Shown: positions 1-64,000 of the stretch, in pieces
How the letters are laid out: every line of letters starts with the position of its first letter
Numbering within the stretch: position 1 is the stretch's first letter
Virus record (IMG/VR): IMGVR_UViG_3300047474_000681
Length of the DNA: 64,000 nucleotides
Source: an uncultured virus (IMG/VR IMGVR_UViG_3300047474_000681)
Taxonomy: Duplodnaviria; Heunggongvirae; Uroviricota; Caudoviricetes
Reading direction: 5' to 3' (one strand)
Notes under the pieces: model-generated
The model's database searches: none
Told to the model about the DNA's origin: nothing
Seen by the model: the letters and a program-made list of their open reading frames with translations, nothing else
Translations under genes and position numbers: made by a program

Positions 1-1
1 C

Positions 2-3000
2 ATCTGTGCCAGGAATTTCATCTGTGCCTTCTACAAAATCAGATGCATCAATTCTTATACCGTTCCTGTAAACATTGTACTCGATTGTATCTTCTAAAGG
101 TTTTGACAATTCAATAGCAACTGTACTTCCATCTAATACAAAAATTTCATCTTCAAATGTATTTTCAAAAATATCCCAATTATCAGTATACCAACCTGAT
201 GTATCCCAGCCTGCTGGACCTGAGAAGTCAAAACTGCGTACTTCTACTCCGCCATAATCGATACCATCTAGTAACTGAGATAACTCTTTGCCAAACATAT
301 TTGCGCCTGGTTGATATGCAAATTTAATTCTATCTTCAGCACTTAATAAACTTATAGGTTTTGTATAATTTACTGTTATTACAGAATTTAGTTTAGGAGG
401 AACATTAAATTTAATTCTACCTCTTTCTCTATTATACGTTTTTGTTGTATCTTCAAAATTTTCATATGTATATTTGCTGCGTAATTGTAATACACCATCA
501 ACTAAAACTGAGACTTTTTTCAAATTAAGGTCCATTGGCCATATTAAATCGTATATTGATTTAGCTCCTGTACCCGTTAGCGTTTCTGTTTCTTCGAGCG
601 TATTAAAAGTGTAACTACCTGCGTTACGATCAAACTTCATTGCAACTTTAGTTGACCTTACTAGTCCGCCACCTAAAACTGCTGTTGCTTTTGCAGGAGT
701 GCCATCGTCAGTTTGTGAGCCTTCAATTACAACAGTTGGAGCACTTGTATATCCACTTCCCGGAGTAACAATTTCAATTTTAGTTATTTTTCCATAACCA
801 AGATATGCCTTTGCTGTTGCGCCGGAGCCGCCGCCGCCTTGTATTTTAACAATTGGTTCAAATGTCCACCCACTGCCGCTATCACCAATTTTAATTTCAG
901 TTATTTGTTGGCCTAGATTGTTTTTCCAATTTTGTCTTGGATTAATAGTACTATCTAAGTTTTCATTTACAATAACATTGTCTAATATACGTGCTGTGCT
1001 TGATTCAATTCGCCCTGTGTCTTCATTATATGCCGGGCTTAAATCAAAGTCAGTTGTTCGAGAACTAGTATTGTCAAGTACATCATAATTGCTTACAAAC
1101 TCTCTTAGTTTAGTTTTATAAGGTTTAAATTCTTCTACAAAATCTTGGTAACTTGACAAGTTATCATTATTAAACGTAATATCGTCTTGATTTAGTGTTC
1201 CTCTAATATGTTTTGCTTTTACAAAACTAGTTTTAAACAACCAATCTACAGTCGGTTGTTCTGCCATTAAATAGCGCAGTGAAGACATAAACAATTTATT
1301 GTATTCAACTTTTAAATTGCCTATGAAAATATTATCTCTAAGAGTTTCTAAAATAGTTCTTATTTCTTTAGCAGGATTATTATCATAGAAAGTGTTATCA
1401 AATCTTCTATTATCAAATCCTACAGTATTTTCAAGGAAATTATAAAGACTTTCTTTAAGTTTTATTGTTCCATTTTGTCTACCAATTGTTTCAAAATTTA
1501 CTGTATAATCTTCAGTTCTTTCATCAGCAACTTTTCTTAATAATAACCAACCGCCAGATCCAACATTATTAATTTTAACAACATCGTTAATAGTTAAATT
1601 TAAAGGAAATAGTTGATAAGATCCTTCAATACTAGTTGCAATTGGAGTAAATTGATTATAGCCTTCTGCATACCAATCTACATAATCCCAGTATAACGAT
1701 GTATCAAAACTTTGTAATGCTCGTCTATACCATTCTTTGGTACCATTGTTGTATGAATATAAAGACCATTTGCCATTAATATTAGCATCTGCTGTTACTA
1801 ATACTGTAAATGGTCTAACACTAATTGATGTTTGGTCGTTATATCCTATACCGTCATCAACAACAGTTGCTGATGTAATTTGTCCTAGGTTATTAATTTC
1901 AACCTTAATATCTGCATCTTTGCCTGCACCAATAACTTTTATTTTAGGAGCTACTTTATAGCCGCGCCCTGGATTATCTATATTAACTCTTACAAGGTTG
2001 CCATTTACAATAACAGGAGTTAGTGCAGCAGTCTCTAATTTATTAGTACTAATATACTGTAATTCATCTATACTGTCAACACTTAAATCCCATACTTGAG
2101 AACTAATTGTAGGAATTTCATCTTTATACGATAAGCTAGTTAAATCATATTCGTCAGTAATTAAGTTTTCTTCTAAAACTATATTAATTCTTTCAACTGC
2201 CTGTTTTAATGCTTCAGTTCTATTAACAAATAAACTCTGTCTAGGTCTAGACTGGACACCGTATCTCATGCTTACTGGAATGTTTGGATCAGGAACCGCT
2301 TTACCATTGCTGTCAAAGCCAATTAAACTATCAAACCATTTGCGCTCTAGATCAGGATCTGGTACACTATCGCTAGATCCGTCAGCAAACAACTTATATT
2401 GATTATGATAATTTTGTGCAACTTTTTCTAACGTGTGGTACTTAATTTGCAGAACAATGTCATCGCCTTGTACTAAATCGTTACAGTTGTTAAGAACAAA
2501 TTTGTCTTTTCCTAAGAAACTTAAAAATTTATATCCAGCAGTTCTTGGATCAGTAATTAAACTTGCAATTGTGATAGTATTAAGTTTTCTGCCAACTGGA
2601 ATAGTTCTTTTATTAATTACCCAATAATAGTATTTTCTACTAAATGTCTTGCTTATATTATCATAAGTAATTTTTGTAGAATATCTAGCATCGCCGTAAA
2701 TTGACACTCCACTTACACCATTACTAGTTCCTTCTACTGATCCTGATAACTCGTCCCAACGACTTGGTAAGAAAACACTTTCTACCCATTCGCAAACAAT
2801 AATAGCAGAACTTGGTGTTAATTTATTCCAATTATCTCTTTGGAAAGTTGTTGAACCTTGATAAGGATTAACAAATTTAGCTGTTTGGGTATTCCACCAA
2901 ACTTTACCAACATACTTGTCAGTCCATCCTAAATCAGGTTCGACTAATGGATCAGCTATTGTTCCTGTATTATAAAACGCAGGATCAGCTGGTAACTTAT

Positions 3001-6000
3001 AAGATATTTCTTGTTCAGCCGGGCCTGGTATTTTACCTTGTATAACATCAACATAATCAATGTATGAAACAACACTATTAGTTCTCTTATTGTAAACAAG
3101 TACTCCATCAAGTTGATTAATATCTACAGGAGTAATACCTTGGCTTATTACACTCCATGATCGTGTATTAGGTTTCTTTCTATAATTAAGCAAAATACCT
3201 TTATGATCTCTGCCATCAACATACTGGGTTGGAACACCTACATATGCATGATTGTTTATTGAATAAACGTTTTCACCAAATGTAGTTTGTGTCATTGGAT
3301 AAACAAACTGTTCACCGTATACTAAAGTAGTACCAATTTTTTCATAAACATAAACTAGGCCTCTGTCTAGTTTTGTATTTTTAAATGTAGTAAATTCTTT
3401 ATCAAATGTAGTTTGAATTTCATTATCTTTATCAAAGGTTGTTGGTATTTTTTGATCGCCGTTTAAACTTGAAATAAGTAAATCGTCTTTTCCAAAATCA
3501 ACGCTAAATCCAAATTTTTCACTTTCTTCGTTACTAGGTGATTTGATTGTTTGAGATGGCCTAAAGATGCCGTCACTGTTTTGTGTCCAAATATATACTA
3601 CGCCTTGATTAACTTTAACGTCATCGTTTAATGGAGCACCGATTGCTATTTGTGTTCCATCCGGGCTTAATGATACTGATTTTGCCCAATCATCACCATC
3701 AACGGGTGCCGGTATAACTTGTGATACTGAATATTTGTTATCAATTTCTCTATATACGACTATGTTATAGTCAGTAGTGCTGTCCGCCTGTGCTAACTTT
3801 GTTGTTACAATTAATACATTTGAATCATCACTTACATCAAAACTTTCACTAAATTCTAATATATTTTCTAACGGATCAAATACTGTTTCATCATAAAATG
3901 CATTTGCAGTTAAATTTGGCAAGTATCCTACATAATCAATTCTTGTAGTTAATGCTGTCCAAGAATTATTTGTATTCGAAGGAACAGCACTAGCAGCATC
4001 AATATTAGTTGTTGCTTTCCATAGATCATTATTATATGAGACTATATTATTTTGTCTGTATGCATATGCGTTATTAAATTCGCCCATAAACTCAGGATCT
4101 TTTCCGTAGCGCCAACTAATTTTATTCCAATATACTGTGTTTAATATTTCATTCATAGTTTCTGGAACATCTTTTAGTGCTTCATAATAATCATCTTTAT
4201 AAAGAACTACATCTCCTTTAGAATATGCATTTAATCTATATACACCAAGGAATTCTTGCTGAGGTGATACGCCGTGACGGAATATTTCAATTGAGCCTGG
4301 TTGTGTTCTTCTACCTGCAGAATCATTTTCTGCAATGCCGCTGTCGCTTTTACTTCCTACTAATAATGTATAGTAATTTCCAGACTGTACTATCTTAACT
4401 TTGCTACCAAACTGTCTGTTATTTGCTCTATACTCAGATACAAATATATCTTTAATTCTATATGTACCGTTATTCAATCTTCTATATATTGCAACAGCAC
4501 CTTCGTTTGTTAAATCATTGGATATTCCTAATTCCATAGCAGGAATATTAAACACTTGTGTATAATCTTTGTTTAAACTAAACGGAGGATTAGAACTTCT
4601 AGATATTCCTGACTCAGTAACTTCAGTAAAGAATGCATATTCTTCATCAACTATTTCAGGATTAGATACAATATCAAAATTAGAAGTATGTTCAAACACT
4701 ACTAATTTTCCAACTAAATTAGTTTGGAGTGCAATATCGTTGTTTACATCTTGTACTGTACCACATACACGATCAGTATCTGTTGCGCCTCTTAGTACAG
4801 TATTTGCTTTTCTTCTAATTTCATATTTTCCAATATTAGACTGTTCAACAAAATCGCCAGTTAACACTTTTAAATACAATCTAACACTATTAAAGTTGCG
4901 CTGTACATATACAACCGATGCTGTACTTGTAGTAATTGTTGTTAATGCTAATCCACCCTGTCCATCTTTTGGACTTTGTACATCTTCAATTATATCGTTA
5001 ACTTGTGGTTGGAAGGCAAATCCATTAAAATCAAACTCACTAAGAGTCATATCAATATATCCGTCCCATAGATCAATAACAGTATGTTGCTGGTTTAAAA
5101 CATCGTACGATAAACCAGCAGCATCTAAATCAATATCTCTATTATCAAGATTATAAAAATCAAAGTTTGGAGTAGCGCCGATATCAAGTTGATCCGAATA
5201 TTGTTTGCCAACTCTTACTACCCATTTATTACTTGGTTGATCTGCTTCAACACCGTCTTGTCCGTCAGCAGGTGTTGGATCTCCGCGATATGACAAGTGT
5301 GATAAAAAGCTAACTCTATTTTTATTTGTTACATATACGCCAATGTCACCTACTGTGGCTTGAACATTATAGTATAAATTAGTGTCGCGCACTGATGATT
5401 GTAATAAAACATCAGCATATACTAGTCCTCTTCCTACATCATAATAACGTGAATTATTATTATATGTCGGCGTTGCTATTTGCCAATATCCGCCAACTGC
5501 CTCTGATGTAGAATATGTATCTTCTTCAGTATAAAATCCTACAAAATCAGTATCGTCAATGTAAAGTTCGCCTGATATATCAAAAATACCATTTGAATTT
5601 TTAAGATATATAACTGCACTGTCACCTTTAAATGCAACATAAGATACATCTGCACTACCTGTATCGGTAGTTATACGTTGACCTACTACAGGCAATGTTA
5701 CAAAAGTATCAACAAACATAATATGGTCAATTTTTTCTAAAATAGTATGTTCGGCTGTAATAAATGCAGTATTAAGTTCTGGTATTTCTCCATCAAACGG
5801 TATATAATTATCTAAAGTTGGATATGTAAAGCTACGTTGGTTCCAGAATAAATTAACCCTATCACCAACAGATGTGCCTAAATATTGATCTTTAGGAGCA
5901 CGTACTAACATATGATCTGTGTTAGCATAATTTGTTAATCCAGGATTACCTGCAACTAATAAATTTAGTGTTGTGCTATCTGCGTCTGCAGAACTTGCAA

Positions 6001-9000
6001 TATTAGTATAAGAGTCAAACGTTGAAAAAGGCTGACTAGCTATCTCAGGTAAAATTTCTCTATTAGCTTTCCATAAACTTTCTCTATAACGTATTATATC
6101 ACCCTTAACATAACTAGCATCAGGTTGGAAATCAAATGTCTGTTGACCATTGCCGTCATCTTTATATGCTAACTTAGTTTTAATATTACTTGCTTTTGGA
6201 ATACCAACAACTAAGTATTCGCCATCAGGTGAAACATCTATGCTTTTACCAAAGTCGCAACTAGCTGGATTAAACAAATTAGTTTCATCAATAGTTATTT
6301 CTTGTGCTAAATTTAAATTAGCTACATCTCTTGATCTTCTGTAATATGAAATTTGTCCGTTACCTGCATTAGGTGCTGAAACAAAGACATTATTATTATT
6401 ACTTGTTACTGCAATGCTATCAGAAAACCCTTGATCTGTACTGTCGTAATCTGCTGGATTTTCAAGTGTTTGTTGATTAGTATAAGCAGGGCTGTTTTCT
6501 AATACTGCCCAGTCATCGTCATATTTGTCAATCCAGAGCTTTTGTCCTTCGTATAAATTTTGTCCAACTACACTGTTAATTTCTGAAACTGTAGGGATTC
6601 TAACAGAAATTAATCTAACTATAAGAAACGCTTCGCTGTCAAATACATTAATATCGTTATCTAACGGTACTTCAATTACTACCTTGTCTAATAATACAGC
6701 AGCTACTTTATAAAGACCATTAAGGTCATATTTATTTGCAGCTTTAAATCCTATATAATCATCGACGTCGATTGCATTATCAACCCATGCATCTGTAGTA
6801 ATTTCAACCCTAATATATCCTGGAGTTAAATTTCCATCTACAGGAATATTTACAACCTTAGTTAGTTCAATGCAATTTACATTTGGTGTTGTTAGCTGTG
6901 CAACGTCCCAATCATCATTAGCAGTATTTGTAATCCAAACTGTTTGTCCTAAACCTATTTGGTTTATATTAACACGAGTTAAAGTTGAAATGTCTCCTGC
7001 AAGGAAATTAACATCCTCGTTTCTTACATATCCGCCTGTTTTTACAAATTCTCTATCTAATACTTTTGTAGGGAACGGAGTGTGTTCATACCCTTCTGGT
7101 TTGCTGTAAACTTCGTTTGGTAATATTCTATAATGGTTGTCAACATTTGTAGGTGGTAATTTTTTTACAAGTTCAAATGCTTGAGAATTCTCTACAAACT
7201 TTTTGTCATTAAGTTGAAATTCAACTTGTTGTACATCTTCTGTTGAACCAAATCGTCCTGTTTGTATTGCCCATTCTTCATAAAATTCTAAAGTATCTTG
7301 AGTGTTGCCTAATGCATCAAACAGATTAGTAAACACTCGCATAGTACCTTTGTCAGAAATAGCACCTCTGTAAAACTTATATTGACTTACATCGTCGTTG
7401 ATAATATTGGCAAGATATTGACGTTTTTGATATCCAAACAAATGTTGTGCCATTTTTTGTTGTTCACTATCAAAGTTGTCAGAGTCTAAATCATAAAAAT
7501 CTGCAAATTGATTAATTCTATAATCAAAGTTTGTTATTAATTCAGGTACTGGCTTTTCATTTAATCTATACCAAAAATTAGGATTAAATTTTTCTTCGCC
7601 AATAACATTTCTTAATGCTACATAATAAAACTGTTTATATTTTACAAGATCGCCAATTGTATAGTCTTTCCATTTTTCCCAATCGCCGTACTTTGCATCG
7701 TCAAATATAAATCCTGGAATATTTAATCCACCATTCCAGTTATCAGATCTATATCCGTTAACACGGATTCTTTCTTGTCTATAACCAGTACTTGGATTAT
7801 ATATAGTATCGTTGAATACTGTTTTATTGTCTAATAGTACAACATGTTCTTTCTGCACTAATGGCAATGATGCATGATATAATCCGTCATCTGTATTTGT
7901 TATTTCAATTCCAAAAGAATTTTTATCTCTTAATAAACTACTAAAGTTTGAATCTAAGAATTCTCCAGAAGCCTTAAGAATTGAATATCCGTAAAATTCA
8001 TCTTTTATATCATCAACTACATGGTAATCTTTCTTAAATCTTAAAAAGTTTGCTCCTGGACTTAATGCAATTAATGCTGTTGCAGCCCAACCTTGAGTTG
8101 TCCAATACATAAATTCTTTAGTTGAAGTATTCCAATTTTCTACAACATTTGCTTCTGAATCAAATTTATCAAACGCAAAACCTATATCTTCTAAACGTGC
8201 AGCATATCCTAACAGAAAATCAACAGTGTCCTGCACTGTATTAAATTTTGATCCATAACTTAGTTTTTTAACTGTTGTTCTCTTAAAATCCTTTTTGAAC
8301 TTTGCTGTCCTGCCGCCTTCTACAGGCAGTGCCGGCAGTTTAACTGTGTTGGTATCAAACGTTTCATCTATACTTCCGCCAGTAATAAAATTACTAACAG
8401 CTCTAAAATAATTATTTCCAGCAAATATTACTTCGCCTGATCTGTATTGAGTATTAGATGCAAACTCAGATGCTCTTACATTTCTGCCACCAACTGTAAC
8501 TTCATAAAAAGAAGCTCCAGGTACTGTTTCATAGTATTCAAAATAAGGTTTTTCTATACTATATCCTCTAAGTACATATCCTACGTCTGCCTTTTCTATA
8601 ATAACACCACTGTATGTTGCTAATTCTGTTGCACTACTTGTGTTTAGAAAAACTTGATAATTTTCTTGGGGTATAAAAATGCCGTCACGTGTAAGAGACT
8701 GTGTTGGCGATCTGCTATCTAAAATTAAATTAAAGTTTTCTTTGCTTGTAAATCCAGCAATTTTTACTCCTATTTGGTTATCTAAGTTTTTCAAATCATT
8801 TTGATAGCTGTTATATACTGTTAGGATGTCACTAGCAACTAAGTTATAAATGTAATTTACAAAACCCGATGTCATTGTTCTTGAAGCAGACTCGTTAGTA
8901 TTGGGAACCAAAAAGTCTTTCATTACTATTTGCTTATTGGTTTCAGTATATGCCCATTGACCTACTAAGTTTCTAGTTGTTCTAGAAACATCAAATCCTA

Positions 9001-12000
9001 AACCCATTGTTTTTGCAGGATTATTTACTAACATTGCTTTCATAACAGCAAATGGATATTCAGAACTTTTGCGCCATGCATTTTCTACAGGATTTTGATC
9101 ACCAAATTTAAAATTTCTTACAGTACGATTCAAAACAAAATCTTGTACGTAGCCTGATCGCAACGGTGACATTAAAGAACCATTTTGACCAACTGGTAAA
9201 TGTCCTGTTATGCCAGGTCGAGCAATTTTTTCATCTACTGTAATATTCTCTGGATTTGCTATTCTGCCTTCTTCAATGTTTTTCCACAATATTAAATTAT
9301 CGCTTGTATACGGCGCAGGACCATATACTGTATTCCACCAAGACGGTTTTGAACTAAAGCCTTGAATTTCCCAAGGATGGCTGTGAGGACGATCTGTATC
9401 GTATGCATGTTGGTATATGCCTCTCCAAAATCCTGGATTCTCATTACCGTTTGGAGAATTTGTATCTGAGTAGTTAAATGTCCAATCATTATTTCTATCA
9501 TAAAAAGTATTATTACTAAAATTTTGATTGTTTAAATTTGTTTGTAACCATTGTTGAAAGTCAGTTAGTAAAGCATTGTTTATATCTTGACGGCTAAAGT
9601 CATTTGTTTTATATTCGCCGCCAGTAAAGTGATTAACATCTAATCTGTCACTGGAATATTCAACTTTAATATTATTATAAATTCTTTTTTCAAATTCAAG
9701 TAGCAAACCATCTCTATAATCTTTATATGCTTTAATATAACTTCCGTCATGTCCTTTTACAAAAGCAACGCCAATTGGATATTCATTAATTTCAATATCA
9801 TCGTTTCCTGTAATAACTTGTGTGCTATCAATATTAGGAATGAATAATAATGTGTTTAAACCCTTAAATGTTATAGTATGTGCTTTTCCATCTGTTGACA
9901 TAGATTTTGCAATTGCCTTAGATGTATAAATTGGATATGTCCATCCAATTGTTTCTGTACTAATGTTTTCTTTTGATGTAGCTTCAATCTGTCCGTATAT
10001 TTTATATGGGCCAGTAACATTAGGATCTAAAGGATATGCAGGCTGTACAGTATCATCAATTACTATCATTGGATGATACTTAGGATACAGGCCTAACTTT
10101 GATGGTGTAGGAGCTATAAAAGATCCGTCTGAAGATTCGTATTCATATATTTCAATTATGTCGTTTTCTTTTTGGTTAGCAGTAATTGAAATATATCCTA
10201 CATTATTAAAATTATAATCTTTACCGTGTGTTAAAAGAGATTGGTTTAAGTAGACCAATAACCCTCTTGGCTGTAGCGAGTTTAATGTAAAACTGTCTGT
10301 TAAAGGATAATCTTGGATTCTTGAATCCAATACAGCGTATTCAATTCTGTTAGACGAACCATAGGGCATCATATCTGAGAAATAAAACGGCTGTGTCTTA
10401 ACTTTATCTTTATTAATAGTAGACAATACTAAGTCTACATGAGTCTTAGTTGCTCCGTCAAACCCTAAGTTAGTAGCAGTTTCAATAAAGTTTCTTTTAA
10501 ATTTTGCATATTCAGTTTTAGCATATTTTACTGCTTTAACAATATTAAAGTCTTTGCTTGTTACATGGTAAAGAGGCAAATTAATTGGACCACTGTGTTT
10601 TACAAAACGTTTACCGTAGCGATCTAAGTCGCCTAAATCTCTCAAGTTGTTGGGTCCTAAAAATTTACCAGTAAAATTTGGTAAATCTTCTAACATGCTA
10701 TCTACATGATCGATTACTTCGCCTAAAGTAAATTGTGTAATGTCTTCATTTAACGGATTTCTTTCTAAATTATACGGAAATTCGTAATACCCATTTGAAT
10801 TTTTTACTGTCTTAGAATCTGTTTTAATTTTAACAGTATCATTAACAACTAAGTCTGTTATAAATTGTATTTGTGCAAGTTTGCCGTCTGTGTTAATAAT
10901 ATAATCAGTATTTTTTAATTTTATTTTGTTGTTAACAAATACTGCAACTTTTAAATCAGTGATTGAAGATGATTCATCATATACATCTATATCAAAATTA
11001 TTAAGTTTTAAATCTGTTGCTACATATTCCTTTACTACAAACTGTTTAGATTTTTGAGGTGTCTTACTAAAACCATTTGCATAATCAAATGTAGATAAAG
11101 TTTTATATTTTTTTAAGTAACCAGCATTAATTGATCCGTTAATTACAGAATTATTTAATTCATATTCAAACGTATCATTTAATAAATCAAAACTAAACAA
11201 TATGTCACCTGAATTATCAATATTTCTATATGATAAAGGAATTCCTATTTCAGCATCTGCATTACCTTCGCCTACTGCATATGAAAATATCTTAGTTCCT
11301 TTAAAATCTGTTTGGGGATAATATACTGGGTCGCTATAACTATTGCCAGAATTATCGCAAACTTCAAATAACGGCGGCTGATTAGTTTTTGTTTTTTCTT
11401 GTGCTATTACCCATGCATCGCCATGATAGTGATAGCTCTTACCTGCATTTACTAAACCTTGTGTAACTAAAATAGTTTCAAGATCAATTGGATTTGTGTC
11501 AGCAGTTTCAATTAAAGATATTTGCCTATTGTTTCCAATATCAACATATTTGACTTTGAAAATTTTGCCACTAACTCGTATATCATTATCAGCTGTAAAT
11601 AAAATTCTCATCCCTTCAGCTAGATCAATACCGTCAATATTGTATCCTATTTGGCCTTCAATTGTGCTAAAAACATCAGTAGTGTAAGTGTCAATTAAAT
11701 CAACATCTTGTTTAGCACTTGCGCCAAAGTTATTAAGTTTTAGACCAGCTTCAAATTCAATAATAGGACGTAATGCTCTTTTTGACTCGTCTAAGTTTTC
11801 AGATACATTATTATAATCATAACTTGCTAAAATTACATCTTTATGATGCCAACAATTATACCTACTCCATGCATTCCTATCTTGACTTGCTCTATTAATA
11901 ACTATATAATCTTTAGTTGCAGCATAGTTTCCTGCATTTGAATAAGGCAAGGTATCAAATTCTTCGCTATCAAAAGGAACAGTTTTATTTTCACTATAGA

Positions 12001-13210
12001 CAGCAGGAATAATTAAATCTTGATCTTTAATTAATTTAATCTTGTCACCAACACCTTCAACGTACCAATTGTTTTGATTGTAAACTGCTGGCTCAGTATC
12101 GCCTTGGAAACGGATTTGCATTCCGTTAGATAATTCAACGCCGTTTGCACTTTTATATGTTTTCTTACCTAAAATTTCATCAGTAACATTTAAAAAACTG
12201 TTTTCTTCAATGTCATATATTTTAAATAAACCACTAGTGTCAATTGCATTTTTGCTGATATAATATAATCTATCAGGTGAGTTTGCAGGAATAGTAAATT
12301 CTATTGTTCCTTTTTCAATATAAGCAACTGCTACTTCTTCGCCGTCTTCACCTAACTTACGAATACCATCCGGATACAACGTTGAAACATTATCGTCAGC
12401 TTCAAATGTTACACTACCACTAGACGGTAATACAATATATTCGCCTTGGTCATATTCGTTACCATATAATACTGCATCAAAAAGACCTTCGCCTCTAATC
12501 CCTTCATTGCCAGCAGTTAATACTGCACTGCCTGGTGTAAAATTTCTAGTAATTGCAAATGCAAGAGGGTGTCCAGGTGTATCAATTTCAAAGCGGTATG
12601 TTTGACCTCTATATAGTTTCAGTGACGGATTTCTTGTTAATCCATCATTAAACACATATGCAATATTGTCGCCTTGATCCTCTGTAGTAACTGTATAAGT
12701 ACTGACAATCTCTCTACTTTGACCTCGAACAGGAATGCTTAAAGGTCCAGTTGGCAACCAATAATATTCGCGGAAGTTTACAAATTTATCCCAATCAATA
12801 TTTGGGTTCCATCCGTATGTTTCTTGTGAGTTTATTCTACTATGATTATCTATATTTGCGCCAAAAACACTAAGTTGGCCCATATAGTCATTATAGTCTT
12901 TATAAAAAGTTACATTTTCATAATTGTCTTTAATAACAACAGCTGGTTCAAATTGATAATCTTCTCTATTTTTACTAACATCTGGAACGTAGTTGTCAGT
13001 TGATTTATATGCTTTTGCTGTTTTTCTGCCGTAATAGCCATTTAGTTTTTCTGCTACGCCAGGCTGTATAAGTTGATCAAGTGTTGCTTGTAAAAACTTT
13101 TTATTAGCCTTTGTTCTAAAGAATGCAGGTAAAAAATCAGCTGCTGTGATTTTATTATCTTTTCCGGGCACCGGAAGTGGAGATACATTTTGATCGTCAT
13201 TATATGCCAT
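2..13210 (-). CDS. Giant virion structural protein (gp7-like baseplate wedge/fibre platform), >4,403 aa, 3' end beyond window edge
   Basis: The ATG at 13210-13208 overlaps the TAA of the upstream gp6-like gene (TAATG). Hand translation gives MAYNDDQNVSPLPVPGKDNKITAADFLPAFFRTKANKKFLQATLDQL... The same frame reads as protein at the left edge (...IRIDASDFVEGTDEIPGTD). Its absence from the ORF track is consistent with no stop in the window. It contains propeller-like repeats (FGKSIDVSPDGEYLVVGIP ~6200-6255; WAKSVSLSPDGTQIAIGAP ~3632-3688) and GSGY-type beta modules near 700-900. Confidence 0.88.
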   Translation of the reverse strand, partial: MAYNDDQNVSPLPVPGKDNKITAADFLPAFFRTKANKKFLQATLDQLIQPGVAEKLNGYYGRKTAKAYKSTDNYVPDVSKNREDYQFEPAVVIKDNYENVTFYKDYNDYMGQLSVFGANIDNHSRINSQETYGWNPNIDWDKFVNFREYYWLPTGPLSIPVRGQSREIVSTYTVTTEDQGDNIAYVFNDGLTRNPSLKLYRGQTYRFEIDTPGHPLAFAITRNFTPGSAVLTAGNEGIRGEGLFDAVLYGNEYDQGEYIVLPSSGSVTFEADDNVSTLYPDGIRKLGEDGEEVAVAYIEKGTIEFTIPANSPDRLYYISKNAIDTSGLFKIYDIEENSFLNVTDEILGKKTYKSANGVELSNGMQIRFQGDTEPAVYNQNNWYVEGVGDKIKLIKDQDLIIPAVYSENKTVPFDSEEFDTLPYSNAGNYAATKDYIVINRASQDRNAWSRYNCWHHKDVILASYDYNNVSENLDESKRALRPIIEFEAGLKLNNFGASAKQDVDLIDTYTTDVFSTIEGQIGYNIDGIDLAEGMRILFTADNDIRVSGKIFKVKYVDIGNNRQISLIETADTNPIDLETILVTQGLVNAGKSYHYHGDAWVIAQEKTKTNQPPLFEVCDNSGNSYSDPVYYPQTDFKGTKIFSYAVGEGNADAEIGIPLSYRNIDNSGDILFSFDLLNDTFEYELNNSVINGSINAGYLKKYKTLSTFDYANGFSKTPQKSKQFVVKEYVATDLKLNNFDIDVYDESSSITDLKVAVFVNNKIKLKNTDYIINTDGKLAQIQFITDLVVNDTVKIKTDSKTVKNSNGYYEFPYNLERNPLNEDITQFTLGEVIDHVDSMLEDLPNFTGKFLGPNNLRDLGDLDRYGKRFVKHSGPINLPLYHVTSKDFNIVKAVKYAKTEYAKFKRNFIETATNLGFDGATKTHVDLVLSTINKDKVKTQPFYFSDMMPYGSSNRIEYAVLDSRIQDYPLTDSFTLNSLQPRGLLVYLNQSLLTHGKDYNFNNVGYISITANQKENDIIEIYEYESSDGSFIAPTPSKLGLYPKYHPMIVIDDTVQPAYPLDPNVTGPYKIYGQIEATSKENISTETIGWTYPIYTSKAIAKSMSTDGKAHTITFKGLNTLLFIPNIDSTQVITGNDDIEINEYPIGVAFVKGHDGSYIKAYKDYRDGLLLEFEKRIYNNIKVEYSSDRLDVNHFTGGEYKTNDFSRQDINNALLTDFQQWLQTNLNNQNFSNNTFYDRNNDWTFNYSDTNSPNGNENPGFWRGIYQHAYDTDRPHSHPWEIQGFSSKPSWWNTVYGPAPYTSDNLILWKNIEEGRIANPENITVDEKIARPGITGHLPVGQNGSLMSPLRSGYVQDFVLNRTVRNFKFGDQNPVENAWRKSSEYPFAVMKAMLVNNPAKTMGLGFDVSRTTRNLVGQWAYTETNKQIVMKDFLVPNTNESASRTMTSGFVNYIYNLVASDILTVYNSYQNDLKNLDNQIGVKIAGFTSKENFNLILDSRSPTQSLTRDGIFIPQENYQVFLNTSSATELATYSGVIIEKADVGYVLRGYSIEKPYFEYYETVPGASFYEVTVGGRNVRASEFASNTQYRSGEVIFAGNNYFRAVSNFITGGSIDETFDTNTVKLPALPVEGGRTAKFKKDFKRTTVKKLSYGSKFNTVQDTVDFLLGYAARLEDIGFAFDKFDSEANVVENWNTSTKEFMYWTTQGWAATALIALSPGANFLRFKKDYHVVDDIKDEFYGYSILKASGEFLDSNFSSLLRDKNSFGIEITNTDDGLYHASLPLVQKEHVVLLDNKTVFNDTIYNPSTGYRQERIRVNGYRSDNWNGGLNIPGFIFDDAKYGDWEKWKDYTIGDLVKYKQFYYVALRNVIGEEKFNPNFWYRLNEKPVPELITNFDYRINQFADFYDLDSDNFDSEQQKMAQHLFGYQKRQYLANIINDDVSQYKFYRGAISDKGTMRVFTNLFDALGNTQDTLEFYEEWAIQTGRFGSTEDVQQVEFQLNDKKFVENSQAFELVKKLPPTNVDNHYRILPNEVYSKPEGYEHTPFPTKVLDREFVKTGGYVRNEDVNFLAGDISTLTRVNINQIGLGQTVWITNTANDDWDVAQLTTPNVNCIELTKVVNIPVDGNLTPGYIRVEITTDAWVDNAIDVDDYIGFKAANKYDLNGLYKVAAVLLDKVVIEVPLDNDINVFDSEAFLIVRLISVRIPTVSEINSVVGQNLYEGQKLWIDKYDDDWAVLENSPAYTNQQTLENPADYDSTDQGFSDSIAVTSNNNNVFVSAPNAGNGQISYYRRSRDVANLNLAQEITIDETNLFNPASCDFGKSIDVSPDGEYLVVGIPKASNIKTKLAYKDDGNGQQTFDFQPDASYVKGDIIRYRESLWKANREILPEIASQPFSTFDSYTNIASSADADSTTLNLLVAGNPGLTNYANTDHMLVRAPKDQYLGTSVGDRVNLFWNQRSFTYPTLDNYIPFDGEIPELNTAFITAEHTILEKIDHIMFVDTFVTLPVVGQRITTDTGSADVSYVAFKGDSAVIYLKNSNGIFDISGELYIDDTDFVGFYTEEDTYSTSEAVGGYWQIATPTYNNNSRYYDVGRGLVYADVLLQSSVRDTNLYYNVQATVGDIGVYVTNKNRVSFLSHLSYRGDPTPADGQDGVEADQPSNKWVVRVGKQYSDQLDIGATPNFDFYNLDNRDIDLDAAGLSYDVLNQQHTVIDLWDGYIDMTLSEFDFNGFAFQPQVNDIIEDVQSPKDGQGGLALTTITTSTASVVYVQRNFNSVRLYLKVLTGDFVEQSNIGKYEIRRKANTVLRGATDTDRVCGTVQDVNNDIALQTNLVGKLVVFEHTSNFDIVSNPEIVDEEYAFFTEVTESGISRSSNPPFSLNKDYTQVFNIPAMELGISNDLTNEGAVAIYRRLNNGTYRIKDIFVSEYRANNRQFGSKVKIVQSGNYYTLLVGSKSDSGIAENDSAGRRTQPGSIEIFRHGVSPQQEFLGVYRLNAYSKGDVVLYKDDYYEALKDVPETMNEILNTVYWNKISWRYGKDPEFMGEFNNAYAYRQNNIVSYNNDLWKATTNIDAASAVPSNTNNSWTALTTRIDYVGYLPNLTANAFYDETVFDPLENILEFSESFDVSDDSNVLIVTTKLAQADSTTDYNIVVYREIDNKYSVSQVIPAPVDGDDWAKSVSLSPDGTQIAIGAPLNDDVKVNQGVVYIWTQNSDGIFRPSQTIKSPSNEESEKFGFSVDFGKDDLLISSLNGDQKIPTTFDKDNEIQTTFDKEFTTFKNTKLDRGLVYVYEKIGTTLVYGEQFVYPMTQTTFGENVYSINNHAYVGVPTQYVDGRDHKGILLNYRKKPNTRSWSVISQGITPVDINQLDGVLVYNKRTNSVVSYIDYVDVIQGKIPGPAEQEISYKLPADPAFYNTGTIADPLVEPDLGWTDKYVGKVWWNTQTAKFVNPYQGSTTFQRDNWNKLTPSSAIIVCEWVESVFLPSRWDELSGSVEGTSNGVSGVSIYGDARYSTKITYDNISKTFSRKYYYWVINKRTIPVGRKLNTITIASLITDPRTAGYKFLSFLGKDKFVLNNCNDLVQGDDIVLQIKYHTLEKVAQNYHNQYKLFADGSSDSVPDPDLERKWFDSLIGFDSNGKAVPDPNIPVSMRYGVQSRPRQSLFVNRTEALKQAVERINIVLEENLITDEYDLTSLSYKDEIPTISSQVWDLSVDSIDELQYISTNKLETAALTPVIVNGNLVRVNIDNPGRGYKVAPKIKVIGAGKDADIKVEINNLGQITSATVVDDGIGYNDQTSISVRPFTVLVTADANINGKWSLYSYNNGTKEWYRRALQSFDTSLYWDYVDWYAEGYNQFTPIATSIEGSYQLFPLNLTINDVVKINNVGSGGWLLLRKVADERTEDYTVNFETIGRQNGTIKLKESLYNFLENTVGFDNRRFDNTFYDNNPAKEIRTILETLRDNIFIGNLKVEYNKLFMSSLRYLMAEQPTVDWLFKTSFVKAKHIRGTLNQDDITFNNDNLSSYQDFVEEFKPYKTKLREFVSNYDVLDNTSSRTTDFDLSPAYNEDTGRIESSTARILDNVIVNENLDSTINPRQNWKNNLGQQITEIKIGDSGSGWTFEPIVKIQGGGGSGATAKAYLGYGKITKIEIVTPGSGYTSAPTVVIEGSQTDDGTPAKATAVLGGGLVRSTKVAMKFDRNAGSYTFNTLEETETLTGTGAKSIYDLIWPMDLNLKKVSVLVDGVLQLRSKYTYENFEDTTKTYNRERGRIKFNVPPKLNSVITVNYTKPISLLSAEDRIKFAYQPGANMFGKELSQLLDGIDYGGVEVRSFDFSGPAGWDTSGWYTDNWDIFENTFEDEIFVLDGSTVAIELSKPLEDTIEYNVYRNGIRIDASDFVEGTDEIPGTD

Positions 13211-16200
13211 TAGTAACTATATCCTCCGCTGTTACCGCTATTACTGCTACTGTTGCTGCTATTGCTGCTACTGATGCTGTTGCTTCCACTATTACTACTT
13301 CCGCTAGTTGTATTAGACACCCTTGACACTATGCCAGATGCTGTAGTTGCTACTGAACTAATTACGTTGCCTGATGCTTGTATCTGTGTTGCCGTAATCT
13401 CGTCTATAGTTTCAACATCGCCAACTGTTGCTGCACTTACAAAAATTTCATCTGGTTCGCTTTTTATTTCAAACAAACTACCAAACGACTGTGTTGTTTG
13501 TCTTGGAACTATTAAAAAGCTAACAAGTTTTGGTGATAATTGATTCATAATATATGCACTAAGTTCTTGGAAGTAAAATGTTTCTCCAAAATCCCAATTT
13601 TCAATATCAAAAAACTTGTTTACTGCATCAATAATATCTGCTTTTAATTCATTATCGTTAATAACTAAGTTTTTGTTTCTAACTATTTTAAATTTAACTT
13701 GTAAGCTCGGCTTTGCTTTGCTTCCAAAAAGTATCTTATATTTTACTGGATGATAAATGATATCATCACTAATACTTTTAATTCTGTTAATATCATTACC
13801 ATAATTTCTTAGCAATTCATCATTGCTTGGCGGCAACGGCTGAGTTACAAGGTTACCTGTAATATATTGGTTAATTTGTTCGTTATAAGTTTTTGTTAAT
13901 ATGTAAGTATCTATAATATTACTTGAACTTGGATCAATTCTAAAATTACCATCAGCAACATGAACATAGTGAAACTTTAAATTAGAACGTCCAAAATATG
14001 CTTTATAGTCTGTATTAATTTGTGTATTATTCAATTGCTTGTTTAATTTTCTAAATATTTGTTCGTCTTGAAGGTAAAATACTTGTCCTTCAAGACGAGA
14101 ACTATAAGGTGCTATTGCAGCTTCATTCTGTACAATAATAATTTCATTGTTTAAGTTATTAAAAAACTTATAATCTTCTACTCCATCAGATGTAGTATAT
14201 TTCTTTTGAAATATTACTTTCTCACCAATAGAAACAGAATCATCAAGTTCGCCGACAATTTGTTCAAATATATCCGGATCATCAAATACTCCGTCGTCAT
14301 CTAGATCAATAAATTGGATTTGTATTTTTCTGCTATCTAGATATCCTTCACTATCTTTATACTGGTCTGTAATTGTCCAAGAATAATCTCTTGTAAACGG
14401 TGTTAATTCTCCAGGCTTACGATTAATATTTAGAATATCAATTTTATCACGTACAGTTTTTCCTGTAGTAGGATCGTAAATTTTATCTGCATTATCAAAG
14501 AAGAAACGTATTTCATCTTCACTTTCCATTACATACCTTGTCTGACGGTATGTAACAGTATATTTTTGACCGTCAGTCTTAAAGTACAACATCCAACTAG
14601 CATCTAGATTATCACCTGATGTGTCACCTGCTTTACCTGTTGCAAAATTACTAATAGTGTTAACATCTTCGCCTACTACTATTTTCCATTGTCTATCGTA
14701 TATGTCGTATCTTAATGCAAAGTTTCTTAGTTCAAATGCTTGGTCAATAAGTTGAGTTTTTACATCGTTAATTAATGCTAAGGCATACCTTGGTATTACT
14801 TGCTCAATTAAGGCGCCGGTGTCAATGTAGTCATTAATAACAATGCCTGCTGCACTATCAGGATTCATTGATGTGCCGTCGTCGGTAACTGCCATTACTT
14901 TGACCCACTTATACATTGTTTTGCCTAAATGATCATTGCCATCGTCGTCCATTAATGTGCCATTTGGCATAAAATGTTTTCCTGCTGGTGGAACAAACTT
15001 TATCATTGTACCTGTTTCTAATAATCTTAAACTATTAGCAGTAAAACTTCCAACAGCATATGCGTTTTCACTTACATCTTGAAGAACTCCAGAATAAGAA
15101 TTTGTTTCTGTTGTTACAGCTTTCCAAGAAGCATTTAGATCACTAACAATAATTTTTGGATATTGTGATAGATAAAAGTTTTTACTATTTGGATACTGAA
15201 TAATCTTTTCAATTATATTATAAATTGCGCCTTCAATATCTGTTTGTGTTGAAAAAGTAAAAGTTTGCTTTTCTTGGTAGTTTTCTTTGTAAATAACTCC
15301 GTCATCTACAAATAAACTAGTGTTCGAATATTTTCCACTAGCATCCTTTAAATCAAAATACCTACTTATACCGCTAGAAATTCTATTTGTACTTTTAGTT
15401 TTAATAATTTCTTGACTTACTGCAAGAGGACCAATATTATAATCTTCTCCTGTAACTAATCTATCTTGTGTATAATAAGTTGCAGGAGCATTTGCTTTTA
15501 TTTCTTCGTTAGATTCTGATGCTGTGCCATTACTAACAGTAGATGTTAGTTTTAAGCCAAGTGTTAATGTTTCTTTGCTACCTGTTCTTGTTTGATAAGG
15601 TATTTCTATTTGTACAAGTCCTATTGCACTAGGTGTAATAATTGCTCTTGTTCCAGAACTTGTTCTATAATAAACTTTAAAATCTCCTGCTGGCAAATTA
15701 CCAAAGACACCGTCACTAAAGACTAAATTAATCCTGTCCCCAATTCTCGTTGTTGCTGCAAATACATCTCTAGTACTGTTAAACAAACTGTTATATACAA
15801 CATTGTTTCCTTCTACCGAGTCAATTTTAGTCCAAGATGAATTTTCAAATCCTCCAGAATTTAAACCGTATAACCAAATATCGGTATTATTGATATTTTC
15901 TGCATCAATAGCAATTGATTGATTTGGAGTAGGATTTGTAATTGTAAATTTTCCGCTATCTAACTTCCCTTGTCGGAAAGCCATAAAAAATCCTGTGTTA
16001 GCACTGCCAGCGCCTTGTCCGTCATCTCTAAATAACATAGAAGGATTATTGCCCGGGAGCGGAGGCTCTTCAACCAGCGCATCTCCTACAATATCTGTGC
16101 TTACAATTTCAAATCTTGTGTTAACACCTTCAATTCTTTTTGTAAATGGGTAAATCGCCGAAGCTGTATTAGTAGAATTAAATTTATATTTTTGTGTTGA

Positions 16201-16746
16201 GACACCTGCAATAGATGACGACTTTAAAGGATTACCAACAGAGTTCTGTACAGGTAATGCTGAGTTCATTATTTTTAAAAACTGTTCAAAATAATTTGAA
16301 TTAGTCTGGTCATTCCATTTTACTGTAATTCCTGCTAAATTTAATCCAGTACTATCTAAAACATTTTCTGTAGTCTTAATTGTATCGATTTTCATCAAAC
16401 CATTAGCTGATTGATTACGTCTCGGATTATATGCAAGCATACGAGCTAGACGTAAGACGCTTTCTCTACGTTCTGCTGTTTCAAGGAAATTTTCTCTTGC
16501 ATTTAGATCAATGCGGAATGACAGGTTTTGCCCAAGGAAAGCAATCATATCAATCAGTGCAAGATATTCACTAGATTCAATATAGTCGTTAAAATCTTCT
16601 GGATAATTTTGACGCAGATAATTAATCATTGTGCGTCTTAAATTGTCAAAATCGTATGACTGAAAATCAGCGTTACGATATGATTGATAAATTCTTTTCC
16701 AGTCCTCAGCTACTAATAACCGTGACTGCCTATCAGTTGCAGACAT
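13210..16746 (-). CDS. Baseplate wedge subunit, T4 gp6-like
   Basis: N-terminal DFQSYDFDNLRRTMINYLRQNYPEDFNDYIESS...ENFLETAERRESVLRLARMLAYNP and internal ESNEEIKANAPATYYTQDRLVTGEDY match gp6/baseplate-J motifs. It lies directly downstream of a gp25-like gene. Confidence 0.88.
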   Translation of the reverse strand: MSATDRQSRLLVAEDWKRIYQSYRNADFQSYDFDNLRRTMINYLRQNYPEDFNDYIESSEYLALIDMIAFLGQNLSFRIDLNARENFLETAERRESVLRLARMLAYNPRRNQSANGLMKIDTIKTTENVLDSTGLNLAGITVKWNDQTNSNYFEQFLKIMNSALPVQNSVGNPLKSSSIAGVSTQKYKFNSTNTASAIYPFTKRIEGVNTRFEIVSTDIVGDALVEEPPLPGNNPSMLFRDDGQGAGSANTGFFMAFRQGKLDSGKFTITNPTPNQSIAIDAENINNTDIWLYGLNSGGFENSSWTKIDSVEGNNVVYNSLFNSTRDVFAATTRIGDRINLVFSDGVFGNLPAGDFKVYYRTSSGTRAIITPSAIGLVQIEIPYQTRTGSKETLTLGLKLTSTVSNGTASESNEEIKANAPATYYTQDRLVTGEDYNIGPLAVSQEIIKTKSTNRISSGISRYFDLKDASGKYSNTSLFVDDGVIYKENYQEKQTFTFSTQTDIEGAIYNIIEKIIQYPNSKNFYLSQYPKIIVSDLNASWKAVTTETNSYSGVLQDVSENAYAVGSFTANSLRLLETGTMIKFVPPAGKHFMPNGTLMDDDGNDHLGKTMYKWVKVMAVTDDGTSMNPDSAAGIVINDYIDTGALIEQVIPRYALALINDVKTQLIDQAFELRNFALRYDIYDRQWKIVVGEDVNTISNFATGKAGDTSGDNLDASWMLYFKTDGQKYTVTYRQTRYVMESEDEIRFFFDNADKIYDPTTGKTVRDKIDILNINRKPGELTPFTRDYSWTITDQYKDSEGYLDSRKIQIQFIDLDDDGVFDDPDIFEQIVGELDDSVSIGEKVIFQKKYTTSDGVEDYKFFNNLNNEIIIVQNEAAIAPYSSRLEGQVFYLQDEQIFRKLNKQLNNTQINTDYKAYFGRSNLKFHYVHVADGNFRIDPSSSNIIDTYILTKTYNEQINQYITGNLVTQPLPPSNDELLRNYGNDINRIKSISDDIIYHPVKYKILFGSKAKPSLQVKFKIVRNKNLVINDNELKADIIDAVNKFFDIENWDFGETFYFQELSAYIMNQLSPKLVSFLIVPRQTTQSFGSLFEIKSEPDEIFVSAATVGDVETIDEITATQIQASGNVISSVATTASGIVSRVSNTTSGSSNSGSNSISSSNSSNSSSNSGNSGGYSY

Positions 16747-16804
16747 ATGCTTTTCCTTGTTTACTAATGATATTTATCTGAATAGAAAAAGTGCGTATTT
16801 AATT

Positions 16805-17245
16805 TTAACTTAATAAACCGTTTTCTTTGTCAAATTTAAAACGTAACTGATCTTGGATTTTATAAGGTAAAAATATAAGAGATATATCAACTTGTATGCC
16901 TTGCTCGTATGTGTCAACTATAATTTGATCTATTTTTGTTCTAGGATCATAGTTAACAATACGAGTAACATCATTAACTACTGCTTCTTGTACTTCTTTT
17001 GTAAACGGTTCAAATAAAATATCCCATATAATTGTTCCAAATGTAAGATCGCTTAATTTTTCACTCTGTCTAATATGGAAATGATTTATTAAATCTTGCT
17101 TAATTAAGTCGTAGTCGTACAACCCGAAGTTTCTTGCATCAGGTGAAACTGTAGAAAATCCTCTATAGGTTCTACCGTCAAGTGATTTTTTAGAATTTGG
17201 TTGTACTGTTACACGTTTATATAGATTTTTTTCTAATTGACTCAT
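16805..17245 (-). CDS. Baseplate wedge subunit, gp25-like
   Basis: YRGFST...DLIKQDLINHFHIRQSEKL...FGTIIWDILFEP...IVNYDPR is a GPW/gp25 pattern; size 146 aa. Confidence 0.88.
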   Translation of the reverse strand: MSQLEKNLYKRVTVQPNSKKSLDGRTYRGFSTVSPDARNFGLYDYDLIKQDLINHFHIRQSEKLSDLTFGTIIWDILFEPFTKEVQEAVVNDVTRIVNYDPRTKIDQIIVDTYEQGIQVDISLIFLPYKIQDQLRFKFDKENGLLS

Positions 17246-17260
17246 ACTGTATTTACCCTA

Positions 17261-19738
17261 TTAAAATGGTCCAATTGGCGGTGTTTCTGCTAAATTAGTA
17301 TCTGGAGTTATTGTTACATCTGATTGCGATTCTTGTTCATCGAGCAAACTTTTTAGTGCATCTGCTAATTCATTTTTAAATCTAGACACAACTGATTTTC
17401 TAACAGCAGGAGTACTTGAACCAAAATATTTCATTCCGTTACTTGCAGCTCTTTCTAAGTATACCATTTTAACCATTGCTCTATCAGATGGCGTATCTGC
17501 ACCAATAGATTTAACTGCTCTTTCAAATATACGCTGGCATCCTGAATTTCCATGTTGTATAGCTGTAGACCAAACAACATCTTGTAGTGTTTTAGACCGG
17601 TCTCGTGGATCAATTCCAATGGCCCGTTTAATACGTTTTGCAGCTGGTTCAAAATATGTTTTAACAGCAAACGAATGTTGTGCTTCTGCATTAGCAGCAT
17701 CGGACATTAAAGATTGCCAACCTTGTTTAAAAGTAGCAGTTCCTGATCTTGCTGCATTTTCTCCTCCCAGGGCATTCATTCCGTCATATAAACTAGAATA
17801 ATTATGTTCACAATACTTAATAAAATTACCCATTGCTCCTGTATTAGCAGCAATTTGGTATGTTCCATAACTCCAGCCGCCTGTCCTATCATAACCAATA
17901 GCGGAAGGCTCTCCTCTAGACTCATATTTTGCACTCAATGATCCTAATTCTTCACTAAATTCAAAATCTGGATTTGCTGCGTAATCTTCTGAACCTGTAA
18001 AACCTAATTCAGCTCCATTTGAATCTTTTCTTCCTGCAAGAGAAGTTGTACCTGAATTAATTTGTCCACCACTGCCAGCAACATATGCACTCGCTTTCCT
18101 ACCGCCTGTATTTTTAAAGAATGTATCAGGAGTTAGTACTCTATTAGCTGACGGTAATCCTCCTGGTGTTTCTCTATCAGTTTCTGTTTTTTTGTAAGAT
18201 AAAGGATCTAAATTTTCATGGTGTGGCCAAGGTTCATGTTGAGGAGCTCTACATAAAATACTTTCATAAGGTTCAATTATGCCGCCAGGCTTAACACGAG
18301 GTAAAGTTACTGTACCTAATACATCAACTTCTTTTGCAGTTTGTGCTGTTGCTGCTTTTGGTCCATTCATATGAACAAATGTTGCTGTTTCTCTGTGTTC
18401 CTTTTTGCTGCTTATATGAGTATATGCATTTGTAGTTAATCTATTATCGCCACCAGATTTAATATTCATATTTCCAGTAGTATCGATATATTGGCTTTTC
18501 TTCACTTTCATATGATGATCTTTTGCAATAGTTACTTTACTATCAGCACCAATATGTAAATTGTAATCATATGCAGATTCTATTTGCACTCTACCGCTAG
18601 GAGCATTATTTTTATCTGTTGCACTACCATCATTATAACGTGCAGTTGCTTTAATATTAACGTTTCTTCCAGCTTCTAAATTAATATCACGTTCAGCAGT
18701 AACGTTAAGATCATTCTCAGTCATAATACTAACACTGTCTTGTGCGTGAATATCAATTTTACCATCGCTAGACATTTCTATCCATGTAGTGCCCCTAGCG
18801 TTTCCTATATAAATCAAATCTTCTGAATTGTGTAATAGAAGTTGATGTCCAGTACGTGTTCTAAAACGCAACAATTCATTTTGAGGAATTGTATTATCGC
18901 CTACTTGTCCTTCTTTTACATTTTTGTAAATAGGCGGACCGTCTTCTGCATGAGTAGCTCTTACAAACCTATCATCACCGTCGTCCATTACAAAACTACT
19001 TCCGCCTAATCTATTAGAAGGAACTGAAATCTTTTGTTTTGCAGAACCAATTGCAGCCGTTGGAGCACCGTCTCTGTAATCTTTAGGGCCCGGCGTACTA
19101 ACACCAAAAACCATGCTAGGTATTTCACGTCTAGCACTAGTAGTTGTTGTTCCTCGAACTTCGTCATTTAGTAAACCTTGGACTTCTAATGTTTCAGTAA
19201 AATCTTTATTGTATGGTTTATTAAATAGCGTAGGGTCAATTAAAGCGCCATCTTCGTTTGCTTTATTATATTCTCCTACGGGAAGTTTTCTGTCTTTTAA
19301 ACCTTCTGGTAGATCTGCTTGTGTTGTTTTTTCTGTTGATGCTCTGCCGTCAGGAACCATAAAGTTCATATATTCTGCAGGTATACATCCTATCCAATAA
19401 CCAAAGTTTGCATTGCCTTCTGCAAAAATAACAAGAACACGAGTTCCAACATCTGGTGGCACCATCCACATACCATAAGACTTTTGTGTATGCTGATATC
19501 CTTCATTTGCTGTAAGTGCGTTATTAGGAGTTATTCCGTAAAACGGACTTAGGTACTTTACATTTAATAATTGTCCTGTTCTTTCTGGTGTGCCGCCAGC
19601 GGAAGTATATTTTAAAAGTTCAACAGTCAATCCGCCCATATACTTTGTATCAAGGTTATTTACTACGATTGCCTCATACGGGCCTGAATCGCTATATTTC
19701 TTTTCTGTATGTCTAGTTCTTTGATAACTTGAAGCCAT
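17261..19738 (-). CDS. Baseplate hub/central spike, gp5/VgrG-like, with C-terminal lysozyme-like domain
   Basis: OB-fold-like N-terminus (YGMWMVPPDVGTRVLVIFAEGNANFGYWIG), beta-helix-like middle (RTRTGHQLLLHNSEDLIYI...WIEMSSDGKIDI), and C-terminal LSAKYESRG...GGWSYGTYQI...WSTAIQHG muramidase-like domain. Confidence 0.85.
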   Translation of the reverse strand: MASSYQRTRHTEKKYSDSGPYEAIVVNNLDTKYMGGLTVELLKYTSAGGTPERTGQLLNVKYLSPFYGITPNNALTANEGYQHTQKSYGMWMVPPDVGTRVLVIFAEGNANFGYWIGCIPAEYMNFMVPDGRASTEKTTQADLPEGLKDRKLPVGEYNKANEDGALIDPTLFNKPYNKDFTETLEVQGLLNDEVRGTTTTSARREIPSMVFGVSTPGPKDYRDGAPTAAIGSAKQKISVPSNRLGGSSFVMDDGDDRFVRATHAEDGPPIYKNVKEGQVGDNTIPQNELLRFRTRTGHQLLLHNSEDLIYIGNARGTTWIEMSSDGKIDIHAQDSVSIMTENDLNVTAERDINLEAGRNVNIKATARYNDGSATDKNNAPSGRVQIESAYDYNLHIGADSKVTIAKDHHMKVKKSQYIDTTGNMNIKSGGDNRLTTNAYTHISSKKEHRETATFVHMNGPKAATAQTAKEVDVLGTVTLPRVKPGGIIEPYESILCRAPQHEPWPHHENLDPLSYKKTETDRETPGGLPSANRVLTPDTFFKNTGGRKASAYVAGSGGQINSGTTSLAGRKDSNGAELGFTGSEDYAANPDFEFSEELGSLSAKYESRGEPSAIGYDRTGGWSYGTYQIAANTGAMGNFIKYCEHNYSSLYDGMNALGGENAARSGTATFKQGWQSLMSDAANAEAQHSFAVKTYFEPAAKRIKRAIGIDPRDRSKTLQDVVWSTAIQHGNSGCQRIFERAVKSIGADTPSDRAMVKMVYLERAASNGMKYFGSSTPAVRKSVVSRFKNELADALKSLLDEQESQSDVTITPDTNLAETPPIGPF

Positions 19739-19749
19739 TAATTATTCCT

Positions 19750-20469
19750 TTAAGGAGTTGTAAAAACCTTTTTTCCACTTTTAAAATCATATCTATCAAA
19801 CCCAGGCTTTAGTACTTCGTAATTATATACTGTCCCCGAAGATCCTGTTGGAGGAGGTTCAGTAACAATAGAAGGAGAAGTTGTTTCAGTACTAGGAGTT
19901 GCTGGACCTGCATCCGGTGGTTGATCTTCAGTTTCACTAGTTGTTTTTGTAGTTGTTGTTGTTTCTCCGGTTTTTGTATTTTGTGTTGTTTTTGTTGTTG
20001 TGCCGGCTTCGTTCATTGTTACAGAAGAAGATTCTCCGGGGGGTTCGTTACTAACATCTGGATTAGCTTCAAATATAGGAAGACCTTTATATTCTCCACA
20101 TTTAACAGAGCCCGGCGGCTGGAAAATTTTACTTCTATCACTATTTTCTACTATTTCTGCATTATACTCGTATAATGTACGTATTACATTTCCGTTAATA
20201 GATGCATATGCTATAAAAAATCTATTTTTCATAGTATAAAATGGTTCGCCGTTAACTACTCTAACAAGAGTAGGCATTGTATTTTCCGTTATAGGCTTTG
20301 CAACACTAACAATATCTGCGACAAACTCATCGTATGTTAAATAGGTAATTGTTTCATATTCGTCTAGCCAATACTGACCTTCAGCAGGAAGATTTTCAGA
20401 AGGAGCATCGGCTCCTTTTTGTTGAATGTCTTCTGGTCCTGCATCTGGTGCTAAATCTTGGTATGGCAT
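19750..20469 (-). CDS. Hypothetical protein, Thr/Pro-rich C-terminal half, within baseplate cluster
   Basis: 239-aa ORF with an AAGGA Shine-Dalgarno, co-oriented in the hub operon. Confidence 0.7.
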   Translation of the reverse strand: MPYQDLAPDAGPEDIQQKGADAPSENLPAEGQYWLDEYETITYLTYDEFVADIVSVAKPITENTMPTLVRVVNGEPFYTMKNRFFIAYASINGNVIRTLYEYNAEIVENSDRSKIFQPPGSVKCGEYKGLPIFEANPDVSNEPPGESSSVTMNEAGTTTKTTQNTKTGETTTTTKTTSETEDQPPDAGPATPSTETTSPSIVTEPPPTGSSGTVYNYEVLKPGFDRYDFKSGKKVFTTP

Positions 20470-20525
20470 TTATATTCCTTATACTGTAATTATTTTATTT
20501 AAAAATAGGACTTTCATATGCTGGC

Positions 20526-23500
20526 TTACCCTTCGTTGTTCTGCTGATCTTGGAAGTACTGAAAGCTACCTTCATATCCAACATCTATTGGCGTTCCGCC
20601 AACACTACTATTTGGTACTGTTGGATTAGGAACAAAGCCACCTGTGAGCTCGTTTAACGGATCATAAACGTCAGCTATTGGTACATATAATCCTGTGGTA
20701 GGATCTATTGTATATCCGGGTGGAGTATTCGCCTCTCGAATATCTTGGAAGCTAAGTCCTCCGGCCTCAGTTGGAGTACCAGTTGGTGCATACGGAACTG
20801 TTGGATTAGGAACAAATCCTGATGCAGGTGCTGATATTTGAAAGTGGTCAGGATTGCCTGAAAACCCTACTTGATCTCCTGTAACAGGATTTGTAGCAGT
20901 AACATTTATTGTACCATTAGGGTTAGTAGTTACTGTAGGGCCTGGCGCTGAAGGTCCAAAGGAAGGGGTGCCGCTGGCACCGCCAGCTTGTAATGCATCA
21001 TTTACTGCCGATGATACATTATCTGAAATATCATTAACAGCATTATTAACAAACGTTGATACCGGTGCTGGTGGCTGATAAAATAGATCAGGAAGTTCAG
21101 GGATAGGAGGAACAGCAGGAATTGCCGGAAGTGCAGGAGCTAATGCACCTACATCAAATCCAGAAACAGTAGAAGCAATTTCATCATAATCTGGAAGTGA
21201 GCCAATAACATCTAAATCAAATGCTGGCAATTCTGGTGGATTTATTCCGAATACTTCTGTAGGAAGATCAGGAATATCAACGTCTAGTGCAGGAACTAAC
21301 TTTGCAATATCGTCTACACCAAAAGTTAATTTTTTACTATCGTCACAAACTGCATTATCAAACTCATCCTGGCTAGGTGGTATAGGTGGGTTTGGATTTC
21401 CTGGTTCGCCATCTACAATAATTGGTTTTTCTTTAATGTCTACACCATCATTAACTTCAACAAATGCTTTATTATTAGTAGTTGCAGGATCGTCTTGGCC
21501 TCTACGCCTAATTAATTTAAGGGTTTGGGTAAATTGTCCTCTTGAAAATCTATTAGTAACTGCCCATACAGAAAACAATCCGCTAAAGCCCGGAACTACT
21601 GTAGGCATTTCCATAGTTGCACCTTTTATTTGATAATCAAATGGTGTTTTAAAATTAACTACACAAAATACTTCAGATTGCTGATATGTCATTGTGCCGT
21701 CTTCTGTAGCATTTGGCGAATCGCCAGCAGGTGCAACATAGTTTCCTGTTTCTTGTGGAATAAAGAAAGGATCTCCCATAATTTCCATTTCAGCAGTAAC
21801 CATGTCTAGTGGCAGATTAGTAATCCGATCATGGAACATTTCAGCAATTTGCCTTCTAATATCCGGATTTACTGTTCCTCCGCTTTCTGTACCCAATGCT
21901 GCTGCTTGCTCTATGGGTGCTCCTGCTTCTGTTTTTTGTGTGAGATCAGTATCTTTTGGCGGTGTTGCTGAAGTAGTCGTTTCAGTAACTGCTGTATTTG
22001 TTTTATGATTATCTCCTCTAACTCCGCCTTTGTTCATACCAAAATTAGATAATGCTGTTTGCATGAACGCTTGATTAAAATTAATATCAAAATTTAACAC
22101 ATCTTCATTCTTGCCGGTGTAGATATAATTATATTCTTTTGCAGCAGCTTTTTTTAGACCTTCTGTATTTAGAGGTTTTTGGTTAGTTGATAATACGTGT
22201 GCTTCGTCAACTTCGTATTCAACTACAGAGTATACATATACTTTAGGTGGACGTCCTAATTGATACTCAGTTTCTGCATTTTCATCAATAAAAACTTGTG
22301 TATCAATTTTGTACCATTTGTTTAGACCGTTAGTTGAACCTTCAGTAGCTTTTTCTGCGGCATACTCGCTTTGATTAACTATTTTTTCAATAATTTTAGT
22401 AATTCTTTCACCTTGACCAAATTGATAATCTCTTGCCTTGTCAGATGCTTGAGCTGCTTGAGATGATGCGTCTACTTTTCCGGTGTTAGGATCAATTGCA
22501 CCCGCTGGTTCTGCTTCTGCTTGATTTCCTCCTACATTTGAACTCGTAGTTACTGCACTTATACCAATTGCATTCATTTGGGCTTCATCTTCGGCATATG
22601 TTTTTAAAATAGCAAATGTAGAACTAGCAGCTTTAACTTCTACATTGTTTACTTTATCACCTTGATAAGTTTCACCAGTAAGATCTTTTGTTGATCCTTT
22701 TTGTTCTTTAATAGCATCTTCAACTGTAGTTGTAAATGCTGATTCATCAACTTCATTTTGTTTTAATGCATCAACTAGTGCTGTTCTATCTTTTGGAAAT
22801 ACAATTACATATCTGTCAGACGAAGATATAGCTTCTGAATCTTCTAGAGCTTCAATTTGAGCGTTTATTCCTCCACTTACAGAAGCTATTGATGTTTCTA
22901 AAATTTCATGTACCAATGTCCCAGTAGCTTTAATAGGTGTTTTAACATGATTAACAGTATCTGATAGTCCTGACTCACTCATTGGAACTGCTTTAACTTG
23001 ATAAATGCTTCCTGTTCCTGATACATTAAAATCAACTGTTGTAATTTTAATTGGAATAAAAATAGGACGCTGTAAAAAATTAGCAGATGATTGTCCACCT
23101 TCATTCCAACCTACAAAATCAAACTTTAAACAAAACGGCGCATCTAAATAATTTTGATAACCTGTCTCTCGTGCTATACCTATGATTGCTTCAACAAAAT
23201 TTCCCATTGAATATGGTTCAGTTACTGTAAATGATAAATTTGTTCCCATTGCCACACCAGTATTTGGATTTGGTGCAATAACTGCTTCTAAATCAATATC
23301 ATCAATATAATACTCTGCATGTTCACTTGTGCCGCCGCCGGTTTCATCAAAAACTTGGTAACGTTTGTCTAAGTTTCCGCCGCCGCTTTTTAAAAGAATT
23401 TTAGAAAAGCCGCCGGCGCTTCTATAAGAGCTAGGATTATTATATTCTTGTGGACTTAACACACCTAGTGTAATAATATAATTGTATCCGTTATGATTTC

Positions 23501-23939
23501 TTAACGGGTTTGGTATTCTGCTTGCAGATTCACCAGATGCAGAAAACGGACTTTTATATCCCGTATCTATAAATTCTCCACTAAAGTTTGTTCTGTCTTT
23601 AAGCTGGTCAAATTGCGCTACTAAGGAATCAAATCGTCCGCCTGTTAATCCAATAAGATCAGCTTGTCCCCTAGTAATAATACTAATAGGATCAGAAAGT
23701 ATACTTTTAAAAGTGTCATCGTCGCCAATTATACCGCCTAATGCTTCTCCTACAGCACCTGATAGCCCACTTAATAGACCACGTGTAGCAGTATTAAGAA
23801 AATTATTTCCCTGTGAAATACCAGTTACATCGGATAATGCACTATTAGCTGCATCAGTCGCAGCATTTGAAATATCATTAACAGAATTTGCCGCTGCGTT
23901 TGATACTGTAGTTACCGCAGTTGTTAAAAACTTACTCAT
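20526..23939 (-). CDS. Putative baseplate hub protein (gp27/GPD-like position) with Pro-rich C-terminal extension
   Basis: 1137 aa, between gp53-like and gp5-like genes. Hub-like motifs include AEMEIMGDPFFI and FSGLFSVWAVTNRFSRGQFTQTLKLIR. Confidence 0.65.
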   Translation of the reverse strand: MSKFLTTAVTTVSNAAANSVNDISNAATDAANSALSDVTGISQGNNFLNTATRGLLSGLSGAVGEALGGIIGDDDTFKSILSDPISIITRGQADLIGLTGGRFDSLVAQFDQLKDRTNFSGEFIDTGYKSPFSASGESASRIPNPLRNHNGYNYIITLGVLSPQEYNNPSSYRSAGGFSKILLKSGGGNLDKRYQVFDETGGGTSEHAEYYIDDIDLEAVIAPNPNTGVAMGTNLSFTVTEPYSMGNFVEAIIGIARETGYQNYLDAPFCLKFDFVGWNEGGQSSANFLQRPIFIPIKITTVDFNVSGTGSIYQVKAVPMSESGLSDTVNHVKTPIKATGTLVHEILETSIASVSGGINAQIEALEDSEAISSSDRYVIVFPKDRTALVDALKQNEVDESAFTTTVEDAIKEQKGSTKDLTGETYQGDKVNNVEVKAASSTFAILKTYAEDEAQMNAIGISAVTTSSNVGGNQAEAEPAGAIDPNTGKVDASSQAAQASDKARDYQFGQGERITKIIEKIVNQSEYAAEKATEGSTNGLNKWYKIDTQVFIDENAETEYQLGRPPKVYVYSVVEYEVDEAHVLSTNQKPLNTEGLKKAAAKEYNYIYTGKNEDVLNFDINFNQAFMQTALSNFGMNKGGVRGDNHKTNTAVTETTTSATPPKDTDLTQKTEAGAPIEQAAALGTESGGTVNPDIRRQIAEMFHDRITNLPLDMVTAEMEIMGDPFFIPQETGNYVAPAGDSPNATEDGTMTYQQSEVFCVVNFKTPFDYQIKGATMEMPTVVPGFSGLFSVWAVTNRFSRGQFTQTLKLIRRRGQDDPATTNNKAFVEVNDGVDIKEKPIIVDGEPGNPNPPIPPSQDEFDNAVCDDSKKLTFGVDDIAKLVPALDVDIPDLPTEVFGINPPELPAFDLDVIGSLPDYDEIASTVSGFDVGALAPALPAIPAVPPIPELPDLFYQPPAPVSTFVNNAVNDISDNVSSAVNDALQAGGASGTPSFGPSAPGPTVTTNPNGTINVTATNPVTGDQVGFSGNPDHFQISAPASGFVPNPTVPYAPTGTPTEAGGLSFQDIREANTPPGYTIDPTTGLYVPIADVYDPLNELTGGFVPNPTVPNSSVGGTPIDVGYEGSFQYFQDQQNNEG

Positions 23940-24239
23940 TTACAATCCTAATGTTTGTCTTATTAATTTGTCTTGCGGTAGATAAATTTTAGTTCCTGCA
24001 ATAAAATCAAAAACAGGATCTTTAATAATATCCATATTACGTTGTGCAAAAACCCACCATAACTCTCTTCTTCCATAAGCAACATAAGCTAATAAATCGG
24101 GTCTATAAGTAAATTCAGGCTTAATCTCGTAAAGAACATCATCTGGATGTACAGGAATAGCTCTAGGAGATAAGATATCTAAATACCCTGCTTTGTTAAC
24201 TGTTGTATTGCCATATGGTGATAAACTTTTTGTTTGCAT
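23940..24239 (-). CDS. Baseplate wedge subunit, gp53-like (LysM-related)
   Basis: YRPDLLAYVAYGRRELWWVFAQRNMDIIKDPVFDFIAGTKIYLP is a gp53/LysM-type pattern. Confidence 0.8.
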   Translation of the reverse strand: MQTKSLSPYGNTTVNKAGYLDILSPRAIPVHPDDVLYEIKPEFTYRPDLLAYVAYGRRELWWVFAQRNMDIIKDPVFDFIAGTKIYLPQDKLIRQTLGL

Positions 24240-25066
24240 TAGATAAATCCTTCGTCACCTTGGACGTGGCCGCCTGCTGCATACTCGTTCAAACTAAATC
24301 TTGCTTGCGAACGTCTTGCGTACTGCGGCTGTAATGTTACTGTAATTGTGCTTTGTACTGGGACAAAGTTTTTAATTCCGTTAACGGTACATTCAATATA
24401 ATCACTATCTTGTGGCATATCAGTTGTAAAATTTGTTATAACAACAGGAATATTATTTAGAACATGATCTCCGTAACCATTTAGTCTACAAACAGGTGGC
24501 GGATTACCTAAAGGATCACTTTCTCCATAAAACATTTTTGTAGCAGTTCTTAAAAAGTGTAAACACGCAATCCAATACTTTGCATCGTTTTCATTTTCTT
24601 GGAAAAATTCTCCTGTAATTGTAATAGCATCAACTTGGCTATTTTCATATGCATTATATGCATAATTTGTATGTGTTGGCTGAACTTGTGCATAATTAGC
24701 TGTGTGACTAAACAACACTGACGGGTTAAACGGAAACACCATTCTATTTCCTGTGTTAAATGCCGACGAAGTGCCTGTACTTTCTTTTAATGGACCAAGT
24801 ATATCACCTACTAACAATACCTCAGGAATGCTAATAGCAACTCTCCAGTCACTATCGTTCCTAGTTGATATATCAGATGAAATAATTGCTCGTGTAATAG
24901 TTCGATCACTAATAACTGTATCAAAAAGAAACTGAGCTGTTATTTGTCCAAGGGGTCCTGCGCCTGCGACAGCTGACGTTACTGCATCAACTGCTGCTGA
25001 CGTTGCTGCACTAGCAGCATCTGAGGCTATACTCCTAGCAAAGTTTGCTGCATTAAATTCTGCCAT
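24239..25066 (-). CDS. Putative baseplate/tail-tube initiator (gp48/gp54-like)
   Basis: MVFPFNPSV...ITITGEF...GNPPPVCRLNGYGDHVLNNIPVVITNFTTDMPQDSDY is a tube-fold initiator pattern; first gene of the hub operon. Confidence 0.65.
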   Translation of the reverse strand: MAEFNAANFARSIASDAASAATSAAVDAVTSAVAGAGPLGQITAQFLFDTVISDRTITRAIISSDISTRNDSDWRVAISIPEVLLVGDILGPLKESTGTSSAFNTGNRMVFPFNPSVLFSHTANYAQVQPTHTNYAYNAYENSQVDAITITGEFFQENENDAKYWIACLHFLRTATKMFYGESDPLGNPPPVCRLNGYGDHVLNNIPVVITNFTTDMPQDSDYIECTVNGIKNFVPVQSTITVTLQPQYARRSQARFSLNEYAAGGHVQGDEGFI

Positions 25067-25088
25067 ATTTTTTCTCCAATAACACTAG

Positions 25089-25095
25089 TATTTAG
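25089..25095 (-). promoter_or_regulatory. Late promoter (CTAAATA) for the baseplate operon
   Basis: T4-type TATAAATA variant 22 nt upstream of the ATG at 25066, with a GGAG SD in between. Confidence 0.55.
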
Positions 25096-25129
25096 TTGAC
25101 AAAATTATGTATGTATATTATAATAAATA
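25096..25129 (+). promoter_or_regulatory. Consensus sigma70 promoter with overlapping late-promoter motif upstream of gp55
   Basis: TTGACA 25096-25101, 17-nt spacer, TATAAT 25119-25124; ATAAATA at 25123-25129. Confidence 0.85.
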
Positions 25130-25152
25130 TATTAACCTGGAGCCTAACAATA

Positions 25153-25992
25153 ATGCGAGCAAAAAATTATCTAAACAACAAAGATATCTTAAAAGAAATA
25201 CACAAGTCAAAAAATACATTCAACAGCTATATAGATCCGTCATACGGACAATATGATATTATTCTTCCTGACGTAGAAAAAATTAATATACGTACAATTG
25301 CCGAAGCAAAGCGCAATAAAGCAAAAAAATTGTCAAGTGCAGAGTATGAACGTAGAAAAATGGCAGGTGAAAAAGTAAAACAAGCAGAATGCGAAGTTCC
25401 TTACACTTCGATTACTAAAGAAGAATTAATCTTCCGTGTTATGACGTTTGATCACATTCCGGAAGAGCCCGGAAGAAAGAAAAATCCTAAAACTATTGCA
25501 GATACTAAGGTAAAATTAAATTTCCCTCCATTTAAGCATTATAAATTCGATGACGAAGGAAATTTACAACTAGTTGGTAAGTCACACTGGGAAGGCGGCA
25601 TGGAAAATGGTAGTTTTAATCATAAACACGGTAAAGCAACTGATAAACTTGCAATGATGTGGTTAAAATTAGTGGATCGTTATGCTACCCGTGGCAATGT
25701 TCGTGGATATACTTATAACGATGAAATGAAAGGGCAAGCTATTTTACAATTAACACAAATTGGATTGCAGTTTGATGAGTCAAAGTCAGACAATCCTTTT
25801 GCATATTATACCGCAGCCGTAACAAATTCGTTTGTTAGAGTAATTAACATTGAAAAACGTAATCAAAACATACGCGATGACATTTTAGAAATGAATGACT
25901 TAACGCCAAGCTATACTAGGCAGAACGAAGGCGAATGGGAAGCTAGTGTTAAGCGTAACGAACAAGCTGGCCAGACATCGTTCACTGATTAA
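25153..25992 (+). CDS. Late-transcription sigma factor, T4 gp55-like
   Basis: NYLNNKDIL at the N-terminus and YTYNDEMKGQAILQL...QFDESKSDNPFAYYT. The real start is probably ATG 25153 after a GGAG SD; the track's TTG at 25096 is the -35 box. Confidence 0.88.
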   Translation: MRAKNYLNNKDILKEIHKSKNTFNSYIDPSYGQYDIILPDVEKINIRTIAEAKRNKAKKLSSAEYERRKMAGEKVKQAECEVPYTSITKEELIFRVMTFDHIPEEPGRKKNPKTIADTKVKLNFPPFKHYKFDDEGNLQLVGKSHWEGGMENGSFNHKHGKATDKLAMMWLKLVDRYATRGNVRGYTYNDEMKGQAILQLTQIGLQFDESKSDNPFAYYTAAVTNSFVRVINIEKRNQNIRDDILEMNDLTPSYTRQNEGEWEASVKRNEQAGQTSFTD

Positions 25993-25995
25993 TGG

Positions 25996-26024
25996 TTGAC
26001 ACCCTCCTAAATTTATAGTATAAT
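25996..26024 (+). promoter_or_regulatory. Consensus sigma70 promoter for gp47/gp46
   Basis: TTGACA 25996-26001, 17-nt spacer, TATAAT 26019-26024. Confidence 0.85.
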
Positions 26025-26053
26025 ATACAAGCTAACTATGGAGAAACTTAGAT

Positions 26054-27070
26054 TTGTTTAAAAAGGCAGCGGTTTTTACCGATATCCACTTTGGATTAAA
26101 AGGAAACAGTCGTATTCACAACGACGACTGTGAAGACTTTATCGACTGGTACATTGATCAAGCAAAAACTGCTGGTTGTGAAACTGGTATTTTCTGCGGA
26201 GATTGGCATCATAATAGAAATAGTCTCAATCTTACAACTATGGATGCTACTATACGTAGTTTAGAGAAACTTGGTAAAGCATTTGACAAGTTTTACATGT
26301 TTGTAGGCAATCATGATCTATATTACAAGGACAAACGCGATGTAAGTTCAACTATATTTGGTAAACACATCGACGGTATTACTTTTGTAGATGAAATTTA
26401 CGAAGAAGAAGACGTTGCGCTCGTACCTTGGTTAGTAGGAGACGAATGGAAGAAGATGAGCAACATCAAAGCAAAGTATTTGTTTGGTCATTTTGAACTT
26501 CCTAGCTTTTATATGAACGCATTAGTTAGAATGCCAGACCACGGTGACCTAAAGCCTGAGCATTTTAAGCATCAAGAGTACGTCTTTAGTGGACATTTTC
26601 ATAAAAGACAGAAGCAAGGTGCTATACACTACATTGGCAACGCATTTCCGCATAATTATGCTGATGTAGGTGATGACGATCGTGGTATGATGATACTAGA
26701 CCGTGAAAACAATGCAGAACCAGAATATATCAACTGGCCAGATTGTCCTAAGTACCGTACTGTTACCTTATCAAAGCTATTAGACAACACAGATGAACTT
26801 ATAAAACCTAAAATGTATCTACGTGTTACATTAGACTTGCCTATTAGTTATGAAGAAGCTAATTTTATTAAAGAAACATTCATTACACAGTATAATGTGA
26901 GAGAATTAACGCTAATACCGCAGAAGCAGATAGAAGAAATTACAACAGACTTAGATATTTCTACTTTTGAAAGCGTAGATGAAATAGTATCTAAAGAAAT
27001 TGCTGCACTTGACACAGAAAACTTCAACAAAAAAATGTTGTTAGACATCTATAATGGAATAGAACACTAA
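26054..27070 (+). CDS. Recombination nuclease, gp47/Mre11/SbcD-like
   Basis: Metallophosphoesterase motifs DIHFG, GDWHH, GNHD and SGHFH; TTG start after a GGAG SD. Confidence 0.93.
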   Translation: MFKKAAVFTDIHFGLKGNSRIHNDDCEDFIDWYIDQAKTAGCETGIFCGDWHHNRNSLNLTTMDATIRSLEKLGKAFDKFYMFVGNHDLYYKDKRDVSSTIFGKHIDGITFVDEIYEEEDVALVPWLVGDEWKKMSNIKAKYLFGHFELPSFYMNALVRMPDHGDLKPEHFKHQEYVFSGHFHKRQKQGAIHYIGNAFPHNYADVGDDDRGMMILDRENNAEPEYINWPDCPKYRTVTLSKLLDNTDELIKPKMYLRVTLDLPISYEEANFIKETFITQYNVRELTLIPQKQIEEITTDLDISTFESVDEIVSKEIAALDTENFNKKMLLDIYNGIEH

Positions 27071-27072
27071 AC

Positions 27073-28842
27073 ATGATACGAATTAAAGACCTAACCGTAA
27101 AAAACTTTATGAGTGTGGGTAACCAGACTCAAGCTGTTGACTTTGACAAGGAACAACTAACTCTTGTGCTAGGTGAAAACTTAGATCAAGGCGGTGACGA
27201 CAGTGGATCACGTAATGGTACTGGTAAAACTACTATTATTAACGCACTAAGTTATGCATTGTACGGAAAAGCCCTTACAAATATCAGAGCTAACAACTTA
27301 ATTAATAAGACTAATTCAAAAGGCATGTTAGTTACACTGCAATTTGAGAAAAATAATAACGAGTACCGCATTGAACGTGGGCGCGGTCCTAATTTCTTTA
27401 AATTTTACGTTAACAATCAAGAATCATTAATAGACGAGTCGCAAGGCGATAGTAGACAGACACAAGACGATGTAAACACACTGTTGGGTATGAGTCATGA
27501 CATGTTTAAGCACATTGTTGCACTAAACACTTATACAGAACCGTTTTTGAGTATGCGTACTAATGATCAACGTGCTATTATTGAGCAATTGTTGGGGATT
27601 ACTATACTTTCAGAGAAGGCAGATACTCTTAAAGACCAAGTTAGACAAACTAAGGAAGCAATTACTTCAGAAACACTGAAGATTGAAGCAATACAAACTG
27701 CAAATAGTAAAATTGAAACTACTATTGGTAGTTTGCAAAGTAATCAAAAGGCATGGTTGTCTAAACGTACTTCTGACACTATGCGATTACAAGAAGCAAT
27801 TAACGAATTAGAACATTTAGACATTGATTCTGAACTAGAAGCTCATGAAAAATTACAAAATTGGAATGAACATAATAATGCTATTTTGGCTCTTAGAAAA
27901 GAACTAAGCACGTTGGAACCTGCACTAGTACGTGCCGACAAGTCTGTAGAAAAAGTTAATAAAGACATCTTAGAAATAGAAGATGCAACATGTTATACAT
28001 GCGGACAAGAGCTTCATGCAGATAAAAAAGAAGAAATTAGTTTACGTAAAAGTAAAGAACTAGAAGATGCACTAGCATATCAAACAGAAATTACTGGAAA
28101 AGTAAAAGACGTTACAGTGGCACTTCAAGAGATTGGTGACATTAACGGAAAACCTACAACATACTATGAAACTGCTAAAGAAGCATACGAACATAGACAA
28201 AATGTAGACAGCTTAAAGCAAGCATGGGAGTCAAAAAAGGACGAAGAAGATCCTTATCAAAAGCAAATTGACGAACTTAATAATAGTGCTATACAAGAAA
28301 TTAATTGGAATATTGTAAATGAGCTAACAGACTTTAAAGAACATCAAGAATTTTTATTAAAACTACTTACAAACAAAGACAGTTTCATTCGTAAGAAGAT
28401 TATTGATCAAAACTTAGCATACCTAAACAATAGACTTACATATTATCTTGACAAACTAGGTTTGCCTCATCAAGTACTTTTTCAAAACGATTTGAACGTT
28501 GAGATTACTCAACTAGGACAAGACTTAGACTTTGATAACTTGAGTAGAGGCGAGCGCAATAGATTAATCCTAGGATTAAGTTTTGCATTCCGTGATGTAT
28601 GGGAAAGTTTGTATCAGGGTGTGAACTTATTGTTTATTGACGAACTTATTGACAGTGGTATGGACACTGCTGGAGTTGAAAACTCGTTAGGAGTTCTTAA
28701 AAAGATGGCACGTGAGCGTGAAAAGAACATTTATCTTATCTCGCACAAGGATGAACTTATTGGTCGTGTTAATCACGTACTAAGAGTTGTAAAAGAAAAC
28801 GGATTTACAAGTTATGCAAATGATTTAGATGTCGTGGAATAA
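27073..28842 (+). CDS. Recombination ATPase, gp46/Rad50/SbcC-like
   Basis: Walker A RNGTGKTT, coiled coil with CYTC zinc hook, LSRGE signature, Walker B LFIDE, and ISH. Confidence 0.95.
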   Translation: MIRIKDLTVKNFMSVGNQTQAVDFDKEQLTLVLGENLDQGGDDSGSRNGTGKTTIINALSYALYGKALTNIRANNLINKTNSKGMLVTLQFEKNNNEYRIERGRGPNFFKFYVNNQESLIDESQGDSRQTQDDVNTLLGMSHDMFKHIVALNTYTEPFLSMRTNDQRAIIEQLLGITILSEKADTLKDQVRQTKEAITSETLKIEAIQTANSKIETTIGSLQSNQKAWLSKRTSDTMRLQEAINELEHLDIDSELEAHEKLQNWNEHNNAILALRKELSTLEPALVRADKSVEKVNKDILEIEDATCYTCGQELHADKKEEISLRKSKELEDALAYQTEITGKVKDVTVALQEIGDINGKPTTYYETAKEAYEHRQNVDSLKQAWESKKDEEDPYQKQIDELNNSAIQEINWNIVNELTDFKEHQEFLLKLLTNKDSFIRKKIIDQNLAYLNNRLTYYLDKLGLPHQVLFQNDLNVEITQLGQDLDFDNLSRGERNRLILGLSFAFRDVWESLYQGVNLLFIDELIDSGMDTAGVENSLGVLKKMAREREKNIYLISHKDELIGRVNHVLRVVKENGFTSYANDLDVVE

Positions 28843-28844
28843 TA

Positions 28845-29057
28845 ATGAATGATGAAGATGACATTCATGATCAATTAGTGCAAGCATATCTTAAATATTT
28901 TGAAGCAAGTGAACGCTTTGAAAGACAAAATAGTGTGCGAACACATCGAGAAGTGCGTAAATGTTTAAGAGACATACGCACTTTAGCAAAAGATCGTTCA
29001 GATGAAGTTCATCATTTGCACATGAGTACAAGGAAAACCAAAACAGGCGAAGAATAA
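28845..29057 (+). CDS. Small helical protein, possibly Hc1 (histone H1-like) type DNA-binding hairpin
   Basis: 70 aa; FERQNSVRTHREVRKCLRDIRTLAKDRSDEV resembles the Hc1-type helix pattern. Recognised by eye only. Confidence 0.45.
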   Translation: MNDEDDIHDQLVQAYLKYFEASERFERQNSVRTHREVRKCLRDIRTLAKDRSDEVHHLHMSTRKTKTGEE

Positions 29058-29079
29058 CTAAGGCAGCGGTAAGTAATAG

Positions 29080-29529
29080 ATGCAATGGACTTACCAAGGA
29101 AAAACAATTGACCAAATACCAGATGAGTACGAAGGTTTTGTTTATCTTATTACTAATACCATTACAAATCAAAAATACGTAGGCAAAAAACTAGCAAAAT
29201 TTAAAACTACAAAGCCACCACTCAAAGGCAAAAAAAATAAAAGGCGTGGAACAAAAGAAAGCGACTGGCGAGACTATTGGGGTAGCTCAGATAGACTAAA
29301 TGCAGACGTTGCAGAACTTGGTCCAGAGAACTTTACAAGAGAAATTCTATACCTATGCAAAGGCAGGGGCGAGATGTCCTATATCGAGGCACGAGAGCAG
29401 TTTGATAGACGAGTACTTGAAACAGATGATTACTACAATGGAATCATTAATGTTAGAGTAGGCGGCTCAGACAAACTCAAACAGGCATTGCTAGAACACC
29501 ATATCAAGGCAAAACAATCTAACACATAA
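29080..29529 (+). CDS. GIY-YIG family endonuclease (T4 EndoII/Seg-like)
   Basis: GFVYLITN...KYVGKK, YWGSS, FTREIL...E and YYN motifs; single compact domain of 149 aa. Confidence 0.85.
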   Translation: MQWTYQGKTIDQIPDEYEGFVYLITNTITNQKYVGKKLAKFKTTKPPLKGKKNKRRGTKESDWRDYWGSSDRLNADVAELGPENFTREILYLCKGRGEMSYIEAREQFDRRVLETDDYYNGIINVRVGGSDKLKQALLEHHIKAKQSNT

Positions 29530-29920
29530 GGTTGGCGGGCCAGTTTGAAAATACCGCTGTGGAAAAACCTGTAGGGATACAGGACACGTAACATGCTGAG
29601 TCGCGTCTGGTAATAAGGCGTTGGATTGGCATAGATTGATTGTTAGCAGTCGGAAACACAAACACAGTACATAAAAACTCTTTAGCAATAGGAACGAAGC
29701 GAGAGGTAATGTTATATAAACTGCACATTAACCTAGTTAATGTACGTTTTATGTTACATATGTCGACGTAGGTTGGGAAAGGTCAGAGCCCATTGTACTT
29801 TGTGTATAAACTAAACACCTACTTCCAAGTCTCGGCTGGTGCAGACTCACATGAAGCGCATTTTGAGATTAGATGGGACCGTAACAGGTTCCGTCTGACT
29901 GAAACAATCTACATGAAACT
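29530..29920 (+). ncRNA. Candidate large structured non-coding RNA
   Basis: Intergenic, GC-richer than its flanks, with multiple hairpins (GNRA loops, G-U pairs on the + strand) and crossing long-range helices. See findings. Confidence 0.7.
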
Positions 29921-30045
29921 TAAACATTATTACTTCGTAATAATGTGTTTTCTCATAATAACTTATATCATACAAACGAAGTGTTTAGTTTGAGCGATAG
30001 CGATAACTAATATCTACGTAGTAGATATTCACAATAAATAGATAC

Positions 30046-30630
30046 ATGTTACAATCGCTTAGTCTTAAAAACAAAAAACATCTTTGTGATACAGCTCTTT
30101 GGGTAATTATGGATCCTTGGATTAATCAATCAAAACTAGTAGAAGCTGCTGGTCCTAATCGAGATACTGATGTGTTATCTGGATATAACATTGACGACTG
30201 GAATAAGAGATGGGCTGATAAAATATATAATTTTTTGCCGCGGGCCAAGAACTGGCTTGTAGTAACTGACCTCGGTTATTATGACAAAGCTACTAACACA
30301 GATATTCCAACACCGATTGATCCTAGATTTAGTCACTTGCCTGTAGTTGAACATCGATATCTTGGAAAAAATATGATTATTGATTACATGCCCGACGGAT
30401 GTGAATCAATTGTTTATACTGGGTTTCATGAACAAATGTGTATACTACATAGAAAATATATTGGATATCATAGAATTAATTCTGAAAATGATTTAAATTT
30501 AAATAGGTACATTGCACTTGAACTTGTTTGTCATTGGCCCTCACCTCATTTAAAAACAAGATTACAAAGACAGGAACAAAGAAGAGCTAGAGACTATAAA
30601 TATATACGAGTATTGGATGATGTTAAATGA
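30046..30630 (+). CDS. Hypothetical protein, possible isochorismatase/cysteine-hydrolase fold
   Basis: LWVIMDPW near the N-terminus and IVYTGFHEQMCI resemble the catalytic Asp and Cys motifs of that family. Confidence 0.5.
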   Translation: MLQSLSLKNKKHLCDTALWVIMDPWINQSKLVEAAGPNRDTDVLSGYNIDDWNKRWADKIYNFLPRAKNWLVVTDLGYYDKATNTDIPTPIDPRFSHLPVVEHRYLGKNMIIDYMPDGCESIVYTGFHEQMCILHRKYIGYHRINSENDLNLNRYIALELVCHWPSPHLKTRLQRQEQRRARDYKYIRVLDDVK

Positions 30631-30992
30631 AAATATATGAAATTGACGAAGGATTTAAAGATTCTTTCAAAACCGGCTTTAAAAAATCTAGTGAAGTAGG
30701 AGCTGTGTGGGATCCAATTAAAAAAGGATGGAAAGATGCTGAAGAAAAAAACAAAGGCACGGCAAAGTCTACTACTAAATCAAAAACTGTAGCAAAGCCT
30801 GCTCCTCAAGTAAAGTTTGCTGCAAACCAACCAGTACAATTTAAAAGTAAAGCAGGAAAATTAATTAATGCTACAGTAGTTGGAAAGAGTAAAGACGGCG
30901 ACGATAGTGTAGTAATTATAAACTCTGGAAAACAAAACTTTATTATTAAAAGAGCTAAACTGCTTGATCCTAAAACAGGAAAACCTTTTTAG
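30627..30992 (+). CDS. Hypothetical basic protein
   Basis: 121 aa, ATGA overlap with the upstream gene, MKIYEIDE start typical of T4-like small proteins; TATAAATA at 30595-30602. Confidence 0.7.
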   Translation: MKIYEIDEGFKDSFKTGFKKSSEVGAVWDPIKKGWKDAEEKNKGTAKSTTKSKTVAKPAPQVKFAANQPVQFKSKAGKLINATVVGKSKDGDDSVVIINSGKQNFIIKRAKLLDPKTGKPF

Positions 30993-31195
30993 AAAAAAGG
31001 TAATCCGCTTTTCTTTGTTGTTTCCATATTCTCTTTGACAATATCAGCAATTAACTGTCTGTCTTCGTGACTTAAATTAAATCCTTCATCGAGTGTAACA
31101 CCACCGCGCATGTACCAACACAGTTTCATTATCTCAGATTTAATTTGTTTCTGATCACCTTGTAGGACCTTTACTTCTTGTAGGATCTCTGGCAC
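30989..31195 (-). CDS. Small ORF in the -1 frame of the gp26-like gene; probable frameshift extension
   Basis: GTG start. The frame is open upstream through the slippery site at the end of 31213..32100. Confidence 0.7.
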   Translation of the reverse strand: MPEILQEVKVLQGDQKQIKSEIMKLCWYMRGGVTLDEGFNLSHEDRQLIADIVKENMETTKKSGLPFF

Positions 31196-31212
31196 GGTCC
31201 ATGCTAGGACCC

Positions 31213-32100
31213 TTACCCGAAAAAATTTGCTTGGTCAAACGTAATTGGTACTTCCCAGTGCTTAGGCGCACCAGCTTCAACATCTTCGTCAGTACTATTA
31301 ACTTTTAACGGTTCAATTGAAAACTTTTTCTTTTGATTATCTAAATGATCAGTTATAGATGTAAAGAACGTTTTATCAGCATTATCAACAAATTCTTGAA
31401 TATGTAGTTTGTTGGTTACAGTATCATCGCCTATAGAAATTTCTACAATACTTTGAGTTAGTGTATTAACTGTTAGGTCTGTTAATTTTTTAAAACTACT
31501 ATTAAATTTAGAAAGTTTTTCACCATCTGAAATTTCTTCATCATTAACTAGTGCAAAGATGCGTTGTTCTTCAAACGTTTTTAGACTTGCCTCTGTAAAT
31601 TCTGCATAAGTTAACGGGCGAGTAATAACATTCATCTCACCTAGCGGAACTTGTGCTTCATAGTTAGCAGTAACAAGTTTGTTTAGTAATTGTCTTAGAT
31701 CAATATTAAATGAACGTTCTTCACCTATTCCTGGAACTTTAGTAGTAATTTCCATTTCTTCACCATATGTTGCAATACGTATAGCGATTAGAATAGCATC
31801 TAAATCAACACTTGGAAGTTTCCATGCATCTTTGATATTAGGCATACAACTTTGTATTACATCAACAGTAGCCTGTCCGTTTAGCAATGCATCTGGAGTT
31901 TTCATAGCAAGTTCATCCTTTGCTGTCATTGCTAGTACAGGATATTCACCGTTTTCTGGAATATCAATTGCGCCTTCGGGATAAAATTGTCCATTACTTG
32001 GTAATGTAACATAAACTTTAGGTTGTCTAAAGTATTTCTTTAAAGGATTAGGATCCAGGTTGATATTTCCTGAATATTCTTGGGGGTTAAATTCTGCCAT
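31213..32100 (-). CDS. Baseplate hub/tail assembly chaperone, T4 gp26-like
   Basis: NPLKKYFRQPKVYVTLPSNG...MTAKDELAMKTPDALLNG...DLDAILIAIRIATYGE; divergent from the tape-measure gene. Confidence 0.75.
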   Translation of the reverse strand: MAEFNPQEYSGNINLDPNPLKKYFRQPKVYVTLPSNGQFYPEGAIDIPENGEYPVLAMTAKDELAMKTPDALLNGQATVDVIQSCMPNIKDAWKLPSVDLDAILIAIRIATYGEEMEITTKVPGIGEERSFNIDLRQLLNKLVTANYEAQVPLGEMNVITRPLTYAEFTEASLKTFEEQRIFALVNDEEISDGEKLSKFNSSFKKLTDLTVNTLTQSIVEISIGDDTVTNKLHIQEFVDNADKTFFTSITDHLDNQKKKFSIEPLKVNSTDEDVEAGAPKHWEVPITFDQANFFG

Positions 32101-32111
32101 GATTGTCTCCG

Positions 32112-32151
32112 TATAAATACAATGTAATAATATGTATCTCTATTATTTATA
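32112..32151. promoter_or_regulatory. Pair of opposed perfect T4-type late promoters
   Basis: TATAAATA on + at 32112-32119 and on - at 32151-32144. Confidence 0.8.
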
Positions 32152-32177
32152 TGCGCAGTTAACTAGGAAACAAACTC

Positions 32178-35100
32178 TTGGCTGAAGAAGTAGATATTGG
32201 CAATGTAGGCGGCGACGGTGTAGCAAGCGAAGTAACTCTTGCTCGTTTAGTTGTGACTATGGAAGCAATGGCTAAAGCAAAGGGCGTTAATCCTGCTGAC
32301 ATTACTAAGAAGATGCAGGCAGTAATGGACGAATCTTCTAAGCATGTAAAAGACAATACAACAGCTCAAAAAGAAAATACTAAAGAAACTAAGAAGACTA
32401 CAAAAACTATTAAAAAATTAGGCCAGGCATCTATGAATGCTATTGGCGGGTTGTTGGGATCAGTAGCAGGCGGCTTTACAGGTCTAGCTAAAGAATTTGT
32501 CAACGGCGGAAATAATTTACAAGACTTTGCACAGCACATTCCAATTGTTGGCGGGTTGCTAGGCGGCTTTGCTGGATACATTGACAACACTGTTTCTACA
32601 TTTAGAACTTTAAGTTCAACAGGTGCTGCATTTGGCAATGACATGTTGGAAACACGTAGAAGTGCTGCTCAAATGGGATTGTCGTTAGATGAGTTTGCTG
32701 GACTTATAACTAATAATGCAGGCAACTTAGCAGCATTAGGCGGAAGTGTTACCCTAGGTGCTGAACGCTTTAAAAAGATGAATGACAACATTAAAAAGTC
32801 TGGAGACTTTGCTGCTCTTAAAAACATGGGATTTACTGTTGAAGAAGTTAACGAAGGCATGGGAGATTATATTGATCTGCAAAGAAGAATGGGTACTCTT
32901 CAAGGAAAGAGTACAGCAGAGCTTGCAGCTGGAAGTGCAGATTATTTAAAACAAGTTGATTTACTTGCCAAAGTAACAGGTAAGACTAGAGAAGAAGCAG
33001 AAAAAGCACTACGAGAACAAGCTGCTGATGCTGCAATTCGAGGAATGATGAATCAATTTGAGAAAGGCTCTCAAGAACTGAAAAACTTCCAACTATCACT
33101 AGGAATTATAGAAGAAATGGGCGGGGCAACAGGCGCCGCTATGAAAGACTTGCTTGACGGTATGCCAAGTGGTCCAGAAACAGCACAGTTCTTAAATATG
33201 ATGGGTGATGCAGGTCCTGCTATGCAAGACGCACTTAAACAAATTGGTGACGGCGCCGACCCACAAGTATTACTAGATGCTATGAAAAACGGCGGCGGCG
33301 AGATGGAAAAATTTGCAAATATGGATGCTGATGCAAGAGCTCAGTACATTGCATCATTAAGAGATCAACAACCTGCAATGGCAGAATTTTTAGATAATGC
33401 AACTAGAATGATCGATATTGGCGGAAGAGATTTAGACGCAGCAAAGAAAGAACAGGACGCACGAGATGCCACAACAGATGCATTTACTACTTTTGAAGAT
33501 GCAATACGTAAAGCACGAGGTATTATACAAGAAGCATTTGTAGACAGTGGTATTTTTGAAGCAGCAGGAACTATGGTGAAAGACTTTTCAAAATCTATCG
33601 CTAAGATAGTAGAAGACGGAACTCTAAAAGCTACTATGGATAGTTTCTTTAACTCAATTTCTACCTTTGTTGACAATTTCAAAAAATTCGGATTGGGCAC
33701 AGCGTTATTTGGAAAAGAAGCCGAAATCGACGAGTCTGGCCAAGAAATTGAAGGCACGGCTGTAAAAGGTTTACTTGGAGATTTGTTTGGCGAAGGCGGA
33801 ACAATAGCAAAAGCATTTGGTGATAGCGGTAATGTTGTATTAGAAGGCATTACAGCCGCAGCAAAAGGATTTGCTGATGGTATGTTTGACTTTGACATAC
33901 CTTGGGGCACTTTATTCATAGGCGGATTAGTTGGAATAGGCGCAGCTATTGCTGCACCAGTACTGGCTATTCCTGCAGGCATTGCAGCAGCAGTTACAGC
34001 AGTGTTTGGAATTCAATTTATGAAAGACTTGTTTACTGATGTATGGACCACTATCACTGGAATATTTTCTATGGACACTGTTTATGCAATCAGTGATTTA
34101 ACATCGGCAATGTGGACTACTGTAACAGGATGGTTTGGCTTTGGAGAAGGTGAAGCAACGTTTGCAATTAGTCAACTAGCATCAGAAGCTTGGTCTACTG
34201 TTAAAGGATGGTTTACATTTGGGGAAGGCGAGTCGTTTAGTATAAGCGAAGTTGGAAAAAGAGTGTGGACTACTGTAACAAGTTGGTTTGGTTTTGGAGA
34301 AGGTGAAGCAACATATGCTATCAGTACTTTAATAAGCGAAGCATGGACTAAGATCACAGGATTTTTTGATTTTGGAGAAGAAGGATTTAGTATATCTGCA
34401 CTAGCAACAAAAGCATGGGAAACAGTAACAGGATACTTTAAATGGTCAACTGATGCTATTGGATTTTCAATATCAACATTAGCAAGTACTGCTTGGGAAA
34501 CTGTTAAAGGATTCTTTACATGGGGAGAAGATGCTACTGGTTTTTCAATATCAGGATTGTTGACAACAGCATGGGAAACAGTAACAGGTATGTTTGGCTT
34601 TGGTGATTTAGCAATACCAAGCATAAAAGATTTATTCCAAGGCGTAGTTGATAAAGTTAAAGGGTTCTTTACGTTTGATTTTAAAATGCCGAACTTTAAA
34701 CAGTATCTTCCAAAATGGTTAGGCGGCGAAGGTAAATCATTCTTAGGCGGAAGCGAGACAGCAGAAGTAGTAGAAACACCTGAAGCTCCTGATCCTGTAA
34801 GTTTAGATCCGACACAAGCAGAAACAGGACTAGCAGCACTACAACAGACACAAGCTGTAGTACAGTCATTTGCTTCAATACCAGAGTTACAAAATAATCT
34901 TGAAACATTGAAAAAAGGACTTGACATCAACGGCGTTAGAACGTATACTAGTGCTATGGAGTCTTTAGTAGAAGTTCTCGGAAAATTAAATGCCGAACTT
35001 GCTAAAGATAACAAATTTGGCGTAGGTAAAGGTACTAACGCAGGAGATGTAGTAGCTAAAATGGATTCAATAGGCGGTAGTAGCAGCAACAGTGATCAAC

Positions 35101-35234
35101 TAAACGCTACAATGGGATCGGTATTAGCTGTCTTATCTGAAATTAGAGATATTGAATTAGGCGTACAAAGAAATACAAAAAATTTAGCAAATGGTAACAT
35201 TGCAACAAGCTCAGTAAGTGTATTGCCGGGCTAA
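32178..35234 (+). CDS. Tape-measure-like tail protein
   Basis: 1018 aa, Ala/Gly-rich and helical, with a hydrophobic segment and ~25-aa Trp/Phe repeats (AWETVTGYF type); TTG start. Confidence 0.75.
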   Translation: MAEEVDIGNVGGDGVASEVTLARLVVTMEAMAKAKGVNPADITKKMQAVMDESSKHVKDNTTAQKENTKETKKTTKTIKKLGQASMNAIGGLLGSVAGGFTGLAKEFVNGGNNLQDFAQHIPIVGGLLGGFAGYIDNTVSTFRTLSSTGAAFGNDMLETRRSAAQMGLSLDEFAGLITNNAGNLAALGGSVTLGAERFKKMNDNIKKSGDFAALKNMGFTVEEVNEGMGDYIDLQRRMGTLQGKSTAELAAGSADYLKQVDLLAKVTGKTREEAEKALREQAADAAIRGMMNQFEKGSQELKNFQLSLGIIEEMGGATGAAMKDLLDGMPSGPETAQFLNMMGDAGPAMQDALKQIGDGADPQVLLDAMKNGGGEMEKFANMDADARAQYIASLRDQQPAMAEFLDNATRMIDIGGRDLDAAKKEQDARDATTDAFTTFEDAIRKARGIIQEAFVDSGIFEAAGTMVKDFSKSIAKIVEDGTLKATMDSFFNSISTFVDNFKKFGLGTALFGKEAEIDESGQEIEGTAVKGLLGDLFGEGGTIAKAFGDSGNVVLEGITAAAKGFADGMFDFDIPWGTLFIGGLVGIGAAIAAPVLAIPAGIAAAVTAVFGIQFMKDLFTDVWTTITGIFSMDTVYAISDLTSAMWTTVTGWFGFGEGEATFAISQLASEAWSTVKGWFTFGEGESFSISEVGKRVWTTVTSWFGFGEGEATYAISTLISEAWTKITGFFDFGEEGFSISALATKAWETVTGYFKWSTDAIGFSISTLASTAWETVKGFFTWGEDATGFSISGLLTTAWETVTGMFGFGDLAIPSIKDLFQGVVDKVKGFFTFDFKMPNFKQYLPKWLGGEGKSFLGGSETAEVVETPEAPDPVSLDPTQAETGLAALQQTQAVVQSFASIPELQNNLETLKKGLDINGVRTYTSAMESLVEVLGKLNAELAKDNKFGVGKGTNAGDVVAKMDSIGGSSSNSDQLNATMGSVLAVLSEIRDIELGVQRNTKNLANGNIATSSVSVLPG
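34040..34690 (+). repeat. Tandem ~25-aa W/F repeats in the tape-measure gene
   Basis: About 8-9 units of S(x)L(x)3AW(x)TV(x)G(W/F)F. A near-identical DNA pair lies at 34113-34159 and 34266-34312, 153 nt apart. Confidence 0.85.
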
Positions 35235-35245
35235 TGGAGAATTAA

Positions 35246-37000
35246 ATGAGTTGGAAAAAATATTTTACACCTGTACCAACAGGCGATAATCAAAACGGTA
35301 GTTATAGTCCGTTTACAGCAAAAAATAGCGGCAACATGGCAGGCCCAGCGCGATCCAACTATTCAAGCTACTTGCCTGATGTTTATGTAGGTTCACCTAA
35401 CAGAGTTGAACGTTACGGTCAATATAACACAATGGATTTAGACAGTGAAGTTAACGCTGCATTAGATATTCTTGCTGAATTTTGCACACAAAAGAATAAA
35501 CAAAATAACACACCTTTTATTATTGATTTTAAACAAAAAGCAACTAACTCAGAAATTACTATTGTTCAAAAATATTTACAACAATGGAACAAGCTACAGA
35601 ATTTTGAAACAAAGATTTTTAGAATACTACGCAATGTATTCAAAATGGGAGATCAATTCTTTCTACGTGACCCAGAAACTAAGCGTTGGTTTCATGTAGA
35701 TCCTGCAAACGTCTCGCGTATCATTGTAAACGAATCAGAAGGCAAAGTACCTGAACAGTATGTAATTAAAAATATTAATTTTAATTTTAAAGACGGTATT
35801 GCTACAACACCGTACCAAACAAACGGCAACATAACTGGAGGAGGAGGATCTCAGTATCAACCTACTGGCGGCGCACGTGGTATGGTAGGCCAACCCCAGT
35901 CTAGTATGAGTGGCAGCAGATTTACAACTGACGACGGAGAAGTTACAGTTGATGCAGAACATGTTGTACATCTTTCATTGTCAGAAGGTTTAGACAACAA
36001 CTATCCATTTGGTAATTCATTATTAGAAACTATATTCAAAGTTTACAAGCAAAAAGAATTGCTTGAAGATGCGATTATTATCTATCGTGTACAACGAGCA
36101 CCAGAAAGAAGAGTGTTCTACGTTGATGTGGGTAACATGCCATCACACCTTGCTATGCAATTTGTTGAACGTGTTAAAACGGAAATACATCAAAGACGTA
36201 TCCCATCGTCAACAGGCGGAGGCCAAAATGTCATAGACAGTTCATACAATCCCCTGTCAATCAACGAAGATTACTTTTTCCCACAAACTGCTGAAGGTAG
36301 AGGTTCTAAAGTAGAAACACTTCCAGGAGGAACTAACCTAGGAGAAATTGATGACCTTAGATACTTTACAAATAAATTGGTTAGAGGCTTGCGCATTCCT
36401 AGCTCATACTTACCCACAGGTGCCGACGATAGTGCAGCGCAGTATAATGATGGCAGAGTGGGTACAGCATATATTCAAGAACTACGATTTAATACGTATT
36501 GCGAACGTTTACAAAACTTAGTTGTTGAAGAATTTGATCAAGAGTTTAAAAGATATCTTCTTGAAAAAGGAATGAACGTTGATGTTGCAATGTTTGATCT
36601 TAAATTCCAACCACCGCAAAACTTTGCAGCATATAGACAAAGTGAAATTGATAATGCTCGTGTACCAACATATACACAAATGAGTGCTATACCTTATATT
36701 TCAAATCGTTTTGCTATGAAACGCTTCTTAGGCATGAGCGATGAAGAACTTGCAGAAAACGAACGCTTGTGGCGAGAAGAGAACGAAGAAAACTTAGATC
36801 CTATCCCAGGTGACGCAAGTGCAGAAATGCGTGACGCTGGAATAACAAGTGCAGGTATCGGCGACGATATGTCTAACCTTGAAGATGAAGTTGATTCTGA
36901 TGCAGATACTGCCGACGGTGGAAGTGATGCAGGACCTGAAACAGCAACAGGTCAAGAACTAGGATCTGCTACTGCACCCGGAACCGAACAAACGATATAA
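35246..37000 (+). CDS. Portal protein, T4 gp20-like
   Basis: LLEDAIIIYRVQRAPERRVFYVDVGNMP and EDYFFP...GRGSKVETLPGGTNLGEIDDLRYF are gp20 signatures. Confidence 0.96.
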   Translation: MSWKKYFTPVPTGDNQNGSYSPFTAKNSGNMAGPARSNYSSYLPDVYVGSPNRVERYGQYNTMDLDSEVNAALDILAEFCTQKNKQNNTPFIIDFKQKATNSEITIVQKYLQQWNKLQNFETKIFRILRNVFKMGDQFFLRDPETKRWFHVDPANVSRIIVNESEGKVPEQYVIKNINFNFKDGIATTPYQTNGNITGGGGSQYQPTGGARGMVGQPQSSMSGSRFTTDDGEVTVDAEHVVHLSLSEGLDNNYPFGNSLLETIFKVYKQKELLEDAIIIYRVQRAPERRVFYVDVGNMPSHLAMQFVERVKTEIHQRRIPSSTGGGQNVIDSSYNPLSINEDYFFPQTAEGRGSKVETLPGGTNLGEIDDLRYFTNKLVRGLRIPSSYLPTGADDSAAQYNDGRVGTAYIQELRFNTYCERLQNLVVEEFDQEFKRYLLEKGMNVDVAMFDLKFQPPQNFAAYRQSEIDNARVPTYTQMSAIPYISNRFAMKRFLGMSDEELAENERLWREENEENLDPIPGDASAEMRDAGITSAGIGDDMSNLEDEVDSDADTADGGSDAGPETATGQELGSATAPGTEQTI

Positions 37001-37008
37001 ATAATAAT

Positions 37009-37254
37009 ATGATACTACGTGAACTATTTTATTTTGACCCACAAACAGTCGAGCCAGTAGAAGATAAACGCTACGATGCTAACGACGACGAATCAGTTGT
37101 GGATAAAAACGATACACGCAAAACACGGTTAAGTCTAAAACAAATTCAAAAAATTCGTAAATCTTCTGAATTACACAATGAAGAAAAATTAAAAGAACTT
37201 GAATTTGTAAAGCAAATGTACGGAATAGCAGCGCAACAACAAGCAGATCTCTAA
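37009..37254 (+). CDS. Hypothetical head-region protein
   Basis: 81 aa (MILRELFYF...DTRKTRLSLKQIQKIRK), preceded by TATAAATA at 36996-37003. Confidence 0.8.
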   Translation: MILRELFYFDPQTVEPVEDKRYDANDDESVVDKNDTRKTRLSLKQIQKIRKSSELHNEEKLKELEFVKQMYGIAAQQQADL

Positions 37255-37841
37255 TGTCTCTAGCAGCATTTGTTGTTGGCAATGGCGTAAGCCGAAAGCC
37301 AATCGATTTAAATCAATTAAAATCAAAAGGTAAAACATACGGGTGTAATGCTCTTTTTAGAGAGTATTCTCCTGATTACTTGATTGCAGTTGATGTTAAA
37401 ATGATTATAGAAATTAATAATGCACGTTATCAACATAGTAACGAAGTATGGACAAATCCTAATAAGTTGTATCATCGAATGACTGGATTTAATTTTTTCA
37501 ACCCAACAAAAGGATGGAGCAGTGGACCTACTGCCCTTCATTTAGCTTCTACTCATAATAATAATGAAATATACATTCTAGGTTTTGATTATAAAGGCTT
37601 AGGCGAAGATAATACAGTTAATAATATATACGCCGATACTGACAATTATAAAAAAAGTGATGCTCCTGCAACATATTCTGGTAATTGGGAGAGACAGACT
37701 TATAGTGTCATATTTAACAACCCTGACAAGAGATATATAAGAGTGTTAGGAGAAAACAACTTTATTCCTAAACAATTTACTAAATTAAACAATCTAAAAC
37801 ACATTTCTGTTGTAGATTTTATAGAAAAATTTGTTAATTAA
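37254..37841 (+). CDS. Putative glycosyltransferase-like/Rossmann protein (sialyltransferase or MptE/DUF115-like)
   Basis: AFVVGNGVSR, YGCNA, GWSSGPTALHLA and EIYILGFD motifs. Confidence 0.55.
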   Translation: MSLAAFVVGNGVSRKPIDLNQLKSKGKTYGCNALFREYSPDYLIAVDVKMIIEINNARYQHSNEVWTNPNKLYHRMTGFNFFNPTKGWSSGPTALHLASTHNNNEIYILGFDYKGLGEDNTVNNIYADTDNYKKSDAPATYSGNWERQTYSVIFNNPDKRYIRVLGENNFIPKQFTKLNNLKHISVVDFIEKFVN

Positions 37842-37970
37842 ACTTTTTGGTTCGTTTTGAGCCTATTTCTACGTACTTTTTCAAAAATAATGTAAATATA
37901 TATTGACAGCCCCACAAAGGAGGCATCTTCGATGTTTCTTGAGTGTACAAAACATTTATAGGAGTTAAAA

Positions 37971-38960
37971 ATGGCAGATCAAAACAAATTTGAAAAAATG
38001 CTAGAGCTTCTTGTCAACGAAGACAAAGAAGCAGCACAAGAATTATTCCACGAGATTGTAGTAGAAAAATCACGTGATATCTACGAAGGTTTATTAGAAG
38101 ACGAAGCTGAAGTTGAAGAAGCTACTGATGAAGAAGTAGATGAAGCAACTGACGAAGAAGTCGACGAGTCAGAAGAAGATTTAGACGAAGCTACTGATGA
38201 AGAAGTAGAAGAAGCAACTGACGAAGAAGTTGACGAAGGCTTTGACTTAGACGAGTTTGAAGTAGAAGCAGACCCGATGGCAAACATGGACCAAACAGGT
38301 GACTTAGCCGGTGACTTAGGTATGGACATGGACGGTGAAGAAGGCGACGAAGACGAAGGTGAAGAAGGCGATGTTGAAGATCGTGTAGAAGACCTAGAAG
38401 ATGCGCTAGATGACCTAAAAGCAGAATTTGAAAAAATGATGGCTGGCGATGACGAAGGCGACGACGATGAAGGCGAAGAAGAGCCAGAAGAAGAAGCATT
38501 TGCATTTGAAGCAGCAGACGAAGAAGTTGAAGAAGCTACAGACGAAGAAGTAGACGAAGCAACTGATGAAGAAGTAGATGAAGCAACTGACGAAGAAGTT
38601 GACGAATCAAAAGAACCACAAACAGCAGGCGAGCAAATGCGCGAGTATGTTGAAAAAGTATCAGCTACAATGGGCGACAACGGTGCAAACACCAAGTCAA
38701 CAGTAGCAGGTAAAAACGATATGGGCGGAACCGCAAGCAACTTGAACCAAGCTGGTACAGAAGCAGGCGTAGAAGCTAACAAAGGTAACCTTAAAGGTTC
38801 TGCACTAAGTGATCAGAATGCTAAGGATATGAATACCAAGAACGTAAATGTTCCTGGTGGTAAGGCAGCAAAAGCTGGCAAAACCGAACCTGGTCACGGC
38901 GCTGAAAAGAAGTCAAAGCCAGAGACAGCTGACAATAAGAAACCAACTATTGGCGGCTAA
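37971..38960 (+). CDS. Highly acidic prohead core/scaffold-type protein
   Basis: Glu/Asp-rich with EEVDEATD repeats; lies between portal and protease, the T4 gp67/68 position; strong SD. Confidence 0.75.
   Translation: MADQNKFEKMLELLVNEDKEAAQELFHEIVVEKSRDIYEGLLEDEAEVEEATDEEVDEATDEEVDESEEDLDEATDEEVEEATDEEVDEGFDLDEFEVEADPMANMDQTGDLAGDLGMDMDGEEGDEDEGEEGDVEDRVEDLEDALDDLKAEFEKMMAGDDEGDDDEGEEEPEEEAFAFEAADEEVEEATDEEVDEATDEEVDEATDEEVDESKEPQTAGEQMREYVEKVSATMGDNGANTKSTVAGKNDMGGTASNLNQAGTEAGVEANKGNLKGSALSDQNAKDMNTKNVNVPGGKAAKAGKTEPGHGAEKKSKPETADNKKPTIGG
38104..38606 (+). repeat. 24-nt tandem repeats encoding EEV(D/E)EATD, in two clusters
   Basis: Variants of GAAGAAGTAGATGAAGCAACTGAC at ~38104-38237 and ~38520-38606. 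Confidence 0.85.
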
Positions 38961-38981
38961 AAAAGCAGTTAGGAAATCTTG

Positions 38982-39599
38982 ATGAACGATTTACGAGAGC
39001 ATTTGACATTTGACCAAGCTAACGTAGTATTAGAAGGCGCTAACGAAGGTAAAGACCTTTATTTAAAAGGTATTATTATCCAAGGCGGTATTCGTAATGC
39101 TAATCAGCGAGTGTATCCTGTAGATGAAATCGGCAGGGCTGTCAAAACGCTCAATGATCAGATTAGCGGTGGCTATACTCCTCTCGGAGAAGTTGATCAT
39201 CCAGAAGGACTTAACATTAATATTGACCGTGTAAGCCATATGATAACTGAATGTTGGATGGATGGTGACAACGGTTACGGAAAGTTGAAAATTTTACCAA
39301 CCCCAATGGGACAACTAGTTAAAACAATGCTTGAAAGCGGAGTTAAACTAGGTGTTTCATCTAGGGGCTCTGGTGAAGTTGACAGCAGCGGTAACGTTGC
39401 TGACTTTGAAATTATTACCGTGGACGTAGTTGCTCAGCCATCTGCTCCTGGTGCATATCCTACTCCAATTTATGAACAACTTATGAATTCAAGGGGCGGG
39501 ATGAAGGCATATGAATTAGCACAGGCTACTAAAGAAGACCCAAAGGCACAAAAGTATCTAAAGGAATCACTGATTAATATAATCAGTAAACTCCAGTGA
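38982..39599 (+). CDS. Prohead protease, T4 gp21-like
   Basis: RNANQRVYP, LGEVDHP, VSH, GVSSRGSG and DVVAQPSAPGAY. Confidence 0.95.
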   Translation: MNDLREHLTFDQANVVLEGANEGKDLYLKGIIIQGGIRNANQRVYPVDEIGRAVKTLNDQISGGYTPLGEVDHPEGLNINIDRVSHMITECWMDGDNGYGKLKILPTPMGQLVKTMLESGVKLGVSSRGSGEVDSSGNVADFEIITVDVVAQPSAPGAYPTPIYEQLMNSRGGMKAYELAQATKEDPKAQKYLKESLINIISKLQ

Positions 39600-39614
39600 A
39601 ATTAGGAGAACACA

Positions 39615-40715
39615 ATGATTGATGCACTGAAAACACTGTTTGAAAATGATGTTGTTTCAGAGGAAATCAGGGCTGAGTTAGAAGAGGCGTGGGACGCAAA
39701 GGTTTCTGAAAATAAGCAGCAAGTAGCTGCTGAACTTCGTGAAGAATTTGCACAGAAGTATGAGCACGATAAGTCAACTATGGTTGAAGCTATCGACTCA
39801 ATGCTTTCTGAGCGTCTTGCAGAAGAGATTGCAGAATTTCAAGAAGACCGTAAAGGTTTAGCAGAAGCAAAAGCGAAGTATGCTGTTGCAATGCGTGAAA
39901 ATGCAGATCTTCTAAAAGGTTTTGTTGCTGAAAATTTAGCAGCAGAAATCAAAGAACTACGAGCAGACAAAGCTGCACTGGCTGAAAGTTATAGCCAGTT
40001 AGAAGAGTTTGTAGTAGATGCCCTGTCTAATGAAATTTCAGAATTCCATGAAGACAAGAAAGATTTAGCAGAAACAAAAGTACGTTTAGTACGTGAAGCT
40101 AAAACACACTTCAATAAAGTTAAGACTGATTTTATTGAAAGAAGTGCTACAGCAGTATCTGAAATGGTTGGCAAATCACTGCAAGGTGAAATTGCTGCAC
40201 TTAAAGAAGACATTGATACAGCACGAAGAAACGATTTTGGTCGTAAAATCTTCGAAGCATTTGCAAGCGAATATACAACTAGCCACTTGAATGAGAATTC
40301 AGAAGTGTCTAAACTTCTTAAAGTTGTTGATATTAAAAACAAGCAACTTTCAGAAGCAAAAGCATTTGCATCGAAGGCAAAAACTTTAGCTGAATCAGTT
40401 AACGTTGAAAAACAGCGTTTAGTTGAAACAGCAAAAAGAGAAAAGATTATGAACGAACTGATCGCTCCATTGAGCAATGATCAGCGCGAGATTATGACAG
40501 ACTTACTGGAATCAGTACAGACAGACCGTTTGCAAAAGCAGTTTGACAAGTACTTACCATCGGTAATCGACGGAAATACTCCAGCAAAGCGTAAGGCAGC
40601 ATTAACAGAAGGCAAAGAAGTTACAGGCAACAGAGAAGAAACAATGACAGCAACTAAAGCAGACGATGAAACACAAAGTAATGTGGTTGATATTAAACGT
40701 CTTGCTGGATTATAA
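39615..40715 (+). CDS. Major prohead scaffold, T4 gp22-like
   Basis: Long coiled coil between protease and capsid genes; C-terminal DIKRLAGL. Confidence 0.85.
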   Translation: MIDALKTLFENDVVSEEIRAELEEAWDAKVSENKQQVAAELREEFAQKYEHDKSTMVEAIDSMLSERLAEEIAEFQEDRKGLAEAKAKYAVAMRENADLLKGFVAENLAAEIKELRADKAALAESYSQLEEFVVDALSNEISEFHEDKKDLAETKVRLVREAKTHFNKVKTDFIERSATAVSEMVGKSLQGEIAALKEDIDTARRNDFGRKIFEAFASEYTTSHLNENSEVSKLLKVVDIKNKQLSEAKAFASKAKTLAESVNVEKQRLVETAKREKIMNELIAPLSNDQREIMTDLLESVQTDRLQKQFDKYLPSVIDGNTPAKRKAALTEGKEVTGNREETMTATKADDETQSNVVDIKRLAGL

Positions 40716-40726
40716 TTAAGGAGATA

Positions 40727-41905
40727 ATGATGTCAGAACTATTAGAAAGCCGCTGGGTAGACACCAAAACTGCTCTTCTTGAAGGCTTGCAAGGCAACAA
40801 GAAGTCTGTTATGGCTGCTACGCTAGAAAATACCCGCAAGTACTTGTCAGAGAGTGCTACAGCTGGTGCAACAAGCGCGGGCAACGTTGCAACACTAAAC
40901 CGTGTGATTCTTCCAGTAATCAGACGTGTAATGCCAACCGTTATTGCTAACGAGTTAGTAGGCGTACAACCAATGACTGGTCCTGTGGGTCAAATCCACA
41001 CTCTACGTGTTCGTTATTCAGACACAGTAGGGACAGGCGCATCAGGTGCAACAGCAGGCGAAGAAGCTTTAAGCCCATTCAAAATTGCTGAAGCATATTC
41101 AGGTAATGCTACATCAGGTAAAGCTGATGCAACAGCAGCACTTGAAGGTGAAGCCGGTAACAGAATGTCAATTCAAATCTTGAAACAGACAGTTGAAGCT
41201 AAGACACGTAAGTTGTCAGCTCGCTGGACGTTTGAAGCTGCACAAGACGCACAGTCTATGCACGGTATTGACGTTGAAGCAGAAATCATGGCTGCATTAG
41301 CACAAGAGATTACTGCTGAAATCGATCAAGAAGTACTAGCGTCTTTAGACACACTAGCTGGTGCTGCTGCTGAAACATATGTACAAACAGGTGTTTCAGG
41401 TACAGCTACATTCGTAGGTGACGAGCATGCCGCATTGGCAGTGCAGATCAACCGCGTAAGTAACTTGATTGCACAGCGCACACGTAGAGGTGCAGGTAAC
41501 TGGGCTGTTGTATCGCCATTCGCGTTAACAATCCTACAATCTGCTACAACTTCAGCGTTTGCACGTACAACTGAAGGTGCTTTTGAAGCTCCAACTAACA
41601 CTAAGATGGTTGGTACTTTGAACAACGCTATGAAAGTGTATGTAAACACTTATGCTGCTGATGATTCAGCGGTACTAATCGGCTACAAAGGTTCAAGCGA
41701 ATCAGATGCAGCGGCATTCTATTGCCCATACATCCCGCTAATGAGCTCAGGAGTTGTATTGGATCCAGGTACATTTGAACCAACAGTATCATTCATGACA
41801 CGTTATGGATATGTTGAGTTGAATAACACTGCGTCATCGCTTGGTAACGCAGCTGACTACTTGGGTAAAGTAGACATTACTGACACAGCAGTTAGCTTTA
41901 GCTAA
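40727..41905 (+). CDS. Major capsid protein, T4 gp23-like
   Basis: LVGVQPMTGPVGQIHTLR, VEAKTRKLSARWTFEAAQD, AFYCPYIPL and FMTRYG. Confidence 0.97.
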   Translation: MMSELLESRWVDTKTALLEGLQGNKKSVMAATLENTRKYLSESATAGATSAGNVATLNRVILPVIRRVMPTVIANELVGVQPMTGPVGQIHTLRVRYSDTVGTGASGATAGEEALSPFKIAEAYSGNATSGKADATAALEGEAGNRMSIQILKQTVEAKTRKLSARWTFEAAQDAQSMHGIDVEAEIMAALAQEITAEIDQEVLASLDTLAGAAAETYVQTGVSGTATFVGDEHAALAVQINRVSNLIAQRTRRGAGNWAVVSPFALTILQSATTSAFARTTEGAFEAPTNTKMVGTLNNAMKVYVNTYAADDSAVLIGYKGSSESDAAAFYCPYIPLMSSGVVLDPGTFEPTVSFMTRYGYVELNNTASSLGNAADYLGKVDITDTAVSFS

Positions 41906-41924
41906 GTTTAGTTTTACTAAACAG

Positions 41925-41953
41925 AAAATAGGTCCTACGGGGCCTATTTTTTT
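41925..41953 (+). terminator. Intrinsic terminator after the capsid gene
   Basis: AAAATAGGTCC-TACG-GGGCCTATTTTTTT (C-UACG-G loop, U tract). Confidence 0.9.
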
Positions 41954-41974
41954 GACTTTTTTTTAAAAAAGTGG

Positions 41975-42002
41975 TTGACATTGTTTGTAATGATGTTATA
42001 TT
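41975..42002 (+). promoter_or_regulatory. Sigma70-type promoter with no downstream ORF
   Basis: TTGACA 41975-41980, 16-nt spacer, extended -10 TGtTATATT 41994-42002, A/T tract upstream. Confidence 0.75.
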
Positions 42003-42008
42003 AGTTAC

Positions 42009-42255
42009 ATAAGTTAGGCGACGGTCTAAGTTAGATAGTGCAAGGAACGGTGTTGCGTAGTGACACAACTTGGCTAGTAGCTGTAGTGGCAACATATGAT
42101 TGTAGAGATACAAAGATATGTTTTTGGAAGTAACTATCCGATGCTAGGCTCCTCCGAATTTAGCGAGAGCTACTAGGAGGTTGTTGGTATTCTCAAAGTC
42201 CAACCTATCACTTTATTATTAAAAAGCTCGATACTTAACTGTGTCGGGCTTTTTT
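42009..42255 (+). ncRNA. Candidate stand-alone structured ncRNA (~240 nt)
   Basis: Bounded by a promoter and a terminator, contains several helices, no + strand ORF in the track. See findings. Confidence 0.7.
42221..42255 (+). terminator. Intrinsic terminator
   Basis: AAAAAGCTCGATAC-TTAACT-GTGTCGGGCTTTTTT. Confidence 0.85.
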
Positions 42256-42365
42256 CTTATTTGATAAATACTATTGTCAGATAGTGTGCCGCAAGGCGGA
42301 CTTATGCTGCACCACAGCGTAGCTCATAGAACGGGCATAGGACTACTTTTTATAGGAGAAAACAA

Positions 42366-42770
42366 ATGGGAAGACCACTAAACAAAAGATATTTTGGAGA
42401 GCCGACAGCTGGCGGCAATGAAATTAAAGTACGTTATCGTGCTACAGGACAAGCAGAAGCAAACGGCTGGATTGTAAAGCAATTAGGATCTAAAAAGTTC
42501 CGTTGCTATGATGGTACTAATACAATGGATTGTACTTTAGTTGACAAATCGCAAGGTACATTAGATGTAGGCGAGATGACTATTACAGTTAAAGACGATG
42601 GCGGAACAGCTCGTCAAGTTACTAAAATTGCAGGACGTAAAGTAACACTTGACACAGGCGCAAGTATTGCTTGGAACTTCAGTGATGCAACTGATGACAA
42701 TGCAGTTGAAATGGAAGAAGCTGGTACAGATGATTCATTCACTGACGCAGACGATTTTGAAGCTGACTAA
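42366..42770 (+). CDS. Hypothetical virion protein
   Basis: 134 aa (MGRPLNKRYFG...), with its own late promoter ATAAATA 42264-42270, strong SD and terminator. Confidence 0.8.
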   Translation: MGRPLNKRYFGEPTAGGNEIKVRYRATGQAEANGWIVKQLGSKKFRCYDGTNTMDCTLVDKSQGTLDVGEMTITVKDDGGTARQVTKIAGRKVTLDTGASIAWNFSDATDDNAVEMEEAGTDDSFTDADDFEAD

Positions 42771-42780
42771 GAATAGAAAA

Positions 42781-42807
42781 GTAGGGGAGCAATCCCCTAC
42801 ATTTTTT
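42781..42807 (+). terminator. Intrinsic terminator
   Basis: GTAGGGGA-GCAA-TCCCCTAC-ATTTTTT. Confidence 0.8.
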
Positions 42808-42818
42808 AAGGAAAATGA

Positions 42819-43856
42819 ATGTCTAAGTATCTTAATATAGCAGGAACGCCTGGAGTTGCAGATAGTGGTAACTATACTGTAACTGTTCAATCTGGCGGAT
42901 ACATAAAACTTAATACTGGACTAGATGCAGGAACAGTTTTTGTAACTGGTGACTTAGTAGTTGAAGGCAACTTTACAAGACTAGAAACTACTGATACTGT
43001 TATTACAGATAGAGTTATTACACTTAATCAAGGTGATGATGGTTCAAATGGAATTCAAGGAACTGAAAGATTTTCTGGATTAGAAATCAATCGAGGAAGT
43101 ATTGCTAATGCATATTTTGGTTATGATGAAGATATAAGCGGATTTATAATTTATGACGGTGGCAGCAATTTACAAAAACTTAGAACAAGTGGATTAGATA
43201 CTGGCGGAGCATCGTTAATGCTAACTCCGGGTAATCCGTCAACAGGTTCCGGCGCAGCACCTACTGTATCTGTTGAAAATGTAGTAAACTATGAATACGG
43301 TACATTTGAATATGATGCCGGCGGCAATATTAATGGATCATTAAGAAATCCAGATGCATTAACTAATGTTCAAGGTGTAGCAGATTATGTTGCATATAAC
43401 TTTGCTAATGTTTTCTTAAGTCAAATTGGTGACGGATCGTTATCAGTTACTAGTATTACTATTGAAGACGAAGAAACAACAAGCAATCCAAGTGTAATAA
43501 AATTTGCAATAGACAATAATGTAGTTTCTCAACTGTATGCAGACCGTTGGGAATTTGATCAAATAAGAGTTGCAGGAACTACTATTGAAACACTAGCAAG
43601 TGATGCTGATTTAGTTCTTAGGGCGCCAGGAGTTGGCGGAGTTAAAGTTGAAGATTCGCTAGTATTAACAAGTGTTCCAGGTTTAGACGATGTGTCACCT
43701 GAAAATTTAGAACCGTTATATACTACCGAAGGCATTAAATTGTATGCTTCGGATCAATCTAACGGAAAAACAGGTTTGTTTTTTGTGAATAAAGAACAAA
43801 CACGAGATGAATTAATAAGTAAAAATAGATCACTGCTATTCAGCATGTTATTTTAA
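42819..43856 (+). CDS. Putative virion structural/fibre-associated protein
   Basis: Beta-rich (VTGDLVVEG...DRVITLN...SGLEINRG), first gene of the fibre cluster. Confidence 0.7.
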   Translation: MSKYLNIAGTPGVADSGNYTVTVQSGGYIKLNTGLDAGTVFVTGDLVVEGNFTRLETTDTVITDRVITLNQGDDGSNGIQGTERFSGLEINRGSIANAYFGYDEDISGFIIYDGGSNLQKLRTSGLDTGGASLMLTPGNPSTGSGAAPTVSVENVVNYEYGTFEYDAGGNINGSLRNPDALTNVQGVADYVAYNFANVFLSQIGDGSLSVTSITIEDEETTSNPSVIKFAIDNNVVSQLYADRWEFDQIRVAGTTIETLASDADLVLRAPGVGGVKVEDSLVLTSVPGLDDVSPENLEPLYTTEGIKLYASDQSNGKTGLFFVNKEQTRDELISKNRSLLFSMLF

Positions 43857-43865
43857 GGAAGTAAA

Positions 43866-44393
43866 ATGGCAATTGTAAACGCACAATTAAGACAAACATA
43901 CGTAGACATATTAGATCCGGAAGGCAATAATCCTGGTGCGTATGCAGGCGCAGTACCTGAAAACAAAACATATGCTATTACAAATATTTTAGTTTGTAAT
44001 AATGGTTCAACAACTGCTCAATTTGATATACACCTTGTACGACAAGGCGAAGCAACTGACAACTATGTAACTCGAGTTATAAACAACTTAGAGTTACCTG
44101 CAGGAGAGACATTTACGTTTGATAATGAAAAAATTGTTCTTGATCAAGGCGACAAAATTAGATTTCAATCTGAACCAGAATTTGTAGATACTCCTGTACA
44201 AGCAGGTAGTTTTGTAACTGGAAAAGAATATGTAATTACTACCCCAGGAACAACAGACTTTACATCAATTGGTGCAAGCGATAGTCTTATTGGAACTATC
44301 TTTGTTGCAACAGGCGCAGGCGTAGGATCAGGTGAAGCTCGTACATCAAGATATACTGTATTATCAGCAACAGTAAGTTATTTGGAAGTATAA
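43866..44393 (+). CDS. Small virion beta-sandwich protein with inserted module
   Basis: AITNILVCN...LPAGETFTFDNEKIVLDQGD; paralogous to 51027 and 61693. Confidence 0.7.
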   Translation: MAIVNAQLRQTYVDILDPEGNNPGAYAGAVPENKTYAITNILVCNNGSTTAQFDIHLVRQGEATDNYVTRVINNLELPAGETFTFDNEKIVLDQGDKIRFQSEPEFVDTPVQAGSFVTGKEYVITTPGTTDFTSIGASDSLIGTIFVATGAGVGSGEARTSRYTVLSATVSYLEV

Positions 44394-44397
44394 TGAA

Positions 44398-45084
44398 ATG
44401 AGATTAATAAAGCGCCAAACTACTAACTCAAGAAGTATTACCGGAAAAGGTGTGCAGTACGATATTGACAATCAAGTAATTGTTGATAGCGAACGTGCAT
44501 TGTTAGTACCCAAGGGCGTTTCATCTGAACGACCAAGTGAATTTGGAATTGCTACAGCACAAACCGAAGGTCAAGTTAGATATGACACTACAAGCAATCA
44601 ATTTGAAGCGTATCAAGATGGCGGCTGGAGACAGATTAGATTTAAAGAACCTAATAGAGATCCAGGAATTGTTCAACAAACACTAACAGGTGCTGACGCA
44701 ACTAATATTATATTTGGTAAATTAGCAAACAATACTTTATTTGCACCTTCTCAAGAAAGGCACATTTTAGTATTTGTTGAAAACGTTTTCCAAATAGCAA
44801 CAACTAACTATACTATAATACAAAATCCTCCAGCAAGTGACTTAGGTGGAGAAATTGATGTAACAACAGCAACACAAGGTACACAGTATAAAATAACAAC
44901 TGTTGGAACTACAGATTTTACGTTGCTAGGTGCATCATCTAATGCTGTAGATACAGTATTCAACATGAATAATGTCGCACCTACAGGAACCGGGCAAGTA
45001 AGAGCAACAGGATATTATCTAAGATTTACATCTCCGCCACCTTTTGGAAAAGACATTACAGTATTACATAACTTTGACAAATAA
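44398..45084 (+). CDS. Putative virion structural protein
   Basis: LLVPKGVSSERP...GQVRYDTTSNQFEAY is a fibre-type motif shared with the downstream genes. Confidence 0.7.
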   Translation: MRLIKRQTTNSRSITGKGVQYDIDNQVIVDSERALLVPKGVSSERPSEFGIATAQTEGQVRYDTTSNQFEAYQDGGWRQIRFKEPNRDPGIVQQTLTGADATNIIFGKLANNTLFAPSQERHILVFVENVFQIATTNYTIIQNPPASDLGGEIDVTTATQGTQYKITTVGTTDFTLLGASSNAVDTVFNMNNVAPTGTGQVRATGYYLRFTSPPPFGKDITVLHNFDK

Positions 45085-45110
45085 ATACATAGTCAGAGGG
45101 AGAACATTAA

Positions 45111-47555
45111 ATGTCGCAAGTAGGTAGAATCGGCGGTGGAGTACTCAAATCTAATCTTGAACGTCAAGGTGTTGATCTTGCATTTGAAACAGATTTACTT
45201 TACCTAGATGTTAACAATAGTCGAATTGGTATTAACACTACTTCGATGGCAAGTCCTGACGTACTTACTACAATCTCTCCTATTAGAACAACTAATGCAA
45301 TAACAACTGGCACTTTTAACTTAGGCAGTTTTGAATTGCAAGGAAACTCAATAACCCAATTAGTTGAAAATACTATTAATTTAAATTCAACAGGAGATAT
45401 TTTTGCAACCGGCATTGAAACTGCAAATTTAAAGTTTGACGGGAATGAACTTAGTTCTACTACTGATAATACAAATATTGAAATAAGACCAAATGGCACA
45501 GGCACAATTGAAATACAAAGCTCTTGGAATTCAACAGGTAACATACATTCAACTGGTAACATAACATTTGGAGGAAGTTTAGTATTAGGTGATGGCATTG
45601 AAGACAGCGTTGACTTTGAAGCCGATGTTAATAGTGATCTTATACCAGATAGTTCAAATGCAAGTGCATTAGGAATACAAACAAAACGTTGGAATGCAAT
45701 ATACAGTAATTTATTAAATGGTACTTCTACATATGTAGATAATGTAATTGTAGAAAGTAGTGCATTAGCAAGGCGTCAAGGCAACATATTTTATGTAAGC
45801 ACACTTGGTAGTAATACTAATGTTGGTGACCATCAACACGGAGCATTCCGTACATTATCACATGCTCTTAGCGTAGTTGATGCAAGTACACAAGGTCCAG
45901 TAACTATTCATGTTTATCCAGGAGAATATGAAGAAGTATTTCCTTTAGTTGTTCCTGAAAGGGTTACAATATCAGGCGAAGATATTAGAAACTGTATTAT
46001 TAAACCTACTGCTGGAACAAATACAAACAATGCATTTGAAATGAATCAAAATGTTACAATTGAAAATCTTACAATTAAAGATTTTTATAGCCCAGGACAT
46101 GCATTTACTTTTGCTGCTAATACAATAATTACAGACCGCTCTCCGTATATTAGAAACGTAACAGTTATTACAAAGGGTAGTGTTGTAAGTGCTGATGACC
46201 CAAGAGGCTTTGATCAAGGAGATGCAGGCAAAGGTGCTTTAATTGATGGAGCATCAACAGGGTCTAGTACTAGAGAAGCTAGTATGCTTTTCCATTCAGC
46301 TACATTCATTACCCCTGGCGTAGATTGTATTACAATGACAAATGGCGTTAGAGTAGAATGGCTAAACAGCTTTACATACTTTGCTAATAGAGGTTTGTAT
46401 GCAACAAACGGAACTGCTGGTAAAGCTAACGACGGCACAACATTTGGTGCAGAAATAAGATCAATAGGCTCGGCAAATGTGTATGGCACTAAAGGTGCAG
46501 AAGCAGATGGCGCAAATACACTAATGTATCTAATAGGACATAATTTTGCTTACATTGGCGCAGGAAAAGATGTATCAAATGATAGAACACTTACTGTTAC
46601 AGCAAACGAAGTTACTGAATTAAATTCTGGAAATATATATTACACAACAACTGATGCGGACGGTACATTTAAAGTTGGAGATAATTTTTTTGTAGATTTT
46701 GAAACTGGGTCAACAAGCATTGATGCTAGTACAATTGACTTTAGTGGTATTGGTTCTATAACAGTGCGCAACGGTCTTGAAAGATCATTTATTGATGGAT
46801 CAAAAGTTGATGTAGGCAATATTAGAATTAACGGAAATACAATAACTACTATTGATGGAGATTTAACACTATCTCCGGTTACTGGATTATTTAATACAGA
46901 TAATAATGTTTCTTTAATTCTAAGTAATGGTACAGATATACAAAGAAATAACTTACAAGCTGATATTAGATATAATACAGATTCAAATTTATTTGAAGGA
47001 TTTTCAACTGGAAATTTAAGTTTTGGCGGCACGTATTCAAGCGACAGACAGACAAGCGTAGATGCACATGATACAAATAATACTATTATTTTTAGATCAG
47101 CAGGAACAACAGTTGGTAGTATAGATAGTAATAGCACTAATCTACATGGGTTGTCAACAGGAGATGTACTGTTTGATAACAACACTGTCACTACTACACT
47201 ATCAAACAGCGACTTAGAATTAAGACGTACTACTGCTTCTAATATAGTCGAAGCAGAAAATTTTGATTTGAAAGATAGTACATTTTTAAATACTACTAAT
47301 GACGATTTAATATTAGCATCAACAAATAACGGCTATGTAAAATTTGGCGGATCAACTGGCTTAGTTATTCCAGTTGGAACAGAAGCACAACAAAACCCAT
47401 CTCCAATCGAAGGTGAAACTAGATACAACTCAGACCAAGAATATCTTGAAACTTGGAACGGTGAAGAATGGCAGCGTTCAGCTGGAGAAGGCGCCGAAGT
47501 TACTGATGTAGTCCTCAAAGAATTAGTCGATATTTACGCCATAGTACTTGGTTAA
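45111..47555 (+). CDS. Tail fibre/spike-like protein with predicted beta-helix region
   Basis: FYVSTLGSN...FRTLSHAL...IHVYPGEYEE is a pectate-lyase-like entry motif; paralog of 47690. Late promoter ATAAATA at 45081-45087. Confidence 0.75.
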   Translation: MSQVGRIGGGVLKSNLERQGVDLAFETDLLYLDVNNSRIGINTTSMASPDVLTTISPIRTTNAITTGTFNLGSFELQGNSITQLVENTINLNSTGDIFATGIETANLKFDGNELSSTTDNTNIEIRPNGTGTIEIQSSWNSTGNIHSTGNITFGGSLVLGDGIEDSVDFEADVNSDLIPDSSNASALGIQTKRWNAIYSNLLNGTSTYVDNVIVESSALARRQGNIFYVSTLGSNTNVGDHQHGAFRTLSHALSVVDASTQGPVTIHVYPGEYEEVFPLVVPERVTISGEDIRNCIIKPTAGTNTNNAFEMNQNVTIENLTIKDFYSPGHAFTFAANTIITDRSPYIRNVTVITKGSVVSADDPRGFDQGDAGKGALIDGASTGSSTREASMLFHSATFITPGVDCITMTNGVRVEWLNSFTYFANRGLYATNGTAGKANDGTTFGAEIRSIGSANVYGTKGAEADGANTLMYLIGHNFAYIGAGKDVSNDRTLTVTANEVTELNSGNIYYTTTDADGTFKVGDNFFVDFETGSTSIDASTIDFSGIGSITVRNGLERSFIDGSKVDVGNIRINGNTITTIDGDLTLSPVTGLFNTDNNVSLILSNGTDIQRNNLQADIRYNTDSNLFEGFSTGNLSFGGTYSSDRQTSVDAHDTNNTIIFRSAGTTVGSIDSNSTNLHGLSTGDVLFDNNTVTTTLSNSDLELRRTTASNIVEAENFDLKDSTFLNTTNDDLILASTNNGYVKFGGSTGLVIPVGTEAQQNPSPIEGETRYNSDQEYLETWNGEEWQRSAGEGAEVTDVVLKELVDIYAIVLG

Positions 47556-47689
47556 TCCCAAAAAACGATAAATAATATTAATGCAGAGTATGACCAATAC
47601 CTGCAGGGTCAGACTGTGGTTAGCCAGCAAAGAACCTAAGGGGTGAAAATTCGGCTAGAGGGACAGGATCCCCGTACTGAGGAGAAGAG

Positions 47690-50600
47690 ATGGCTATTGG
47701 TCGAATAAGTGGTCCGCTCTTAAAAGCAAACCTGCTTCGTGAGGGAGTGGATCTAGCTTTTGAGAATGACTTACTATATCTAGATGTTACAAACAGTCGC
47801 ATCGGCATAAACAATGCAAGTCCCCAGTATGACCTAGATGTAACCGGAACTACAAGAACAACTAATTTAGAAGTACCAGGCGATGGTGCTTTCGGTGATG
47901 TTAGAATCTCTGGCAACACTGTATCTTCTGTAACAAATAGACTTCAACTTGGTGCAAATACAAATACTGTATATCAACAAAAACTTGTCATTGACGATTT
48001 TGACATAGAAAATAATGTTATTAGTACTAATGTTGCAGACAGAAATATACAAATAAACCCAAATGGCAATGGCACTGTTGAAATATTTGGTAATACAAAT
48101 GTTTATGGTAATATTACGGCAACTGGAAATATCACAGCAGACGGTAATATTACAATTGGTGATGCAGATACTGACAATGTTACCTTTAATGCAGAAATTG
48201 CAAGTGACATTGTACCAGATGCAACAGACACATATCAACTAGGTACTGACCCAGCACTTGGCGGAAAACAATGGCAAGATGTTTGGACTAACAATTTTTA
48301 TGCAGGAACAGTAACTACAACTAACATACTTGCAGACGGAATCAACTTAGCACTTCGCCAAGGTAATACATTATATGTTGCAGAAAATGGCGACGACACT
48401 TATACAGGCGATCATCCTAATGACCCCTATGCAACAATTAAACATGCACTAAGTCAAGCAACAGCAGGCGATACTATTCACATCTATCCAGGTGTATATA
48501 CAGAATTATTTCCAATGACTATACCAGCCGGTGTAACGCTAAAAGGACACAGTCTTCGTAGCGTAAATATTGTACCGCATGTTAGTTCTATTAACAACAC
48601 AGCATTTTTGCTCAACGGTGAATCTACAATCGAAGATGTTACAATTAAAGACTTCTTTGCTCCAGGATATGCTTTTGAGTTTGCAAACAACTTTACAGTA
48701 ACATCAAGATCACCATATGTTAGAAATGTAAGTGTAATTACATCAGGAAGTGTAACACCAGCAGACGACCCAAGAGGCTTTGCTCAAGGTGATGCAGGCG
48801 GAGGCGCAAAACTTGACGGCAGTATAGCAAATGCAGCATCAAGAGAAGCAGGATGTTTATTCCATAGTGTAACTTTTATTACGCCTGGAGTAGATGCATT
48901 AACTGTTACTAACGGTACAAGAATTGAATGGTTAAACTGTTTTACATACTTTGCAAACAGAGGTTTATATGCACTTAACGGTGCTACAGGATTAAAAGCA
49001 GCAGGAAAAACTTCAGTAAGAGTTAGTGATGTTACAGGAACATTTAGTGCTGCGGAAACATTTACTTACTACGATACTGACGGTGTTACAGTTCTTGCAA
49101 CAGGAACAATTGATAGTGTTGATTCAGACGGTAAATTTTATATACCAGGCAACTTAACAGGTTTAGAAACTGCTGCCGAGCGCGGCGGCAAATCTACTAC
49201 AGCATATGCTGATGCTCAGTTAAGTACAACACAGAAGAAATTTGGACAAACAAGTTTATTACTTGACGGCACTGGCGACTACGTTGGAATAACATCACAA
49301 GATGACTTTGGCTTTGGTACTGACGAATTAGAAATTAGTTTTTGGATTTACCATACTAATCCAGGTACTGTCCAAACTATTGTTGACTTTAGAGCAGGTT
49401 CAGCAGTTGATTTAGCACCTATGATATATATTGATGCATCTAATCAACTATTTTATTATACAAATAGCGGAAATCAAATTTCTGGAGCAACAATAAGCGC
49501 AAATACTTGGACACACATAGCACTGACAAAATCAGGAACAAGTACAAAATTGTTTGTTAACGGAACACAATCGGGTGCAACATATACTGACAATCATGAT
49601 TACGGCACAGCTAAACCATTAGTAATTGGATCTATTTTTGACGGCTCAGCAGATTATTTTAACGGTTACATTGACGAACTAAGAGTTTCAAAAGGTGTAG
49701 CTAGATATACTAGTAATTTTGTTGCTCCAACATCAGAAGAAACAAGTGATACAGATACATCATTGTTATTACACTTTAATGGAACTAATGCAGCAACAGT
49801 ATTTCCAGATGACACTTTAAATTCACAAGACATAAGATTTAGCGGCGGAGCCACAGCTAACTATATAACATTAGCAGATACTACAGACTTTGGCGCAGAA
49901 CTGCGTTCTATTGCAAGTGCGTGTGTATATGGAAACTACGGAGTAGTAGGCGACGGCAAAGGCGTATTAATGTACCTAGTAAGTCAAAACTTAGCTTACA
50001 TTGGCACAGGTAAATTAACTGACAACGACGATACAAATGTAATACAAGCAAATGAAGTTACTGAATTAAACGGAGCAAAAGTAAGATATAGCTCAGTTGA
50101 TCACAAAGGTGATTTTAGAGTTGGTGATTTATTCCATATTGATCAATCAACAGGTACTGTAGATTTTACTACATCAGACTTTAATATTGACACTACTGGT
50201 GGCATAACTATTAATACTGGTGGCAACGTTACTACAATTACTGGTGACAAAATTGAAACAGGAAATTTAAGATTAAGTGGTAATACAATTGAAAGTTTGT
50301 CAGGCGATATTAATTTAGATTCAGACAGCGGCACAGTTAGAATTAGTTCGTCAAGTGCTTTACAGTTACCAAAAGGAAATACAGCAAGTCGACCAACGCC
50401 TGCAACTGGTATGGTTCGTTATAATACCGATACTAATTTGTTTGAAGGTTATGACGGTAATTGGATTACATTAAGTGGAGTATACGATTTAGATCGCGAC
50501 ACTTATATAACACCAGAACTAACTCCTGGTGCAAACGACGATACTATTAGATTTTATATTAGCAATAACGTAGTTACTACAATTGATGCAGACAAATTAA

Positions 50601-51022
50601 CTACACCAAGAATTGAAGTAGATGATATTGTTATTGACGGAAATGTCATTGAAGCAACTACGCTAAATACTGATTTAGTACTGTCATCCAATGGCAGCGG
50701 AGCAGTTGTTATTGATGACTTAGCATTTAAAGATTCGACGATAACAAATAGAGCAGTAGACGCAGTAACATTATTTGAACAGTCTGGTTCTGGTTATTTT
50801 AAAATTGCAGGTACAGGAGGATTTATTGTACCTGTTGGAACAAATGTACAACGTCCAGCTTCTGCAAACAGAGAAACTGGCATGGTACGATACAACACAG
50901 AGCAAAGATATTTAGAAATATGGGACGGATTTAGTTGGGTTTCTGTAGCAGGTGCAACAGGTTCAATCAGTGTAACAGCAGCAGAAGATTTAGCAATTGA
51001 ATACGCAATAACATTAGGATAA
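47690..51022 (+). CDS. Tail fibre/spike-like protein with LamG/ConA-like domain
   Basis: Paralog of 45111 with an insert KFGQTSLLLDGTGDY...WTHIALTKSG...FNGYIDELRVSKGVARYTSNF. Confidence 0.8.
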   Translation: MAIGRISGPLLKANLLREGVDLAFENDLLYLDVTNSRIGINNASPQYDLDVTGTTRTTNLEVPGDGAFGDVRISGNTVSSVTNRLQLGANTNTVYQQKLVIDDFDIENNVISTNVADRNIQINPNGNGTVEIFGNTNVYGNITATGNITADGNITIGDADTDNVTFNAEIASDIVPDATDTYQLGTDPALGGKQWQDVWTNNFYAGTVTTTNILADGINLALRQGNTLYVAENGDDTYTGDHPNDPYATIKHALSQATAGDTIHIYPGVYTELFPMTIPAGVTLKGHSLRSVNIVPHVSSINNTAFLLNGESTIEDVTIKDFFAPGYAFEFANNFTVTSRSPYVRNVSVITSGSVTPADDPRGFAQGDAGGGAKLDGSIANAASREAGCLFHSVTFITPGVDALTVTNGTRIEWLNCFTYFANRGLYALNGATGLKAAGKTSVRVSDVTGTFSAAETFTYYDTDGVTVLATGTIDSVDSDGKFYIPGNLTGLETAAERGGKSTTAYADAQLSTTQKKFGQTSLLLDGTGDYVGITSQDDFGFGTDELEISFWIYHTNPGTVQTIVDFRAGSAVDLAPMIYIDASNQLFYYTNSGNQISGATISANTWTHIALTKSGTSTKLFVNGTQSGATYTDNHDYGTAKPLVIGSIFDGSADYFNGYIDELRVSKGVARYTSNFVAPTSEETSDTDTSLLLHFNGTNAATVFPDDTLNSQDIRFSGGATANYITLADTTDFGAELRSIASACVYGNYGVVGDGKGVLMYLVSQNLAYIGTGKLTDNDDTNVIQANEVTELNGAKVRYSSVDHKGDFRVGDLFHIDQSTGTVDFTTSDFNIDTTGGITINTGGNVTTITGDKIETGNLRLSGNTIESLSGDINLDSDSGTVRISSSSALQLPKGNTASRPTPATGMVRYNTDTNLFEGYDGNWITLSGVYDLDRDTYITPELTPGANDDTIRFYISNNVVTTIDADKLTTPRIEVDDIVIDGNVIEATTLNTDLVLSSNGSGAVVIDDLAFKDSTITNRAVDAVTLFEQSGSGYFKIAGTGGFIVPVGTNVQRPASANRETGMVRYNTEQRYLEIWDGFSWVSVAGATGSISVTAAEDLAIEYAITLG

Positions 51023-51026
51023 AAAG

Positions 51027-51356
51027 ATGGCAACACAATTTAAAAATAAAGTAGTAAAAGAAGTTGGGACAGTTCCAATCTTAGCAATAGAAACTGATGC
51101 AGCAACTAGATCAACTATTGTAGGTTTAAGTTTAGCAAACTTAACTGAGAGTGTTGTAAGTGCTAGTGTTTTAGTTCATGACGACACAAGTGTTGAAGGA
51201 TACTTTATGAAAGATGTTATGGTACCGCCAAACACAAGTTTGCGAGCACTAGCAGCAGGAGAAAAATTAATTCTTGCACCGTCAAATCAATTGTATCTTG
51301 TATCGAATCAAAGCGAATCGTTAGATGCCGTTATTAGTTATGTAGATATTGTATAA
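51027..51356 (+). CDS. Small virion beta-sandwich protein
   Basis: 109 aa, paralogous to 43866 and 61693 (GLSLAN...VPPNTSL...EKLIL). Confidence 0.75.
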   Translation: MATQFKNKVVKEVGTVPILAIETDAATRSTIVGLSLANLTESVVSASVLVHDDTSVEGYFMKDVMVPPNTSLRALAAGEKLILAPSNQLYLVSNQSESLDAVISYVDIV

Positions 51357-51367
51357 GGGGTAATGAT

Positions 51368-51739
51368 ATGTCATATATGGGACAAAATGCAGATCAAATT
51401 TTATCAGCAGTAAGAAATAGATATTTTTATGGATTACGTAGAACAGACTCTGGAGAGTTGTTTTTAGGCAAAATGGATCAAATGGATGCTAATGGAAGCA
51501 TACAAATTAATAAGCCGGGCGATAACGCAAACGATTATGATCAACTAGAAGAAGGTTTTGACTTTTACGAAGGCAGAGATATCGACCACGAGCTTCTATA
51601 TAGTAACTTAAATTACGAACAGTATAGATGGCATGATAAAAATGTTTGGTATTATGTTAATAGTGAAGGCGAATTAGTAGCAAGTGTAAATACAAAAGTA
51701 GCATATGATGATGGGTCATCTTCGGCTGGCAACGAATAA
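51368..51739 (+). CDS. Hypothetical virion-cluster protein
   Basis: 123-aa ORF with SD, in operon. Confidence 0.75.
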   Translation: MSYMGQNADQILSAVRNRYFYGLRRTDSGELFLGKMDQMDANGSIQINKPGDNANDYDQLEEGFDFYEGRDIDHELLYSNLNYEQYRWHDKNVWYYVNSEGELVASVNTKVAYDDGSSSAGNE

Positions 51740-51752
51740 TTAGGATAAAAAA

Positions 51753-54700
51753 ATGGCAGATTTTAAATTAGATAGAATACGTTTTAAATGGAAAAATCAA
51801 TGGTCTCCGACTACTGCATACATTAAAGACGAGATTGTAGAATATGCAGGGTCGACATATGTATGTCGTGTAGGACACACATCGGCAGCATCTTTTGATA
51901 TTGACTTTGGCACATTGGATCAAGAAGTATATGTAACTGTAGGAAGAAATGCTGCTGACACAGGAAACATTTATTACTTCAATGGAGTTTCAGGACAACT
52001 AAATCCTGAAATTACGTTAAAGAAAGGTTTAACATACGTATTCAATCAAGACGATCAAACTAACGTTTATTTTCCAAATGCTAACGGAGGTGCGCCAAAT
52101 CCTCATCCTATGTTCTTTAGCAAAACAGAAGATGGTACATTAGTAAACAGTGGTTTTAGATTTGAAGACGGTGTAAAATATTATATTAATCATACTGAAG
52201 TTACTGGTGATAATTATGTCGCTAATTTTAATACTGCACATTATAGAGAAATAAGAATTACTGTTCCTCTTGATGCTACACCATTCTTTTTTTACTGTCA
52301 TTTTCACACAGGAATGGGCAATGACTTTAATGTATCTAATGAAGCAGTCTGGGAAAAGCAAATCGACGGCCAAGTATATAAAAACGACTGGACCGTTGGA
52401 ACAATATATGATATAGGCGATATAGTAGTTTATAATGGATATATTTACAAATGTATTAATAGACATACTAGTACTTCGGTATTCAACGATGGATTAGAAT
52501 CAGAATCTCAGAACTGGCACATTATTTCAGAACAAGATTCGTACAAGGGTACATGGGTTAACGGCACACGCTACAGACCAAATGATGTTGTAAAGAATAA
52601 TGCAACACTATACAGATGTATTACTGGACATGTTAGTGCAGCAACAACAGACGAAGGTATCGAATTAGATTTATCTAAGTGGGAAATAGCGTTTCAAGCA
52701 TTTAATTATTTACAAGATCACAACGCCGGTATAAATTATAAAGTTAACGACATTGTTAAAAAAGGATCAAGTATTTGGAAATGTGTTACACAACACATTT
52801 CTGCAAGTCCATCAAATTTTCCATCTGAACTGAGCAATTGGAATTTATATTTAGAAGGAATGGAATTTGAAAATCAATGGGACGCAGTAGTTGAATATCA
52901 AATTGGTGATGTAGTTGACTATGGCGGATATGGATATAGAGCATTAGTAAATAATGTAAACGTAAAGCCGCAAGCAACGGATACAGCAACTTGGCAACAA
53001 GTTTATGAAAACTTTGATCACAAGGGCGATTATAATTATGATAGCTCGCAAGAATACAAAGTAGGAGATGTTGTTAGACACAACGGTTACTTATATGTTG
53101 CTATCTTAGACAATGAAGATGTAGTTGAACCTCCAAGTGCAACGCATTGGGAAGTAGTTGTTCCCGGCAGACAGTGGCGAGGTCAGTGGGCTGATCAAAG
53201 AGAATACAAACTAGAAGATCTTGCAACGTATGGATCAAACACATATATTTGTACAGTAAAGCATATATCAACAACAGGTAAAAGACCAGATACTGATTCA
53301 GTAACATGGAATTTACATGCTGAAGGTAAAACATCAAACGTACTAACAACACGTGGTGATTTAATTACATATACAAACGATCCTGCTAAACTAAACAAGC
53401 AAAGATTTGCTAGAGGTAATGAAGGACAAGTTTTACGTGTAGAATCTACAGGATTAGATTGGCAAGACCTTGATCTTATAGCTGATGTGTTCTACGTACA
53501 CCCATCTGGAATTGATAATCCAGAGAGAGGCAAAAGTTTAAACTCTCCTTATCAAACAATCAAATATGCATGTGATCAAATTAGAGCTAATCCTACATAT
53601 AGAGATTCAATTAATTACACTGCTATTGATAATGCTTTAGAATTAAGCGCATCTGCAAACGCACAATATGCTACTGATGCTCCTAATTTAAAAGCAGTAC
53701 TAGAATCAAATAATGCTAGAACAAGTAATCCATATGGCGACCTAAGTGGTTCCGGAGCAATAGTTGCCGGAGATGCTGCTTTATGGATAAGTTGGTACGA
53801 AGCATTTATCGACGGAACAACTACATGGTCAGGAACACAAGCACAAGAAGACGCTGGTCGAGATTTATGGAATCAACTAAACAGAACATTTGATACTTGG
53901 AAAAATGAAACTTTTACACAAGTAGGCGGTCTTGGAACAACCTTTAATGCAAAAGTGCAAACTTTAAAAGAATCAACTGTAATAGTTAAAACTGGAATTT
54001 ACAAAGAAATTCTTCCAATTATTGTGCCAGAAGGTTGTGCAATTGTTGGTGACGAATTAAGAAGTACAGTAATACAACCAGAAACAGGATACGAGTCAAC
54101 TAAGATGTTCTATGTTAGAAATGCTAGTGGCATTAGAAATTTAACTATGGAAGGGTTGTTTGACATATTAACTGTTGATAATGCATACTTTACTAAACGC
54201 CCAGTTAATGACGTAGCATATGTAAGTTTAGATCCAGGTACTGGCCCAACTGATGAAAGTGTTTGGATTAAAACTAGATCTCCTTATATTCAAAATGTAA
54301 CTACAATCGGTACTGGATGTACAGGATTAAAAATTGACGGAGACCTGCACGATGGCGGTAACGATTCTATTGTTGCTAACGACTTTACACAAGTACTAAG
54401 TGACGGTATTGGTGTATGGTGTACAAATTTAGGTAGAACAGAGCTTGTTAGTGTGTTTACATACTACAACCACATTGGCTATCTTGCAGAGAATGGCGGA
54501 AAAATTAGAGGTACTAATGGTAACAACTCATACGGAAAATATGGTAGTGTTGCAGAAGGTGTTGATAACACTGAAACACCAATCACTGCTTCATTAAATA
54601 ATAGAGCAGGACAAGCAATTGTTAACAATGTAGTTACTGATGGTAACCAAGTATTGACTGTAGAATATGCAAACGCAGGTGAAGGATATGATGCCAGCAC

Positions 54701-56195
54701 AACATACACAGTTACTGGCGCAGGGTCTGGAGCAGCTTCTACAACTGCTAATACTAGAGATGGCGGCATCTTCCAAATTAGATTGACAGGCACAGGACTA
54801 CTTCCTTTAGGAACAGGCTATCTACAATTACAAGGTAACGCACAGGACGGCGGGTCATTAGGTGCAGGAACTATGATAATGTCAGGAGCAGATATTAATA
54901 CATTTGCAAACTATGATGGTATGAGAATAGTTATTATTAGTGGCGCAGGTGCTGGGCAATATGGATATATTACAGCATTTGATAATGTTAGTAAACAAGT
55001 TACTGTCGCTAAAGAATCAGATGACAGTGCTGGTTGGCAGCATTTTACCGGAGCAACTCTTGTACAACCTGATAGTACAAGTAGATATCAAATTGAACCA
55101 AGAGTTGTTATTGATGATCCAACTAGCGGCACAACAGCGTTTGTAAGACTTGCTATTTCCGGCGGCGGATTAAATCAATTTAAAATTATTGAACCAGGAT
55201 CGGGTTATGTATCGTCATCACCTCCAACGGTTACAATTACAGATCCAAACGCAACATCACCAGGTGCGTGGGAAGTAAGAATTGGCGATGGCGTGTTAGC
55301 ACAGCCTACATGGTCAAATAGAGGTACTGGATATCAATCAGCATTTGTTGCAACTGTATCAGGTGCCGGTTATGCAGATGAATATCCAATTGGATCAACT
55401 ATTAATGTAACAGGATTATCGTTGATTCCAGGACCTGGCGCAAACTTAGAATTTGCCGGTACTGACACACTTTTTGCTGTAGTTGAAGTTTCAAATATTA
55501 CTGGAACAGCACCAAACTTTACAGCAACATTAGCAATAACACCGTATTTAAAATCAAATACAACACAAGCACATGCAACAGCAATCACTATTAGAGAAAG
55601 CTATAGTCAAGTTAGATTAACAGGACACGATTTCTTAGATATCGGTACAGGTAATGCAAGTGATACTGAATATCCTAGCAGATATATATTTGGTTATGAT
55701 TCTGCTAACGAGCCTAGCCAACCTAACGAAGCAGTTGACAGTGGCGGTGGTAGAGTGTTCTACACATCAACTGACCAAGATGGTAACTTTAGAGTAGGCG
55801 AGTTGTTTAAGGTTGAACAGGCTACTGGTGTTATTACATTGAATGCAGATGACTTCCAATTGTCTGGATTAACTGAACTAAGACTAGGCGGAGTATCGTT
55901 AGGTGGTACTAGCGCAGTTGTTAGAGAATTTAGCACTGACGGAGCATTAGCTGCTAACAGTGATAATATTGTACCAACACAAAAAGCACTAGCAACATTC
56001 ATTGAAGCACAAATTGGCGGTGGTGGAGCCGATGTTGTAGTCAGCGGACTATTAGCTGGACAAACAAATATATTAAATCAAGATGAAATAAGCTCTCCAA
56101 CAGGAGTAGTTAATTTTGAAGATCAAGTAAATTTCACTGACGGCATATTAGGTGATATGTTGAAAGCACAGCTATTCTTAAACGGGAATGGCTAA
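51753..56195 (+). CDS. Large fibre-like protein with Trp-rich carbohydrate-binding-type repeats
   Basis: About 8 repeats of W-x(4-5)-Y-x2-GD-V-V-x(4-5)-Y-x-C-x3-H-T-S (CBM5/12-like), followed by a beta-helix-like region; paralog of 56232. Confidence 0.8.
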   Translation: MADFKLDRIRFKWKNQWSPTTAYIKDEIVEYAGSTYVCRVGHTSAASFDIDFGTLDQEVYVTVGRNAADTGNIYYFNGVSGQLNPEITLKKGLTYVFNQDDQTNVYFPNANGGAPNPHPMFFSKTEDGTLVNSGFRFEDGVKYYINHTEVTGDNYVANFNTAHYREIRITVPLDATPFFFYCHFHTGMGNDFNVSNEAVWEKQIDGQVYKNDWTVGTIYDIGDIVVYNGYIYKCINRHTSTSVFNDGLESESQNWHIISEQDSYKGTWVNGTRYRPNDVVKNNATLYRCITGHVSAATTDEGIELDLSKWEIAFQAFNYLQDHNAGINYKVNDIVKKGSSIWKCVTQHISASPSNFPSELSNWNLYLEGMEFENQWDAVVEYQIGDVVDYGGYGYRALVNNVNVKPQATDTATWQQVYENFDHKGDYNYDSSQEYKVGDVVRHNGYLYVAILDNEDVVEPPSATHWEVVVPGRQWRGQWADQREYKLEDLATYGSNTYICTVKHISTTGKRPDTDSVTWNLHAEGKTSNVLTTRGDLITYTNDPAKLNKQRFARGNEGQVLRVESTGLDWQDLDLIADVFYVHPSGIDNPERGKSLNSPYQTIKYACDQIRANPTYRDSINYTAIDNALELSASANAQYATDAPNLKAVLESNNARTSNPYGDLSGSGAIVAGDAALWISWYEAFIDGTTTWSGTQAQEDAGRDLWNQLNRTFDTWKNETFTQVGGLGTTFNAKVQTLKESTVIVKTGIYKEILPIIVPEGCAIVGDELRSTVIQPETGYESTKMFYVRNASGIRNLTMEGLFDILTVDNAYFTKRPVNDVAYVSLDPGTGPTDESVWIKTRSPYIQNVTTIGTGCTGLKIDGDLHDGGNDSIVANDFTQVLSDGIGVWCTNLGRTELVSVFTYYNHIGYLAENGGKIRGTNGNNSYGKYGSVAEGVDNTETPITASLNNRAGQAIVNNVVTDGNQVLTVEYANAGEGYDASTTYTVTGAGSGAASTTANTRDGGIFQIRLTGTGLLPLGTGYLQLQGNAQDGGSLGAGTMIMSGADINTFANYDGMRIVIISGAGAGQYGYITAFDNVSKQVTVAKESDDSAGWQHFTGATLVQPDSTSRYQIEPRVVIDDPTSGTTAFVRLAISGGGLNQFKIIEPGSGYVSSSPPTVTITDPNATSPGAWEVRIGDGVLAQPTWSNRGTGYQSAFVATVSGAGYADEYPIGSTINVTGLSLIPGPGANLEFAGTDTLFAVVEVSNITGTAPNFTATLAITPYLKSNTTQAHATAITIRESYSQVRLTGHDFLDIGTGNASDTEYPSRYIFGYDSANEPSQPNEAVDSGGGRVFYTSTDQDGNFRVGELFKVEQATGVITLNADDFQLSGLTELRLGGVSLGGTSAVVREFSTDGALAANSDNIVPTQKALATFIEAQIGGGGADVVVSGLLAGQTNILNQDEISSPTGVVNFEDQVNFTDGILGDMLKAQLFLNGNG

Positions 56196-56231
56196 ATATG
56201 TATAAGAAGACACAAAATTTTGGAGTAAGCA

Positions 56232-59200
56232 ATGGCTGAGTTTAAATTAGGTAGAATTAGATTTGTTTGGAAAAACAACTGGGTAACTTCTACAACCTAT
56301 TACGTTGATGACGTAGTATTAGTAAACGGTAAAACATACTTGTGTGTAACCGGACATACTTCATTGTCGGACTTTAATCTAGATTTAGGAACTAACAAAT
56401 GGGAACTAATGACAGATGGTCAAAAATGGAGAAGTGACTGGCAAGCTAGTACACAATATGAATTAAATGATCTTGTAAAATATGGTTCAACAGTATACAT
56501 TTGTACTACTGGACATATGTCGCAAGCACTACTTGAAAATGACCAATCTAAATGGGATACATTCGCTCAGCCATCCTTTGATTGGAAATCAAGTTGGGCT
56601 ATTGATACTTACTACAAAGTTGGAGATTTAGTTAAGTACGGCGCTGGACTTTATCGTTGTGTTACTGGTCATACTAGTGCAGCTACTTTAGCCTTAGGCT
56701 TAGAAGCAAACGTTAATGATTGGGATAGTTTAAATACAGGTTTTGATTATAAAAATAATTGGGCAACTGATACACGATATAAGTTAAATGATGTTGTTAA
56801 ACGCGGTGGCGGACTGTGGTTGTGCCTACAAGGACATACTTCAGATTCAACAGCATTTGTAACCGACGCAGCCCATTGGGTACAATTTGTAGAAGGTTTA
56901 GAATTTGAAGATACATGGAGCAATTCTACTGCTTACCAAAGAGGCGATATTGTAAACTATGGCGGTTATCAGTATGTTGCTGTAGAAAATCATACTGGCA
57001 CAACTCCTACAACTCCAGCACAAACAGATTGGGATGTGTTTTCAACAGGCTTTAAATTTATTGGAGATTATGACAATGCCGTTGCGTATAAAACGGGAGA
57101 CGTTGTTCGCGTTGGCGGTTACACATATTTGTGTACAGCTGATAGTACTGGGAATCGTCCACCTAATGCTACATATTGGAATCGCTTAAACCAAGGTCAA
57201 GAATGGAACGGTGACTGGGCAGATGCAACATACTATGATGCTGGCGACATGGTTAGATATGATAACTCAAGTTATGTTTGTGTTGCAGAACACACATCAG
57301 ATGAAACAGTTACACAAAACAGACCAGACCAAGATTTAGTAGGTTCTTATTGGAACCAAATGGTAGGTGGTGCTGAAACTACAGTATTAACAACTGACGG
57401 AGATATTGTTTATTACTCCGGAGCAGGTCCTGCAAGATTGCCACTTGGTACAGATGGTCAAGTATTAAAAGTTAATGATTCAAACTTAGAATGGGCCGAT
57501 TTTGGTATTATCAATAATGTATTTTATGTTGCTGATAATGGTACAGATAGTATTGATTATGGATATACATTAGATAAACCTTTCAAAACTGTACGTTATG
57601 GTTTAGAAAGAATTGATATTGGACATAACAGTACTGGTGCACAAAAATTACTAGAACTTAATAGAAGTTTTATTGCTGCAGAAGCAACTGAGTGGGTAGA
57701 TTGGCAAATTGCTAATGCTGCTGGCGGAAGTATTTGGGATGGATTTACTCAAGATGATAAAGTAAAATGTGCAAGAGACATTGGTCAAATTGTTGATGCA
57801 CTTATTTGGGACTTAGGACACGGTGGCAATGCAAGAACTAGAGCTGCTACACTAACTTATTTTGATAGTGGTGCATTAATTGCTAGTATACAAGATGAAT
57901 ACCAACAATTATCAGCAACGTTAGACTACATGGAAGAAGTAGTTGACGCTGTTATTAGTAATGCAGCACCAGCAGCAAATTATCAAACACTAAACAGTGT
58001 TGGTAGTCCAATTACACAACAAATTGACGCAACATTGGTAGAATTACCTAACGATCAAGTTACACTAACTGGGTTAATTAATATAATTACAGCAGCACTT
58101 GATGCAACAGTGCCTACAGGTATTCCTGTAGAAGTTAAAGCTAATACTTCATTGTTTGTTAAAACAGGTGAGTTTAAAGAAGTACTTCCAATGATTGTTC
58201 CTGAAAGATGTGCAGTTGTAGGTGACGAACTACGTTCAACTAGAATTGCACCAATGGGAGCAATTACACCTTCGGGAGATGTATCATATAGTTTAGATGC
58301 AATATCAAGACTACAAGCTATTATGAGCGATATTGCAACAAATGGTTCAGTTACAAAAACATCTGGAAATGCAGAGACACAAGTAACAACAAGACCTTCA
58401 GGCGCAGCAGTAGCAGGCGCAGCGGCAGCAAACATAATGCAGCAAATTTATGACTACATTGATTACGGTATCAATGGTGCAACAGGAGATTCAACTGTTC
58501 CAGTTATTGCTGGTACAAACACTCCGCAAACTCATACTGATTATACTTTTGCTGTAGAATGTATTGAAGCAAACAGAGCATTCTTAGTAGCAGAAGTCCA
58601 CGCATATATTGCAGCAACATATCCTTCATATACATACGATATTGCTAAGTGTTCAAGAGATGTAAACAGATATTTAGATGCAGTAAAATACGATTTGATT
58701 TATACTGGTAACTATAAAGCATTATTAGCTGGTAGATACTATGTAAACGCTGTACTTGGATCAGTAGAAGAAGATATGTTCTATGTAAGAGACGCATCAG
58801 GTATTAGAAACTGTACAGTAACAGGCTTAACAGGCACATTGGGCAGTGATAATGCATACGGTACTAAGCGTCCAAGTGCAGGAGCATATGTAAGTTTAGA
58901 CGCAGGATGGGGTCCAGCAGATACTAGAGTTTGGATTGCAAGTAGATCTCCATATATCCAAAACGTAACTTCTTTAGGAACAGCATGTATTGGTCTTAAA
59001 GTTGACGGAGCACTACACGACGGTGGAAATGATTCAATTGTTGCTAACGACTTTACACAAGTATTAAGCGATGGCATTGGATATTGGGTTACAAACTTAG
59101 GTAGATCAGAGCTTGTTAGTGTGTTTACATACTACAACCATATTGGCTATCTTGCAGAAAACGGTGGTAAGATTCGTGCTACTAACGGTAACAACTCATA

Positions 59201-61679
59201 TGGTGCATTTGGATCAGTAGCAGAAGGTGTAGATGATACAGAATCTGCTGTAACTGGTACAGTAAACAACAGATATTACGAAGCACAAATTGGTAGAGTA
59301 TATACTGATGCTACTGAAATATTGGCATTAGAATATAACAACGCAGGTACTAATTATACTACAGAAAATAATACATACACGTTTAGCGGTATTGGTTATG
59401 ATCAAGTATTAGTAGGTGATGAAATTAGAGATAACGGAATTTTTGAAGTTAGATTATTAACAGAAGGCGAAGATTACAGAGCTTCATCTAACACTGCACA
59501 GGCAGGTACTACAACAAGCATTACATTAGCTGGTTCAGAAACTGCACCATCTTCAGCATATGTTGGAATGATGATATTCATTAAGACAGGTAACGGCGCT
59601 GGACAATATGGATATGTTGACACATACAATTCAGGAACAAAAGTTGCTACAATATTAAAACCAAGCACTGGTACAGCTGGATGGGATCATTTGATTCCTG
59701 GAGAAACTATTGTTGCTCCAAACGCAGTATCAACATACAGTGTTGAACCTAGAGTTGTTGTAGCTGCGCCAACCCAAACTATTACAGGAAATACAAACTA
59801 TAGTAGTTCAAGAGCAGTTGATGACATTGCATATAACGGAAATGTTTTTGCAACGGTAACTGCTGGAAGTGCAGTTGTTGATACATCAACAGACGGAATA
59901 GCATGGTCAGCAGGAGGAGCAATCAGCACTAATAACCTAGGTAAGATTAAAGGCGGCAAAATAGGCGGAACTGCCCACTTTGCTGCTACTAGTTCAGGGT
60001 CAGTTTTTGCATATTCAACAGATGACGGAGCAAATTGGTCAGGTTATGGACTTGGCGGAAATACAGCAGATGCATTAGAAATAGCTAAAGATGTACTTGT
60101 TTATATCGATAATACTACAAGAGTAACAGGCGTATATAACGGTACAACCAATACTGTAGGCGGTTCAGTTGCTGGCAGCGATGCATTTTTAGATGTAGTG
60201 TATAGTTCAGCAGCAAATACATGGTTAGCAATAGCAGCAAATGGTGTAACTGCTTACTCGACAAACGATGGTACATCGTGGAGTGCAGGAGCACTTCCAA
60301 CATTAGGTGCAGGAACATATAGTGCAATTGCATACGGTAATGGACGTTTTGTTGCAACAGCAATTGGCACAGACGAAGCAGCTATTAGTTTTGACGGTGT
60401 TAACTGGACAGCAACAACTATGAGTTCAAGTGCAGACTGGAGTACAGTTAAGTACGGTCAAGGAACATTCTTAAGTGTTGCAAAAGACTCAGGTGGAACT
60501 ACAAAAGCAGCTACATCACCAGACGGAATTGTTTGGACAGCACAAGTTATGCCATCACAAAACTTATGGCAAGCAGTTGGATACGGTACTGGTACTTGGG
60601 CATACGGTTGTGGAGATGCAAATGCAGTAGGCGCTTCGAGTGGAAACTTTACACAAGCTATACTAAGAGCAGCGTCTGCAAGTGGAGCAATTTCTAATAT
60701 TAGAGTTATTGAACCAGGTTCAGGATATGCAACACCACCAACAGTAACACTAACTGATCCAAGTAATACAGTAGACGCAACATGGACTGTTAGAGTAGGC
60801 GATGGCGCACTTGCACAACCTAGCTTCCAAAACAGAGGCGTTGACTGGGAAAGTGCAGATGGATTTGTATCCGGCGACGGTTATGGAGATATCTATCAAA
60901 ATGGTAAATTTGTAAACTTAGCAGGCTTAACAGATATACCACAAGAAGGCGCTAACGTAACGTTTGCAGGAGACAGTAATTACTATAAACTTGTTAATGT
61001 AACAAACTTACTAGGTTCAGGACCTTATACTGCTACACTTCAGTTGTCACCAGAAGTTACAATTCCGGATGCACCAGAACATGGTGTTGCAGCAGAAGTA
61101 AGGATACGTTATTCACAGGTGCGTTTGACAGGACACGATTTCTTAGATATTGGTACAGGTAACTTTGCTGATACTAACTATCCTGGCACACCAAGTACAG
61201 CACCGGATGCTACTAAAGAAACTAAAGAAGAAGGTGGTGGTAGAGTATTCTATACATCAACTGACCAAGATGGTAACTTTAGAGTAGGCGAACTGTTTAG
61301 TGTTGAACAGTCAACAGGTAAATCAACACTTAATGCTGATGCGTTTAACTTAGCAGGTCTACAAGAATTGCAACTTGGTGTTATTACATTAGGAAGCTCA
61401 AATACTGCTATTAACGAATTTAGCACAGACGGTACATTTGCTGCAAATAGCGACAGCATTGTACCAACACAAAAAGCAATTAGAACTTACATCCAGTCAC
61501 AAATTGGTGGCGGTGGAAGCAACCTAAATGTTAACAGTATACAAGCAGGTAATGTGAAAATACAACTAAATAGTATTAGTCACGTAACTGATGATACGAT
61601 AAATATAACAAGCAGAGCGAATTTTACCGGTGGTATTTCTGGTAGTCCGTTAGCACTAAACTACTTTTTACAGAGATAA
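56232..61679 (+). CDS. Large fibre-like protein with Trp-rich repeats and a BNR/propeller-like insert
   Basis: MAEFKLGRIRFVWK start, the same repeat family as 51753, and S-x-DG-x2-W repeats (STDGIAW, STDDGANW, STNDGTSW, SFDGVNW, SPDGIVW). CTAAATA at 56192-56198. Confidence 0.8.
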   Translation: MAEFKLGRIRFVWKNNWVTSTTYYVDDVVLVNGKTYLCVTGHTSLSDFNLDLGTNKWELMTDGQKWRSDWQASTQYELNDLVKYGSTVYICTTGHMSQALLENDQSKWDTFAQPSFDWKSSWAIDTYYKVGDLVKYGAGLYRCVTGHTSAATLALGLEANVNDWDSLNTGFDYKNNWATDTRYKLNDVVKRGGGLWLCLQGHTSDSTAFVTDAAHWVQFVEGLEFEDTWSNSTAYQRGDIVNYGGYQYVAVENHTGTTPTTPAQTDWDVFSTGFKFIGDYDNAVAYKTGDVVRVGGYTYLCTADSTGNRPPNATYWNRLNQGQEWNGDWADATYYDAGDMVRYDNSSYVCVAEHTSDETVTQNRPDQDLVGSYWNQMVGGAETTVLTTDGDIVYYSGAGPARLPLGTDGQVLKVNDSNLEWADFGIINNVFYVADNGTDSIDYGYTLDKPFKTVRYGLERIDIGHNSTGAQKLLELNRSFIAAEATEWVDWQIANAAGGSIWDGFTQDDKVKCARDIGQIVDALIWDLGHGGNARTRAATLTYFDSGALIASIQDEYQQLSATLDYMEEVVDAVISNAAPAANYQTLNSVGSPITQQIDATLVELPNDQVTLTGLINIITAALDATVPTGIPVEVKANTSLFVKTGEFKEVLPMIVPERCAVVGDELRSTRIAPMGAITPSGDVSYSLDAISRLQAIMSDIATNGSVTKTSGNAETQVTTRPSGAAVAGAAAANIMQQIYDYIDYGINGATGDSTVPVIAGTNTPQTHTDYTFAVECIEANRAFLVAEVHAYIAATYPSYTYDIAKCSRDVNRYLDAVKYDLIYTGNYKALLAGRYYVNAVLGSVEEDMFYVRDASGIRNCTVTGLTGTLGSDNAYGTKRPSAGAYVSLDAGWGPADTRVWIASRSPYIQNVTSLGTACIGLKVDGALHDGGNDSIVANDFTQVLSDGIGYWVTNLGRSELVSVFTYYNHIGYLAENGGKIRATNGNNSYGAFGSVAEGVDDTESAVTGTVNNRYYEAQIGRVYTDATEILALEYNNAGTNYTTENNTYTFSGIGYDQVLVGDEIRDNGIFEVRLLTEGEDYRASSNTAQAGTTTSITLAGSETAPSSAYVGMMIFIKTGNGAGQYGYVDTYNSGTKVATILKPSTGTAGWDHLIPGETIVAPNAVSTYSVEPRVVVAAPTQTITGNTNYSSSRAVDDIAYNGNVFATVTAGSAVVDTSTDGIAWSAGGAISTNNLGKIKGGKIGGTAHFAATSSGSVFAYSTDDGANWSGYGLGGNTADALEIAKDVLVYIDNTTRVTGVYNGTTNTVGGSVAGSDAFLDVVYSSAANTWLAIAANGVTAYSTNDGTSWSAGALPTLGAGTYSAIAYGNGRFVATAIGTDEAAISFDGVNWTATTMSSSADWSTVKYGQGTFLSVAKDSGGTTKAATSPDGIVWTAQVMPSQNLWQAVGYGTGTWAYGCGDANAVGASSGNFTQAILRAASASGAISNIRVIEPGSGYATPPTVTLTDPSNTVDATWTVRVGDGALAQPSFQNRGVDWESADGFVSGDGYGDIYQNGKFVNLAGLTDIPQEGANVTFAGDSNYYKLVNVTNLLGSGPYTATLQLSPEVTIPDAPEHGVAAEVRIRYSQVRLTGHDFLDIGTGNFADTNYPGTPSTAPDATKETKEEGGGRVFYTSTDQDGNFRVGELFSVEQSTGKSTLNADAFNLAGLQELQLGVITLGSSNTAINEFSTDGTFAANSDSIVPTQKAIRTYIQSQIGGGGSNLNVNSIQAGNVKIQLNSISHVTDDTINITSRANFTGGISGSPLALNYFLQR

Positions 61680-61692
61680 TGGAGATTAAAAG

Positions 61693-62010
61693 ATGTCAGG
61701 AAAATTAGGAGCACAAAACTTATCAGCAAACGCAGATACAGTTCTTTACACCGCGCCGGCAAGTACTTTTGCAGTAGCAACAGTTAATATTGTTAATCGC
61801 AGTGGAAGCACTGTTACTGCTAGAATAGCAATTACAGATGCTGATGTACCAACTAACGCAGAATACATTGAATACGATGTAGGTGTACCACCAAAAGGTG
61901 TACTAGAAAGAACCGGCGTTGTAGTTGGAGCAGATCAGCGAATTGTAGTACGGTCAAGTGCTGTTGACGTAAACGCAATAGCATACGGCATAACAACATC
62001 AACAGCGTAA
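61693..62010 (+). CDS. Small virion beta-sandwich protein
   Basis: 105 aa (LYTAPASTFAVATVNIVNR...YIEYDVGVPPKGVLERTGVVV). Confidence 0.75.
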   Translation: MSGKLGAQNLSANADTVLYTAPASTFAVATVNIVNRSGSTVTARIAITDADVPTNAEYIEYDVGVPPKGVLERTGVVVGADQRIVVRSSAVDVNAIAYGITTSTA

Positions 62011-62020
62011 GGAATTTATT

Positions 62021-63529
62021 ATGGGAAGATTTATATCAGGAAGTAGTAGCGTAGAGCAAAGCTATTCGAGAGCAGAAGTGTTTTCAACACCCGGCACAGC
62101 AACGTGGTCGGTCCCTGCAGGAGTAAGTAAAGCTAAAGTTTTTGTTATTGGTGCCGGAAGTAACTATAGAAGTACTGAATTTTGTTTTGAAAGTAGCTCA
62201 ACATGTTGCTCTGGTGTTGATACTCCAGGAACAGAATACTGCTTAAACTTTATAGGACACCTTGTAGGCGCCGGCGGCGGCTACTCGGAAAAAACATTTG
62301 ATGGTGTAGCACCTGGCTCATCTATGACAATTAACGTTGGCTCTGTAGGCGGGTTGTCAGCAAGTAGTGTATCAATCGGCGGCCAGACAGTAACAGCAAA
62401 CAATGCTACAGATTCATCAATATCGTGGAACTGTGCAGGAAACAGTACAGCAAGAGATAATTCAAATGATAACTTAGTTAGTTTAGGATTTGACTTACCA
62501 GTATGTGGTTATAGAAATTGTATTAATGGTTACTTTAACGCAGGCGGAACAGCAGCAGGCGGCGATGTTAATAGAACTGGCGGCGCTGGCGTGTTTATTC
62601 CATTCTTTAGAGAAGACAGTGTTGTAGACGGAACACTTACAGCAACAGGTACCGGCGGCGCGAGCAGCGGACCAGGAGAAGGCTGTACATGTACAAACTG
62701 GACAGCAGGCGGCTATGATTACACATTTGGCGGAAGAAGATATCACTGTACATGTACAATTGCTTATTTAAAACCATCACAAGGGGTAAACGGTAATACT
62801 TGTGGTTGTTGTTTCTACTGGGGCGGTGAGACTAATTTTAACTGCCTATGTTTGGTAACATATCATAACGTATTTGGCGGAAGATGTTATAGTAACATGC
62901 CGTGGTCACAGTGTATTTGCCAAAGAATGTGTAACGGTGTGTATTTGTGCGTCAACGGCGGCGGTGGCGGCGGTGGCGGTGCTGCTGGTGTAACTAACTT
63001 TGCTAAATCAGGCGGACAAGGCGCTGGTGGACAAATGTATCCAGCAAGTGATGACACATTCCAAGTAACAAACTGTCCAGTAGGAATTGGCGCTGAAGCA
63101 GGTAGTTCACATGCTGACGGATATCAAGGCGTAAGTGATGCAACATTACTAACACCTGAAGTAGCAAGTGGTGGCGGTGGAGGCGGCTCTTCCGACACAG
63201 TAGTATGTTATGTAGGTTTTGGCCAAGATCACTTTAGTTTTATTTACGGTAATAGTGCATGTGGATCGTGTGCTGCTATGGAAAACTTATACGGTAGTTC
63301 CGGTGGATCACTTTACTATACACTAGGTTATTCTAAAGATGCAGAATCTAGAAAGCCATCAAGTAATAGTATTATTCCATTGTCAACACTAAAATCTAGA
63401 GACGGAACTAATGTAGCAGACTTTAAATTTGGCTTTGGCGCAACATCAAATGAAGCAGCAGGCCCAGGTGGCGGTGGTAATAGACTTTACCCAACCGGCG
63501 GCTCGGGTGCTGTAGTAGTAGTATACTAA
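62021..63529 (+). CDS. Glycine-rich fibre-tip/adhesin-like protein with Cys-rich inserts
   Basis: VFSTPGTATWSVPAGVSKAKVFVIGAG...GGSGAVVVVY frame of phage glycine-rich domains; numerous Cys. Confidence 0.75.
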   Translation: MGRFISGSSSVEQSYSRAEVFSTPGTATWSVPAGVSKAKVFVIGAGSNYRSTEFCFESSSTCCSGVDTPGTEYCLNFIGHLVGAGGGYSEKTFDGVAPGSSMTINVGSVGGLSASSVSIGGQTVTANNATDSSISWNCAGNSTARDNSNDNLVSLGFDLPVCGYRNCINGYFNAGGTAAGGDVNRTGGAGVFIPFFREDSVVDGTLTATGTGGASSGPGEGCTCTNWTAGGYDYTFGGRRYHCTCTIAYLKPSQGVNGNTCGCCFYWGGETNFNCLCLVTYHNVFGGRCYSNMPWSQCICQRMCNGVYLCVNGGGGGGGGAAGVTNFAKSGGQGAGGQMYPASDDTFQVTNCPVGIGAEAGSSHADGYQGVSDATLLTPEVASGGGGGGSSDTVVCYVGFGQDHFSFIYGNSACGSCAAMENLYGSSGGSLYYTLGYSKDAESRKPSSNSIIPLSTLKSRDGTNVADFKFGFGATSNEAAGPGGGGNRLYPTGGSGAVVVVY

Positions 63530-63541
63530 GGAGTAATATTA

Positions 63542-64000
63542 ATGTATTTTAGAACAAAAAAGAATAACTTCGACATTGACATAGTGGTTGCTACTGAATC
63601 AGACAATTTGTTAGTTAATAACGACAACAACACATGGTTAGAATCAGATGATGCACTATGCGTTGAAGGAAACTATTGGCATAATTCTAAATTTTATGAG
63701 CCAGGCAGCGACGATTATAACAATGACATTGGTCCACTTATATCGGCAGCACGAGTAGATTCTGATGCTGCTAAGATTGCAGCTGAACAGGCCCTTAGAG
63801 ATAAAATTAAAGCTGAACAGGATGCAATGGACACAACCCCAGACGATTCAGACGCAGATGCAAATCTAGAAGGTGCAGTTGACACTTCTTTAGAAGCACG
63901 TAAAAAGTTAGCAAAAACTTTTCCAAAGCCAGTGTATGTTCCGATAAGAGAACTACCAGAAGTTCCAGAAATTACTACTGATAATTTAGCGCATTGGGAA
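63542..64000 (+). CDS. Hypothetical protein, truncated by window end
   Basis: AAGGAG SD then ATG 63542, reading MYFRTKKNNFDIDIVVATESDN... and open to the edge. Not in the track. Confidence 0.75.
   Translation, partial: MYFRTKKNNFDIDIVVATESDNLLVNNDNNTWLESDDALCVEGNYWHNSKFYEPGSDDYNNDIGPLISAARVDSDAAKIAAEQALRDKIKAEQDAMDTTPDDSDADANLEGAVDTSLEARKKLAKTFPKPVYVPIRELPEVPEITTDNLAHWE

Follow-up and report, generated by a model that had tools for sequence, protein, structure and literature searches.

The region that follows a GIY-YIG nuclease gene in an uncultured virus of the Caudoviricetes (IMG/VR IMGVR_UViG_3300047474_000681) raises the question of whether a large structured RNA is encoded there and, if so, to which family it belongs, whether it works with the nuclease and what it does. 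Our window was the whole stretch of DNA that was analysed, 64,000 nucleotides in length. A preliminary description of this sequence had proposed a pseudoknotted RNA of about 390 nt beginning at the stop codon of the nuclease gene, either a compact member of a large noncoding RNA class or a new nuclease-associated RNA. All ten helix sequences quoted in that description are present where it placed them. Features of the locus are collected in Table 1.

Table 1. Features of the RNA locus, in window positions; percentages are cells paired in alignment A3 (see text)
Feature	Positions	Strand	Remarks
GIY-YIG nuclease gene, 149 aa	29080-29529	+	Pfam PF19835 SegE_GIY-YIG, E 8.2e-35, residues 3-123
Conserved 5' leader (..AACACATAAGGTT)	29516-29533	+	overlaps upstream ORF stop codon
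H1 hairpin GGCGG/CCGCT	29534-29558	+	29534-38/29554-58, 98.2% paired
H2 GTG/CAC around GNRA-capped hairpin 29568-83	29559-29587	+	98.2% paired, UA:43, AU:10
H3 around variable domain 1	29594-29631	+	95.2% paired
H4 hairpin GATTG/CAGTC	29634-29651	+	29634-38/29647-51, 97.5% paired
Long-range helix 5' strand (ACACAGTACA), then nearly invariant A-rich joiner ATAAAAA	29662-29677	+	
H5 stem and conserved loop (AATAGGAACGAA, GGAACGA invariant)	29678-29705	+	
Variable domain 2	29706-29759	+	long hairpin in window
Invariant pseudoknotted core (ATGTCGAC GTAGG T TGGG AAAG GTC AGAG CCCA TT)	29760-29793	+	
Long-range helix 3' strand (TGTACTTTGTGT)	29794-29805	+	
CCTAC, crossing helix 3' strand	29818-29822	+	pairs with GTAGG 29768-72
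Module R1: TTCC..GTCTC..GGCTG..ACTC and word 1 (ACATGAAG, 29849-56)	29823-29856	+	
Conserved hairpin between the two words	29871-29896	+	29871-80/29887-96, 96.4% paired
Module R2: TTCC GTCT GACTG..ATCT and word 2 (ACATGAAA, 29911-18)	29889-29918	+	
AT-rich hairpin (9-10 pairs), then T-run (TTTT)	29924-29951	+	likely intrinsic terminator, 3' end

The structured noncoding RNA at 29516-29920 is real and is encoded on the + strand. Folding of the + strand gave -110.9 kcal/mol (z = -2.68), with one of 100 shuffles equally good, compared with z = +0.17 and 51 of 100 shuffles for the - strand. We assigned the RNA to the + strand because of this stability and the G-U pairs; the closing pair of H1, for instance, occurs as GU in 27 sequences and as AU in 26, so only the + strand fits. 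The two lines of evidence agree with the earlier proposal of RNA rather than DNA structure. For comparative analysis, 93 unique sequences were taken from 117 loci, and an alignment of 55 diverse RNA copies (A3) was scored against a curated structure of 69 pairs. Paired cells amount to 90.3% in A3 and 80.0% in shuffles, 42 pairs are changed on both sides compared with 29.3 in shuffles, and the covariation score is 0.328 compared with 0.151; none of 500 shuffles reaches the observed value in any of the three measures. When the partner strand was slid by 1-3 columns as a control, pairing fell to 31-40%. Covariation, suggested earlier as a check on the proposed helices, is in favour of a conserved RNA, and the length of about 390 nt and the presence of at least one pseudoknot were likewise upheld. 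Conservation begins at about 29516 or earlier, at least 12 nt ahead of the nuclease stop codon, and ends at about 29920, just ahead of the AT-rich hairpin and T-run; the conserved 5' end reaches into the 3' end of the upstream ORF.

One could also imagine that there is no RNA and that the region holds a C-terminal domain of the nuclease gene in decay, or a small ORF that has escaped annotation. The T4 Seg proteins exceed 149 aa in length, and G+C content remains elevated (0.40-0.43) between the 3' half of the gene and 29900. However, relatives of the nuclease likewise have about 140-150 aa, window ORFs across the region do not exceed 66 aa, relatives show indels of many lengths, and changes within helices are compensatory. 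A coding origin is ruled out by the covariation, and we assign it practically no probability.

The locus is the gene of a stand-alone, highly structured noncoding RNA, which is about 390 nt long in the window and 340-490 nt long in relatives. Its 5' domain is swappable, being formed by H1-H4 in the window and by another fold in other lineages. In the conserved 3' core behind it, about 260 nt long, a long-range helix is crossed by a second helix and about 100 bases are nearly invariant. Two hypervariable domains, often GNRA-capped, are inserted. In the 5' leader, AAGG is invariant in A3 and ACA..AAGGTT nearly so, and the leader is also present in two relatives, L120 and L128, both without a GIY-YIG gene. 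The preliminary hairpins at 29534-58 and 29568-83 hold up well: four of five H1 pairs are changed on both sides, with compensated variants GCAG/CTGC and GCCCG/CGGGC, and the GNRA-capped hairpin within H2 (29568-72/29579-83) is 84.4% paired with all five tested pairs changed on both sides. H3 pairs 29594-99 and 29601-02 with 29623-24 and 29626-31 and covaries at several positions (UA:33 vs CG:22, AU:32 vs GC:21, UA:32 vs CG:16), and four of five H4 pairs are changed on both sides. Variable domain 1 lies at 29603-21 in the window, and other lineages exceed its length there by about 45-75 nt.

In the 3' core, the proposed long-range helix of 29662-71 with 29794-805 is borne out by its five inner pairs (29667-71/29794-98), which are 98.9% paired and all changed on both sides; in other lineages it takes the form CTGC..ACACA with TGTGT..GCAG, or ATCTCC with GGAGAT. 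This helix is crossed by GTAGG/CCTAC (29768-72/29818-22), which confirms the pseudoknot; the crossing helix is 100% paired, with full compensation in one sequence and G-U pairs in nine, and reads GCAGG/CCTGT in L128. The core pairing of GAC 29765-67 with GTC 29782-84 is also 100% paired (CG:45, UG:6, UA:4), and the putative TGGG/CCCA pairing in the core and the alternative TGGGA/TTCCA proposed earlier are both invariant. H5 is 93.4% paired in its outer stem and 97.7% in its inner stem, and its GGAACGA loop is retained even in L120 and L128. Variable domain 2 is a short GNRA-capped stem in many relatives and reaches about 130 nt in L012; this domain is not alignable, and 29.6-36.8% of its cells are paired. 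Further downstream, 70.6% of cells are paired between GTCTC 29829-33 and GAGAT 29865-69, where GTCTA/TAGAC and GTCTT/AAGAC occur as compensated variants, and the hairpin described earlier at 29871-96 is conserved (Table 1).

Other parts of the preliminary fold did not survive comparison. In the helix of 29592-602 with 29844-53, variation of the 5' side against an invariant 3' side leaves 65.8% of cells paired, and the helix of 29632-38 with 29905-11 is 86.8% paired with zero pairs changed on both sides. The bases of these two long-range helices form the covarying local helices H3 and H4 instead. Taken jointly, the three disputed helices of the preliminary fold have a covariation score of 0.048 compared with 0.049 in shuffles, and 280 of 500 shuffles are as good. 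Hairpins at 29603-21 and 29725-43 are present in the window as described and are not conserved, both lying in the hypervariable inserted domains.

The most unusual property of the RNA is a pair of words of 7-14 nt, at 29849-56 and 29911-18, whose changes from homolog to homolog are the same at both sites. In all 112 loci tallied, the two sites carry one and the same word, 6 nt or longer, in 19 variants including CGTGAA, CATAAT, CATGAT, CATAAA, CAGGAA and CAGAAAG, and in two lineages unrelated words occupy both places: ATCATCAAGT is the word of L120, and the L237 group has GGTAAT-N-TCA. The four central nucleotides of each site are fixed (ACTC and ATCT) and have the covarying letters on either side, and the spacing between the words is constant at 51-62 nt. 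The words are short, and TGA or TAA is found at word positions 4-6 in 17 of the 19 variants, which could reflect another constraint on the words. In the literature we found no described RNA family with two direct word copies that change identically, and to our knowledge there is none.

We looked for partners of the words within the RNA and elsewhere. Exact 7-mers with G-U pairs allowed, sliding duplex energies and whole-module duplexes revealed no conserved cis partner, and no third copy or reverse complement of the word occurs at a fixed place in the loci. A frequent best partner of the CAATCTA segment is TAGGTTG at 29769-75, a pairing in competition with the helix for which L128 shows compensation. 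The window contains 7 matches to the word pattern, no more than chance predicts (8.6). The only perfect word complement in the window, at 35690-35701, matches word 2 in 12 of 12 positions and is part of a conserved ORF. Among eight other genomes the match was 12, 11, 11, 10, 10, 9, 9 and 9 of 12, an uncompensated decay as divergence grows, and this candidate target was rejected. No conserved word target was found in the window or in the eight related genomes.

The RNA matches no described family. Rfam 15 gave no family match over 28800-30200 even at E <=10, six homologue loci searched at E <=5 gave no match to RF00028 or any relevant family, and gathering-score and E-value searches of the window and 10 related or look-alike loci returned nothing relevant. 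The sole window match that reaches an Rfam gathering score, freshwater-2 at 42285-42368, is outside the RNA. Covariance models of GOLLD, ROOL, HEARO, OLE and raiA did not match the region at E <=10, nor did those of RNase P, which were also silent in the six homologue loci (E <=5); one core string resembles what we take to be a conserved RNase P region. The novelty suggested for the RNA is thus supported by the lack of a strong family match over 28800-30200 at E <=10, and its suggested placement as a compact member of GOLLD, ROOL, HEARO, group I/II introns or RNase P is not, no match being found at that threshold.

The most obvious structural comparison is with group I introns. In a group I core, a long-range helix surrounds two hairpins, a second helix crosses it and an A-rich joiner follows its 5' strand; the topology described here partly recalls such a core, including the A-rich joiner after the long-range 5' strand. 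As in the T4 td intron with I-TevI, a GIY-YIG gene lies beside a pseudoknotted RNA with GNRA-capped peripheral stems in a T4-like phage, and the RNA could be imagined as a group I intron, or a decayed derivative, that moves with a GIY-YIG homing endonuclease gene. However, RF00028 was silent both in the window (E <=10) and in the six homologue loci (E <=5), while the same search as a positive control found the T4 td core with 40.3 bits (E 9.2e-8) and that of nrdB with 35.7 bits (E 2.3e-6); the RNA is therefore no typical group I intron. Neither does it have flanking exons, gp46 and a 70-aa ORF ending upstream and a covarying hairpin followed by unrelated genes, which differ among relatives, lying downstream. 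There is no conserved terminal G, that at 29915 being replaced in the CATAAT, CATAAA and CAGAAA variants, no spliced joint was seen in contigs from RNA libraries, and unlike the td intron with I-TevI the RNA is also found without the nuclease gene. We rejected this explanation after the T4 control and regard it as largely refuted and very improbable.

Among large phage RNAs, GOLLD and ROOL, Rfam families treated in a cryo-EM paper (PMC12286853), are the closest in general character. Like our RNA, they are large and intricate phage noncoding RNAs of unassigned role, in which many unpaired bases are conserved and the peripheral helices are modular. Besides lacking a covariance-model match, the RNA described here differs from them in its smaller size (about 340-490 nt) and in having no general tRNA neighbourhood: zero tRNAs were found in the 64-kb window, and tRNAs were present in one of 20 loci. 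We know of no twin covarying words in GOLLD or ROOL. Structured RNA candidates have also been predicted by covariation from IMG/VR, the same source of uncultured viral contigs, by Fremin et al. 2023 (PMC10690425). Those candidates are 29-151 nt long, so that at most sub-hairpins of the present RNA could be among them; four core strings were absent from the six supplementary files searched, and an earlier listing of a fragment elsewhere in the supplement is possible.

Homologs of the RNA were detected in well over 100 uncultured marine phage contigs, and the family was seen here only in such contigs. Core-motif matches in viral contigs number at least 120, plus 5, plus 58 in further searches, and nucleotide homology extends through the RNA in the loci examined. 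The nearest record (G001) ends at window position 30212 and is therefore uninformative on the RNA. By blastn, none of 50,697 records matches the RNA. Four core-motif matches in cellular genomes were without any other anchor, with about 17 expected by chance, and were discarded.

The adjacent gene had suggested a nuclease-associated RNA, and its distribution bears directly on this. The protein belongs to PHROG 447 and consists of a GIY-YIG domain plus 26 residues; it has no similarity to T4 DenA and no sequence match among solved structures. Nuclease relatives are encoded in 598 of the 600 candidate stretches listed (in total at least 598) and by 762 isolate phage records. In the main lineage, the GIY-YIG gene is upstream on the same strand in 102 of 104 unique loci and directly adjacent in 89. 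In eight main-lineage loci at least one extra ORF lies between gene and RNA, and these ORFs belong to no convincing shared family. In nine contigs, which belong to two other lineages, the RNA is present and the 1.5-4 kb of upstream sequence contains no GIY-YIG gene.

These associations could mean that the RNA is a partner or guide of the nuclease, with a 149-aa catalytic domain (residues 3-123 plus 26 residues) borrowing its specificity from the words. Such an arrangement would recall the omega/reRNA guides of IscB and TnpB (HEARO): the RNA shares its 5' end with the 3' end of the preceding ORF, and a short segment that behaves as a programmable specificity element is close to its own 3' end. 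The RNA differs from those guides in several ways: its neighbour is a GIY-YIG nuclease, which it can do without, HEARO gives no match, no transposon ends were seen, and the programmable segment occurs twice and is only 7-14 nt long. The consistent gene order of the main lineage is equally well accounted for by vertical descent. Obligate pairing is contradicted in both directions, by the nine contigs with the RNA alone and by the 762 isolate records with nuclease relatives, none of which has the RNA; in Melnitz a homologue with 69% identity sits after nrdB without the RNA core motif. Together with the ORFs that intervene in eight loci, this leads us to infer that the nuclease gene is a frequent neighbour, forming context for the RNA rather than its partner, and we consider a guide function quite unlikely.

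Co-transcription of the RNA with the nuclease gene is plausible, and the RNA would probably be made as the tail of a gp47-gp46-small ORF-GIY-YIG transcript ending at the AT-rich hairpin and T-run. The late-type promoter proposed at 29069 is not supported: a TATAAATA-like word is found within 70 nt upstream of the nuclease start in none of 79 relatives. The hairpin at 29924-51 is likely an intrinsic terminator and thus the 3' end of the RNA. Its arms covary in relatives, and by our own criteria a hairpin with a T-run occurs within 75 nt past word 2 in 77 of 114 unique loci. It went unflagged in a consensus terminator scan because that scan needs three G-C pairs. Contigs from the RNA libraries of four studies cover 29503-29712, 29655-29777 and 29679-29789 with zero differences, which indicates presence in assemblies and is not proof of transcription; such contigs give no ends, strand or abundance, and RNA libraries can contain DNA. 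The flanks have little or no cover, which carries no meaning in contig data.

The proximity of a terminator suggests another role, as a cis control element resembling a riboswitch, tRNA sensor or antiterminator, which would set read-through from an early/middle operon into variable downstream genes, the words being competing switch copies. Word 2 abuts a terminator-like hairpin in the 77 loci mentioned above, the downstream genes do vary among relatives, and conserved segments have alternative partners, such as CAATCTA with TAGATTG or TAGGTTG. However, known control elements of terminators are far smaller, variation in the terminator arms is free and goes along with no matching change in the RNA, searches gave no T-box or riboswitch family, and a shared partner of the two words was not found. 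We therefore judge cis control decidedly unlikely.

The build of the RNA also resembles that of a ribozyme, with joining regions that contain some 100 invariant bases, a pseudoknot and swappable GNRA-capped peripheral domains. The invariant core may cleave, or cleave and rejoin, at the two identical words, which would be identical because one active site must accept both, and the 51-62 nt segment with hairpin 29871-96 would be released or circularised. Two equivalent sites with a fixed 4-nt centre, covarying flanks and constant spacing speak for this. Against it, matches to known ribozyme families are absent, a guide that could pair with the words was not found in cis, and the RNA-library data, which are contigs only, contain neither a 29849-29911 joint nor a pile-up of ends. 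Self-processing is, in our estimate, unlikely.

The explanation to which we tentatively give most weight, as a real if unsettled possibility suggested by sequence comparison, is a stand-alone RNA scaffold that displays one programmable word twice for recognition in trans. The core would be a rigid scaffold presenting a word of 7-14 nt in two copies, the first in a loop of module R1 and the second in the unpaired tail of R2, the duplicated module. Both copies would probably base-pair in trans with the same nucleic acid, and the RNA may act as a bivalent antisense, sponge or guide-like molecule whose specificity would be reset by changing both words together. Other sources of word identity could be a pair of equivalent processing sites, two sites for the same protein or gene conversion between the duplicated modules. 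A bolder proposal, which we hold to be doubtful, is a new class of programmable phage RNA in which a ribozyme-sized pseudoknotted scaffold with a twin word in a duplicated module captures two copies of a complementary nucleic acid, or cuts and joins at two sites, and is retargeted by joint change of the words.

Large pseudoknotted RNAs with invariant cores are rare, and the best understood of them are mostly catalysts or parts of central cellular machines. The RNA described here is abundant in marine viral metagenomes and combines a swappable 5' domain with a fixed core. Its covariation pattern is unusual in that every change in one of the twin direct words, even its complete replacement, is found in the other as well. 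Should the words serve in recognition, this would be a compact natural programmable RNA, and if they are processing sites, it would be a candidate for a new ribozyme class; either reading would remove the attractive yet unsupported idea of an RNA-guided GIY-YIG nuclease.

A conserved pseudoknotted RNA gene of a new family lies on the + strand at about 29516-29920, downstream of a GIY-YIG nuclease gene; it is independent of that nuclease and is followed by a probable terminator. We judge the RNA to be real chiefly because of the comparative evidence, which was decisive. Every helix quoted in the preliminary description was found where it had been placed, and the + strand folds at -110.9 kcal/mol (z = -2.68), equalled by one of 100 shuffles; the - strand folds no better than shuffles (z = +0.17). 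A scan of nuclease relatives confirmed at least 598 stretches among 600 candidates, and 80 loci were then compared. Nucleotide homology of about 75% runs across them from gp46 through the nuclease gene to window 30008-30055, beyond which the genes differ. Helix sequences differ in the homologue alignments and pairing is preserved. A curated structure of 69 pairs in 16 helices was tested on A3, an alignment of 54 k-mer-distinct sequences (chosen among 93 unique sequences of 117 extractable loci) plus the window. Paired cells amounted to 90.3% (80.0% in shuffles), pairs changed on both sides to 42 (29.3) and the covariation score to 0.328 (0.151), each value being reached by 0 of 500 shuffles. 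As a control, the 3' partners were slid by 1-3 columns, giving pairing of 31-40% and covariation of 0.05-0.09. Helix H1 closes with G-U in 27 sequences and with A-U in 26, which fits + strand RNA only. A protein-coding region was rejected from the ORF listing, homologue alignments and covariation, and it is hardly conceivable that the region is not an RNA.

The source is a T4-like marine myophage whose gp46 has a top match of just 51% identity in isolate phages. The nuclease's closest named relative, 69% identical, is encoded after nrdB in Methylophilales phage Melnitz. The nuclease gene is followed by about 500 nt in which no credible ORF occurs. Over 29200-29900, which takes in the gene's 3' half and the RNA, G+C is 0.40-0.43 versus about 0.30-0.35 in the flanks. 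A late-type promoter had been proposed at 29069. The motif AGGCA..(G/A)TAAGTA..ATG, which most relatives keep directly 5' of the nuclease start (window 29040-29079), resembles a ribosome-binding region or a signal specific to the lineage; its identification as a T4 late promoter was rejected, and 0 of 79 relatives had a TATAAATA-like word in the 70 nt before that start. AAGGCA, similar to this motif, lies about 20 nt 5' of the RNA leader.

Features of the RNA and its genomic surroundings (window coordinates)
Feature	Position	Strand	Remarks
gp47-like recombination nuclease gene	26054-27070		
gp46-like recombination nuclease gene	27073-28842		
70-aa ORF	28845-29057		after gp46-like gene
GIY-YIG gene, 149 aa	29080-29529		PF19835, E 8.2e-35, residues 3-123
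H1	29534-38/29554-58	+	5' domain
H2	29559-61/29585-87	+	5' domain; encloses hairpin 29568-83
H3	29594-602/29623-31	+	5' domain; encloses variable domain 1
H4	29634-38/29647-51	+	5' domain
Long-range helix	29662-71/29794-805	+	core; encloses H5, variable domain 2 and invariant knot
H5 hairpin	29678-705	+	invariant GGAACGA in loop
Variable domain 2	29706-59	+	inside long-range helix
Invariant knot	29760-93	+	core
Conserved hairpin	29871-96	+	between modules R1 and R2
AT-rich hairpin + T-run	29924-51	+	3' end of RNA region
194-aa ORF	30046 (start)		

Known families did not account for the RNA. The sole match of the whole window in an Rfam 15 gathering search was freshwater-2 (RF02980; 42285-42368, +; E 1.8e-7), which scored 64.2 bits where the gathering score is 49.9. 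Searched by E-value, the stretch 28800-30200 returned only noise (E at least 3.7), and six divergent homologue loci had no Rfam match at the RNA. Since a group I intron with a GIY-YIG gene is the first candidate to consider in such a phage, a positive control was run; the same search mode detected the T4 td intron 3' core (40.3 bits, E 9.2e-8) and nrdB (35.7 bits, E 2.3e-6). A typical group I intron was rejected, as Rfam gave no signal despite this control and exons, conserved terminal G and spliced joint were all absent; a group I derivative is very unlikely. A cellular RNA was also rejected: the core motif had four matches in 185,579 species genomes, all lacking any other anchor, which is chance level. 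Core-pattern matches were counted only with flanking anchors; in L253 and L264, the 20-nt core pattern matches a stretch devoid of other RNA anchors, by chance. None of 50,697 isolate phage records matched the RNA by blastn, and no description of it was found in the literature. Fremin et al. 2023 (PMC10690425) report candidate structured RNAs of 29-151 nt from IMG/VR; four core strings are absent from six of its supplementary files, and a fragment may be in the other three.

Conservation starts 5' of the nuclease stop codon, and the leader ..ACA..AAGGTT is retained even downstream of an unrelated ORF. Within the knot, GAC 29765-67 pairs with GTC 29782-84, C-G becoming U-A in four sequences and U-G in six; TGGG and CCCA, both invariant, are also able to pair there. 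The partner of GTAGG 29768-72 is CCTAC 29818-22, which lies outside the long-range helix; their pairing crosses that helix and forms a pseudoknot. The candidate TGGGA/TTCCA pairing of the preliminary description involves bases that are invariant in homologues. Two of its other helices, 29592-602/29844-53 and 29632-38/29905-11, failed (covariation 0.048 versus 0.049 in shuffles, 280 of 500 as good), and their 5' halves are parts of H3 and H4. The 3' part runs from module R1 through a weakly supported helix (29829-33/29865-69; 70.6% paired, some compensated variants) and the conserved hairpin to module R2 and the AT-rich hairpin.

The RNA is modular. Variable domain 1 measures about 20 to about 95 nt among lineages, with a T-loop-like element in some, and variable domain 2 extends from a GNRA-capped mini-stem up to about 130 nt. 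One lineage (L093, L098, L230, L257, L274) has its entire 5' domain swapped for a different fold with the core kept, the long-range helix being yet another pair, ATCTCC/GGAGAT. Of 80 contigs, 24 stop 75-230 nt past the nuclease stop codon, and +146 is the endpoint of five. Contigs ending or starting inside the RNA include L010, L024, L025, L031, L048, L068, L079, L087, L090, L101, L111, L122, L137 and L154. Such ends are probably assembly breaks at coexisting variable-domain variants and not a physical genome end.

Six RNA-library runs contain part of the stretch, and contigs of four runs from four studies were compared. Window-identical contigs cover 29503-29712, 29655-29777, 29679-29789 and 29683-29764, and a relative's contig covers 29760-30029. 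These contigs show that its sequence is present in RNA-library assemblies; such libraries may hold DNA, and contigs give no ends, strand or level. The joints 29567/29654 and 29708/29760 and loose ends at 29567 are relatives' alternative variable domains; splicing as their cause was rejected on that match.

Linkage to the nuclease is strong in the main lineage: among 104 unique loci with at least 1200 nt upstream, the gene is directly adjacent in 89, further off in 13 and absent in two. At least one ORF, usually of about 90-100 aa, separates gene and RNA in eight of the 13. Intervening ORFs of about 85-104 aa without known family occur in L109 (934-1212), L157, L088, L140 and L123, two having weak sub-threshold PF12843 matches. 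L031 and L033 carry an insertion of about 1.7 kb directly after gp46. Nucleotide similarity is unbroken from gp46 through the RNA, as vertical descent would give. The L120/L128 lineage (five contigs) carries the RNA without an adjacent nuclease gene, and the ORF downstream of it weakly resembles a terminase small subunit (PHROG 309, E 2e-4 and 1e-3); in the L230, L257, L260 and L274 lineage the gene is absent from the 1.6-2.5 kb examined upstream; both retain the RNA core and twin words. Nuclease relatives are encoded in 762 isolate phage records, none of which matches the RNA by blastn; the core motif was not found at the Melnitz nuclease locus. RNA homologues unlinked to the nuclease, which the preliminary description had named as refuting the partnership, thus exist, and a role of the RNA as nuclease partner is quite unlikely. 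In L230, L257, L274 and L237, where the RNA is without its usual neighbours, ORFs close by match PTH2 peptidyl-tRNA hydrolase (E 7e-6), radical SAM (E 8e-8) and a PP-loop ATPase (E 2e-23), and three tRNA genes lie about 2 kb downstream in L230; these may be ordinary phage accessory content.

R1 (29823-56) and R2 (29889-918) resemble imperfect copies of one another, about 30 nt long, and share the layout TTCC, GTCT, G-R-CTG, a spacer, a 4-nt centre that is fixed (ACTC in R1, ATCT in R2) and a short word. The window's two words read ACATGAAG and ACATGAAA. Both sites hold the same word, 6 nt or longer, in 112 of 112 loci tallied; 19 variants occur, and the copies vary in step. The covariation is between direct repeats and not between base-paired positions.

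Word variants at the two sites
R1	R2
CACGTGAA	TACGTGAA
CACATAAT	TACATAAT
CACATGAT	TACATGAT
CGCATAAAG	TGCATAAAG
CGTATGAA	TGTATGAA
CACAGGAA	TACAGGAA
CACAGAAAG	TACAGAAAG

Further variants exist, among them AGATGAA. The word is wholly replaced at both sites in L120 (ATCATCAAGT) and the L237 group (GGTAAT-N-TCA), and a few loci (L146, L190, L076) have a one-position mismatch between words. The 3-4 nt 5' of the fixed centre also agree between R1 and R2 in some lineages. TGA or TAA occupies word positions 4-6 in 17 of 19 variants, and many words resemble overlapping stop-start junctions (ATGA, GTGA, TAATG, TGATG); the exceptions are ACAGGAA, ACAGAAAG and the L120 word. Self-processing of the RNA at two equivalent sites is an unlikely reading of this duplication. 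Word 1 tends to sit in the loop of a short variable stem, and word 2 comes after the R2 scaffold and before the terminator; control of that terminator is distinctly unlikely as the function.

Three approaches found no complementary cis strand for the words at a conserved place, nor was a conserved third copy found in the loci tallied. One perfect 12-nt complement of word 2 lies in the window (+ strand, 35690-35701, inside a 584-aa ORF at 35246-37000) and is perfect also in the L030 genome. At the homologous site in eight other genomes 12, 11, 11, 10, 10, 9, 9 and 9 of 12 positions pair, fewer in more distant genomes, and L161, with the most divergent word among the eight, has an uncompensated site. 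Because the match decays without compensation, we treat it as coincidence of a conserved codon string.

We favour the reading that the words recognise a nucleic acid in trans. The invariant core would serve as scaffold, or possibly as active site, and the twin words would form a programmable recognition element used twice. Taken as a whole, a new RNA family that combines such a scaffold with nucleic-acid recognition in trans has a little less than an even chance of being correct, and the mechanism by itself merits much lower confidence.

What the first reader, a model, noticed from the sequence alone, without database searches (positions are those of the whole stretch)
41975..42255. Self-contained ORF-less transcription unit behind the major capsid gene: second ncRNA candidate
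Seen: the capsid terminator is followed immediately by a sigma70 promoter (TTGACA 41975, extended -10), ~210 nt of structured sequence and a second terminator (42221-55). Helices: TTAGGC-GACG-GTCTAA (42014-29); GTGTTGC-GTA-GTGACAC (42050-66); a perfect 9-bp long-range pair CTAGTAGCT/AGCTACTAG (42074-82/42168-76); AACATAT/ATATGTT enclosing TTGTA-GAGA-TACAA (42091-122); GCTAGG/TTTAGC (42143-64), whose loop CCTCC (42151-55) can pair with GGAGG (42176-80); AGGTTG/CAACCT (42178-83/42201-06). Inference: an early, host-polymerase-transcribed RNA sitting inside a late region. The looped CCUCC equals the anti-Shine-Dalgarno sequence, so it is either a pseudoknot arm or a seed able to pair with ribosome-binding sites in trans.
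Basis: partly seen in the sequence, partly recalled or inferred. Interest (0 to 1): 0.8.

Follow-up and report, generated by a model that had tools for sequence, protein, structure and literature searches.

The report
Stand-alone manA RNA gene, giant phage
The gene-free stretch behind the capsid gene of this uncultured marine giant phage is a real small-RNA gene, but it belongs to an already described family (manA RNA, recently reported to build RNA-only cages) and here has its own promoter and terminator instead of leading into a gene.

Summary
The architecture is real. Behind the capsid gene lie terminator T1 (41923-52), a sigma70-type promoter with extended -10 (41975-42002), about 205 nt of structured RNA, and terminator T2 (42221-54).

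The RNA is not a new class. It is a divergent member of the manA family (Rfam RF01745): 44.5 bits end-to-end, below the 55.2 cut-off, while a homologous copy in the same spacer of a relative scores 85.7.

The family fold is supported by covariation: 94.7% of cells paired in 19 distinct sequences and 92.6% in 68 more. Three are not conserved (64.9% paired). CCUCC is not a looped anti-Shine-Dalgarno seed; it is one strand of a covarying helix.

A promoter precedes the RNA in 84 of 84 contexts. A terminator follows in 42 of 49 copies behind the capsid gene, and a tRNA follows directly in two others. Near-identical phages have lost the promoter and RNA.

No conserved antiterminator and no constant downstream gene were found. 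I read it as a free ~245-nt RNA. Its covarying loop-loop complementarity matches the kissing loops that build manA pentamers, decamers and 60-mer cages in a 2026 cryo-EM preprint.

This scan has noted stand-alone manA cassettes before on other DNA.

The parts
40727..41905 (+). Major capsid protein gene (T4 gp23-like), upstream neighbour
   Evidence: 392-aa ORF. tblastn gives 67-71% identity to the capsid proteins of jumbo phages: Vibrio phage 2.275.O, PA5oct and GAP32.
41923..41952 (+). T1, intrinsic terminator of the capsid gene
   Evidence: 13-pair stem followed by a T-run. It is kept in relatives both with and without the RNA.
41975..42002 (+). Sigma70-type promoter: -35 TTGACA (41975-80), TG (41994-95), -10 TATATT (41997-42002); start predicted near 42009
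   Evidence: 11 of 12 consensus matches with TG before the -10. It is unique of its kind on the + strand of the window. A TTGnn...TAnnnT promoter-like site lies directly upstream of the RNA in 84 of 84 distinct contexts (relaxed pattern; strict pattern 61 of 84). The start site is inferred from spacing, not measured.
42014..42214 (+). manA-family RNA core (own model R1: 42010-42216). Helices, numbered by me in order along the Rfam consensus: P1 42014-19/42024-29; closing helix 42034-38/42205-09; P3 42041-44/42069-72 and 42050-56/42060-66; junction helix 42074-79/42142-47; P5 42080-81/42089-90; P6 42092-97/42116-21 with inner 42100-04/42109-13; P7 42124-28/42137-41; P8 42151-55/42176-80 with inner 42161-64/42169-72; P9 42183-87/42200-04
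   Evidence: RF01745: 44.5 bits, model positions 1-192 of 192, E 3.4e-8 for the whole window. All 60 pairs are standard pairs in the window. Across relatives 94.7% of cells pair and 54 of 60 pairs show changes on both sides; in a second set 92.6% pair and 48 of 60 show such changes.
42084..42087 (+). Loop L5 tetrad UAGU, complementary to the L7 tetrad ACUA (42133-36)
   Evidence: 95.6% paired across relatives; the second pair is AU:8 GC:6 GU:2. A complementary run of at least 4 occurs in 43 of 61 further sequences.
42133..42136 (+). Loop L7 tetrad ACUA, partner of L5
42165..42168 (+). Loop L8 GAGA, complementary to UCUC in L9 (42191-94)
   Evidence: The partners covary: GAGA/UCUC, AUGA/UCAU, CAGA/UCUG, GUGG/UCAC. 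In 61 further sequences the mean complementary run is 3.87, against 3.38 +/- 0.07 with shuffled partners (0 of 500 shuffles as high).
42191..42194 (+). Loop L9 tetrad UCUC, partner of L8
42221..42254 (+). T2, intrinsic terminator ending the RNA unit (T-run to 42255)
   Evidence: 14-pair stem including G-U pairs, followed by a T-run. It is present in the full-length minimum-energy fold. Relatives carry 40 distinct terminator hairpins at this place. T2 is retained as an orphan in the deletion variants L008, L016 and L046.
42263..42270 (+). GATAAATA, a motif like the T4 late promoter (consensus TATAAATA is recalled), in front of the next unit
   Evidence: It is conserved at this place in relatives. 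As a word it is not enriched in the window, so the promoter reading is an inference.
42285..42368 (+). freshwater-2 RNA (RF02980), leader of the next gene, including its Shine-Dalgarno sequence and ATG
   Evidence: 64.2 bits against a gathering score of 49.9. Found upstream of the homologous gene in 22 of 22 viral loci scanned, 19 of them at or above the gathering score.
42366..42770 (+). 134-aa protein of unknown function, downstream neighbour
   Evidence: ORF. No Pfam or PHROG family. 100 relatives in viral contigs, of which the best 80 were kept.

Best explanation
Window 42009-42255 is a small-RNA gene. It is a divergent member of the manA RNA family (Rfam RF01745), carried as a promoter-RNA-terminator unit in a hypervariable spacer between the major capsid gene and the next structural gene of an uncultured marine jumbo myovirus.

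Host RNA polymerase with sigma70 would start near 42009, five bases before the first helix. Transcription would stop at the intrinsic terminator T2, releasing a free RNA of about 245 nt and not the leader of an mRNA. This step is inferred.

The RNA folds into the manA core: a 5' hairpin, then a closing helix that encloses P3, a three-hairpin junction, P8 and P9. This fold is shown by covariation.

The loops are mutually complementary, L5 with L7 and L8 with L9, and they covary (shown). By analogy with the cryo-EM preprint on other manA RNAs, I take these as intermolecular kissing loops that join copies into pentamer-based closed oligomers. On this reading the free, multimeric RNA is the active product: a scaffold, shell or decoy made during infection. 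This last step is an inference.

My odds:
- manA family member: 0.95
- autonomous, constitutively terminated transcript: 0.7
- self-assembly in the cell: 0.3-0.35

What the assembled RNA does for the phage is unknown. The unit is dispensable, because near-identical phages lack it.
For: Family membership:
- The window matches RF01745 end-to-end: 44.5 bits, E 6.9e-10 for the local search and 3.4e-8 for the whole window.
- Copies that align with the window's RNA occupy the same spacer. They score 85.7 bits in L061 (above the gathering score) and 39-51 bits in 12 others; 12 of 13 loci scanned gave a hit, plus L034.
- Control: the cyanophage P-SSM2 copy scores 181.6 bits.

Fold:
- 94.7% of cells are paired and 54 of 60 pairs change on both sides; slid controls give 35-42% paired.
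- In 68 further distinct sequences 92.6% are paired and 48 of 60 pairs change on both sides; slid controls give 36-45%.

Autonomy:
- A promoter-like site lies directly upstream in 84 of 84 contexts.
- A terminator follows in 50 of 78 contexts overall and in 42 of 49 behind the capsid gene, with 40 distinct hairpin sequences.
- In two terminator-less copies a tRNA-Gly starts 4 nt after the RNA, which would also give a processed, discrete 3' end.
- The terminator arms show no excess complementarity to the RNA body in 13 homologs: 5' arms z -1.4 to +1.6; 3' arms z -1.1 to +1.9 apart from two outliers at -2.1 and -3.0. The terminator forms in 11 of 13 full-length minimum-energy folds, wholly absent in one and partly rearranged in another.
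- The gene that follows varies: p134, a CHAP lipoprotein gene, or a 134-139-aa gene.
- A motif like a late promoter stands between T2 and the next gene.
- L008, L016 and L046 lack the promoter and RNA but keep T1 and T2. In L008 and L016 the capsid protein is 99.5-99.7% identical to the window's, and in L046 82%.

Loop-loop contacts:
- (numbers are given under the parts).

Oligomers:
- Preprint 10.64898/2026.07.01.735769; I read passages, section 8 and the outline.

Presence in RNA libraries:
- Contigs of 4 of 4 marine metatranscriptome runs, from 4 studies, cover the RNA body.
Against: - The window copy is below Rfam's gathering score (44.5 against 55.2).
- No transcript ends were seen. The RNA-library data are assembled contigs, which cannot show a start, an end or a strand, and which may contain DNA. 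One contig runs from the capsid gene across T1 into the RNA (X1, 41537-42213), as read-through or DNA would.
- 28 of 78 family contexts have no terminator. 15 of these run on, past a TATAAATA-like motif, towards a gene, mostly gp32. In P-SSM2 the RNA abuts an ORF 15 nt downstream. In those cases manA does look like a leader, so a cis role of the fold is not excluded here.
- T2 also exists without the RNA in L008, L016 and L046. It could therefore be an older second terminator and not part of the unit.
- Sequence alone cannot tell an intermolecular loop-loop pairing from an intramolecular one.
- My loop numbers are matched to the preprint's by order along the consensus. I saw no figure and none of its sequences.
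- The L8-L9 partner-shuffle test was not significant in the small set (261 of 1000). Shuffling partners also ignores relatedness.
- Oligomers were shown only in vitro, at about 3 mg/mL RNA and 10 mM Mg.
Confidence: 0.6

Rival explanations
1. A cis-acting control element. The manA fold would be a riboswitch-like sensor or a processive antitermination RNA. It would decide whether transcripts from the sigma70 promoter stop at T2 or read on into freshwater-2/p134, giving conditional early expression of a late gene.
For: - Rfam and Weinberg 2010 class manA as a candidate cis-regulator or riboswitch.
- Promoter, then structured RNA, then terminator is the classic layout of an attenuator.
- 28 of 78 family contexts lack a terminator and lead towards genes. 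In P-SSM2 the RNA abuts an ORF.
- L034 and its relatives have the RNA without a terminator directly before the p134 leader.
Against: - There is no conserved alternative pairing between the terminator arms and the RNA body, although the arms differ widely and the RNA's 3' part is nearly invariant.
- The downstream gene is not constant.
- p134 keeps its own promoter-like motif and leader, and is present without manA in 54 of 80 loci.
- In two copies a tRNA follows directly.
- No ligand is known. The papers found by two searches report none in the passages I read.
Confidence: 0.2
2. The 3' trailer of the capsid message. The structured RNA would be made by read-through of T1 and would stabilise or process the abundant late capsid mRNA. 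The sigma70-like site would be incidental.
For: One metatranscriptome contig spans 41537-42213 with a single mismatch. The RNA lies behind the capsid gene in 56 of 86 contexts.
Against: - T1 is a strong terminator and is conserved.
- The promoter is conserved at a fixed distance in 84 of 84 contexts, including 28 with no capsid gene found in the flank, 25 of them with at least 1,300 nt of flank seen.
- Other genes can lie between the capsid gene and the RNA: L007, L009 and L032 have 1.2-1.4 kb between them.
- A contig across two features does not show a single transcript, and it may be DNA.
Confidence: 0.05
3. A small protein gene. One of the short ORFs in the stretch (42038-42133, 31 aa; 42096-42176, 26 aa; or minus strand 41898-42113, 71 aa) would be the real product.
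For: The ORFs exist. Relatives also have short ORFs over the RNA.
Against: - Substitutions are compensatory in helices, not synonymous.
- ORF lengths and frames differ between relatives: 31, 44, 53, 98 and 126 aa.
- Indels of 1-2 nt are common.
- No Shine-Dalgarno sequence lies before them (sequence).
- The stretch gives a full-length match to an RNA family model.
Confidence: 0.02

Closest known systems
manA RNA motif (Rfam RF01745; Weinberg et al. 2010, PMC2864571, passages read; cyanophage S-CREM1 paper PMC9964418, passages read)
   Same: The window gives an end-to-end match to the family model. It has the same helix order and the complementary L5/L7 loops. It comes from a marine phage. A sigma70-type promoter lies directly upstream, as in P-SSM2.
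   Different: The window copy scores below the gathering score. The closing helix is GAUAG/CUAUC instead of GGGAG/CUCCC. P6 carries an extra inner hairpin. The host genome is a jumbo myovirus with a PA5oct/GAP32-type capsid protein, not a cyanophage or Photobacterium. The RNA is followed by a terminator, not by an auxiliary metabolic gene.
Self-assembling manA RNAs (bioRxiv 10.64898/2026.07.01.735769; passages, section 8 and outline read)
   Same: They belong to the same Rfam family. The kissing-loop pairs named there (L5-L7', L8-L9', L3-L8') correspond, by order of helices, to the loop pairs that are complementary and covary here.
   Different: None of the preprint's sequences or figures could be compared. 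Its RNAs were studied in vitro only and are described there as 5' UTR elements. Here natural transcript boundaries are predicted.
ROOL and GOLLD, large phage/prophage-associated RNAs reported to form RNA-only multimeric cages
   Same: They are phage-borne, ORF-less structured RNAs of unknown function that form homo-oligomers. They are often found near tRNAs.
   Different: They are several hundred nucleotides long and are unrelated in sequence and fold. No Rfam hit to them was found here.
Terminated riboswitch RNAs that act in trans, and cis-acting antitermination RNAs such as HK022 put or the EAR element (recalled, not looked up)
   Same: The layout is the same: a promoter, a conserved folded RNA, then a terminator.
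   Different: No ligand, no antiterminator pairing and no constant downstream operon were found here.

Membership tests
manA RNA (RF01745) | Significant end-to-end match to the family covariance model | tested here: met
   44.5 bits over model positions 1-192 of 192; E 3.4e-8 for the 64-kb window. This is below Rfam's curated gathering score of 55.2, so Rfam's own pipeline would not list it. An alignable homologous copy in the same spacer (L061) scores 85.7.
manA RNA (RF01745) | Consensus architecture (5' hairpin; closing helix around P3, a three-hairpin junction, P8 and P9) kept by compensatory change | tested here: met
   60 of 60 pairs form in the window. 94.7% of cells are paired and 54 of 60 pairs change on both sides. 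In a second set 92.6% are paired and 48 of 60 change on both sides. These alignments were fitted to the model, which favours the structure; slid controls give 35-45% paired.
manA RNA (RF01745) | Complementary L5 (GUGGUG-type) and L7 (UAACCA-type) loops | tested here: met
   The window has UAGU/ACUA. The Rfam consensus has UGGU/ACCA, and so does P-SSM2, whose loops I read by eye from its sequence. Group B has GGUA/UACC.
manA RNA (RF01745) | Usual context (a tendency, not a defining feature): 5' leader directly in front of a gene | tested here: not met
   The window has an intrinsic terminator 6 nt after the Rfam match (11 nt after the closing helix), then a separate leader for the next gene. 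42 of 49 copies behind the capsid gene are the same.
manA RNA (RF01745) | Pentamer-based homo-oligomers (preprint) | not testable with these tools
   Only loop complementarity and covariation could be checked.
Riboswitch with terminator expression platform | Mutually exclusive terminator / antiterminator pairing conserved across relatives | tested here: not met
   Duplex energies of the terminator arms against the RNA body are no better than shuffled arms in 13 homologs, apart from two 3'-arm outliers.
Riboswitch with terminator expression platform | Constant class of regulated downstream genes | tested here: not met
   The downstream gene varies: p134, a CHAP lipoprotein gene, a 134-139-aa gene, tRNA-Gly, gp32 and others.
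Riboswitch with terminator expression platform | Binding of a specific ligand | not testable with these tools
   None is reported in the passages read.
Stand-alone small-RNA gene | Own promoter and own terminator, both conserved; no conserved ORF | tested here: met
   Promoter in 84 of 84 contexts. Terminator in 50 of 78 contexts, and in 42 of 49 behind the capsid gene. ORFs are not conserved.
Stand-alone small-RNA gene | Discrete transcript with defined ends | tested here: inconclusive
   Only assembled contigs of RNA libraries were available. They cover the RNA in 4 of 4 runs but cannot show ends.
freshwater-2 RNA (RF02980; neighbouring element) | Score at or above the gathering score | tested here: met
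   64.2 against 49.9 bits at 42285-42368.

The most novel reading that the evidence does not exclude
The phage makes a discrete ~245-nt manA RNA that assembles in the infected cell into closed RNA-only oligomers (rings or a 60-mer shell) through the covarying L5-L7' and L8-L9' loop contacts. It would be a virus-encoded RNA nanostructure, gained and lost as a portable cassette next to the capsid gene, that encloses, concentrates or decoys a host or phage component. The terminator-bounded and tRNA-bounded copies would then be the natural, free form of the cage-forming RNA. The leader copies known from cyanophages would be a derived or dual-use form.
Probability: 0.25. Interest if true: 0.85.

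Novelty: new variant of a known kind. Interest (0 to 1): 0.5.

Why it matters
manA has been an orphan 'riboswitch candidate' since 2010. A 2026 preprint shows that it builds RNA-only cages in vitro but gives no biological setting.

This locus and its relatives supply that setting:
- Predicted natural 5' and 3' ends of a free RNA.
- A promoter of host type.
- A subfamily in marine viral contigs: at least 120 stretches match one conserved pattern, and 74 of the 80 fetched hold a full copy.
- Natural deletion variants that show the unit is dispensable.
- Covarying loop-loop contacts that can be mutated.

Together these make the question 'what do manA assemblies do in an infected cell?' directly testable.

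The work also shows that Rfam's cut-off misses this subfamily, and that the spacer behind the capsid gene of these giant phages collects RNA elements: manA, the glutamine riboswitch, freshwater-2 and a tRNA.

Tried and rejected
- **The window's own genome.** It is not held. I used the nearest record, G001, whose copy scores the same (44.5 bits) and whose DNA over 41906-42365 is identical.
- **Nucleotide searches.** blastn of 41900-42420 and of the L061 RNA against 50,697 phage records found nothing.
- **Cultured relatives.** Vibrio phage 2.275.O, Phosso, PA5oct and GAP32 have only about 90-120 nt between the capsid gene and the next annotated gene. None of the four has manA, freshwater-2 or a glutamine riboswitch there.
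- **Paper search for 'freshwater-2'.** It returned only unrelated papers.
- **Supplements of Weinberg 2010.** They gave the seed alignment and a count, but no text on terminators.
- **Larger related contigs.** An Rfam-based search of five of them found only the L061 copy. It missed L007's copy, which my model finds at 243 bits, so the Rfam model is insensitive to this subgroup.
- **Metatranscriptome contigs.** All four runs' contigs over the RNA stop or diverge at 42202-42216. They then continue with other letters, in two cases visibly another strain's terminator sequence. The fall in depth after 42212 is therefore not evidence of termination.
- **Loop tests.** With loops re-trimmed by RNAfold the contrasts were weak. 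In the set of 16 sequences L8-L9 was not significant (261 of 1000), while L3-L8 (0 of 1000) and L3-L5 (1 of 1000) were. In the set of 61, L1-L5, L3-L5 and L3-L8 also exceeded every shuffle, which may be subgroup structure and not contact.
- **NATAAATA as a late promoter.** The word occurs 9 times on the + strand and 3 times on the - strand in the window. My arithmetic from the base counts gives a rough expectation of about 23 per strand. The word is therefore not enriched, and the reading rests only on its position and conservation.
- **First scripts.** My first promoter pattern missed the known site (corrected). My first terminator detector missed obvious terminators (replaced).
- **p134.** It has no Pfam or PHROG family and no similarity to the genes next to the capsid gene in 2.275.O or PA5oct.
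Full report
**What is there**

The window is a structural-gene block of a jumbo myovirus. The 392-aa product of 40727-41905 is 67-71% identical to the major capsid proteins of Vibrio phage 2.275.O, Sinorhizobium phage Phosso, PA5oct and GAP32, all 286-469 kb. A related uncultured record with direct terminal repeats is 344 kb.

Behind the capsid gene lie, in order:
- Terminator T1 (41923-52).
- A sigma70-type promoter: TTGACA at 41975, a 16-nt spacer, TG, then TATATT ending at 42002 (11 of 12 matches).
- About 205 nt without a credible ORF.
- A second terminator, T2 (42221-54).

The strand folds better than all 200 shuffles (z -3.73). Promoter-like words as a class are at chance level in this region (21 found, 20.3 expected). 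This site is, however, the only TTGAC plus TGn-extended -10 on the + strand of the 64 kb.

**What it is**

cmscan against Rfam 15 places 42014-42214 in the manA family (RF01745). The match is 44.5 bits over model positions 1-192 of 192, E 3.4e-8 for the whole window, but below the gathering score of 55.2. The next spacer, 42285-42368, is freshwater-2 RNA (RF02980) at 64.2 bits against 49.9, and it contains the Shine-Dalgarno sequence and ATG of the 134-aa gene that follows. These are the only two matches in the window at E <= 0.01.

To judge the sub-threshold match I fetched 80 viral-contig loci that encode relatives of the 134-aa protein. Copies that align with the window's RNA from promoter to terminator lie in the same spacer.
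- With Rfam, 12 of 13 such loci gave full-length manA matches of 39-85.7 bits. One, L061, was above the cut-off. L034 gave 50.9 bits.
- As a control, the known cyanophage P-SSM2 gave 181.6 bits. Syn9 and S-SM2 gave none.

I built a covariance model (R1) from nine copies, using the Rfam-derived structure mapped onto the window, where 60 of 60 pairs form. R1 finds the RNA once in the window, in 26 of the 80 viral loci, and in 0 of 4 loci from cultured jumbo phages.

**Structure**

On the 19 distinct sequences of that set, 94.7% of cells are standard pairs and 54 of 60 pairs change on both sides. With the 3' partners slid by 1-3 columns, only 35-42% pair.

Of the 80 fetched, 74 hold the RNA. On their 68 distinct sequences 92.6% of cells pair and 48 of 60 pairs change on both sides; slid controls give 36-45%. 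Both alignments were fitted to the model, which favours the structure, but the margin over the slid controls is large.

- In the family fold: 42014-29; 42050-66; 42091-122 with its inner hairpin; and CCTCC/GGAGG.
- Not conserved: the 9-bp 42074-82/42168-76, GCTAGG/TTTAGC and AGGTTG/CAACCT. Together these are 64.9% paired and hold mainly in the window's closest relatives.

CCUCC is the 5' strand of helix P8 and covaries with its partner. It is therefore neither looped nor a conserved anti-Shine-Dalgarno word.

**A unit of its own**

In 86 distinct contexts (both sets together):
- A TTGnn...TAnnnT promoter-like site lies directly upstream of the RNA in 84 of the 84 with enough flank (relaxed pattern). 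The strict pattern found 61 of 84, of which 52 have TG. The 23 it missed are printed and show the same boxes at slightly different offsets.
- The RNA's first helix begins about 5 nt after the predicted start. The same holds in P-SSM2, which has TTGACA, 17 nt, then TGcTATAAT.
- A terminator follows in 50 of 78 contexts, with 40 different hairpin sequences.
- Behind the capsid gene a terminator follows in 42 of 49 contexts. Elsewhere it follows in 7 of 25.
- Two copies behind the capsid gene that lack a terminator are followed after 4 nt by a tRNA-Gly. Its processing would also free the RNA; that is an inference.

The distance between the capsid gene and the p134 gene varies from 149 to 2,050 nt in the loci where both were found (72 of 80; L078, at 2,326 nt, rests on a weak match). 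The spacer holds different small genes in different phages:
- A CHAP-domain lipoprotein gene.
- A gene for a 335-aa protein with a signal-peptide-like start.
- A gene for a 134-139-aa protein.

The RNA unit sits before or after these genes in different phages.

L008 and L016, whose capsid proteins are 99.5-99.7% identical to the window's, and L046, whose capsid protein is 82% identical, join T1 directly to T2. They lack the promoter and the RNA, with breakpoints in short ACTTT-type repeats. The unit is therefore accessory and recently gained or lost. Because T2 survives alone in these variants, I cannot say whether T2 came with the RNA.

**Is the terminator a switch?**

In 13 homologs with very different terminators, neither terminator arm is more complementary to the RNA body than shuffled arms. 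The 5' arms give z -1.4 to +1.6. The 3' arms give z -1.1 to +1.9, with two outliers at -2.1 and -3.0. The terminator hairpin forms in 11 of 13 full-length minimum-energy folds; it is wholly absent in one and partly rearranged in another.

The RNA's 3' part is nearly invariant while the terminators vary, so no conserved antiterminator is visible. After T2 comes GATAAATA (42263-70), a word like the T4 late promoter (consensus recalled), which is conserved at this place in relatives. It is followed by the freshwater-2 leader, which precedes the p134 homologue in 22 of 22 viral loci scanned.

p134 thus has its own signals, and it is present without manA in 54 of 80 loci. This argues against a dedicated cis-regulator of p134. 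It does not exclude conditional read-through.

**How it may work**

Weinberg et al. 2010 described manA as a probable cis-regulator or riboswitch of marine phages, with a questioned pseudoknot (passages). The S-CREM1 paper repeats this (passages).

A 2026 preprint reports cryo-EM structures of manA RNAs as pentamer-based decamers, octamers and a 60-mer icosahedral shell. These are held together by intermolecular kissing loops L5-L7', L8-L9' or L3-L8', and by a GNRA-receptor contact (passages, section 8 and outline; supplements closed).

I numbered the hairpins in their order along the Rfam consensus, which is my assumption. On that numbering:
- **L5-L7.** The window's L5 (UAGU, 42084-87) and L7 (ACUA, 42133-36) are complementary. 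The pair is 95.6% kept, with AU:8 GC:6 GU:2 at its second position.
- **L8-L9.** L8 (GAGA, 42165-68) and L9 (UCUC, 42191-94) are complementary and covary in the window's subgroup: GAGA/UCUC, AUGA/UCAU, CAGA/UCUG, GUGG/UCAC.
- **Larger set.** In 61 further distinct sequences the L8-L9 complementary run averages 3.87, against 3.38 +/- 0.07 with shuffled partners (0 of 500). L5-L7 averages 4.08 against 3.89 +/- 0.10 (10 of 500). L5-L9, equally complementary by composition, shows no excess.

These tests ignore relatedness, were weaker in the small set, and cannot tell contacts within one molecule from contacts between molecules.

My reading is a free ~245-nt RNA whose conserved fold and loop contacts, probably by self-assembly, are its function. 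What it acts on is unknown.

**Expression**

One search found 24 runs, 18 of them on record as RNA, that hold part of 41700-42700. In 4 of 4 marine metatranscriptome runs laid, from 4 studies, contigs cover the RNA body. They are contigs only, so they show no ends, strand or level, and DNA carry-over is possible.

**Novelty**

The family is known. In the two paper searches (nine papers held a manA term, and I read passages of three) I saw none of the following:
- manA as a terminator-bounded gene.
- manA in jumbo myoviruses.
- The RNA-rich spacer behind the capsid gene.

Earlier notes of this scan describe stand-alone manA-type cassettes on other DNA. They agree with this reading and did not shape it; I had reached the preprint and the family assignment before that call.

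Noticed in passing
window 42285-42368; L-loci about 2417-2503: The freshwater-2 RNA (RF02980) is the 5' leader of the 134-aa gene next to the capsid region. It was found in 22 of 22 viral loci scanned (19 at or above the gathering score) and in 0 of 4 cultured jumbo phages. The Rfam family therefore appears to belong to this phage lineage, in marine samples as well.
   Followed up: partly
L031 1943-1990, L009 1944-1991, L040 1928-1975, L047 1918-1965, L034 1845-1897, L021 1986-2033: Glutamine riboswitch aptamers (RF01739, 47.5-54.9 bits against a gathering score of 35) lie in the same spacer behind the capsid gene in 6 of 22 relatives scanned. In five of the six (not L021) they lie upstream of the manA unit. 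In L034 a 63-aa ORF follows the aptamer.
   Followed up: no
L113 1688-1761; L102 105-179: A tRNA-Gly (anticodon UCC) starts 4 nt after the manA RNA on the same strand, in the spacer behind the capsid gene. This is an RNA-only transcription unit.
   Followed up: partly
L115 1264-2175 and about 14 similar loci (L099, L100, L123, L133, L136, L165 and others): In other phage contigs, with no capsid gene nearby, the same manA subgroup lies behind a sigma70-like promoter and directly before a TATAAATA-like word. A leader of about 60 nt and a gp32 single-strand DNA-binding protein gene follow (Pfam PF08804, 150 bits), with no terminator between.
   Followed up: partly
L128, L109, L130, L091/L105/L106 (downstream ORFs): By their first residues alone, other downstream genes look like Hsp20, rubrerythrin, peroxiredoxin and a cytidylyltransferase. 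These resemble the auxiliary-gene contexts described for manA in 2010. They were not checked against Pfam.
   Followed up: no
L032 571-1578 and 1877-2395; L073 2028-2432; L040 1767-1913: The spacer between the capsid gene and p134 is a hotspot for small inserted genes. These include a gene for a 335-aa protein with a signal-peptide-like start (no Pfam), a CHAP-domain lipoprotein gene (PF05257), a gene for a 134-139-aa protein (no Pfam) and a gene for a 48-aa basic protein. Several start 4-6 nt after a TAAATA word and have no Shine-Dalgarno sequence, so their messages may be leaderless.
   Followed up: partly
L089 1440-1720 (P-SSM2 record 142776-143056): The P-SSM2 manA RNA (181.6 bits) has a near-consensus sigma70 promoter (TTGACA, 17 nt, TGcTATAAT) ending just before its first helix. 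It abuts the ATG of the ORF annotated purL, 15 nt after its last helix, with no visible Shine-Dalgarno sequence.
   Followed up: partly
window 37971-38960: A 329-aa extremely acidic protein with many EEATDEEVD-type repeats lies between the portal and prohead-protease genes. It is presumably a scaffold or internal head protein.
   Followed up: no
window 25122, 30595, 32112, 36996, 45080, 47567: NATAAATA words stand in spacers shortly before structural genes, for example 45080 before the 814-aa fibre-like gene. This fits T4-type late promoters, although the word is not enriched overall.
   Followed up: partly
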